This document shows positions 1 to 32,000 of a stretch of 32,000 nt of DNA, piece by piece. Where the stretch lies: positions 270,001 through 302,000 of the forward strand of contig CP025011.1 in assembly GCA_002952755.1 (NCBI GenBank), written 5' to 3'. The position numbers and the translations under genes are program-made. Position 1 is the stretch's first letter. Each line of letters starts with the position of its first letter. Below the pieces are notes generated by a model. It saw only the letters and a program-made list of their open reading frames with translations. It made no database searches and had not been told where the DNA came from. The stretch is from Candidatus Saccharimonadota bacterium. Its GTDB lineage: Bacteria > Patescibacteriota > Saccharimonadia > Saccharimonadales > UBA4665.

Positions 1-386
1 CCACCAGAGTACTTGTTATCAAGGGTAGAAAGGTACTGCTAGTCCGGGAAAAAGATGACGACTGGTGGAGCTTCCCGGGCGGCGGCGTTGATTACGGGGA
101 AACTATCCGCGATGCCTTGATCCGCGAAGTGGTTGAAGAGTTAGGTGTCGTCAAGGAGCATATTACCGTGGACGAAGCGCCGGCTTTTATCTCCATAGGG
201 GCAATTGCAAATGGTATCCCGAGATGCAATATCTTTTATCGTGCCAGCGTGCCAGAAGAAGAAATAAAACCCACAGAAGATGTTATTACCCACGCATGGT
301 ACGGCGTCGATGAGTTTAAAAACCTACGCATGGGGCCGATGGCCGACGACGTTATTATAGAGTTATGCAAGCTGTTTGGGAGTTAG
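1..386 (+). CDS. NUDIX hydrolase, 5' end cut by window edge
   Basis: Frame 3 is open from nt 3 and reads ...KGRKVLLVREKDDDWWSFPGGGVDYGETIRDALIREVVEELGV..., a complete Nudix box (G-x5-E-x7-R-E-x2-E-E-x-G). ORF-track entry 117..386 is only the tail of this frame. Confidence 0.85.
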   Translation, partial: TRVLVIKGRKVLLVREKDDDWWSFPGGGVDYGETIRDALIREVVEELGVVKEHITVDEAPAFISIGAIANGIPRCNIFYRASVPEEEIKPTEDVITHAWYGVDEFKNLRMGPMADDVIIELCKLFGS

Positions 387-451
387 GCATGAAAATCTGA
401 GCGCACATCCGGATATCTTTTTGGTATCCTGATAGTAGGAGTTTGCTACTT

Positions 452-922
452 ATGATCAAAGTTGCCGTTCTCTGGATTATAAACGAGCATGACGAGGTAC
501 TGTTGGCGCAACGCGCACTGCATAAGGCGCAAGATCCGGGCGTGTGGGGACCGGCGGTAACTGGGAAGCTCGAACCGGGCGAAACATTCGACGAAGCACT
601 GGCGCGCGAGGTAGAAGAAGAGTTATGTCTAAAAACAGCAGATTATACTCCCCGTTTTTTGTTAGAAATAGATTACAGCCATCCCGACGGCGAAGTCCGC
701 AGATTCGGTATTTACGCTACCACTATTCCTAAAGCAAAAGCGAAGATCATTCGCATAGATATGAATGAAGTTGCCAGGATTCGGTGGTTCACTATGCCCG
801 ATCTTGTAGAAAAGATGGCTCAGCATGCGAAGGAACTGGTGCCGTCGGCAAATTCGGTCTGGCCGGACACCTTCAAGGCAATGTGGCCTAAAACGCATGA
901 GATCCTGCGATCCAGTGCATAA
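452..922 (+). CDS. NUDIX hydrolase
   Basis: Nudix box GPAVTGKLEPGETFDEALAREVEEELCL. AGGAG at 437-441 is 10 nt upstream of ATG 452 but only 1 nt from the TTG at 443, so ATG 452 is preferred. Confidence 0.85.
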   Translation: MIKVAVLWIINEHDEVLLAQRALHKAQDPGVWGPAVTGKLEPGETFDEALAREVEEELCLKTADYTPRFLLEIDYSHPDGEVRRFGIYATTIPKAKAKIIRIDMNEVARIRWFTMPDLVEKMAQHAKELVPSANSVWPDTFKAMWPKTHEILRSSA

Positions 923-992
923 TCTGTACAACCGGAAGGAAATACTATCTAGTGCGTCTGTTGGAGTAAAGTAAACGGCTGTTCTAGCGAGT

Positions 993-1508
993 CTAAGAAC
1001 TGGTCTCCTTGGTGAATGTAATCTCGTCGTACCTGGGAGTATGCCATTTTACGAAGCGAAAGGTACCCCGATGCCGCGTGGTCCGCGTGCCAGTTTTAAT
1101 CACCTGCCGTATACTAAGCCGGCCAATAGTAGAGAGCGTGATCTCCTTTTTAGATTCAGGGAATCTTGCCAGAATTGTATCTCGCAACGCATACCGGTCG
1201 GGCTCTTTGAGTGGTTCCAGCTCGTCGAGCAAACCTGTCGCTATGCCGCGTTCATCTTCAGAGAAAGGGAGATCGAACCGAGTTTTTAGCTCTTTCTGTT
1301 CTTTGGTGTGCCAAGTAAGTATGGGTTCGATTTCTGTAGCATCAAGTCCCACCTCTAGGGAGCTAATGCCATGCGCCAAACGCCCAGGAAGTAACAAGCC
1401 TGGGTAATAGTCAACGCCCTCCGATTCGGCAGCCATTATACGCAGGTCCACTACGGACACACCTAATCGGGACTCGATCCCAGCAAGAGCGTTTTCTATA
1501 TCAGACAT
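993..1508 (-). CDS. hypothetical protein (171 aa), no recognisable domain
   Basis: Long ORF with ordinary protein-like composition. A TACTAT -10-like hexamer (1520-1525, minus strand) lies 11 nt upstream of the ATG. The overlapping + strand ORFs (1009..1407, 1041..1289) are Ser/Arg-rich and look spurious. Confidence 0.55.
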   Translation of the reverse strand: MSDIENALAGIESRLGVSVVDLRIMAAESEGVDYYPGLLLPGRLAHGISSLEVGLDATEIEPILTWHTKEQKELKTRFDLPFSEDERGIATGLLDELEPLKEPDRYALRDTILARFPESKKEITLSTIGRLSIRQVIKTGTRTTRHRGTFRFVKWHTPRYDEITFTKETSS

Positions 1509-1822
1509 GTATTCGAGATGATAGTAGAATATTTGCCGCTACGCAATCTTATTTTAATGAGTAGACGCTCGGTCATCGCTCTTGCTTCGAGGAATTTCGC
1601 TCCCACAGCTATTGGCTTAGTGGTGTCGAGCTGCAGCTGAACTCTTTCGCCCGCTAAAGATTGAGATGATCAATAGCTAGCCCGATGCCGGTAACTAGCT
1701 GATTAGCAGCAAATGCGCTTGACCGCTCCTAGCGGAAAGGCATCTGCGCACTCACCAAGAGTCAAACGTTGTGCACCAGACCGGCCTTAGTGGGCGAGCT
1801 ACATAGATGTCAAGGAAGACGG

Positions 1823-1851
1823 TTGACATATACTATATATGGTGTCATAAT
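1823..1851 (+). promoter_or_regulatory. sigma70-type promoter, consensus -35 plus extended -10, implies a leaderless transcript
   Basis: TTGACA (1823-1828), 17-nt spacer, TGt + CATAAT (1843-1851). ATG 1860 begins 8 nt after the -10 and has no Shine-Dalgarno. Confidence 0.5.
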
Positions 1852-1859
1852 TATACTAT

Positions 1860-2900
1860 ATGTCAGATATCTTAGGAGAATTTTCAGATCCAGGCGCATC
1901 CATTCCTTACTACGGCGATCGGATGTTGACGCCTGTAACTCTCACGGATGATGATGTGGACTCTAGAATGGCGTCCACTCAGCTTGCTAATCGTCTACTA
2001 GTGCCTACGGGGGTGTATCCAAGTAGAAGTGTCGAGGTTGTTATTGTTGACGAAGACGGGCTTCCTGTTCCGTACCCTTACTACAGTATGATATATATGT
2101 TAGGCCATCCGGACACCGAGGCGAAGTGGGATAATCCGGTATCTGGGCATTTTGTAGACTTTAGACAGTCTGCGGCTATCGGGCTTTTATCTCCGGATGG
2201 AGAGCTTACCCTTGACACCAAAGAAGCTTATTCAGCCCTTGATGCCTTAGAGTTCGACCAGTACGCACAGCGCATGGGTGATTCGTTATCGCTGGAAACT
2301 GCAGCCGCAATAGCGACTTCCATAGCAGAGCGGGACTGGCGCCATTCGCGTAAGCTAGAAGATCCCAACTTCAGCTGGCACTTAGCTAACCTTGGAGAGG
2401 CAGTAGGGAGCGCTTTATTCCCTAGGCTTTTAGATTTTGGGCCTATTATACAAGACTCCGATTTTTATAAAGACACGCTAGCTGGCTCAGCCACCGCTCG
2501 TAGATACCTTGATTTATTAGTTAGGAGTTACGAGAATGATGATTACCAATTATCAAAAGTACGTGTCGGGCAGATAGTAAGCGAAGTAATTAGACCTGAG
2601 GCGGAGAGAATCGTAAGAGAAAATACCGATGAAATTGAGGCCTTGAGGCACGAACGACAGCGGATAAGGGACCTTGCGAATGAGGAGAGCTCGTTGTTTG
2701 TAGAAGTTAGGGCAGTCCTTGATCAAGCCGAGCTTGGTAGCACTACCGAGTATGGGTCTGAAAGCGAAATCGCCCAGCATGACTCGCCGCAAGCTGATAC
2801 GGTGCAAAGCGAGAGCCCACGGCTTATAGCACGCGTCAAGACCCAGTTGCAGTCGATGAGAGAAAAGCTGAAGCGTAAGTATCTTCCCGAAAAAGATTAA
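1860..2900 (+). CDS. hypothetical protein (346 aa), acidic, C-terminal coiled-coil-like region
   Basis: Long ORF directly behind a near-consensus promoter. The C-terminal 90 aa are rich in E/R/Q heptad-like sequence (EIEALRHERQRIRDLANEE...QLQSMREKLKRK). No motif recognised. Confidence 0.6.
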   Translation: MSDILGEFSDPGASIPYYGDRMLTPVTLTDDDVDSRMASTQLANRLLVPTGVYPSRSVEVVIVDEDGLPVPYPYYSMIYMLGHPDTEAKWDNPVSGHFVDFRQSAAIGLLSPDGELTLDTKEAYSALDALEFDQYAQRMGDSLSLETAAAIATSIAERDWRHSRKLEDPNFSWHLANLGEAVGSALFPRLLDFGPIIQDSDFYKDTLAGSATARRYLDLLVRSYENDDYQLSKVRVGQIVSEVIRPEAERIVRENTDEIEALRHERQRIRDLANEESSLFVEVRAVLDQAELGSTTEYGSESEIAQHDSPQADTVQSESPRLIARVKTQLQSMREKLKRKYLPEKD

Positions 2901-2995
2901 TACAGATAGCCGTGATATTTGCTGTAGCAGACCTATTTCCAAAGGCGATCTTATATTCTAGAATAAGGTCGTCTTATTAGATTGGAGGCTACTTT

Positions 2996-3421
2996 ATGAA
3001 CATTACTTCTGACGCATCGATACAAATAAGCGCTCCCCGCGATCGCGTTTGGCAGGCTATTACTGATCCGGCAATGGTAAAGCAATGGTTTTTTGGCACG
3101 ACGGTTGAGACCGACTGGAAGGTGGGCAGTCCACTGGTATTTCGAGGGGAATGGAACGGTCAGGCATATGAAGATAAGGGTGTTATTCGAAAAATCGAAC
3201 CGGCTAAAGTTTTGGAATATACTCACCTCAGCTCGCGCACCGGCCAAGAGGACACCACAGAAAACTACGAAATAGTACGCTTTGAACTATCTGAACAGGA
3301 TGGGAGTACAACCGTAGCTATCCACGAGGAAAATCTGGCTAGCACTGAAGCACGAGACAAGTCGGTTAGCTTGTGGAGCATGGTCTTAGAAAATCTCAAG
3401 AAGCTTGTTGAGGATAAATAG
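2996..3421 (+). CDS. SRPBCC / AHSA1 (Aha1-like, YndB-like) family protein
   Basis: N-terminus ISAPRDRVWQAITDPAMVKQWFFG...DWKVGSPLVFRGEWNGQAYEDKGVIRKIEPAKVLEYT is the typical AHSA1/SRPBCC pattern. GGAGG lies 7 nt upstream of the ATG. Confidence 0.8.
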   Translation: MNITSDASIQISAPRDRVWQAITDPAMVKQWFFGTTVETDWKVGSPLVFRGEWNGQAYEDKGVIRKIEPAKVLEYTHLSSRTGQEDTTENYEIVRFELSEQDGSTTVAIHEENLASTEARDKSVSLWSMVLENLKKLVEDK

Positions 3422-3489
3422 TAGTCTGTATTTGCATTACGGGCCTGTGCGTAGAGGGTGTCTTAAAGTAGGTTCTCCTTACTTACCTA

Positions 3490-3498
3490 TGTCATACT
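3490..3498 (+). promoter_or_regulatory. extended -10 element (TGtCATACT), leaderless geometry
   Basis: The -10 ends at 3498 and ATG 3507 begins 8 nt later, with no SD. The geometry matches the 1843-1862 promoter/start pair. Confidence 0.4.
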
Positions 3499-3506
3499 TA
3501 TCCTGA

Positions 3507-4112
3507 ATGGTTCCGCTATTTGGATTTTTATCGGGTTTGCTGCCGCTACTAGGGTCTATTCCTTATATCCGGGATATTGTAAGACACGAGACGAAGCCTC
3601 ATCGTGGCTCATTTCTCATCTGGACTATCTTGGGTGGTATTGCTTTCTTTTCGCAGTTGGCGCAAGGGGCCTCTTGGTCGCTGCTGCTTCCGGCGGCGGA
3701 TACGGTGGCAACCTTGATTATTTTTGTCCAGTCGTTAGGGTACGGCGTCGGCGGCCTGAATAGACTGGACATAGGAGCGCTCACACTTGCAGCCCTTGGG
3801 CTCTTTTTGTGGTATATAACCGACCAGCCGTTTACAGCGCTACTGATTACGATAATCGTTGACGCTATCGGAGTGGCACTCACCGTGATCAAAACCTATC
3901 GCGATCCAGACAGTGAGACGTTTTCGTCGTGGCTACTGGATAGTATGGGTGGTTTATGCGCAGCACTAGCAGTCCATCGCTTGTCTCTGGACCTTTTGCT
4001 CTATCCTCTCTATCTCTTTGTTGCCGATGGAGTAGTAAACCTGACAATACTCATAGCACGGAAACAGGCGACCAATGGTTACCGTAAGAGTGCGTCATAT
4101 ATTAAGGAATAA
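3507..4112 (+). CDS. polytopic membrane protein, function unknown
   Basis: 201 aa with about 6 hydrophobic spans. The N-terminal motif IPYIRDIVRHETKPHRGSFLIW is loosely PQ-loop-like, which is only an impression. Confidence 0.6.
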   Translation: MVPLFGFLSGLLPLLGSIPYIRDIVRHETKPHRGSFLIWTILGGIAFFSQLAQGASWSLLLPAADTVATLIIFVQSLGYGVGGLNRLDIGALTLAALGLFLWYITDQPFTALLITIIVDAIGVALTVIKTYRDPDSETFSSWLLDSMGGLCAALAVHRLSLDLLLYPLYLFVADGVVNLTILIARKQATNGYRKSASYIKE

Positions 4113-4133
4113 CCATGCTACCTTTGACGATTG

Positions 4134-4895
4134 TTACCTTGTAACGATTGCTCTCGCTTGCTCGAAATCAGCCGCCGTGGGCACGATTCGTCCAGGCACC
4201 GACCACAGGTTGGCATGCTCAGCCAAGAGTAAGCCCGTCGCATTATTTACTTTATAGGTTCGATCAGAAACCGGTGGTAACTCGGCTTCTCCCTTGTGGG
4301 TAAGGAGTGTGATGCCGCATGCAGTGATGAGATTGTGGCCAAATACCAGGATTGTCGGCAGGGGCTGCGTAGGATCTGTGCGTGGCTGAAAGTCTGGCCG
4401 CTCTTTCGTTTCTTGGAACCATCGCAGCCATTGCTCGCCAGCTTCGCGCGGTGTTTGCGCCTTTCGGGTGGGTGTCTCCTCACCATGTCGAAAATCCCAG
4501 TCATCGTCAGCTTGTTGTTTTACGGCTTCCGGATATACTTCATTTCGCCGCCTTCCCTCAAAGCTTCCTTTTTGTAGTTCCCCGAGTTGAAGGGTTGGCG
4601 GAACGATAGTGAGGTTAGGCGTGTGTGTAAGCGCCAGATCACGCGTTGTTTTTGCACGGCGAGTGTCTGCGGCGTGGACACTCACAACCTGAATATTATT
4701 TCGGACTGCGAACCTTCCGAATGCTATGCCAAAGGCATGCGATTGAATGACACCTTCAGGTGCATCAATAGGCATGTCTGGGCTAAGCCCCTGTACAAGA
4801 TTGTCGGGCCGCCCTTCATATCTTGCTTTATTGACGGGTGTGATTGCGTGACGGACTAGAACTGCCAATCTGGTCGCCTCAGAGAGTTCTCCCAT
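4134..4895 (-). CDS. histidine phosphatase (phosphoglycerate mutase-like) superfamily protein
   Basis: VLVRHA (RHG-type motif), ADTRRAKTT (S/T-x2-RA-x2-T), ELQKGSFEG (E-x3-G-x2-EG) and a C-terminal VFGHN histidine, all in the canonical order. Confidence 0.65.
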   Translation of the reverse strand: MGELSEATRLAVLVRHAITPVNKARYEGRPDNLVQGLSPDMPIDAPEGVIQSHAFGIAFGRFAVRNNIQVVSVHAADTRRAKTTRDLALTHTPNLTIVPPTLQLGELQKGSFEGRRRNEVYPEAVKQQADDDWDFRHGEETPTRKAQTPREAGEQWLRWFQETKERPDFQPRTDPTQPLPTILVFGHNLITACGITLLTHKGEAELPPVSDRTYKVNNATGLLLAEHANLWSVPGRIVPTAADFEQARAIVTR

Positions 4896-4901
4896 GTGAC
4901 C

Positions 4902-4907
4902 AGTATA
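4902..4907 (-). promoter_or_regulatory. -10 hexamer TATACT, leaderless geometry
   Basis: On the minus strand TATACT is followed by 6 nt and then ATG (4895). There is no SD and no TG extension. Confidence 0.35.
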
Positions 4908-5000
4908 CTATCTTCTTGTAGCCATAACCTACAGTTCGCTCACCGGCGAGAGTAGCCGTTGTTAATTTTTATGCCTGGCACATTTTTGCTATAAGCAGAA

Positions 5001-5009
5001 TGCTATACT
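5001..5009 (+). promoter_or_regulatory. extended -10 element (TGcTATACT)
   Basis: Lies 11 nt upstream of ATG 5021. It overlaps the ORF-track start at 5000, which argues for 5021 as the true start. Confidence 0.4.
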
Positions 5010-5020
5010 GTGTAAGAAAG

Positions 5021-5857
5021 ATGTTTAACAGATACAAAATAAAAACTAGAGTAAACAAATTGATCGCCACAGGCAGTGGTGCTGTGGCGGCTGTGCTATG
5101 GGCTGCCCAAGTGGCTACGGTGTCAGCGGCATCTACGGCAGTTGCCCAAGGATTTGCAGCCACTGCTGGCACGTCAACAGCTGGCACGATTGTGAGCGCG
5201 CAGCCTAGGGTGCCCCTGCAGGTAGAGCCGGCAACGCTCGCTGCTACAAATATGGTAGGTGTAATCGGGCAAGATCCATTGCTCACACTTTCTGAGGGTG
5301 TGCCAGGTGTGCGGGTGATTATCGGCGGCACTGCCGATACGCTGGTGAGTGATATTAATGGAGCTATAAAGGCTGGCGACAGGATAACTGCCTCACCCAT
5401 TGCTGGGGTGGGCATGAAAGCAACGGCCAGCGCCCAGATTATAGGCACCGCGGCTACGAACTTTGACACCGGCGCGTCAAAAAGCCAGACAATTAGTGAT
5501 AAGGGCGGCAAGCAGCGCACTGTGCATATCGAAGAACTGCCGGTGCAAATCGCGGTGTCATATTACGCGGCATCCACCAGCAATTTCCTGCCGCCCTTTG
5601 TGCAAAATGCAGCCAATGCTATTGCCGGTACGCAAGTGTCGCTGCTCCGGGTATTCGCGGCCAGCATCGTGTCGATCTTGGGAGCCATTGGTGCCATTAC
5701 GCTCGTCTCCAGCGCTGTCCGTTCGGGGATTATCGCTCTTGGCCGCAACCCACTGGCGGCGGGCGCTATTCGGCGGGGGTTGTTAGAAGTGGGCGGCATT
5801 GTGGTGTTGCTTGCCGCTTTTACGGTTATCGTCGCCGATTTGATTCTCACGTTATAG
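5021..5857 (+). CDS. secreted/membrane protein: signal-like N-terminus, Gly/Ala/Thr-rich beta region, C-terminal two-helix hairpin
   Basis: N-terminus MFNRYKIKTRVNKLIATGSGAVAAVLWAAQVATVSAAS (basic then hydrophobic). C-terminus ...ILGAIGAITLVSSAVRSGIIALGRNPLAAGAIRRGLLEVGGIVVLLAAFTVIVADLILTL forms two TM helices. No family recognised. Confidence 0.6.
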   Translation: MFNRYKIKTRVNKLIATGSGAVAAVLWAAQVATVSAASTAVAQGFAATAGTSTAGTIVSAQPRVPLQVEPATLAATNMVGVIGQDPLLTLSEGVPGVRVIIGGTADTLVSDINGAIKAGDRITASPIAGVGMKATASAQIIGTAATNFDTGASKSQTISDKGGKQRTVHIEELPVQIAVSYYAASTSNFLPPFVQNAANAIAGTQVSLLRVFAASIVSILGAIGAITLVSSAVRSGIIALGRNPLAAGAIRRGLLEVGGIVVLLAAFTVIVADLILTL

Positions 5858-5922
5858 ACGTTTTTTGGTTTGGTGCCAGACACAGTTATCTCGTATACTA
5901 GTATACATAAGCAACATATGAG

Positions 5923-7770
5923 GTGGCGCTAGAGAGGATCATGGAACCGCAGCAGCTAGACGCGCGATCTGTTAGCGCTGATGACACGCAGCAGTCCACT
6001 GCAGCTAGTACGGGGGTTTTTGCTCCGGATGTATTGGTTTCTCCTGGCGCTTTGACTGGTCCAGGGCAAAACGCGCTAGAAGGGCCATACACTGCCGCGC
6101 CATTACCCCAGGCGCCGATACTTAAAAAGCCAAACGCTGGCTTTTGGTCTTTAAAGCGCCTAAGTCTCGTTATATTGGCGGCACTCGTCGTTACGGGGAG
6201 TGGGATCCTCTTTTTTAGACATCATACCCCGAGTACACCGGTTGTCGTGGGCAATTTTAATACCGTTCATCTGTCCCTTGACGATTTTGCCGAAACTGGT
6301 CCAACACCGAAGAAGGGAGTGCAAACGCTAACGGTGAGTGGTCGATTGCAGGCTGACGGTTCGTTTATTCTTACTCCTTCGCTACAACCAGCTACCGCCA
6401 GCCCAGGGCAGTTGTATTATGATAAAGGCGCTAACCAGCTGGCCTATTATAATGGCTCGCAATTTGTGGCACTGAGCGGCGCTTCCTCCTCCCAGAGCAC
6501 CACGGTGAATAACAGCACGACCACGATTAACGGTGCGCTCAATGCAGTTACTAGTCCGGGCGGCACAATAGGGACCCTGCCGATTTTTACCGGCGGCCAG
6601 ACGGTGGGCGACTCGATTGTGTCGCAAGTGGGCGGCAGTCTGAATGTTGGTGGCAACCTTAATCTTATTAATAACGCGCCTGCAACATCAATGACGATCT
6701 GGGATCCTACGACGGTGCCCGCTACGCCTAATTTTGTTGACGCTAACGCCGTGGAACTCGGTTTAAAATTTCAGAGCGACGTCAGCGGTCTGGCCACCGG
6801 TATACGTTTTTATAAGGGAACGCAAAATACCGGGGCGCACGTGGGTAATTTATGGACAAGAACTGGTACGCTTCTGGCTACGGTGAACTTTACCAACGAA
6901 ACTGCTTCGGGCTGGCAGCAGGCTAATTTCAGTTCGCCCGTATCACTTGATCCTGCCACTACGTATATTGTTTCGTATCATACCAATGTCGGGTTTTATT
7001 CGGCAGATTCGCTGTACTTTGCAGGGCATGAGTTCGATCATCCGCCCTTGCACGCTCTTCAGAGTGGCGCAGATGGTACCAACGGGGTATTTGAATACAG
7101 CAACACAAGTACCTTTCCGAGCACCCAACGCGGAGGAGGTTCTAACTACTGGGTGGATGTAGTGTTCACGCCGAGCTCTAATCCAGGGCGTTTTGAGATT
7201 GCTGGCGCGCAAATCAGTTCATCGGCGCTTGCCAATAATTATGACATTGCTAAACGGAGCAACGATCAGGCGTTTACGGGCATCAATACCTTCCGCAATG
7301 CTACCGATTCCGGCGCTAGTTTTGTCATTCAGGATGCCGCTGCCACACCACTCTTTACGGCGGATACGATAAACGCCCGGATTACGATTTCCAAGCTAAT
7401 CGTGAATACCGACATAACCATTAACGGGCATATCATAACCAACGGCACGCAGCCACCGGTTATAACGGCAGGACCAGCAGCATGCACTACGCCAACGGTT
7501 ACTGCGGTAGGCGATGACACTGCGGGGCTGTTGACAGTAACCACCGGCACAGGCTGTGCGGGCGTGGGCAAGCTGGCAACTGGCACCTTTTTCGCTCCCT
7601 TTGTGGCCGCTCCGCGCGTGTTCTTAACGCCAGCCAATAGCAATGCGGCTGGTTTAACGACGTATATAGATAGTGCAACAATCAGTCCGACGGCATTCGA
7701 TTTGCAGGTAAGCGGTGGCACTATTGCAGACACTACAACCTATAAGTGGTATTACGCAGTCATACAGTAA
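5923..7770 (+). CDS. membrane-anchored surface protein with DUF4082 domain and H-type-lectin-like C-terminus
   Basis: One TM (aa 76-98). Aa 258-415 read AVELGLKFQSDVSGLATGIRFYKGTQNTGAHVGNLWTRTGTLLATVNFTNETASGWQQANFSSPVSL...TTYIVSYHTNVGFYSAD...SNYWVDVVF, a close match to my memory of DUF4082. The C-terminal FFAPFVAAPRVFLTPANSN...ISPTAFDLQV...YKWYYAVIQ resembles an H-type lectin domain. The start could instead be ATG 5941 (GAGAGG just upstream). Confidence 0.8.
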   Translation: MALERIMEPQQLDARSVSADDTQQSTAASTGVFAPDVLVSPGALTGPGQNALEGPYTAAPLPQAPILKKPNAGFWSLKRLSLVILAALVVTGSGILFFRHHTPSTPVVVGNFNTVHLSLDDFAETGPTPKKGVQTLTVSGRLQADGSFILTPSLQPATASPGQLYYDKGANQLAYYNGSQFVALSGASSSQSTTVNNSTTTINGALNAVTSPGGTIGTLPIFTGGQTVGDSIVSQVGGSLNVGGNLNLINNAPATSMTIWDPTTVPATPNFVDANAVELGLKFQSDVSGLATGIRFYKGTQNTGAHVGNLWTRTGTLLATVNFTNETASGWQQANFSSPVSLDPATTYIVSYHTNVGFYSADSLYFAGHEFDHPPLHALQSGADGTNGVFEYSNTSTFPSTQRGGGSNYWVDVVFTPSSNPGRFEIAGAQISSSALANNYDIAKRSNDQAFTGINTFRNATDSGASFVIQDAAATPLFTADTINARITISKLIVNTDITINGHIITNGTQPPVITAGPAACTTPTVTAVGDDTAGLLTVTTGTGCAGVGKLATGTFFAPFVAAPRVFLTPANSNAAGLTTYIDSATISPTAFDLQVSGGTIADTTTYKWYYAVIQ

Positions 7771-7920
7771 TAATTGGGTGATAAATAAGGTGTATGGTTT
7801 TTTTAGTCTGTTGAAAAGACAGGCACTATCTTCTATGTTGTCGCACCTTTTACGGCCAAGTATGCTCATAAAAAGGTCAATAAGCTGCCAGACGCGAACA
7901 GTCAAAAGCCATAAGCGGCA

Positions 7921-7929
7921 TGCTACAAT
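7921..7929 (+). promoter_or_regulatory. extended -10 element (TGcTACAAT), candidate promoter of the pilus operon
   Basis: The same 9-mer also occurs at 14776 and 27539. It lies 24 nt upstream of ATG 7954 and about 165 nt upstream of pilB. Confidence 0.4.
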
Positions 7930-7953
7930 AATGTAATAAGCAGAGGCAAACCT

Positions 7954-8073
7954 ATGGCGGATCAAAAACATGTCTTAATCGTCGAAGACGGAAAGTCATT
8001 GGCGTGTATGCTTGAACTCAAAAGATTTGATGTGTCGCTGCATGTGATTATCGAAGAGGTAAAAAAGGCGTAG
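7954..8073 (+). CDS. 39-aa ORF resembling the first ~35 residues of a response-regulator receiver domain (probable remnant)
   Basis: MADQKHVLIVEDGKSLACMLELKRFDVSLHVIIEEVKKA has the beta1 strand plus acidic pair (VLIVED) and alpha1 pattern of CheY-like receivers. It stops before the phospho-acceptor Asp. AGAGG lies 7 nt upstream. The ORF is below the ORF-track length cutoff. Confidence 0.3.
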   Translation: MADQKHVLIVEDGKSLACMLELKRFDVSLHVIIEEVKKA

Positions 8074-8093
8074 TAACTTAAGGTGCGGTGGGC

Positions 8094-9767
8094 ATGTATC
8101 CAAGTATCGATAAAATAAAATCTTTGCTGCTCAAAGAGAGCTACATCTCGGAAGAGGATAGCGCGGCTGCAGAAAAGGCCGCTAAAGACAGCGCAGGATA
8201 TATTGACTATCTTATTCGTCAGGAGCTACTGAGCAGGCCATTGCTAGGACAGGCTCTAGCTGAGGGCTATAAGCTGCCGTTTGCCGATTTTGGCACGGTG
8301 CCAATTTCTAAGGAGCAGGTTGCGTTAATCTCGGAAAACAATGCCCGGGCTATGCGTTTGGCTGTTGCCAAAGTGGAAGATAAAAATGTGGTGGTGGCTA
8401 CCGATACGCCGGAAAAGATCGAGCCGGCCAAGATTATGGCTCTTTTTCCTGGTAAAAAAGTGCGACTTGCATACACGCTCCCAGAGTATCTGGACGCCGC
8501 CTTTGAATTATATGAACAGCCGCTTGCCACGCGTTTTTCGAAGATTATTACCGAAAGTCGGCGTGTCGCCCCAGAAGTAGTGGATGAGATTATTAAAGAT
8601 GCCCTCGGTTTTAAAGCCAGTGACATCCACTTTGAACCGCGCGACCAAAAAGTGATGGTCCGCTTTCGGGTAGACGGCACGCTACGTGAAGCCGGAGAGC
8701 TCCCTAAAGAGTACTACGATAACGTGCTCAACCGCATCAAGGTAGAGAGCGGGATGCGCATCGACGAGCACTTGGCGGCGCAGGATGGAGCTATGCAGCG
8801 TGTCTACGATAACCGTTCGGTCGATCTTCGTGTATCGTTAGTGCCGACAGTCGAGGGTGAAAAGGTAGTGATGCGTGTCCTGGGGTCGTACGTGCAGGGT
8901 TTTACCTTTAGCGACGTTGGTCTGAATGAGGCTCATCGGGAGATTATGGAGCGCAACATCGTCAAGCCGTTTGGTATGATTTTAACCGTTGGCCCCACCG
9001 GTTCCGGCAAGAGCACCACGCTCTATTCGCTGCTCAAGATGCTCAATAAGCCGGACGTCAATATTACGACTATCGAGGATCCAGTGGAGTACCGGATGGC
9101 CGGTACCAACCAAATTCAGGTCCGCGACGCCAGCAATATGACCTTTGCCAAAGGGCTGCGGGCCATTGTCCGCCAGGACCCTGATGTTATCCTGGTGGGC
9201 GAGATTCGCGACCGCGAAACGGCCGAAATTAGCGTCAATGCGGCGCTTACAGGACACCTGCTGTTGTCTACCTTCCATGCCAACGACGCTGCGACTGCCT
9301 TGCCCCGCCTGGTGGATATGGGCATCGAACCATTCTTGCTGGCCTCAACGGTCGAGGTTATTATCGCCCAGCGTTTAGTCCGTCTCATCTGTTCACATTG
9401 CCGCTACAGCGTTTCGATCGAGGATGCGGCTAATCAGATTCATACATCTGCGCTCAATGTGCTGCAATACTTCCGAAAGGGCGATAATGTGTATGCCGGT
9501 AAGGGTTGCAACGTATGCAGCGGTAGCGGATATCAGGGGCGGACGGCGGTTTTTGAGATGATTGAGGTGACGCCTGAAATGCAGGAATTGATGCTGCATG
9601 CTCCTTCGAACCGCGAAATCGAAGAGCTGGCGCGTAAACAAGGCAGCCGTCCAATGTTTGAAGATGGTATCGATAAGGTAAAAAGGGGCATGACCACCCT
9701 AGCCGAAGTGCTCCGCGTGGTGTCGCCACCGACTGAAAAACAAAAGGAAGCCCACGATGTCGCCTAA
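8094..9767 (+). CDS. pilB: type IV pilus assembly ATPase PilB (GspE family)
   Basis: T2SSE N-terminal domain, Walker A GPTGSGKSTT, Asp/His boxes (TIEDPVEY, LVGEIRD, TGHLLLSTFHAND) and tetracysteine CSHC...CNVC. AGGTG (8081-8085) favours ATG 8094 over GTG 8088. Confidence 0.95.
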   Translation: MYPSIDKIKSLLLKESYISEEDSAAAEKAAKDSAGYIDYLIRQELLSRPLLGQALAEGYKLPFADFGTVPISKEQVALISENNARAMRLAVAKVEDKNVVVATDTPEKIEPAKIMALFPGKKVRLAYTLPEYLDAAFELYEQPLATRFSKIITESRRVAPEVVDEIIKDALGFKASDIHFEPRDQKVMVRFRVDGTLREAGELPKEYYDNVLNRIKVESGMRIDEHLAAQDGAMQRVYDNRSVDLRVSLVPTVEGEKVVMRVLGSYVQGFTFSDVGLNEAHREIMERNIVKPFGMILTVGPTGSGKSTTLYSLLKMLNKPDVNITTIEDPVEYRMAGTNQIQVRDASNMTFAKGLRAIVRQDPDVILVGEIRDRETAEISVNAALTGHLLLSTFHANDAATALPRLVDMGIEPFLLASTVEVIIAQRLVRLICSHCRYSVSIEDAANQIHTSALNVLQYFRKGDNVYAGKGCNVCSGSGYQGRTAVFEMIEVTPEMQELMLHAPSNREIEELARKQGSRPMFEDGIDKVKRGMTTLAEVLRVVSPPTEKQKEAHDVA

Positions 9768-10866
9768 AAAAGTGGCGGCCAGCGACAAAAAGGAGTCCGA
9801 GACCTTTAAAAAGGTCCGTTTGCCATTTAAGGAACGGGAGTATTTTACTGAGAATCTGGCGCTTTTACTTAAGTCGGCGGTTCCGGTGGGCGACGCTCTA
9901 GGATCGCTAGAAAATACGGTACGCAGCAAGCCAATGAAGCGGGCACTGGCCAACATGCGCATCGATATCGACGCTGGGTATCCGCTGGCAGACTCCCTGG
10001 AGCGCAGCGGTTTGTCATCAGGACAAACATTGGCGCTGGTGCGGCTGGGCGAGCATTCCGGGCATCTGGTAGAAAACTTGCAGCTGGCCGCGCAGCAAGA
10101 AGAAAAGCGGCATATTTTTCGCGCCAAAGTCCGCTCAGCGCTCATCTATCCGGCTTTTGTGCTTACGCTGACGGGGGTAGTTGGTCTTGGCGTAGCCTGG
10201 TTTTTGCTTCCCCGCCTAAGTTCGACGTTTTCGCAGCTGCATGTCCATTTGCCTTTGGTGTCGCGGGTCATGATTGGCGCCGGCATCTTTTTAAAGGCGC
10301 ATGGGCTGGTAGTAATACCGTTGTTTCTCTTGTTTTGTGCCGCCGTGTTTTATGTCTTATTTTTAGCGCCCAAAACCAAGAAAGCAGGCAAGCTGCTATT
10401 GTTTGCTTTTCCTGGTATCGGCCGGCTGATGCGCGAGGTCGAGATCGCCCAATTCGGTTATCTGCTCGGTACGTTGCTGGAAGCTGGCTTGTCGATTACC
10501 GATGCTTTGCAGCTGCTGGTGGGTGCATCGGCTGCCCCGCAGTACCAGGATTTTTATCACTATTTGGCGCATTCTCTGGACGACGGCTTCAGCTTTAAAG
10601 ATTCGCTGCAGCGCTATAAGGGGAGTGCAAAGTTGCTGCCTGGCGCAGTGCAGCAGATGGTGGTTGCTGGCGAGCGCTCCGGCTCGCTCAGCGAAGTATT
10701 GCTTACGGTAGGTCGGACCTATGAACAAAAGGCAGATGTGACGACGGCCAACCTGGAGGCGATTATCGAGCCTGTTATGCTCGTTGGCGTCGGAATCGGC
10801 GTGATGCTGGTAGCGATTGCCGTTATTTTGCCAATTTATAGCTTAGTGGGCGGATTGGGAAAATGA
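9757..10866 (+). CDS. pilC: type IV pilus platform protein PilC (GspF family)
   Basis: Two T2SSF-type repeats with TM segments, in the position after pilB. AAGGAAG SD. The ATG overlaps the pilB end by 11 nt. Confidence 0.9.
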   Translation: MSPKKVAASDKKESETFKKVRLPFKEREYFTENLALLLKSAVPVGDALGSLENTVRSKPMKRALANMRIDIDAGYPLADSLERSGLSSGQTLALVRLGEHSGHLVENLQLAAQQEEKRHIFRAKVRSALIYPAFVLTLTGVVGLGVAWFLLPRLSSTFSQLHVHLPLVSRVMIGAGIFLKAHGLVVIPLFLLFCAAVFYVLFLAPKTKKAGKLLLFAFPGIGRLMREVEIAQFGYLLGTLLEAGLSITDALQLLVGASAAPQYQDFYHYLAHSLDDGFSFKDSLQRYKGSAKLLPGAVQQMVVAGERSGSLSEVLLTVGRTYEQKADVTTANLEAIIEPVMLVGVGIGVMLVAIAVILPIYSLVGGLGK

Positions 10867-11300
10867 GACGTGAGGGTGGTTTTACGCTGGTGGAGATGCT
10901 TTTGTCGGTAACGATCATTAGCATATTGGTCGGCGCATCGCTACCGGTGTATGAATCTTTCGTGCGCCGCAACGATTTGGATCTGACCACGCAATCGGTA
11001 GTGGCGCTTATTCGCCGGGCGGAAGCCTATGCGCGAACGATGTATGGAGACACGGCCTGGAGCGTCGAACTCCAGCCGTCCACGGTAACCTTGTTTGCTG
11101 GAACGAATTTTGCAGGCCGTAATACGGGGCTGGACGAAACGATGAGCGTGCCAGCTTCCATCGCGTTGAGTGGTCTGGGCGAAATACAATTTACTAAATT
11201 GAGCGCAGTGCCGAACACCACCGGCACAGTGACACTTAGCAGTACAACTAACGATACAAGGACGATCTCTGTCAATGCCAAAGGTATGGTCGATTACTAG
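10863..11300 (+). CDS. minor pilin, GspH/FimT-like (prepilin N-terminal methylation motif)
   Basis: MRREGG|FTLVEMLLSVTIISILVG is a class III signal with Glu at +5, and the 145-aa size and body resemble GspH/FimU. ATGA overlap with the pilC stop. Confidence 0.85.
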   Translation: MRREGGFTLVEMLLSVTIISILVGASLPVYESFVRRNDLDLTTQSVVALIRRAEAYARTMYGDTAWSVELQPSTVTLFAGTNFAGRNTGLDETMSVPASIALSGLGEIQFTKLSAVPNTTGTVTLSSTTNDTRTISVNAKGMVDY

Positions 11301-12711
11301 ATTAGGACAGGACCGCAAAGAGTGCGGTTTTTCGATTGTCGAGCTACTGCTGGCAGTAACTATATTCGGGATGCTGACCACCGGGCTGATTGGCGCAATC
11401 GTATATGGCCGTGCATCTACGGCCAATGCCGGCGACACGGCGCGCGGACAATTGCTGGCCGAGGAAGGTATCGAAGCGACGCGCAATATTGCCAATGCCT
11501 CATTTGCCAATCTGGTTGATGGCTCATACGGCTTAACCCAAAGCGGCAGTCCCCTGTCATGGTCGTTCCTAGGCAGCGGCACGAGTGACACCACAGGCGT
11601 TTATACCAGACAGGTAACCATCGCCACGGCGGGCACTAATCGCAAAACGATCACCAGTACGGTCACCTGGCCGGAATTTGGCGGCTCTACGGGCACCATT
11701 GCACTAACTGCCCGCCTGGTGAACTGGGCCGCCTCGCTCAAACTCTGGTCTAACACAGTCGTCGGTACCAGTAACGACGTTACTGGTACAAATAATGGGC
11801 TCAAAACTGCAACCTCCGGCAACTACGCCTACACCGTGTTGAACGTGGCTACCACCAATAACTTCGTGGTAACTAATCTGACTAACCCAGCCGCCCCAAC
11901 CAGTACTGCGTTTTCGATTGCCGGTACCCCCACGAATATCTTTGTGGCAGGCAACTACGCCTACGTGACTAATCAGCTCGACACCGCCGAATTGCAAGTA
12001 GTCGATATTACTAACCCGGCTGCACCATCGGTCGTTGCCAGCGTTGATATGACGGGCACCGGCAACGGGCAGGGCATATATGTGTCAAATGGGTACGCCT
12101 ATGTGGTACGCGCAGCCGATGTTACCACGAGCGCTAACGAGCTCACTATCGTTAATGTTGCCAATCCCACTACGCCGGTAGTGGTTGGCGGCTACAACAA
12201 CGACATTTCGATGAATGAGGTTACGGTGATCGGCACCAATGCCTTCATCGCCACCAGTTCCACCACTCAGGAGATGTTGGTCGTGAATGCCGCAGTCCCT
12301 GCCGCTCCGGTCTTAAGTGCTACGTATAATGCGCCCACAAGCGTGGCTGCTACCACAATTGCCAGCTATGGTAATACTGTCTTGCTCGGGATGAGCACGA
12401 CGCTCAGCGCCATCAATGTGACGACGCCCACGACGCCAGCATTGTATAGCTCGTTTACGGCAGTCGGGGCAATCAACGATATTAGTGTCGATATCCTGAA
12501 TACAACCGCCTTTCTAGGCACTGCTAGCACTACGGGCGAATTTCAAGCCATCAACATTACGACACCAACAGCCATGACTCTACTGAAAACCGTGGATGTA
12601 ACGGGAACCACCAGCACTGTTAGCGGCGTCTCGTATGCCAGTTCACTAGATGTTGTGGTGGGCGCTTCGGCCTCTGATACGCAAGAAGTGCTCATCTTTA
12701 ACAGGAATTAG
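11275..12711 (+). CDS. pilin-like protein fused to a seven-repeat LVIVD-type beta-propeller
   Basis: KECG|FSIVELLLAVTIFGML prepilin motif (E at +5), then a pseudopilin-like body. Aa ~176-478 hold seven ~45-aa repeats of the form GNYAYV...ELQVVDITNPAAPSVV / YAYVV...LTIVNVANPTTPVVV (LVIVD repeat pattern). The start overlaps the upstream gene by 26 nt. Confidence 0.8.
   Translation: MPKVWSITRLGQDRKECGFSIVELLLAVTIFGMLTTGLIGAIVYGRASTANAGDTARGQLLAEEGIEATRNIANASFANLVDGSYGLTQSGSPLSWSFLGSGTSDTTGVYTRQVTIATAGTNRKTITSTVTWPEFGGSTGTIALTARLVNWAASLKLWSNTVVGTSNDVTGTNNGLKTATSGNYAYTVLNVATTNNFVVTNLTNPAAPTSTAFSIAGTPTNIFVAGNYAYVTNQLDTAELQVVDITNPAAPSVVASVDMTGTGNGQGIYVSNGYAYVVRAADVTTSANELTIVNVANPTTPVVVGGYNNDISMNEVTVIGTNAFIATSSTTQEMLVVNAAVPAAPVLSATYNAPTSVAATTIASYGNTVLLGMSTTLSAINVTTPTTPALYSSFTAVGAINDISVDILNTTAFLGTASTTGEFQAINITTPTAMTLLKTVDVTGTTSTVSGVSYASSLDVVVGASASDTQEVLIFNRN
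11752..12708 (+). repeat. seven tandem LVIVD-like coding repeats (protein level)
   Basis: Blades begin near aa 176, 211, 254, 304, 348, 393 and 436. The recurring core is hydrophobic-x-V/I-V/I-D/N-hydrophobic-T/A-N/T-P-x-x-P. The repeats are diverged at nucleotide level. Confidence 0.6.
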
Positions 12712-12715
12712 CAGT

Positions 12716-13696
12716 ATGAAATACAGAAGACACAATCAGACCGGCTACACCCTTGTTGAGCTGCTGCTCTATATTGCCATCGTCGGCTCGCTGCTTACGG
12801 CTATCGTGTTCTTTTTAGGTACTACCGTCGAATCGCGCCTCAAGAACGAAACCATAAGTGAGGTGAATGACCAAGGCGCGAGCATCATGGATACGCTGAC
12901 ACAGACCATCCGTAACGCTACGTCAATCACCAGTCCGGCCAGCGGCGCCAGCCTGCCGGCTTTAACGCTTGTGGTGCCGACGGGCACGCTTAGTCCAACG
13001 GTATTTGATCTGAGCGGTACGCTGTTCGGTCTAAACCTTGACGGTGGTACGAGCGATACGAGTGACCATGACGCCATGAACGCTACTAAGATTGTAGCGG
13101 GAGCAACGGGCACAATCTCATCGCTGAATGCCTACGTGGCAACCGTTGCCGCGAGTCCAAATAATCAGGCACAGATGGCCTTATATAGCGGCACCACGCC
13201 CACAACGCTTCTTGCAACGAGCTCCAGTGTAACGCTTAAAGCTAACACCTGGAATAATTTCCCCATTCCTACTACCCCGGTTACTAGTGGCCAGACGTAT
13301 TGGATCGCTTATAACACCAACGGCCTGGCCACTGGCGATAATGACTTGCGTGAGCGGTCCGGCTCTGCCGGGCAGTCCGGTTTTTTGGCGCAGACATTTG
13401 GCACCTGGCCTAATTCGTGGACGCCCACTACGCAAAGTACAGAATTTTCGATGTACGCGATGATCGACCCAGCCAATACCCCAGGTGCGATTCGGATTAA
13501 AGAGGGGTCGGGCAGCGTGGTGCCGCTTACCGACAGCAATGTGCAGCTGAGTGGCCTCAATTTCAGGAATCTTACCCGGACTGGCGCACCCGGTGTTATA
13601 CAGATCACCTTCACACTCTCACGGTTAAACCCGCTGGGCCGCAACGAGTACGATTATCAAAAAACGTTTACTGCTTCGGCCGAGGTGGGGTGGTGA
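12716..13696 (+). CDS. pilin-like protein with an inserted DUF4082-like jelly-roll module
   Basis: MKYRRHNQTG|YTLVELLLYIAIVGSLL prepilin motif. ATG 12716 follows the upstream stop by 4 nt, and the ORF-track start 12650 lies inside the previous gene. Aa ~105-250 (ATKIVAGATGTISSLNAYVA...QMALYSG...LLATSSSVTLKANTWNNFPIPTTPVTSGQTYWIAYNTNG) follow the same pattern as the DUF4082 core of 5923..7770. Confidence 0.8.
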   Translation: MKYRRHNQTGYTLVELLLYIAIVGSLLTAIVFFLGTTVESRLKNETISEVNDQGASIMDTLTQTIRNATSITSPASGASLPALTLVVPTGTLSPTVFDLSGTLFGLNLDGGTSDTSDHDAMNATKIVAGATGTISSLNAYVATVAASPNNQAQMALYSGTTPTTLLATSSSVTLKANTWNNFPIPTTPVTSGQTYWIAYNTNGLATGDNDLRERSGSAGQSGFLAQTFGTWPNSWTPTTQSTEFSMYAMIDPANTPGAIRIKEGSGSVVPLTDSNVQLSGLNFRNLTRTGAPGVIQITFTLSRLNPLGRNEYDYQKTFTASAEVGW

Positions 13697-14709
13697 TGGA
13701 GGGGCAACGTCAAGCTGGATATGTCGCATTGCTAGCAGTGCTCATAGTCGGTGCGGTCGCTACGGCTATCGCATTGGCTCTGCTCGCGATTGGAGCAGAC
13801 AGCCAGCGGTCGGCTCTGGTTTTGCAACAAGCCAAGCAGGCTCGTTCATTAGCGATAGCTTGCGGTGAGGAAGCGTTGCAGCAGGTGCACGACAACGTTG
13901 CTTTTAAGGGAACGAATACTCTTTCTCTTGGCCAAGGTACCTGCAGCTATATCGTGTCTGGCACAACCGCCACAACCCGGACGGTGGCGGCAACCGGCAC
14001 GGTCGGCACGGTGGTTAAGCGGCTTACCGCCACCGCAACCGTCGGCGCGTCAACGCTCACCGTGAGCTCATGGAAGGAGGCAAGTACCAACGGGCCTTCT
14101 ACTCCTACATTCGTGCAAGTGGTGAGCGCCACGCCGCAAACCAGCCCGACTTCGGTCGCAGCAACCTACGCTGCTGAAACGGCCGGCAACACCAACGTGG
14201 TGATAATTGGATGGAAAAACGCCACAACGACGATTAGCTCGGTTGTTGATTCGGCCGGCAACACCTATCAGATAGCTGCACAATTGACGCGCGGCACCAA
14301 TGTAAGCCAGGCGATCTATTACGCAAAGAATATTACCGGTGGGACGCCGACTGTTACAGTAACCTTTAGCGCTGCCAGCGCCACTCCAGATTTGCGGATT
14401 ATGGAATACGGCGGGCTTGATGCGACAAGTCCGTTCGATTCGTCGGTATCGGCAGTGGGCAACACTGCAGCAAGCAGTAGCGGCACGGTAAATACGAACT
14501 ACCCGACTGATCTGATCGTGGGCGCTGGCACTGCCCAGACTGCGTTTAGTGCAGCTGGCTCCGGCTATACCCAACGTATTCTCACGCCCACTGATAATAA
14601 TATTGCCGAAGACAAGGTGGTTAGCTCGGCCGGAGCATATACGGCTACTGCTACAGCCAGCGGTAACTGGGTAATGCAGGCTGCTGCCTTCCGTGCAGCT
14701 GGACAATAA
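13696..14709 (+). CDS. PilX/GspK-like minor pilin (no Glu+5) with ~200-aa C-terminal beta-rich domain
   Basis: QAG|YVALLAVLIVGAVATAIALALLAIGADSQRSALVLQQAKQARSLAIACGEEAL matches the PilX N-terminal pattern, and +5 is Leu rather than Glu. TGATG overlap with the upstream stop. The C-terminal domain (aa 135-337) is unassigned. Confidence 0.7.
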   Translation: MEGQRQAGYVALLAVLIVGAVATAIALALLAIGADSQRSALVLQQAKQARSLAIACGEEALQQVHDNVAFKGTNTLSLGQGTCSYIVSGTTATTRTVAATGTVGTVVKRLTATATVGASTLTVSSWKEASTNGPSTPTFVQVVSATPQTSPTSVAATYAAETAGNTNVVIIGWKNATTTISSVVDSAGNTYQIAAQLTRGTNVSQAIYYAKNITGGTPTVTVTFSAASATPDLRIMEYGGLDATSPFDSSVSAVGNTAASSSGTVNTNYPTDLIVGAGTAQTAFSAAGSGYTQRILTPTDNNIAEDKVVSSAGAYTATATASGNWVMQAAAFRAAGQ

Positions 14710-14775
14710 GAGACCATTTCAAAAATCTCTCCTGCAGCCGGCTGATGACGAAATGGGGATGGGCTTACATATATA

Positions 14776-14784
14776 TGCTACAAT
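14776..14784 (+). promoter_or_regulatory. extended -10 element (TGcTACAAT), candidate major-pilin promoter
   Basis: Sits in the 155-nt gap before the pilin gene, about 80 nt upstream of ATG 14865. The 9-mer is identical to those at 7921 and 27539. Confidence 0.4.
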
Positions 14785-14864
14785 TGGTCGGTAAGCATAA
14801 GCGGTATTCAGATATAGTGGATCGGCTAATGCAGTAAGCATATAAAAGAAAGGGTTCGGGCTGT

Positions 14865-15359
14865 ATGCGACGTCTTAAAAATATTAAACAACAAGCACAG
14901 GCGGGGTTCACGCTGTTGGAAGTCTTACTGGTGGTGGCCATCATCGCCATTTTGGCAGGTATCGTTATTATTGCGATCAACCCTGGTAAAAACCTCGGCG
15001 ATGCGCGTAACTCACAGCGTTCAGCCGATGTAAATACCATCATCAACGGTACATACCAATACATTTTGGACAACAACGGCAATTTGCCCGCTGTGGGCGC
15101 ACGTACTGGCGCCGTGGCAATTTCTACTACCCCTACTGAAATTTGTGTGACTACCGGTTCAACATGTACTGGTTTGGTTGACCTCGCAGTACTTACTACA
15201 AATGGTAAATATCTAGTTGCGATTCCAAAAGACCCGTCTTGTCCTACGGGCTGTAACGCCAACGGCGTGGGTTATACCATCGCAAAAGATGTGAACGGCC
15301 GTTTGGTTGTGAACGCTCCTGGTGTGGAAAACGGTAAAACCATTCAAGTAACGAAGTAG
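14865..15359 (+). CDS. type IV major pilin candidate
   Basis: MRRLKNIKQQAQAG|FTLLEVLLVVAIIAILAGIVIIAI, followed by ARNSQRSADVNTI. Small (164 aa) with two close Cys pairs (EICVTTGSTC, SCPTGC). It has its own promoter and a downstream terminator. Confidence 0.9.
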   Translation: MRRLKNIKQQAQAGFTLLEVLLVVAIIAILAGIVIIAINPGKNLGDARNSQRSADVNTIINGTYQYILDNNGNLPAVGARTGAVAISTTPTEICVTTGSTCTGLVDLAVLTTNGKYLVAIPKDPSCPTGCNANGVGYTIAKDVNGRLVVNAPGVENGKTIQVTK

Positions 15360-15367
15360 TAGCCTGT

Positions 15368-15535
15368 ATGGCGACCAAAAAGAGAGCCGCACAGGGTAAG
15401 CGAGGGGCAAAATCTGCCCCTCGGAAAGCAGCACAGCAAACAACATTTAGCGAGCAGACCACTCAATTGCTGGTTGTATGCTTTACGTTGCTCAGTTTGC
15501 TCTTTGCAGTACTCGCCTTCTGGCGGTACGGATAG
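15368..15535 (+). CDS. 55-aa tail-anchored small membrane protein candidate
   Basis: MATKKRAAQGKRGAKSAPRKAAQQTTFSEQTTQLLVVCFTLLSLLFAVLAFWRYG: basic N-terminus plus one C-terminal TM. It starts 8 nt after the pilin stop and ends 28 nt before the terminator. No clear SD. Below the ORF-track cutoff. Confidence 0.3.
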   Translation: MATKKRAAQGKRGAKSAPRKAAQQTTFSEQTTQLLVVCFTLLSLLFAVLAFWRYG

Positions 15536-15563
15536 AGTACCGGCTACTGTGAAATTACAAAAA

Positions 15564-15593
15564 GACTGCCTCGCTTTCAGAGGCGGTCTTTTT
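15564..15593. terminator. bidirectional rho-independent terminator
   Basis: GACTGCCTC (15564-15572) / loop GCTTTCA / GAGGCGGTC (15580-15588) gives a 9-bp stem with one G-U. It is flanked by AAAAA upstream and TTTTT downstream, between convergent genes. Confidence 0.6.
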
Positions 15594-15597
15594 GCTT

Positions 15598-16281
15598 CTA
15601 GTTATAGAGGGCTGGCTTTGGCAGGCCCTGAAGCCAGTCTGTAAAGTCCGGACCGATATTTTGATTTGCGTGACTGTTTGGGTGGCTATCGGGAAAGCCG
15701 ATGCGGCTCCAAGTGCTTCGGAATTCTTTTTTAAGCATATGCTGGCTGTTGCTTAGGCGATTATAAAAATCAAACACCCGGATATTTTGGCCAAAGTCGC
15801 TGGTTTCAAGCCATGTGGCGAGTTGGCGGGCACGGGCAGCTTCCTGGCTATCTGTCTTCTTGGGCGCGAGCGGTGGCGTGGTTACGATCCCTAGGCAAAG
15901 GGCGGGGCGCGCTCGAAAAAATTGCATGATCGCTGTGTACTGATCGCGCACTTCCTCCAACTCGGCATCGCTTTTGATAGCATTTACCGGATAGCAGGAC
16001 TTGATAACAACGGTGTCATAGTCGCGTAGTATGTTTTGCAGCTGCGGATCGTGTTGATTGTAGTCGCTAAAGAAAGTGGCGTAGGCATCTGGTGTTGTAT
16101 TATCCCCAGTAAGCAGGACCGTATAGGGTCGGCTCCGTCCGTCTGCATCGGTAAGCAAGTGTGCGTTATTGTCATAGTCGCTGAACTGGAGTTCGTGCTT
16201 TGGCAGCAATTCACGGACGCGGCCTTGTTTGAGTAGCCGTTTGCCACACGAGCGATGAATAAATAATATGCGGGGAGTCAT
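15598..16281 (-). CDS. hypothetical protein (227 aa)
   Basis: Long ORF with balanced composition. No confident family. A C-terminal DSHPN is faintly SGNH-hydrolase-like, but the other blocks were not seen. Confidence 0.6.
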   Translation of the reverse strand: MTPRILFIHRSCGKRLLKQGRVRELLPKHELQFSDYDNNAHLLTDADGRSRPYTVLLTGDNTTPDAYATFFSDYNQHDPQLQNILRDYDTVVIKSCYPVNAIKSDAELEEVRDQYTAIMQFFRARPALCLGIVTTPPLAPKKTDSQEAARARQLATWLETSDFGQNIRVFDFYNRLSNSQHMLKKEFRSTWSRIGFPDSHPNSHANQNIGPDFTDWLQGLPKPALYN

Positions 16282-16328
16282 GCGACGTAGATAAGTTGTT
16301 TATGGTTTTTGTTCGTTTTCATGGACAT

Positions 16329-16337
16329 ATCATAGCA
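16329..16337 (-). promoter_or_regulatory. extended -10 element (TGcTATGAT)
   Basis: On the minus strand, 47 nt upstream of ATG 16281. Divergent from the + strand element at 16381. Confidence 0.35.
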
Positions 16338-16380
16338 GATATACGGGCCTACCAACCAATAGTATATAGAGCGCCCCAGA

Positions 16381-16389
16381 TGTTACTAT
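16381..16389 (+). promoter_or_regulatory. extended -10 element (TGtTACTAT), leaderless geometry
   Basis: ATG 16397 begins 7 nt after the -10. GTG 16394 would be only 4 nt away. Confidence 0.4.
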
Positions 16390-16396
16390 ATGAGTG

Positions 16397-17107
16397 ATGG
16401 CAGCAAAAATAAAAAGGCAATATAGCGCTTTTTATGCACTACGCGCGAGAATGTCCGTAGCGCTCGGCGCGCTGGCAGCCTTAGTGTACAGCTCCTGGCC
16501 GCTTGGTTTCATTTTGAATCCAGTAGTCAGTCGGCATGCGCTGGCCAGCGAGCTGGAGGCGCCGCATCAGCCCTATGATTGGGTATTTGTGGCGCTCGAT
16601 GTGCTCACTGGAGTGCTTATCTTAGGAGTTGGCCTACTGCAGATCAAGATAAGCAATATAACGCGCGATCTGCAAATTGGCGTGGCATGTTATATAGCTT
16701 TCGGTTGCCTGGTAGCTACTGCGGCCCTAATGCCGCTGCATTGTGATCCGCAGGTGATAGGATCGTGCGGACCGCTTATCCATAATCCATTAGTACTGTT
16801 GCATGGCATCTGTAGTATCCTGTCGGTTGTCATGCTGCTTGTTGCGGTTATGCTCATTGTCAAGGCCCTGTATGATGCTCATGCACCACGCTTGGTGCGC
16901 GCCTTTTTTGCTGGCATAGCGGGGTGCTGGGTAGTATTCGGCATTGGTTCACTGATGGAGCTAACTCTTCGTATACACAACAACAATTTGCTGCAATATT
17001 TCTTTATCACGGTGTGCAGCGTATCGATCGTACTTATCGTAGTTGCTATCGAGTATCTCGCGCGACCGGCGTGGGCTCCCGCCAAAGTACCTGCTCGTCG
17101 TGTATAA
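16397..17107 (+). CDS. polytopic membrane protein, function unknown
   Basis: About 6-7 hydrophobic spans. Its stop overlaps the pyk ATG (TAATG). The ORF-track start 16394 (GTG) is in the same frame. Confidence 0.65.
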   Translation: MAAKIKRQYSAFYALRARMSVALGALAALVYSSWPLGFILNPVVSRHALASELEAPHQPYDWVFVALDVLTGVLILGVGLLQIKISNITRDLQIGVACYIAFGCLVATAALMPLHCDPQVIGSCGPLIHNPLVLLHGICSILSVVMLLVAVMLIVKALYDAHAPRLVRAFFAGIAGCWVVFGIGSLMELTLRIHNNNLLQYFFITVCSVSIVLIVVAIEYLARPAWAPAKVPARRV

Positions 17108-18549
17108 TGAAAGCCATGTATATAACGGAGCAGGCCCCAAAGGGGCCTATTGGTTCTTTTAAAAGGACGAAAATCATCGCTACTATCGGGCCGGCTACCG
17201 ATAGTTACGAGCAAATTAAAGCTTTAATTGCCGCTGGCGCGAATGGCCTGCGCCTCAACTGTAGCCATGGCACTAACGAAGAAAGGGCACAGCAGATTCC
17301 CCTGATTCGTCAGGCATCAAAAGAACTTGGCAAGCCGGTAGCGATCATCCAGGATCTACAGGGGCCGAAGATTCGCTTAGGTGATTTTGACGGAGTTATC
17401 CCTGTAAAAGCCGGACAACACCTGAGCTTCGCCTACAACGTAGCGTACGAAGAAGGCGGGCATATCCCTACGCAATACGATCTCAGTACCAAGGTGAAGC
17501 CGGGCGAACGTCTGTATATCTTTGACGGCAAGGTGCGCACCAGTATCACTGCCGTACGTGAAGGTGTGGTCTATGCTAAAGCCGATAATGACGGTATTTT
17601 GATCAAGCGCAAGGGTATGAATTTGCCCGATACCGACTTTGGCGGCGATATTTTAACCAAAAAAGATCTGCTAGATCTAGATTGGGGGGTCGGCCAGGAT
17701 ATTGATTATGTAGCACTCAGCTTCGTACAGCGGGCCGAAGATATTGAGCATTTACGCCACCTGCTGCATAAACTGCACAGAGACGTGCGCATTATAGTCA
17801 AAGTCGAAACCCGTGCCGCTGTTGATAATATTGATGCCATTATGCAGACAACCGATGTAGCCATGGTTGCCCGTGGCGATTTGGCCGTCGAAACACCCGC
17901 CGAATCGGTACCAGTAGTGCAACGCCAAATTATCGGCCTCGGCCAAAAGTATGGCAAGCCCACCATTGTGGCCACACAGATGCTGCTAAGCATGGTAGAT
18001 ATGCCAGAGCCAACGCGCGCCGAAGTATCGGATGTTGCTACCGCCGTCTTCGTTGGCGCCGATTGCGTAATGCTCAGCGATGAAACCGCTGTGGGTAAAT
18101 ATCCGATTGATGCCGTCCAAACAATGAAACGGGTGATCACCTATGCCGAACAGCACCCGCCGCTCAAGACAATTTACCCCAACGAGCGCGAGCGCAGCAT
18201 GAAACATGCTATTTCCAGCAGTGTTATCAATCTCGCAGTGAATATCGACGCCAAGGCGATTGTAGCCGAAACAACATCCGGCCAAACAGCGCTGCAGATT
18301 GCCTGTCATCGTCCCGAAACGGTTATGATTGCCGTAACCGATCAAGCCCGCACTGCTCAACAATTAGCGCTGGTGTATGGCACAAAAAGCTACGTGCGTC
18401 CGGCGGATCCGGAAGCTGCCCAAAAGTTAACCGATTGGCTGTACGAAAATAAAGTGTTCGGAGCTGGCGACGTAGTCGTGACTGTCTCAGGCCGCTACCC
18501 TGGCCGTATCGGAACCACCGATACCATCAAAGTTCGCGTTATAGACTAA
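17107..18549 (+). CDS. pyk: pyruvate kinase
   Basis: KIIATIGPAT, LNCSHGT, MVARGDLAVE and TQMLLSM motifs. ATG 17107 gives 480 aa. The ORF-track start 16924 would add 61 non-homologous residues overlapping the upstream gene. Confidence 0.95.
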   Translation: MKAMYITEQAPKGPIGSFKRTKIIATIGPATDSYEQIKALIAAGANGLRLNCSHGTNEERAQQIPLIRQASKELGKPVAIIQDLQGPKIRLGDFDGVIPVKAGQHLSFAYNVAYEEGGHIPTQYDLSTKVKPGERLYIFDGKVRTSITAVREGVVYAKADNDGILIKRKGMNLPDTDFGGDILTKKDLLDLDWGVGQDIDYVALSFVQRAEDIEHLRHLLHKLHRDVRIIVKVETRAAVDNIDAIMQTTDVAMVARGDLAVETPAESVPVVQRQIIGLGQKYGKPTIVATQMLLSMVDMPEPTRAEVSDVATAVFVGADCVMLSDETAVGKYPIDAVQTMKRVITYAEQHPPLKTIYPNERERSMKHAISSSVINLAVNIDAKAIVAETTSGQTALQIACHRPETVMIAVTDQARTAQQLALVYGTKSYVRPADPEAAQKLTDWLYENKVFGAGDVVVTVSGRYPGRIGTTDTIKVRVID

Positions 18550-18585
18550 AATTTGCTCCTTGCGTTAGCAGGGAGCTAGACTGTA

Positions 18586-18888
18586 ATGCGACGACTTATT
18601 GAAATTGTGCTACGGACCTTCGAAAAAGCTAGTCGAAGCGAGAGAATTACCTGGGCTGTCATCTCGCTGTTGCTTTACGTGGTGGCTTACTGCCGGGATT
18701 GGTTACGGCAGGCTGGGTTTTCGTGGGGTGGGGCGTTTCTGAATATCGTAGCTGGCGACATTATCATTAACGTTTTAGGGCTTGTATATGTTGTTATGAG
18801 GTTCTTATTTCCGAACAGGGAGCACAAGGTCGACCACGAATCATACGACACCAGCGAAGGTTTGTTTGAGCTTCCTTTCTCGCGCTGA
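18586..18888 (+). CDS. small membrane protein (100 aa, 2 TM), hypothetical
   Basis: Two hydrophobic segments. GGGAG lies 11 nt upstream of the ATG. Confidence 0.45.
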   Translation: MRRLIEIVLRTFEKASRSERITWAVISLLLYVVAYCRDWLRQAGFSWGGAFLNIVAGDIIINVLGLVYVVMRFLFPNREHKVDHESYDTSEGLFELPFSR

Positions 18889-18992
18889 ACTACCCAATAG
18901 TAAGGTGTTGACTAGAAAACGACAAGAAGCAACAAACACGTACGAGTGTGAGGACGGCAATGTATGGACTTCTTGCAACACTATTAGGAATG

Positions 18993-19018
18993 AAAGACCG
19001 CTCAAACGAGCGGTCTTT
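18993..19018. terminator. perfect 11-bp hairpin between convergent genes, probable bidirectional terminator
   Basis: AAAGACCGCTC / AAAC / GAGCGGTCTTT. The A/T runs are only 3 nt long, so termination efficiency is uncertain. Confidence 0.5.
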
Positions 19019-19037
19019 CACACCACATGGTTAGTTT

Positions 19038-19452
19038 CTAGCAAGCAGGAATAGCTGCAAAAGCGCCACTATTGAACTGTTGGAGGGCGGCGCCGTTCAG
19101 GTTGGTGTAACCCGTAACGCCAGCAGCAGTTTCTACCTTAAAGCTGGTTGGCTTTGACGCTTCACAGTCAATGACGAAAGATTGTCCAGCTGCGATTTCA
19201 CCAATAACCTTGAGACTTGCAGGGTCGGATACAGCCGCACATTCGCCCGTATTAGCTGCATTTTCGCCACCAGATTTACTCTCACCTATAAGGTTAAGTG
19301 AATCGAGAGTGAGACAGTTAGCCTCAGCTGACGCTGTTGCAGTGGGGTGGGTACTTGTGCTTTCTGAGCTACTGCATGCGACAGTGCCAAGGGGTTCCTG
19401 TTAGTGCTGCTGCTATACTTAGATTACGAAGCATTTCTTTAGATGAACGCAT
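19038..19452 (-). pseudogene. small Cys-containing lipoprotein gene interrupted by a +1 frameshift in a G4/C4 run
   Basis: GGAGGT lies 8 nt upstream of ATG (19452). Frame A reads MRSSKEMLRNLSIAAALTGTPWHCRMQ*. Frame B has no start codon and reads ...LGTVACSSSESTSTHPTATASAEANCLTLD...IPAC*. The total of 415 nt equals 3n+1. Removing one C from CCCC (plus-strand G run 19391-19394) gives MRSSKEMLRNLSIAAALTGTLGTVAC|SSS, a lipoprotein-type signal. Confidence 0.6.
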
Positions 19453-19484
19453 TGATGGGTACCTCCTACTTGCAATGATAGTTT

Positions 19485-19493
19485 ATCATAGCA
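19485..19493 (-). promoter_or_regulatory. extended -10 element (TGcTATGAT) for the lipoprotein gene
   Basis: On the minus strand, about 32 nt upstream of ATG 19452, with a GGAGG SD in between. Confidence 0.4.
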
Positions 19494-19618
19494 TAAATAA
19501 TGATCTATTACAAATGCAGCAGTGCGGGTTCAATCAGCTAACCGGAATAAATAGTAAAGCGTAATAATCTTGCGATGAGGCTAACTAGGCAGTCTTTTTG
19601 GATCATGGCGAGATACTT

Positions 19619-19627
19619 TGCTACATT
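19619..19627 (+). promoter_or_regulatory. extended -10-like element (TGcTACATT) upstream of pgk
   Basis: Lies 44 nt upstream of ATG 19672 and overlaps the ORF-track start 19618. Confidence 0.3.
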
Positions 19628-19671
19628 ACGGCTCTCTTTCGCGCTCATCCCGGCTATGGTTTAATGAGCGT

Positions 19672-20958
19672 ATGTTTACTAAAAAGACGATTCACGATAT
19701 TGATTTGAAGGGTAAGCGCGTATTGCTGCGCGCCGACTATAACGTGCCTGTTGAGGACGGCATGATTACGAGCGATTATCGGCTCACGCAGTCGCTCGTT
19801 ACTATTCGGGCACTGCTCGACCAGGACGTACAGCTAGTTATTTGTTCGCACTTAGGGCGGCCTGAGGGCAGATCAGATCCAAAAAGCAGCCTCGCACCCG
19901 TTGCTAAACGCCTTAGTGAGCTACTGGGGCAAGAAGTTCGTTTTGCCAGGGATTGTATCGGCCCCGAGGTAGAAAAAGCAGCAAGCGAGCTACAGCCGCG
20001 TCAAATTTTGCTACTTGAGAACCTACGTTTTCACGCTGAGGAAGAGGCTAATGATGACGCATTTGCATCACAACTCGCCAAGCTAGCCGACGTATTTGTC
20101 CAAGATGGTTTTGGAGTGGTACACCGTGCGCACGCCAGTACGGATGCCATTACGCATCATTTGCCCAGCGTTGCAGGTCTGTTACTTGAGAAAGAAGTAG
20201 ACACGATTACTGAAGTTATGCAGAACCCCAAGCGTCCATTAATGGCAATTGTAGGTGGGGCTAAGATCTCCGACAAGATTGAGATTTTAGAGAAGTTTAT
20301 CGACATTGCCGATTTCATCGCCATTGGCGGCGCTATGGCCAATACATTTCTAGCAGCCAAGGGCATTGATGTGGCCAAGAGCAAGATAGACACCGACGGC
20401 TTGCCGCAAGCGCGCGATATTCTGACTAAAGCAGCTGCTAAGGCCAAGGAAGGCAATTTCGTATTTTACTTGCCGCAGGATGGCGTAGTCGCGAACAAGG
20501 TGGATAAAGCCGCCCAGACGCGCATTGTCGACTGGGATGCGCATGTCTTTGCCGAAGTCGAGAGCTACCCCAAAACTCCTGCCGAAAGCACACGCATTGT
20601 GAGTGACGACGAAATGATCCTCGATATCGGGCCATTTAGCGGCGCTTTTATCGCTGGCGGCGCCCAGCTGGCAGAAACTGTGGTGTGGAACGGCACGATG
20701 GGTGTTACTGAGACGGTTGGCTTGCAAGGGCCGATAGGCCCGTTTGCACATGGCACAGAGCTAGTTATTGACGCGCTGGTGGGCGACTACGGGCATAAGC
20801 CATTTACACTTGTCGGTGGCGGCGATACGGCGGGTTATGTTGAGCAGCGCGAGTTAACCGCTGCATTCAATCATGTTTCTACCGGCGGCGGCGCAAGCTT
20901 GGAGCTAATGGCTGGTCGCAAATTGCCCGGTGTCGAGGCACTCGAAAGTAAAGATTAA
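19672..20958 (+). CDS. pgk: phosphoglycerate kinase
   Basis: KRVLLRADYNVPV, SHLGRP, GGAKISDKI, GGGDT and STGGGASLE motifs. ATG 19672 gives MFTKKTIHDIDLKGKRVLL..., the usual N-terminus. Confidence 0.95.
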   Translation: MFTKKTIHDIDLKGKRVLLRADYNVPVEDGMITSDYRLTQSLVTIRALLDQDVQLVICSHLGRPEGRSDPKSSLAPVAKRLSELLGQEVRFARDCIGPEVEKAASELQPRQILLLENLRFHAEEEANDDAFASQLAKLADVFVQDGFGVVHRAHASTDAITHHLPSVAGLLLEKEVDTITEVMQNPKRPLMAIVGGAKISDKIEILEKFIDIADFIAIGGAMANTFLAAKGIDVAKSKIDTDGLPQARDILTKAAAKAKEGNFVFYLPQDGVVANKVDKAAQTRIVDWDAHVFAEVESYPKTPAESTRIVSDDEMILDIGPFSGAFIAGGAQLAETVVWNGTMGVTETVGLQGPIGPFAHGTELVIDALVGDYGHKPFTLVGGGDTAGYVEQRELTAAFNHVSTGGGASLELMAGRKLPGVEALESKD

Positions 20959-21215
20959 GCCGCGGCAGCTGCTCCGTCTATACCATTTCTGTATTCAGTG
21001 AATGCGCACATGCCAAGGCAGCTTGCGCGCAATGCGTACGGCAGTTCAGATGTTCCGTCGGGTACAATTCCTTTCTCTTCGGCTAAGCCAACACAGCCCT
21101 CAGCCTGCTGTACTACCTGTGCAGCATCAAAATCTGTCAAAGATGATTGTCCATTTGCTCCCAGCTTGGCAATCCAGCCACACCGAGGATGGTTCGTGTT
21201 CCATTCGCCTGTCAT
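20955..21215 (-). CDS. small hypothetical protein (86 aa) with His/Cys motifs, opposite strand between pgk and tpiA
   Basis: MTGEWNTNHPRCGWIAKLGANGQSSLTDFDAAQVVQQAEGCVGLAEEKGIVPDGTSELPYALRASCLGMCAFTEY... has protein-like composition. TGaTATACT (21225-21233, minus strand) lies 9 nt upstream of the ATG, the same leaderless geometry as other genes here. The competing + strand ORFs are Ser/Pro/Cys-rich. Confidence 0.4.
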   Translation of the reverse strand: MTGEWNTNHPRCGWIAKLGANGQSSLTDFDAAQVVQQAEGCVGLAEEKGIVPDGTSELPYALRASCLGMCAFTEYRNGIDGAAAAA

Positions 21216-21224
21216 AGAACGCAC

Positions 21225-21233
21225 AGTATATCA
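21225..21233 (-). promoter_or_regulatory. extended -10 element (TGaTATACT), leaderless geometry
   Basis: 9 nt upstream of ATG 21215 on the minus strand. Confidence 0.4.
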
Positions 21234-21308
21234 CACAAAAGCCATAATCAGGATCTAGCTTTTCTCACAACGCTTATGCTAAGCTAAGATTAAAGAGAGA
21301 GTGAAAGT

Positions 21309-22100
21309 ATGTCGGGCAAGATTCTGCTAGTGGGCAACTGGAAAATGCATCTGAACGTGAGCCAAGCGAGTTTGCTTGTACAGCGGCTACACGAGCGCAC
21401 GCGCACGCATCGTAACCTGGAGATTGTGCTCGCGCCAACCATGCTCACTTTGCAGCCATTGAGTTTGCAAATCGACCGGCGTAAGTTCCGGCTGGCAGCG
21501 CAAAACGCTTATCCGAAGGATGAGGGGCCCTTCACCGGCGAAGTGTCCTTTACTATGCTGCGCGACCTGGTTCATTACGCTATTGTCGGCCATTCCGAAC
21601 GCCGCAAATTCTTCCACGACGATCTGCCAATGGTTCGCGACAAAGTGAAGGCGGCCGTGCGCAACGAAATAACCCCTATATTATGTGTAGGCGAGACGCA
21701 GCACGAGCGCCGCGAGGGTCTTACTCGCCGGGTATTACACGATCAGGTAACCACCGCACTGCAAAATCTCACCGCCCGTGAAGTTATGGAAGTAGTCGTT
21801 GCCTACGAGCCGGTGTGGGCCATTAGCACCTTCCAAGGCGAATATGCCCGTCCGGATGACGTTGCTGAGTGTATGCGCTACATCCGCCACCAGATTACCC
21901 AGCTGTATGGCGAGCATGTTGCGCAAGCGGTGCGCGTTATTTACGGCGGCAGTGTTGATGGTTCGACCGTGCGCGGCTATTTGGAACTTCCCGAGTGCGA
22001 CGGCGCACTCGTGGGCCACGAGAGCATTAACCCGTACCATTTTGCTGCGATTATCGATGCAGCCTACCGCATGCAAGTGAGCCAAGCGCATGAAGCCTGA
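21309..22100 (+). CDS. tpiA: triose-phosphate isomerase, with non-canonical loop 6 and loop 8 sequences
   Basis: VGNWKMH, GHSERR, AYEPVWAI and IYGGS are present. The usual AIGTG reads AISTF and the usual GGASL reads GHESI. Confidence 0.9.
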   Translation: MSGKILLVGNWKMHLNVSQASLLVQRLHERTRTHRNLEIVLAPTMLTLQPLSLQIDRRKFRLAAQNAYPKDEGPFTGEVSFTMLRDLVHYAIVGHSERRKFFHDDLPMVRDKVKAAVRNEITPILCVGETQHERREGLTRRVLHDQVTTALQNLTAREVMEVVVAYEPVWAISTFQGEYARPDDVAECMRYIRHQITQLYGEHVAQAVRVIYGGSVDGSTVRGYLELPECDGALVGHESINPYHFAAIIDAAYRMQVSQAHEA

Positions 22101-22722
22101 CCCCGCGCCAAAGCAATCGTCCAAGAAACACCAAGCAAGCAAGGGCACCGTTTTTGATATCAGGCGTCCTGGACGCGCGCCTGCTTCACCTACCTCGCGA
22201 CCGGTCATTTCTGGCCATAAGCCATTGGTGCAGGACACATTCTCCGGGACCGGAGGGATCGGCGAGGCCCGTCCCTTGCTCAATCCTAAGCAGAGTGTGA
22301 CTATTCAACCGGCAGCGTCAGAAGAGAAGATTGAGCAATCATCTCCACCCATAGCCCACGAAGCTTCGAATACACCACCAGCGCAGGCCGACATCACAGC
22401 TGATGTGAGCGGTACGCCCGATAACAGTCCAACTGCTGAAGCTGCCCGTCCTGCCTCTGAGCCGATTTCAACGCCATTATCGCCCCCAGCTAGAGCGGTA
22501 GACGAGTCAGCGTCGGTACCCGACACTGTCGCTGGTACGGCTGCACCGACTATCGACCGCGGCGAGGTAATCGTTTCGCGCCTTAGCAACAGCACTTCAC
22601 TGCTGAAGCTGTCACTGATTATACTCGTAATTATCGCGGTAGGGGTTGTTGCTCTGGACATCATGCTTGACGCAGGCCTTTTTAACTTTTCCGGCGTACC
22701 TCATACCCATTTTTTCTCATAA
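22090..22722 (+). CDS. Pro/Ser/Ala-rich low-complexity protein with a single C-terminal TM
   Basis: The ATG overlaps the tpiA end by 11 nt. About 165 aa are low-complexity (PASPTSRPVI..., SPPIAHEASNTPPAQ...), followed by LLKLSLIILVIIAVGVVALDIML. Confidence 0.55.
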   Translation: MKPDPAPKQSSKKHQASKGTVFDIRRPGRAPASPTSRPVISGHKPLVQDTFSGTGGIGEARPLLNPKQSVTIQPAASEEKIEQSSPPIAHEASNTPPAQADITADVSGTPDNSPTAEAARPASEPISTPLSPPARAVDESASVPDTVAGTAAPTIDRGEVIVSRLSNSTSLLKLSLIILVIIAVGVVALDIMLDAGLFNFSGVPHTHFFS

Positions 22723-22732
22723 GCAGGCTGCG

Positions 22733-23965
22733 CTAGTAGTGAAATGTTTTTATTCTAGATATGGATAACAAATATTCGCCATCTTTTGAGGTAATGGCTT
22801 GGAGTAGCTCGAAATCGTTTTTGTCGAACTGAGTTATCGTTTGCAGTGTATTTAGGTGATTGTGACGCCAGAGTAAGATCTTTTCGCCCTTATTGAAATC
22901 AATCGTTTTTGTCTTGCCGCCCAATTGAAACTCTATGGAAAGCGCCACTTTGAGCTGAACTTGACACTGTCGTGACATTGTCTTCTCGTCGAAGTAAAAT
23001 TCGGCGGTATAGAGAGATTCTTCCAGACCGAGTAGATCGAGTGTCATCTTGGCCTTAGGAGTGAGCGAGGAGGTATTGTCTGGACCTGTAGTGAAGTCGA
23101 AGTAGCGCCGAGCATTTTGCGTATCAAGCTGTTTAGAGAATACGAGTAAATCATCCTTGCCCATACTTTCGTGGAGAGTATAGAGTGGCTGGTCGGGGTT
23201 GCGGAAATTAGACAGTGTACTGCCGAGACAGAGTACTACATTTCGCGTCGCTTTTTCTTCATCGCCAAAAGAATCAGTTACCAGTAGATCGTCGAACCGC
23301 TCATAATTGATGTCCTTAACGTAGCCTTCGTAGTTGGCTTTAGTGCCAAACCAAGAGTGGATGTTCCGTTCTGCAATGTCGAGCATGTCGCGGCTAACAT
23401 CGATGGCAATATATCGATTGAGCCGTTTTTGGGCGATGAGATGTTCGAGCAGCTTGCGCACAGGAAAACAGTTGCCAGGTCCTACGTCAATAATGTTAAT
23501 ACTCTGACACTTGTCTAATAGCTCATCAAGGGAGGGTGTGACGTAATCCAGTAATGAAACGGTGTTCGTAAGACTATTTGGAGTGTTTTCTTCTGACAGT
23601 TTTTCTACGTAGGCACTCCAAATAGTAGCTCCGCCGTTAAAGTAGCTGTATTGAAGAGGCATCTCCCGGTATACGTCCAGATTAGATATAATGTCGAAGA
23701 TTTCTTTGGAGTTAAAGATTTGGTAGAAATCCGCTGCAGGAGTGATTACCTTGTAACCCCGGGTATTTTTATATTTTTTACCGTTTTCCACTAGAGCTTT
23801 GATCGTTGCTGTGTTTTTAGAGGTGTTGGCAACGTAGTGTCTGTCGTTGTAGAGGGACAATTCCAGGTCTATCTTGCCCTCCTGAGCACTTTCGATCCAG
23901 TTCCGGACTGATTTTTCCGAGACGTTATAAATCTTGGCGAGTTCGGTATTTTTGAAATATTTCAT
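22733..23965 (-). CDS. HTH domain fused to an EgtD-like (histidine N-methyltransferase family fold) SAM-dependent methyltransferase
   Basis: N-terminal TELAKIYNVSEKSVRNWIE is HTH-like. IIDVGPGNCFPVRKLLEHL...RYIAIDVSRDML is a SAM-binding motif I / post-I pattern. VVLCLGSTLSNF matches the FLGSTIGNF motif of EgtD-type enzymes. The C-terminal half is divergent. The gene is markedly AT-richer than its flanks. Confidence 0.6.
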   Translation of the reverse strand: MKYFKNTELAKIYNVSEKSVRNWIESAQEGKIDLELSLYNDRHYVANTSKNTATIKALVENGKKYKNTRGYKVITPAADFYQIFNSKEIFDIISNLDVYREMPLQYSYFNGGATIWSAYVEKLSEENTPNSLTNTVSLLDYVTPSLDELLDKCQSINIIDVGPGNCFPVRKLLEHLIAQKRLNRYIAIDVSRDMLDIAERNIHSWFGTKANYEGYVKDINYERFDDLLVTDSFGDEEKATRNVVLCLGSTLSNFRNPDQPLYTLHESMGKDDLLVFSKQLDTQNARRYFDFTTGPDNTSSLTPKAKMTLDLLGLEESLYTAEFYFDEKTMSRQCQVQLKVALSIEFQLGGKTKTIDFNKGEKILLWRHNHLNTLQTITQFDKNDFELLQAITSKDGEYLLSISRIKTFHY

Positions 23966-24005
23966 AACGATTCCTGCATCTCCGTAGTATACCTTAATTT
24001 AGCTC

Positions 24006-24035
24006 TTGACATGTTCCGAATATTAAACGTATCAT
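24006..24035 (+). promoter_or_regulatory. candidate sigma70 promoter (TTGACA-18 nt-TATCAT)
   Basis: TTGACA at 24006-24011 and TATCAT at 24030-24035, facing the ORF at 24140. Confidence 0.35.
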
Positions 24036-24139
24036 ATACATGCACCTTGATATATGCATAAACGCATCTGCGAGTATCGTCGCAAATGGTTTTATGAACG
24101 GCAATTCTCTCATGAACGAAGAGTGTTGGCGATCTACAA

Positions 24140-24532
24140 GTGAGCAATTATACATCAAGAGCTTCGGCTCGGAAAGTGGGCAGTATGAGCAAGGCACGGA
24201 GTACAAAAAACGTTAACGACTTTTTTATCTTGGGTCCGACTCTAACTAAAGGTAACCGAGTGCTCGAGGCGATCCATTCGCTCTACTATTTGCCAGAGAA
24301 TTTTAAGCTCATTTTCGCAGGCACCGCTCCTGTTGACCAGGATTTGTACGGCGAAATTGTCGACCTGGTGCAACGCGATGAACTCGGTAGTCGTGTTCGT
24401 TTTACGGACGATGCTAGCGCCTCAGACGTAGTGATAACTTCTCGTAGCGTCAACCTGAGGAATAGTGTTACCGGTGACAGCCCAGAGGCAATCGCCAGCG
24501 CCATTCTACAGGCCGCACGTGCGACCGTCTAA
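24140..24532 (+). CDS. glycosyltransferase family 1 (GT-B) C-terminal fragment, likely gene remnant
   Basis: FFILGPTLTKGNRVLEAIHSLYYLPENFKLIFAGTAPVDQDLYGEIVDLVQRDELGSRVRFT follows the Glycos_transf_1 pattern (G-x-x-x-x-KG...L..A...L....kLvi.G.G.....l......l...V.F). It is only 115-130 aa versus more than 330 for intact enzymes, and no N-terminal half is present upstream. The start may be ATG 24185. Confidence 0.45.
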   Translation: MSNYTSRASARKVGSMSKARSTKNVNDFFILGPTLTKGNRVLEAIHSLYYLPENFKLIFAGTAPVDQDLYGEIVDLVQRDELGSRVRFTDDASASDVVITSRSVNLRNSVTGDSPEAIASAILQAARATV

Positions 24533-24540
24533 AAATAGTT

Positions 24541-24566
24541 AACGCCGCAGCAGAGGCGTTTTTTAT
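24541..24566 (+). terminator. rho-independent terminator
   Basis: AACGCC / GCAGCAGA / GGCGTT followed by TTTTTATT, 8 nt after the stop at 24532. Confidence 0.5.
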
Positions 24567-24633
24567 TGCCCGTTTGCCTTTGAAAATAAGCGTAAGCGGG
24601 CTTTTTTATACAACAGTCAGGCCCGGGAGTGTT

Positions 24634-24642
24634 TGTTACAAT
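24634..24642 (+). promoter_or_regulatory. extended -10 element (TGtTACAAT), leaderless geometry for pcrA
   Basis: ATG 24651 begins 8 nt after the -10. The intervening ACCGAGGT could alternatively be a very close SD. The upstream context GGAGTGTTTGTTACAAT resembles GGAGGGTTTGCTACAAT at 27531. Confidence 0.4.
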
Positions 24643-24650
24643 ACCGAGGT

Positions 24651-26822
24651 ATGCAACAAGATCTCTTAATCGGATTGAATCCAGAGCAGCGCCGTGCCGT
24701 AGAAACGACCGAGGGGCCATTGCTTATCCAGGCTGGAGCCGGGTCTGGCAAGACAAAAACGCTGACTCATCGTATTGCACATCTGATAGATAGCGGTAAG
24801 GCTACCCCATTTAACATTCTGGCCGTGACATTTACGAACAAAGCCGCCAAAGAAATGCGCGCCCGTGTGGCTATGCTCCTTGGTGAAAACGCTGATAATC
24901 GGGGTTTTATGCCCTACATGGGTACATTCCATTCTATTTGCGTGCGTATCTTGCGGCAGGATGGCGAACATATCGGCATTCCGCGCAGTTTCGTGATTTT
25001 TGACGAATCCGATCGCCAGGCAGCCGTCAAACAAGCCAGTAGGCAATTGCATATTGATGAAAAAAGCTTCCCCGCCCGTACTTTAAGCGGTATTATCAGC
25101 AGCGCCAAGAACGAGGCAACGGACCCGAGTGAGTTCGCCGATTTGCCCGGCTCGTCTCCAGCTCAACGCACAGCCGCGCAGGTATATCCGTTATATCAGA
25201 AGGCGCTCAAAGAGGCTTCAGCACTCGATTTTGACGACCTTATCGCCCGTACTGTGCATTTGCTGCGCAGCCAACCGCCCATTCGCGAAAAGTGGCAAAC
25301 CCAATTCCGCTACATCATGATCGACGAGTACCAGGACACTAACGCTATCCAGTATAAGCTTGTAAGGTTATTGACAAACCCTAATAGAAATGTTGCAGTA
25401 GTTGGAGACGATTGGCAAAGCATATATTCATGGAGAGGTGCGGATTTCCGGAATATTTTGAATTTTGAGCACGATTACCCAGATTGTGCAGTCATTAAAT
25501 TGGAGCAAAATTACCGCAGTACCGGTGCAATTCTAGAAGCAGCACACGGTATAATCACTAAAAACCTGCAGCGCTCGGACAAAAAATTGTGGACCGATGC
25601 TGGCCATGGGATGCCGGTGCAGATGATCCAGGTGGGCGGCGAGCGGGCTGAAGGCGAGGCGATTGTGCGTCGAGTGCGTAACGCTGTGGACGGGGGACTC
25701 AGGCATTACAAAGATTTTGCCGTGTTGTATCGCACCAACGCACAGTCGCGCTCGGTAGAAGAGACATGTATCCATTACGGCATACCGTATCGGATTGTGG
25801 GTGGCCAGCGTTTTTACGACCGCAAGGAAATTAAAGATTTGTTGGCTTATTTGCGCCTAGTATACCAACCTGAAGACCGCATCAGTTTTGCACGTATTGT
25901 GAATGTGCCGACGCGTGGGGTGGGTGCTAAGAGTCTGCAGAACTTTTATGATTGGATGAACGCCACCGGCAAAACACTCTTCGAGGCGCTCAGTACTGTC
26001 GATCAGTGCGGCGCCATAACAGGCAAAGCTAAAAAGGGGTTAGGAGAAGTTGCGGAGTTGTTGGCCCGATTGCGTGAGCTTATTGATACGACACCGCCAG
26101 CTGGGATCATCGATAGCCTCATCCGGCGTCTGGATTATCTCAAATATTTAGATGACGATACGCCGCAAGGCGAATCGCGCCAGGAGAATGTCAAAGAGTT
26201 GATCGGTGTGGCGCAGGAATATCAGGAGATTGGCCTCGCGGCGTTTTTGGAAGAAGTTGCACTAGTGAGTGACATCGACCAAGCCGATTTTGACGGGAAC
26301 GCTGTCACGCTTATGACACTCCATGCTGCCAAGGGTTTGGAGTTCCCGGTCGTGTTCATGGTGGGCATGGAAGAGAGTATCTTCCCTCATTCCCGCGCAC
26401 TGTACGACCAATTTGAGATGGAAGAAGAGCGCCGCTTGTGCTACGTGGGCATGACGCGAGCACGCGAAGAACTATATATGATTTACGCCACCAGCCGCAT
26501 GCTGTATGGAGGGGCGCAGCATAATCCGCCGTCACGCTTTTTGGCTGAAATCGATGCTCAGTTTCAGCCACCCGACAGTACCTATGGCTCGCCAATCTCA
26601 TTTGCGCCCACTGGTTTTGCCGGCGCCGAAGACCTGACTGCCCATCAGGACGACGGCGAACCGCATTACGTCCCCGAACTCAGCGAAGGCGACCGGGTAA
26701 AACATGAAGTGTTCGGAGTGGGCACCGTGGTGGAGCTGGACGGCGATAATGCCACAATCTTTTTCAAAGGAAAAGGCGCCAAGAAGCTCAATATCGCTTT
26801 TGCGCCACTTAAAAAACTATGA
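24651..26822 (+). CDS. pcrA: ATP-dependent DNA helicase PcrA/UvrD
   Basis: LNPEQRRAV, AGAGSGKTKTLTHR, DEYQDTN, QNYRS, TLHAAKGLEFPVVF, RRLCYVGMTRA and a C-terminal Tudor-like GDRVKHEVFGVGTVVE. Confidence 0.9.
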   Translation: MQQDLLIGLNPEQRRAVETTEGPLLIQAGAGSGKTKTLTHRIAHLIDSGKATPFNILAVTFTNKAAKEMRARVAMLLGENADNRGFMPYMGTFHSICVRILRQDGEHIGIPRSFVIFDESDRQAAVKQASRQLHIDEKSFPARTLSGIISSAKNEATDPSEFADLPGSSPAQRTAAQVYPLYQKALKEASALDFDDLIARTVHLLRSQPPIREKWQTQFRYIMIDEYQDTNAIQYKLVRLLTNPNRNVAVVGDDWQSIYSWRGADFRNILNFEHDYPDCAVIKLEQNYRSTGAILEAAHGIITKNLQRSDKKLWTDAGHGMPVQMIQVGGERAEGEAIVRRVRNAVDGGLRHYKDFAVLYRTNAQSRSVEETCIHYGIPYRIVGGQRFYDRKEIKDLLAYLRLVYQPEDRISFARIVNVPTRGVGAKSLQNFYDWMNATGKTLFEALSTVDQCGAITGKAKKGLGEVAELLARLRELIDTTPPAGIIDSLIRRLDYLKYLDDDTPQGESRQENVKELIGVAQEYQEIGLAAFLEEVALVSDIDQADFDGNAVTLMTLHAAKGLEFPVVFMVGMEESIFPHSRALYDQFEMEEERRLCYVGMTRAREELYMIYATSRMLYGGAQHNPPSRFLAEIDAQFQPPDSTYGSPISFAPTGFAGAEDLTAHQDDGEPHYVPELSEGDRVKHEVFGVGTVVELDGDNATIFFKGKGAKKLNIAFAPLKKL

Positions 26823-27286
26823 AAACGCTTTTGCTGGCTTTGGGGCGAGTTACTTACTGGTGCGCCTGGCCGGTATTTTGGATCTATTTTAAGCGTAGCC
26901 CAGGACGCACAAGAGTAGTCGTCACCAATCCGCAAGGTGAAGTCCTGGTACTTAAACAGTGGATTAGTTCCGGCAAATGGCTATTGCCGGGCGGTGGGCT
27001 GCACAAGGGAGAGGAGCCTCTGGAGGGCGCATTGCGTGAGTTAAAAGAGGAAGTGGGTATTGGTTTACGACCATCCGACCTGGCGGCCCTGGGGCAGGAA
27101 ATATGCCGATCGTATGGCTTCCGCTTTTGGATGCATATCTATGTCACGCAGGTGCATGAGGTGCAAGTAACTCGACAGCGTATCGAGATAGCCGAAGCAC
27201 AGTGGCTGCCGCTTCGGGCGCTTACAATCCCCCATACTTCGAATGACACCCTCCAGGCCCTGAAACTTGCCGGGATTCAGAGGTAG
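26819..27286 (+). CDS. NUDIX hydrolase with hydrophobic N-terminus
   Basis: Nudix box LPGGGLHKGEEPLEGALRELKEEVGI. ATGA overlap with the pcrA stop. Confidence 0.85.
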   Translation: MKTLLLALGRVTYWCAWPVFWIYFKRSPGRTRVVVTNPQGEVLVLKQWISSGKWLLPGGGLHKGEEPLEGALRELKEEVGIGLRPSDLAALGQEICRSYGFRFWMHIYVTQVHEVQVTRQRIEIAEAQWLPLRALTIPHTSNDTLQALKLAGIQR

Positions 27287-27538
27287 CCTCCAGTCCCTGC
27301 CACCATACTTAAAGCAGACCCCACCTCCTCTTATAGCCCCCTTCAAATTACAGCGCTAACTTCAGCCCTGTTGTCCGGAACTTGATCCGGAATGACGAAA
27401 CTCGAAAAGACCAATCCTTAGAAAATGAAAATGTGGGCAAATAGTAGTTTTTCTGAGTAGTCGTAGGTGCTGAAGGCTATCTATAAAAGGCAAGGATCAG
27501 GCGAGGTTCGGATTGAAAAGGCGATGACCCGGAGGGTT

Positions 27539-27547
27539 TGCTACAAT
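27539..27547 (+). promoter_or_regulatory. extended -10 element (TGcTACAAT)
   Basis: Third exact copy of this 9-mer, 54 nt upstream of ATG 27602. Confidence 0.4.
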
Positions 27548-27601
27548 TAAGATGACTCGTGATGCCGCACAATTAAGGTGGCCTCTTGTGGTCGATCCGT
27601 A

Positions 27602-28894
27602 ATGAGCAAGCTAAAGCGTTTTCGATCCAATACACACTACACTGTAGCAGGCGATAAAAGGTTCCGACTTATTAAGCGCGTCAGCCGCCATCCAGCCTTT
27701 ACGATCCCGCTCATAACGTTCTCGTCACTTTTACTACTTACTGCAGTGGGGGTTGCAATATTTACGGGTGGCGCTCCTAGGCTACGAAATACCAATACTC
27801 ATATAGTTATTATTTCGCATGACCATACCGAGCAGGCGGTGCCAACCTTGGCTAAAACAGTGGGGGACGTGCTTAAACGCTTTAACATCCCTCTCCATGA
27901 GGGGGATGTGGTAGAGCCGGATATGAATACTGAGATCGTGACCGATAACTTCCGTGTCAATGTATACCGCGCCGCGCCCGTGACCATCGTCGATGGCGAG
28001 CAGAAGACATTCGCATACTCGGCAGCACGGACGCCTCGCAGTGTAGTCAAGCAGGCGGGGATAGAAGTCTACCCTGAAGATAATCTTACAGAGGTGCCCA
28101 CAGATAATTTTTTAGTGGAGGGCTCGATTGGAGGACGCGTGGTAATTAGCCGGGCAACACCGGTGCATGTCAATCTCTACGGGACGCCCGTGGTGATGCG
28201 TACCCATGCGGGGACAGTTGGCGGTCTGCTCACTGAACGCGGTTTAAAGCTAGGGCAGGGCGATGTAGTGCAGCCGGCAGCAACAACCCTCGTCTCGGCC
28301 AATATGCAGATATTTGTACTGCGCAAGGGGCAAAAGATTGTCACTGAGGCCACAACCTTGCCCATGCCGACACAGATCGTTGAAGACAGTAGCCTAACCT
28401 TTGGCACTACGGCGGTCCGCCAGCAGGGGTCGGACGGTCAAAAACTCATCACCTATCTTATAGACGTGCAGAACGGTGTTGAGACCCGTAAAGAGATTCA
28501 AGAGGTCGTCACTCAACAACCAGTAACTGAGATCATTGCGCGTGGTAAGGCGGTGCAGATTCCCTCCGACAAACAAGCAGTGATGGCTGCTGCCGGCATC
28601 AGCTCCGGCGATTACGCCTATGTAGACTACGTAGTAAGCCATGAGTCTGGTTGGTGCCCAACGAAACTGCAAGGCCAGGCAGGTTACTGCCCACCATACG
28701 CGCCGGGCAGTATACCGAGCTATCTAGGGTATGGTTTGGGCCAAGCCACTCCGGGCAGTAAGATGTCATCTTTTGGCGCCGATTGGGAAACAAACCCGGT
28801 AACACAGCTGAGGTGGGCCACGAGTTATGCCTTGCAGCGTTACGGCAGCTGGGCGGCGGCGTACAATCATTGGTCGGCGTATCACAATTGGTGA
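27602..28894 (+). CDS. RpfB/YabE-like cell-wall protein: TM anchor, 3x DUF348, G5, C-terminal transglycosylase-like domain
   Basis: Three DUF348-like repeats (VPTLAKTVGDVLKRFNIPLHEGDVVEP; ARTPRSVVKQAGIEVYPEDNL; AGTVGGLLTERGLKLGQGDVVQP). G5-like TAVRQQGSDGQKLITYLIDVQNGVETRKE. The C-terminus VVSHESGW...YGLGQ...Y resembles the E-S ... G-L-x-Q lytic transglycosylase motifs. The start could be GTG 27578. Confidence 0.8.
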   Translation: MSKLKRFRSNTHYTVAGDKRFRLIKRVSRHPAFTIPLITFSSLLLLTAVGVAIFTGGAPRLRNTNTHIVIISHDHTEQAVPTLAKTVGDVLKRFNIPLHEGDVVEPDMNTEIVTDNFRVNVYRAAPVTIVDGEQKTFAYSAARTPRSVVKQAGIEVYPEDNLTEVPTDNFLVEGSIGGRVVISRATPVHVNLYGTPVVMRTHAGTVGGLLTERGLKLGQGDVVQPAATTLVSANMQIFVLRKGQKIVTEATTLPMPTQIVEDSSLTFGTTAVRQQGSDGQKLITYLIDVQNGVETRKEIQEVVTQQPVTEIIARGKAVQIPSDKQAVMAAAGISSGDYAYVDYVVSHESGWCPTKLQGQAGYCPPYAPGSIPSYLGYGLGQATPGSKMSSFGADWETNPVTQLRWATSYALQRYGSWAAAYNHWSAYHNW

Positions 28895-28928
28895 TTCTCA
28901 GACCGGCAGCGTACGGCCATGATAGGAT

Positions 28929-29726
28929 GTGAGAGTGAGCGATGTCCAATTACCTAAGAAAGCGTTAGGCCAGCACTGGCTGTATGACGATAATAGCTTG
29001 CAGGCGATGTGCGATAGTATCGACCTTAGCCCGGAAGATACAGTGCTGGAGATCGGCCCGGGCCTTGGTACATTGACGAGTAAACTAGTAGTGCAGGCCA
29101 AAGAAGTTATCGCAGTAGAATTCGATGCCGATCTGGCGCGGGGTCTGCCCACCAGGGTACCAGCGCCCAATCTGACCGTAGTCCAGCAAGATATCCTCCG
29201 GTTCGATCTTAGGACTCTACCGGCCCATTTTAAGATTGCTGCCAACATTCCCTATTATTTGACGAGTAATTTAATTCGCTTGCTATGCGAAAGTTCTAAT
29301 CCTTTTTCACTGGCAGCATTACTCGTGCAGAAAGAGGTGGCCGAACGTGTGTGTGCCGAGCCGGGTAATATGAGTACACTGAGCGTAAGCGTACAGTTTT
29401 ACTGTGATGTCATGCTAGGCCTCAATGTGCCAGCGGCCTTATTCACACCGCCACCAAAGGTTGATTCGCAGATTTTATGCCTGGAATACCGTGAAATGCC
29501 ACTTTTTCCAGATGTCGACCCAAAACTATTTTTCCGCATAGTGAAGGCAGGATTTGCACAGCGCCGTAAGACGCTCCTCAACTCATTGGGCGCCGGCATG
29601 CATCTTTCGCGTGAGCAGACAGGCATATGGCTGGAGAGTGCAGGGATTGCGCCGACGACTAGGGCGCAAAACTTGAGTTTGCAGCAGTGGCATGTATTGT
29701 ATAAAACGTTCGAACGGCGATCCTAG
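28929..29726 (+). CDS. rsmA: 16S rRNA (adenine1518/1519-N6)-dimethyltransferase RsmA/KsgA
   Basis: KKALGQHWL and VLEIGPGLGTLT (SAM motif I), plus NIPYYLTS. The start is ambiguous between GTG 28929 and GTG 28935. The latter is 6 nt after a TGaTAGGAT element (28920-28928). Confidence 0.9.
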   Translation: MRVSDVQLPKKALGQHWLYDDNSLQAMCDSIDLSPEDTVLEIGPGLGTLTSKLVVQAKEVIAVEFDADLARGLPTRVPAPNLTVVQQDILRFDLRTLPAHFKIAANIPYYLTSNLIRLLCESSNPFSLAALLVQKEVAERVCAEPGNMSTLSVSVQFYCDVMLGLNVPAALFTPPPKVDSQILCLEYREMPLFPDVDPKLFFRIVKAGFAQRRKTLLNSLGAGMHLSREQTGIWLESAGIAPTTRAQNLSLQQWHVLYKTFERRS

Positions 29727-29921
29727 CACCTGACTTCTTCGCAGTTTGTGAATAACGTGCTATGCTTAGTCCTTCATAACTCGTGTTGGACGATTTGCCA
29801 TAGCGAGGTAAAATATGAGTAAGTGCTCATGTATTACCTAAGATACGGCGTAAATCATAAAGATTAGTTAACACGTTACCTATCGCCAACCGTGTTTTTA
29901 GAAATAGTAAGGGAACGAGAG

Positions 29922-30392
29922 ATGGGCCCAGTAGTTACCGTCGGTTATATGTTACAACATACTGCCATCATTTTGATGCGGCAGTCAGACCAAGTACTGC
30001 AAGAGCGCCTGGGCATCGGCATGTCGCAGTTTAGAATTCTCATGATGCTCAAAGCCAATCCAAATGTCCAGCAGCGCAAACTGGCAGAATATTTAGGTCA
30101 GACAGAAGCTAGTATTAGCCGCCAAACGAAGCTACTCAGCGAAAAAGGTTTGCTACTTGTCCGGGTGAACCCTAAAAGCCGCCGTGAACACATCGCGCTG
30201 CCGACGGCTAAGGGCCTGAAGATGACCGAAGCAGCGCTGGAGATACTCGAGCAATATCATACGCCATTGTTTGACTTGCTGAGCGACAAACAGCGCCAGC
30301 AACTGGTTATTTCGATGAATACCTTGCACGAATCTATCTGCGCGCCCGGCAATCCATTTGCTTGCGACCGTCCATTTGATATAAAACCATAA
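29922..30392 (+). CDS. MarR-family transcriptional regulator
   Basis: Winged-HTH pattern MSQFRILMMLKANPNVQQRKLAEYLGQTEASISRQTKLLSEKGLLLVRVNPKSRREHIALPTAKG. AAGGGA lies 7 nt upstream of ATG 29922. The ORF-track GTG 29892 is in the same frame. Confidence 0.85.
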   Translation: MGPVVTVGYMLQHTAIILMRQSDQVLQERLGIGMSQFRILMMLKANPNVQQRKLAEYLGQTEASISRQTKLLSEKGLLLVRVNPKSRREHIALPTAKGLKMTEAALEILEQYHTPLFDLLSDKQRQQLVISMNTLHESICAPGNPFACDRPFDIKP

Positions 30393-30437
30393 TTTTGCCT
30401 ACACCAAGGACTGACCTTGGAAGGGGAAGGGAGTGAG

Positions 30438-31325
30438 GTGAGCCAGGTTGTTGCTATTCAGGGTCAGCCCGGCTCATATCACGAGCAAGCAGCACGGCAG
30501 TATTTTGGTGCCAAGTGCGAGTTGTTGTATGGGGATTCGTTTGAGGATGTATTTGCTAAAGTAAATGACGGCAGCGCTACCGGGGGCGTCGTGGCCATCG
30601 AGAATTCGCTCTATGGGTCGATTGGCGCAGTGTATGATCTGTTGCGATCTTTCCCGGACATCACTATTACCGGTGAAACCTATCTACGCATTGACCACTG
30701 CCTGATTGTATTACCTGGTGCGACGCTCGACGGCGTCCGACACGTGCATTCTCAGAAGGAGGCCCTGGGGCAATGCCTGCAGTTTTTACGTCAGCAACTG
30801 CCAGAAGCAAGAATCGTTGCTGAAGCAGATACAGCTGCCAGTGTCGCATTGGTAAAACAAGCGGGCGACCCATCCATGGCGGCTATTGCGAGCAGTGCGG
30901 CAGCCAAGCTGCATGGTCTTGAGATAGCTGTGCGGGGAGTTCAGGACAACCCTGAAAATTACACACGTTTTCTAATACTCAAGAAGAAAACGGTCGACCT
31001 GCATGACGAGACTGCTGACAAAACCTCGCTGCTCATAGAGCGCTTACGCAACGATTCCGATGATTCTCATCCTGGCGAGCTTGCCCATGTACTCAATTGT
31101 TTTGCGAGAGCAAACGTTACGCTCACCAAGATTGAGTCGCGCCCTATACATGGTGTCGCCTGGCGCTACTGGTTCTATATCGATTGCGCCGCCGGATTGC
31201 ATGATCCTAAGATGCAAGCCGCCCTGACACACTTGCAGCATCTTGGCACAAAGTGGAAAGTGCTGGGTACCTACTCCGCTTCTAACCTTCCGAGATCAGA
31301 TAAGGATGGGTCAGGCGCAAGGTAA
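30438..31325 (+). CDS. pheA: prephenate dehydratase (PDT + ACT domains)
   Basis: VAIQGQPGSYHEQAA, AIENSLYGSI, TRFLIL and IESRP...WRYWFYID motifs. The purine-rich GGAAGGGGAAGGGAG precedes GTG 30438. TTG 30417 is the alternative start. Confidence 0.85.
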   Translation: MSQVVAIQGQPGSYHEQAARQYFGAKCELLYGDSFEDVFAKVNDGSATGGVVAIENSLYGSIGAVYDLLRSFPDITITGETYLRIDHCLIVLPGATLDGVRHVHSQKEALGQCLQFLRQQLPEARIVAEADTAASVALVKQAGDPSMAAIASSAAAKLHGLEIAVRGVQDNPENYTRFLILKKKTVDLHDETADKTSLLIERLRNDSDDSHPGELAHVLNCFARANVTLTKIESRPIHGVAWRYWFYIDCAAGLHDPKMQAALTHLQHLGTKWKVLGTYSASNLPRSDKDGSGAR

Positions 31326-31338
31326 GGTATATACGAGG

Positions 31339-31347
31339 TGATATAGT
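31339..31347 (+). promoter_or_regulatory. extended -10 element (TGaTATAGT), leaderless geometry
   Basis: ATG 31354 begins 6 nt after the -10, with no SD. Confidence 0.4.
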
Positions 31348-31353
31348 AAGAGA

Positions 31354-31866
31354 ATGGCTGAGCAACAATCATTCTCAGAACCAGAAGAGCCCATCGATCT
31401 TCCTAAGAAAACGAAGACCCGGCGCTGGCCTGGCCGCACCGCACTCTTTTTGGCCGGTATGCTCACAACGGGAGTGCCTGCCGGTGTATACATCTGGCAA
31501 GACCTTTTGGGCAAGCCAGTTGCCGGTGCGGCTGCTGGCGAGATTGTGTGCCCAAATGGAGAAGCGGTAGTCGGTGCCTGGATCGAGCCGAACGATCATG
31601 CCGACCGCGGTTGGGCAACGCTTGCTACAGAGCCTGGACAAGTAAATAGAGCAACTTTTACAGCAAGTATTCCCCATTCTAGCGCATACAGCATTCACGT
31701 TGGCTGTGGCGGCACGCCCGAAAATTGGCAACATGACAACCCCAGCCCCAGTATCGCTATAGGTCCTATCCTAATGCAAGTCACTTGCGTCGATCATCTT
31801 GGCATAAAGAACGGTACATGTGCTATTGAAAATTTGATGCAGCCCGCAAGCGCCCCAACTACCTAG
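31354..31866 (+). CDS. membrane-anchored hypothetical protein with Cys-containing extracytoplasmic domain
   Basis: Acidic/basic N-terminus, one TM (ALFLAGMLTTGVPAGVYIW), then a 115-aa domain with 4 Cys. No family recognised. Confidence 0.55.
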   Translation: MAEQQSFSEPEEPIDLPKKTKTRRWPGRTALFLAGMLTTGVPAGVYIWQDLLGKPVAGAAAGEIVCPNGEAVVGAWIEPNDHADRGWATLATEPGQVNRATFTASIPHSSAYSIHVGCGGTPENWQHDNPSPSIAIGPILMQVTCVDHLGIKNGTCAIENLMQPASAPTT

Positions 31867-31875
31867 GGGTATCTT

Positions 31876-32000
31876 ATGGATATTGGTATCTTAATGCATG
31901 TGTATAACGTTCAGGACCCTCATTGGGAGTACATCGCTTGGGGCGATCCCGAAACAAACCTGCTTGGCTGTTTGCCCAAACTTTGTGAGTTGCTTCTCAT
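31876..32000 (+). CDS. hypothetical protein, 3' end beyond window
   Basis: ATG 31876 lies 9 nt after the upstream stop with AGGGG upstream. The frame stays open to the window edge (MDIGILMHVYNVQDPHWEYIAWGDPETNLLG...). Confidence 0.3.
   Translation, partial: MDIGILMHVYNVQDPHWEYIAWGDPETNLLGCLPKLCELLL

Follow-up and report, generated by a model that had tools for sequence, protein, structure and literature searches.

The 478-residue protein encoded within a type IV pilus operon in the 32-kb window (the whole stretch of DNA analysed) is a propeller pilin, in which a class III prepilin signal and a small pilin module are joined in one chain to a seven-bladed LVIVD beta-propeller. The design is real and widespread, and this protein is an uncharacterised instance of the described class of modular pilins. 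We propose that it is probably a modular minor pilin of the Patescibacteria type IV pilus, with the propeller shown at the tip as a putative ligand-binding, most probably host-binding, module.

The propeller pilin is encoded by a single intact gene

The open reading frame (11275..12711, + strand, 478 aa) contains no internal stops and is preceded by AAGGA about 14 nt upstream of its ATG. The encoded protein falls into four segments:

11275..11328, + strand, leader peptide, residues 1–18, the last being Gly-1 (MPKVWSITRLGQDRKECG, followed directly by FSIVE)
11329..11727, + strand, pilin (carrier) module, residues 19–151, alpha1 helix and six-strand head, ending in an invariant LxNW
11728..11757, + strand, linker, residues 152–161, with AF2 pLDDT below 50 at residues 151–153
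11758..12711, + strand, seven-bladed LVIVD beta-propeller, residues 162–478, and stop codon (Pfam, AF2, repeats, Foldseek)

Such a protein could be produced artificially if a small pilin gene and an LVIVD surface-protein gene had been joined by an assembly or sequencing error, and a stand-alone pilin of 140–210 aa does occupy the same position in some relatives. We give this explanation almost no credence. The frame is continuous, and two independent Logan assemblies carry the identical 478-aa gene with its neighbours unchanged. Homology searching at E ≤ 1e-3 recovered 814 homologs from different studies, carrying the precomputed annotation PF08309; among the best 120 of these, identity was at least 48% throughout and 91 spanned at least 90% of the query, and the fusion is common to hundreds of these homologs. 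The junction between head and propeller is kept in the homologs, with W151 and W158 invariant, and the AF2 model forms one continuous chain. The gene thus withstood the misassembly check for which the earlier note had called.

The N-terminal part has the features of a type IV pilin

Class III signals comprise a short polar leader ending in Gly, a hydrophobic residue at +1 and Glu at +5, followed by about 20 hydrophobic residues. The propeller pilin reads RKEC-G18 before the predicted processing site and F19-S-I-V-E23 after it, placing Glu at +5, and its predicted mature N-terminus, following KECG, is FSIVELLLAVTIFGMLTTGLIGAIVYG. Pfam N_methyl (PF07963) matched residues 14–38 with 24.8 bits against a cut-off of 21.2, and NCBIfam TIGR02532 scored marginally below its own threshold (15.8 versus 16.3). 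Conservation was read from three alignments, A1 (70 homologs), A2 (a wider set from 26 loci) and A3: E23 and W132 were invariant in all three, W151 in A1 and A3, and G18 was invariant in A1 and at least 90% conserved in A2. The class III motif was present in 133 of the 150 best carrier-cluster representatives, and leader length in homologs had a median of 15 residues (range 12–44). The above-threshold N_methyl match, the invariant E23 and the conserved G18 bear out the class III prepilin signal with Glu+5 claimed in the earlier note.

In the lollipop fold of type IV pilins, a long alpha1 helix packs against a head made of an antiparallel beta-sheet. AF2 predicted this arrangement in both the full-length and the module-only model (pLDDT 79 for the latter), with a helix at residues 21–75 followed by a six-strand head at 83–149, in agreement with the pilin-like body that had been claimed to follow the signal. 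A Foldseek search of the PDB with the head gave nothing significant, solved pilins included (best E 0.15). The assignment to PilV/GspI/ComGE is accordingly tentative: it is based on gene order, the protein being second in the fimU-pilV-pilW-pilX (gspH-I-J-K, comGD-E-F-G) series, and on one sub-threshold NCBIfam ComGE match (E 0.0059, 16.7 bits versus a cut-off of 49); some homologs are named 'PilV' by JGI. The linker and the leader are the least conserved segments of the protein, at about 44% identity versus 58–67% elsewhere.

The C-terminal part is a seven-bladed LVIVD propeller

Pfam LVIVD (PF08309) matched the propeller pilin with 56.1 bits (cut-off 20.2). The AF2 full-length model, computed from the 70-sequence alignment, had a mean pLDDT of 90.1 and placed 28 strands over residues 162–476, corresponding to seven blades of four strands with pLDDT mostly above 90. 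Seven segments of 43–50 aa could be aligned on the motif G-N-Y-A-Y-V...E-L-x-V-V-N-I-T-N-P-A-A-P, and the first blade shared 17–42% pairwise identity with the other six. The Pfam scan and the structure prediction suggested in the earlier note thus gave the results expected there, with N_methyl and LVIVD both exceeding their thresholds and an alpha1 helix, a small head and a closed-looking seven-blade propeller in a model of pLDDT 90. Of its placement of seven LVIVD repeats at about residues 176–478, the number was upheld by Pfam, alignment and AF2, but the start moved to about residue 162.

The best PDB matches of the full model in Foldseek were seven-bladed propellers with E-values of 5e-11 and weaker, headed by 5hrm, the seven-bladed phosphotriesterase of Sphingobium sp. 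TCM1 (E 5e-11, TM 0.52, identity 10–11%). This top match raises the possibility that the propeller is a surface-displayed enzyme for which the pilin-like N-terminus is merely a membrane anchor, an idea that we regard as very improbable. Identity to 5hrm is low, and WD40 scaffolds score almost equally well. His, Cys and Trp are absent from the propeller, and 70 homologs have a median of zero His residues, so that a His-liganded metal centre is unlikely. In addition, a true pilin is favoured over a simple anchor by Glu+5, which is invariant, by the conservation of Gly-1 and by the constant position of the gene within the minor-pilin set.

The propeller is strongly acidic, with 17 Asp and Glu against 4 Lys and Arg. 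Its residues E289, Y454 and D459 are invariant, and R279 and D441 nearly so. The source of the DNA is a tiny parasitic soil bacterium (Saccharimonadales). Within Saccharimonadales, identity was 58% for the propeller versus 61% for the pilin head.

The gene lies in a minor-pilin set conserved across Patescibacteria

The propeller-pilin gene belongs to a tightly packed operon in the order PilB, PilC, GspH/FimU-like pilin, propeller pilin, pilin in the PilW position, PilX/ComGG-like protein and major-type pilin. Its other features are:

8088..9767, + strand, PilB-type assembly ATPase, first operon gene (Pfam T2SSE 401.6 bits, MshEN 28 bits)
9757..10866, + strand, PilC-type inner-membrane platform protein (Pfam T2SSF 159 bits, two stretches)
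10863..11300, + strand, minor pilin of 145 aa, position 1, GspH/FimU/ComGD-like (N_methyl 32.5 bits)
12716..13696, + strand, minor pilin of 326 aa in the PilW/GspJ position (position 3), carrying an additional beta domain (N_methyl 22.9 bits)
13696..14709, + strand, PilX/ComGG-like protein of 337 aa, position 4, its C-terminal domain expanded (weak ComGG match, E 0.042)
14865..15359, + strand, pilin of 164 aa, position 5, candidate major pilin (N_methyl 31.3 bits; GspG-like, E 1.7e-7)
15558..15594, no strand assigned, strong bidirectional hairpin terminator at the operon end (15-bp stem, then a T-run)

The pilC gene shares 11 nt with pilB and 4 nt with the pilin gene downstream. The propeller pilin is second of four minor-pilin positions and shares the operon with three N_methyl pilins and the PilX-like gene. 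The earlier note had put it between pilC and the PilX-like gene; it does lie inside that interval, but one pilin separates it from each. The 145-aa pilin, a type kept at position 1 in related loci, gave weak NCBIfam matches, one to ComGD over almost the whole length (E 1.3e-5) and one to GspH (E 2.4e-5). The start of the 326-aa pilin was taken as called in independent assemblies; most relatives have a core of about 170 aa, and comparison of the extra domain with the upstream DUF4082 protein revealed no significant relation (E 0.18). The 337-aa protein has a hydrophobic, non-canonical N-terminus and a core of about 130 aa in relatives, and the position-5 pilin is present in one to three copies in relatives. 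The possibility that homologs of the propeller pilin of about 620 aa arose by fusion to the 145-aa pilin encoded upstream was rejected, as the extra sequence is an insert of about 140 aa within the pilin head, between 'ANLVD' and 'GSYGL', and is homologous (E 2e-13) to the extra domain of the 326-aa pilin.

Among 80 related species-level loci from many Patescibacteria classes, the order PilB, PilC, 145-aa-type pilin, position-2 pilin, 326-aa-type pilin and PilX was complete in 61, and the PilB gene was kept upstream of the pilins in 61. Among these is the locus of the cultured Minisyncoccus archaeiphilus, whose pilin matches LVIVD with 80.5 bits. Pfam scans of the window ORFs detected no member of the PilY1/PilC family. 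Prepilin peptidase (Peptidase_A24/PilD), PilM and PilT were not found within the 32-kb window, nor were PilD, PilM and PilT found beside the operon in M. archaeiphilus; TM7x, another Saccharibacterium, encodes pilD.

The pilin module carries different C-terminal payloads

Searching with the N-terminal pilin module returned a family of 378 clusters at E ≤ 1e-30, in which the module was always N-terminal. Position 2 of the 80 loci was occupied by an LVIVD protein in 42, by a protein with a different module, of 400 aa or more, in 19 and by a short protein in 18; of the 150 best carrier-cluster representatives, 68 had LVIVD, 29 a different large module and 53 either a small module or no module. 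The payload differs by lineage, the LVIVD propeller being the commonest, with other repeat modules, beta-sandwiches or nothing elsewhere. A Pfam search of the alternative payloads gave no match for the W-rich repeat, the 'SGDVGxYTS' repeat or the beta-sandwich modules. The pilin module is thus a conserved carrier with a lineage-dependent C-terminal payload.

Relation to known pilins and propeller proteins

Modular pilins are a defined class that displays adhesive modules on pili (Raynaud et al. 2021, PNAS, PMC8179133). The propeller pilin, with an IPR012902 motif and an extra domain attached via a short linker, falls within this class. As in other members, a class III signal and a small pilin module are followed by a short linker and a bulky C-terminal module that is not specific to type IV pili, with proposed exposure at the tip; the module itself differs, being a seven-blade LVIVD propeller here, a vWA module in Streptococcus sanguinis PilB and a lectin module in its PilC. 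The earlier note had held the architecture to be undescribed, a claim that finds no support. Dataset S1 of the same study tabulates IPR012902 together with IPR013211, which is LVIVD, in eight rows covering 31 proteins in total, and its text mentions a Falkowbacteria pilin with 12 LVIVD repeats. There, the repeat is called a 'motif of unknown function', and the fusions are tabulated without structure, operon context or function (PMC8179133). Novelty is further undercut by the published TM7x pilin discussed below. Other LVIVD surface proteins of bacteria and archaea (PF08309) share the repeat family and are likewise predicted to be extracellular, but typical members are described just as cell-surface proteins of unknown function, whereas the propeller pilin has a prepilin signal and a pilus operon. 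A literature search for LVIVD together with pilin or propeller surfaced just one, unrelated, Tenderiales preprint.

In Pseudomonas, Neisseria and Myxococcus, PilY1/PilC is a large propeller protein tied to the FimU-PilV-PilW-PilX complex that is implicated in adhesion and in the priming of assembly, and the known gene order is fimU-pilV-pilW-pilX-(pilY1)-pilE. The association of a propeller with the minor-pilin set is common to both systems, and this order parallels that of the window operon. They differ in that PilY1 is a separate, non-pilin polypeptide, whereas the LVIVD propeller is covalently fused to a pilin. The PilY1 propeller forms its own family, IPR008707 (PMC8179133), to which the propeller pilin does not belong: Pfam gave LVIVD and N_methyl alone, and no PilY1 structure was among the 50 Foldseek matches listed. 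The suggestion in the earlier note of a covalent PilY1 counterpart stands as a reasonable analogy, not as family membership. Because the operon encodes a full FimU/PilV/PilW/PilX-like set and no PilY1 gene, a functional counterpart fused in cis is a sensible reading.

A closer precedent comes from Nanosynbacter lyticus TM7x, in which the minor pilin PilX2 carries a C-terminal seven-bladed beta-propeller and has been proposed as a PilY1-like adhesin; deletion of pilX2 lowered host binding from 10.6% to 4.6% and altered filament number and length (Grossman et al. 2025, ISME J, PMC12206443). TM7x-like contigs were recovered by means of the published knockout primer, and PilX2 was compared directly. 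Both proteins are Saccharibacteria minor pilins with a C-terminal propeller, encoded in five-pilin clusters with the same order logic. The propeller of PilX2 is of the RCC1 type (Pfam RCC1, 164 bits), whereas that of the propeller pilin is LVIVD and lacks an RCC1 match; PilX2 is the fourth-position protein and has a PilX-type carrier whose N-terminus is non-canonical, and the propeller pilin stands at position 2 and has a canonical G|FxxxE signal. Identity of the two was rejected (best BLASTP E 0.82, unrelated families), and the LVIVD HMM gave no match in the TM7x-like contigs. Profiles from the window operon matched the TM7x locus-3 pilins weakly, at 12–27 bits, and what is common to both loci is a generic five-gene logic, so that positional orthology with that locus is not claimed; the best match of the 164-aa pilin, a weak one, was the TM7x-like PilA2, at 27 bits.

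Proposed role of the propeller pilin

The domain order and operon context allow us to suggest how the protein may act. Prepilin peptidase would cut after Gly18, and the alpha1 helix would then pack with those of the three other minor pilins in a priming complex that comes to lie at the tip of the pilus. Joined to the head at its C-terminal end, the propeller would be displayed there as a ligand-binding module and would most probably bind a host-cell surface structure in episymbiotic attachment. Such an adhesin role, drawn by analogy, would be the same job as that of the separate PilY1 in Proteobacteria and apparently also of the unrelated RCC1-propeller PilX2 in TM7x.

Alternatively, the propeller might be mainly structural, capping the minor-pilin complex, helping to start assembly and opposing retraction in the manner of the PilY1 propeller, and would then lack a specific ligand on the host. 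Its sequence is conserved to about the same degree as that of the pilin head within Saccharimonadales, unlike a fast-evolving host-specificity determinant, and this fits a structural or priming role as well. The gene lies within the minor-pilin set, which primes assembly in other type IV pilus systems (Treuner-Lange et al. 2020, as cited in PMC12206443); PilY1 is absent from the operon; and the pilX2 deletion in TM7x affected filaments as well as binding. We nevertheless consider this reading unlikely, as the position-2 pilin has a small module or none in 18 of the 80 operons and unrelated modules in 19, so that the propeller is dispensable for assembling this machinery, and swapping of payloads is more in keeping with a module that faces a ligand than with a core structural part.

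A second alternative, in which the operon product is a pseudopilus of the Com or T2SS kind that takes up DNA or nutrients, with the propeller as substrate receptor, for example for DNA, appears quite improbable. The gene order resembles comGA-GB-(GC)-GD-GE-GF-GG, ComGD, ComGE and ComGG gave weak matches, no PilT gene was found in the window, and Patescibacteria are naturally competent, their type IV pili being thought to act with Com proteins (PMC10633639). Against this, the acidity of the propeller is unfavourable for binding DNA, and in TM7x the thin pilus aided host binding, not competence (PMC12206443). In Southlakia, epibiotic growth needs the type IV pilus genes, and their essentiality is separate from comEC (PMC10633639).

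Returning to the host-binding role, a broader and more tentative extension, which we think possible but doubtful, is that the position-2 pilin is a general payload carrier whose module sets the recognisable host surface, the LVIVD pilin being the main host-range determinant for much of the candidate phyla radiation and payload swapping reflecting host change. The payload would then be the LVIVD propeller in the majority of lineages, among them M. archaeiphilus, a parasite of an archaeon, and other propellers, beta-sandwiches or a Cys-knot elsewhere.

The propeller pilin establishes no new principle, since both modular pilins and a Saccharibacterial pilin with a propeller had already been published. 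Of the devices by which Patescibacteria may attach to their hosts, type IV pili have the best support to date (TM7x, TM7i, Southlakia), and the propeller-pilin family provides a concrete, widespread candidate for their host-binding part. The pairing of a conserved carrier with a swappable payload suggests a simple genomic marker for comparing the host specificity of uncultured lineages. Since the family is found across hundreds of lineages and has at least one cultured carrier, M. archaeiphilus PMX.108, its proposed role in host binding is directly testable.

Domain architecture of the propeller pilin

The propeller pilin, at position 2 of a minor-pilin series, is the 478-aa product of an uninterrupted ORF (11275–12711, + strand) that the earlier note had read as a prepilin signal fused in cis to an LVIVD beta-propeller. 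Pfam bore out this reading, as both the prokaryotic N-terminal methylation motif (PF07963, residues 14–38, 24.8 bits against a cut-off of 21.2) and the LVIVD repeat (PF08309, 56.1 bits against 20.2) scored above cut-off; the NCBIfam version of the pilin motif fell slightly under its own (15.8 versus 16.3). The signal reads MPKVWSITRLGQDRKEC-G18 / F19-S-I-V-E23 and is followed by a hydrophobic stretch. Gly −1 and Glu +5 were invariant in an alignment of 70 homologs (A1), and across 26 loci from many lineages Glu +5 of the position-2 signal was invariant and Gly −1 was kept in at least 90%. Leader peptides of the family (window 11275–11328; A1) begin with a conserved M-x-K-V/A-W motif and are long compared with those of type IVa-like pilins (median 15 residues, range 12–44).

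An AlphaFold2 model calculated from the 70-sequence alignment was confident (mean pLDDT 90.1) and returned the anticipated fold: an alpha1 helix (residues 21–75), a six-strand pilin head (83–149), a weak linker (pLDDT <50 at 151–153) and, from 162 to 476, 28 strands forming seven four-stranded blades. The blade count proposed earlier stands, and the sole correction concerns the start of the repeats, near residue 162 in the model rather than at 176. The seven segments cut at the blade boundaries and aligned gave the repeat G-N-Y-A-Y-V...E-L-x-V-V-N-I-T-N-P-A-A-P. Foldseek comparison of the model with the PDB returned seven-bladed propellers (best E 5e-11). The top fold match, a phosphotriesterase, is the sole pointer to an enzymatic role for the propeller, which is unlikely: identity to that enzyme is about 10%, almost equal scores are reached by WD40 scaffolds, and the propeller is devoid of His, Cys and Trp (median His count across the 70 homologs, 0).

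A misassembled fusion of two genes had been raised as a possible artefact, and the check for it was negative. Besides the uninterrupted frame, an identical 478-aa protein with the same neighbours was found on independently assembled contigs from two different sequencing runs, 814 homologs matched at E ≤1e-3 among 5.8 billion proteins, and the head–propeller junction is conserved, with W151 and W158 invariant. The best 120 of the 814 homologs all share at least 48% identity, and 91 of these 120 cover at least 90% of the query. The propeller pilin is a true single gene, and named database sources place its family in Candidatus Saccharimonadales. Fusion with the upstream gene was also ruled out for a subset of homologs of about 620 aa (P0007, P0017 and P0024), in which a domain of about 140 aa is inserted inside the pilin head.

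The pilin operon

The operon is compact, with reading frames that overlap or nearly abut.

Genes of the pilin operon (window positions)
8088–9767: PilB ATPase (T2SSE, 401.6 bits)
9757–10866: PilC platform (T2SSF, 159 bits)
10863–11300: 145-aa pilin, GspH/ComGD-like
11275–12711, + strand: propeller pilin
12716–13696: 326-aa pilin
13696–14709: PilX/ComGG-like protein
14865–15359: 164-aa GspG-like pilin

Classical minor-pilin genes are ordered fimU-pilV-pilW-pilX-(pilY1)-pilE or comGD-GE-GF-GG. The window operon has the same order without a PilY1 gene, and Pfam scans of the other window ORFs found no member of the PilY1/PilC family. Assignment of the N-terminal module of the position-2 pilin, here termed the carrier, as the PilV/GspI/ComGE equivalent rests on this gene order, on the JGI annotation of some homologs and on one sub-threshold ComGE match; fold comparison of the carrier gave no informative pointer to subclass. 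Genes for a prepilin peptidase, PilM or PilT are absent from the 32-kb window, the remainder of which holds housekeeping genes (pyruvate kinase, PGK, TIM, UvrD and KsgA).

The extra domain of the 326-aa pilin is homologous to the head insert of the ~620-aa propeller pilins (41% identity, E 2e-13), so this module moves from one minor pilin to another. The PilX/ComGG-like protein is also oversized, at 337 aa versus about 130 aa in most related operons (its extra C-terminal ~200 aa had no significant Pfam match), so that one operon of the source genome holds three enlarged minor pilins. Directly upstream of pilB lies a gene for a 615-aa DUF4082 protein (5923–7770; 161 bits). The independent assembly L081 has this gene too, and the protein showed no significant similarity to the extra domains of the pilins (E 0.18). 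The operon is closed by a strong hairpin (15558–15594; 15-bp stem, T-runs on both strands), probably a bidirectional terminator, which separates it from a convergent GDSL-like gene (15598–16281, minus strand).

A conserved carrier with varying payloads

Scanning a single genome for each GTDB species gave 239 relatives, and in the best 80 of these all ORFs were searched with HMMs built from the window operon proteins. The full order PilB-PilC-pil145-position 2-pil326-PilX was found in 61 of the 80 loci, most exceptions being truncated contigs. The loci cover Saccharimonadales, Paceibacteria, Uhrbacteria, Jacksonbacteria, Moraniibacteriota, Berkelbacteria, Jorgensenbacteria, Daviesbacteria, Falkowbacteria and others, including the cultured archaeal parasite Minisyncoccus archaeiphilus PMX.108, which encodes a 481-aa position-2 pilin (LVIVD, 80.5 bits). 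The M. archaeiphilus operon (L033) is flanked upstream by a response-regulator gene (4089–4781) and downstream by PAS-domain and PAS/GAF histidine-kinase genes (11328–15151), which hints at two-component control of the pilus. Nine records (L015, L021, L023, L024, L040, L044, L052, L059 and L011) carry a typical Patescibacteria pilus operon under MAG titles that name Gammaproteobacteria, Bdellovibrionales, Nanoarchaeia or Acidoferrum; errors of binning or labelling are the probable cause.

The N-terminal ~150 residues of the position-2 pilin, ending in an LxNW motif, are conserved in all lineages, and the region that follows, the payload, varies by lineage. The payload was an LVIVD propeller at 42 of the 80 loci, a different module of 400 aa or more at 19 and small or absent at 18; these proportions are biased, since a propeller-derived pattern was part of the locus selection. 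We therefore ran an independent HMMER search with a carrier-only profile against 1.84 billion cluster representatives, which yielded 378 clusters at E ≤1e-30 and 1,808 at E ≤1e-10. The carrier was N-terminal in all 150 best representatives (111 to 1,300 aa), which bore an LVIVD propeller (68), another large module (29) or a small payload or none (53). Given this constant N-terminal module and lineage-varying C terminus, the pilin part is a conserved carrier whose most frequent payload is the LVIVD propeller.

The other large modules (≥400 aa) include a W-rich repeat of ~50 aa, a 'SGDVGxYTS' repeat and paired beta-sandwiches, none of which had a Pfam match. In other Saccharibacteria, Falkowbacteria and related lineages, a module of ~400 aa made of the Trp-rich repeats ('YRTWNGSAWS', 'IQTWNGTSWS') replaces LVIVD; it looks like another, undescribed propeller-type repeat. 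Several of the small payloads end in a Cys-rich knot of ~45 aa (approximately C..Y....GYS.GTCRQN..QC...GE.YESGGD..C....S.DTCCC.P), and some larger variants (P0139, P0150, P0200 and P0202) keep the knot and add further domains after it. Enlarged forms carry double LVIVD propellers (881 and 941 aa) or, in a protein of 954 aa, three fn3 domains after the LVIVD propeller. In one Saccharibacteria MAG (L034, 7968–14300), two LVIVD pilins of 484 aa each lie in tandem, and the LVIVD propeller HMM also matches a PilX-like protein of 978 aa, so the position-4 carrier can bear a propeller of this family as well.

Variant position-2 pilins (locus, positions)
Trp-rich repeat: L036 8001–9689; L039 7959–9659; L055 7977–9749; L060 7938–9788; L065 8001–9761; L072 5486–7219; L080 7950–9731
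Short, Cys-rich knot: L041 1322–1915; L044 7977–8606; L047 584–1189; L053 7989–8585; L067 7944–8567
Enlarged, double propeller and fn3: L059 3294–5936; L061 315–3140; L032 7944–10808

Comparison with known propeller-bearing pilins

The earlier note did not recognise the architecture as a described pilin class; that it is undescribed is wrong for both the class and the domain combination. Modular pilins were defined and surveyed in InterPro by Raynaud et al. 2021 (PMC8179133), whose Dataset S1 has eight rows (31 proteins in total) in which IPR012902 precedes one to thirteen copies of IPR013211, and whose text mentions an 860-residue Falkowbacteria pilin with 12 copies of this latter 'motif of unknown function'. 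As IPR013211 is the LVIVD repeat, the N_methyl and LVIVD architecture was already catalogued, though never analysed.

A second precedent is PilX2 of TM7x, a minor pilin described as having a 'hepta-bladed beta-propeller with RCC1 repeats' and likened to PilY1 (Grossman et al. 2025, PMC12206443). Using a published knockout primer as an exact DNA pattern, we recovered eight TM7x-like metagenome contigs, one of which (L086) encodes pilins of 163, 154 and 275 aa, then PilX2 (576 aa) and PilA2 (142 aa). Unlike the window protein, TM7x PilX2 has a PilX-type N terminus and a strong RCC1 match (164 bits). The window propeller pilin is not PilX2, as BLASTP found no similarity (best E 0.82), the repeats are LVIVD rather than RCC1 and the positions differ (2 versus 4). 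Window-operon HMMs matched the TM7x pilins weakly (12–27 bits), and the LVIVD HMM did not match them. Because the two proteins are dissimilar, they are independent solutions to the same problem, in which propellers were grafted on different minor pilins of the same kind of gene set. PilY1, in contrast, has a different propeller family and is a separate non-pilin polypeptide, so its likeness to the propeller pilin is functional only.

Proposed function

We suggest that PilD would cleave the propeller pilin after Gly18, that the alpha1 helix would pack with three other minor pilins into a priming complex that stays at the pilus tip, and that the propeller, on its short variable linker, would be displayed as a binding module for a host-surface ligand. 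By analogy, a role as a tip adhesin and PilY1 counterpart, as the earlier note proposed, is plausible and has close published precedent: Streptococcus sanguinis modular pilins display adhesive modules on pili (PMC8179133), and deletion of pilX2, the propeller-bearing minor pilin of the Saccharibacteria TM7x, reduced host binding from 10.6% to 4.6% of host cells (PMC12206443). In Southlakia, T4P genes are essential for epibiotic growth independently of comEC (PMC10633639). These TM7x and Southlakia data speak against a DNA receptor in a Com-like pseudopilus, a role also disfavoured by the charge of the propeller (17 Asp+Glu versus 4 Lys+Arg). Conservation of the propeller within Saccharimonadales is close to that of the pilin head (58% versus 61% identity to the window protein), which tempers the adhesin reading. 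The propeller may instead have a purely structural or priming role, in the manner of the PilY1 C-terminal domain; many related operons, however, function with a propeller-free pilin at position 2.

The modular-pilin class and the domain combination were already known; the present analysis adds three things. The LVIVD pilin forms a family of its own, with no relation to PilX2; its place is fixed in an operon that is conserved throughout Patescibacteria, a cultured strain among them; and its pilin module serves as a general carrier, the payloads of which are interchangeable.
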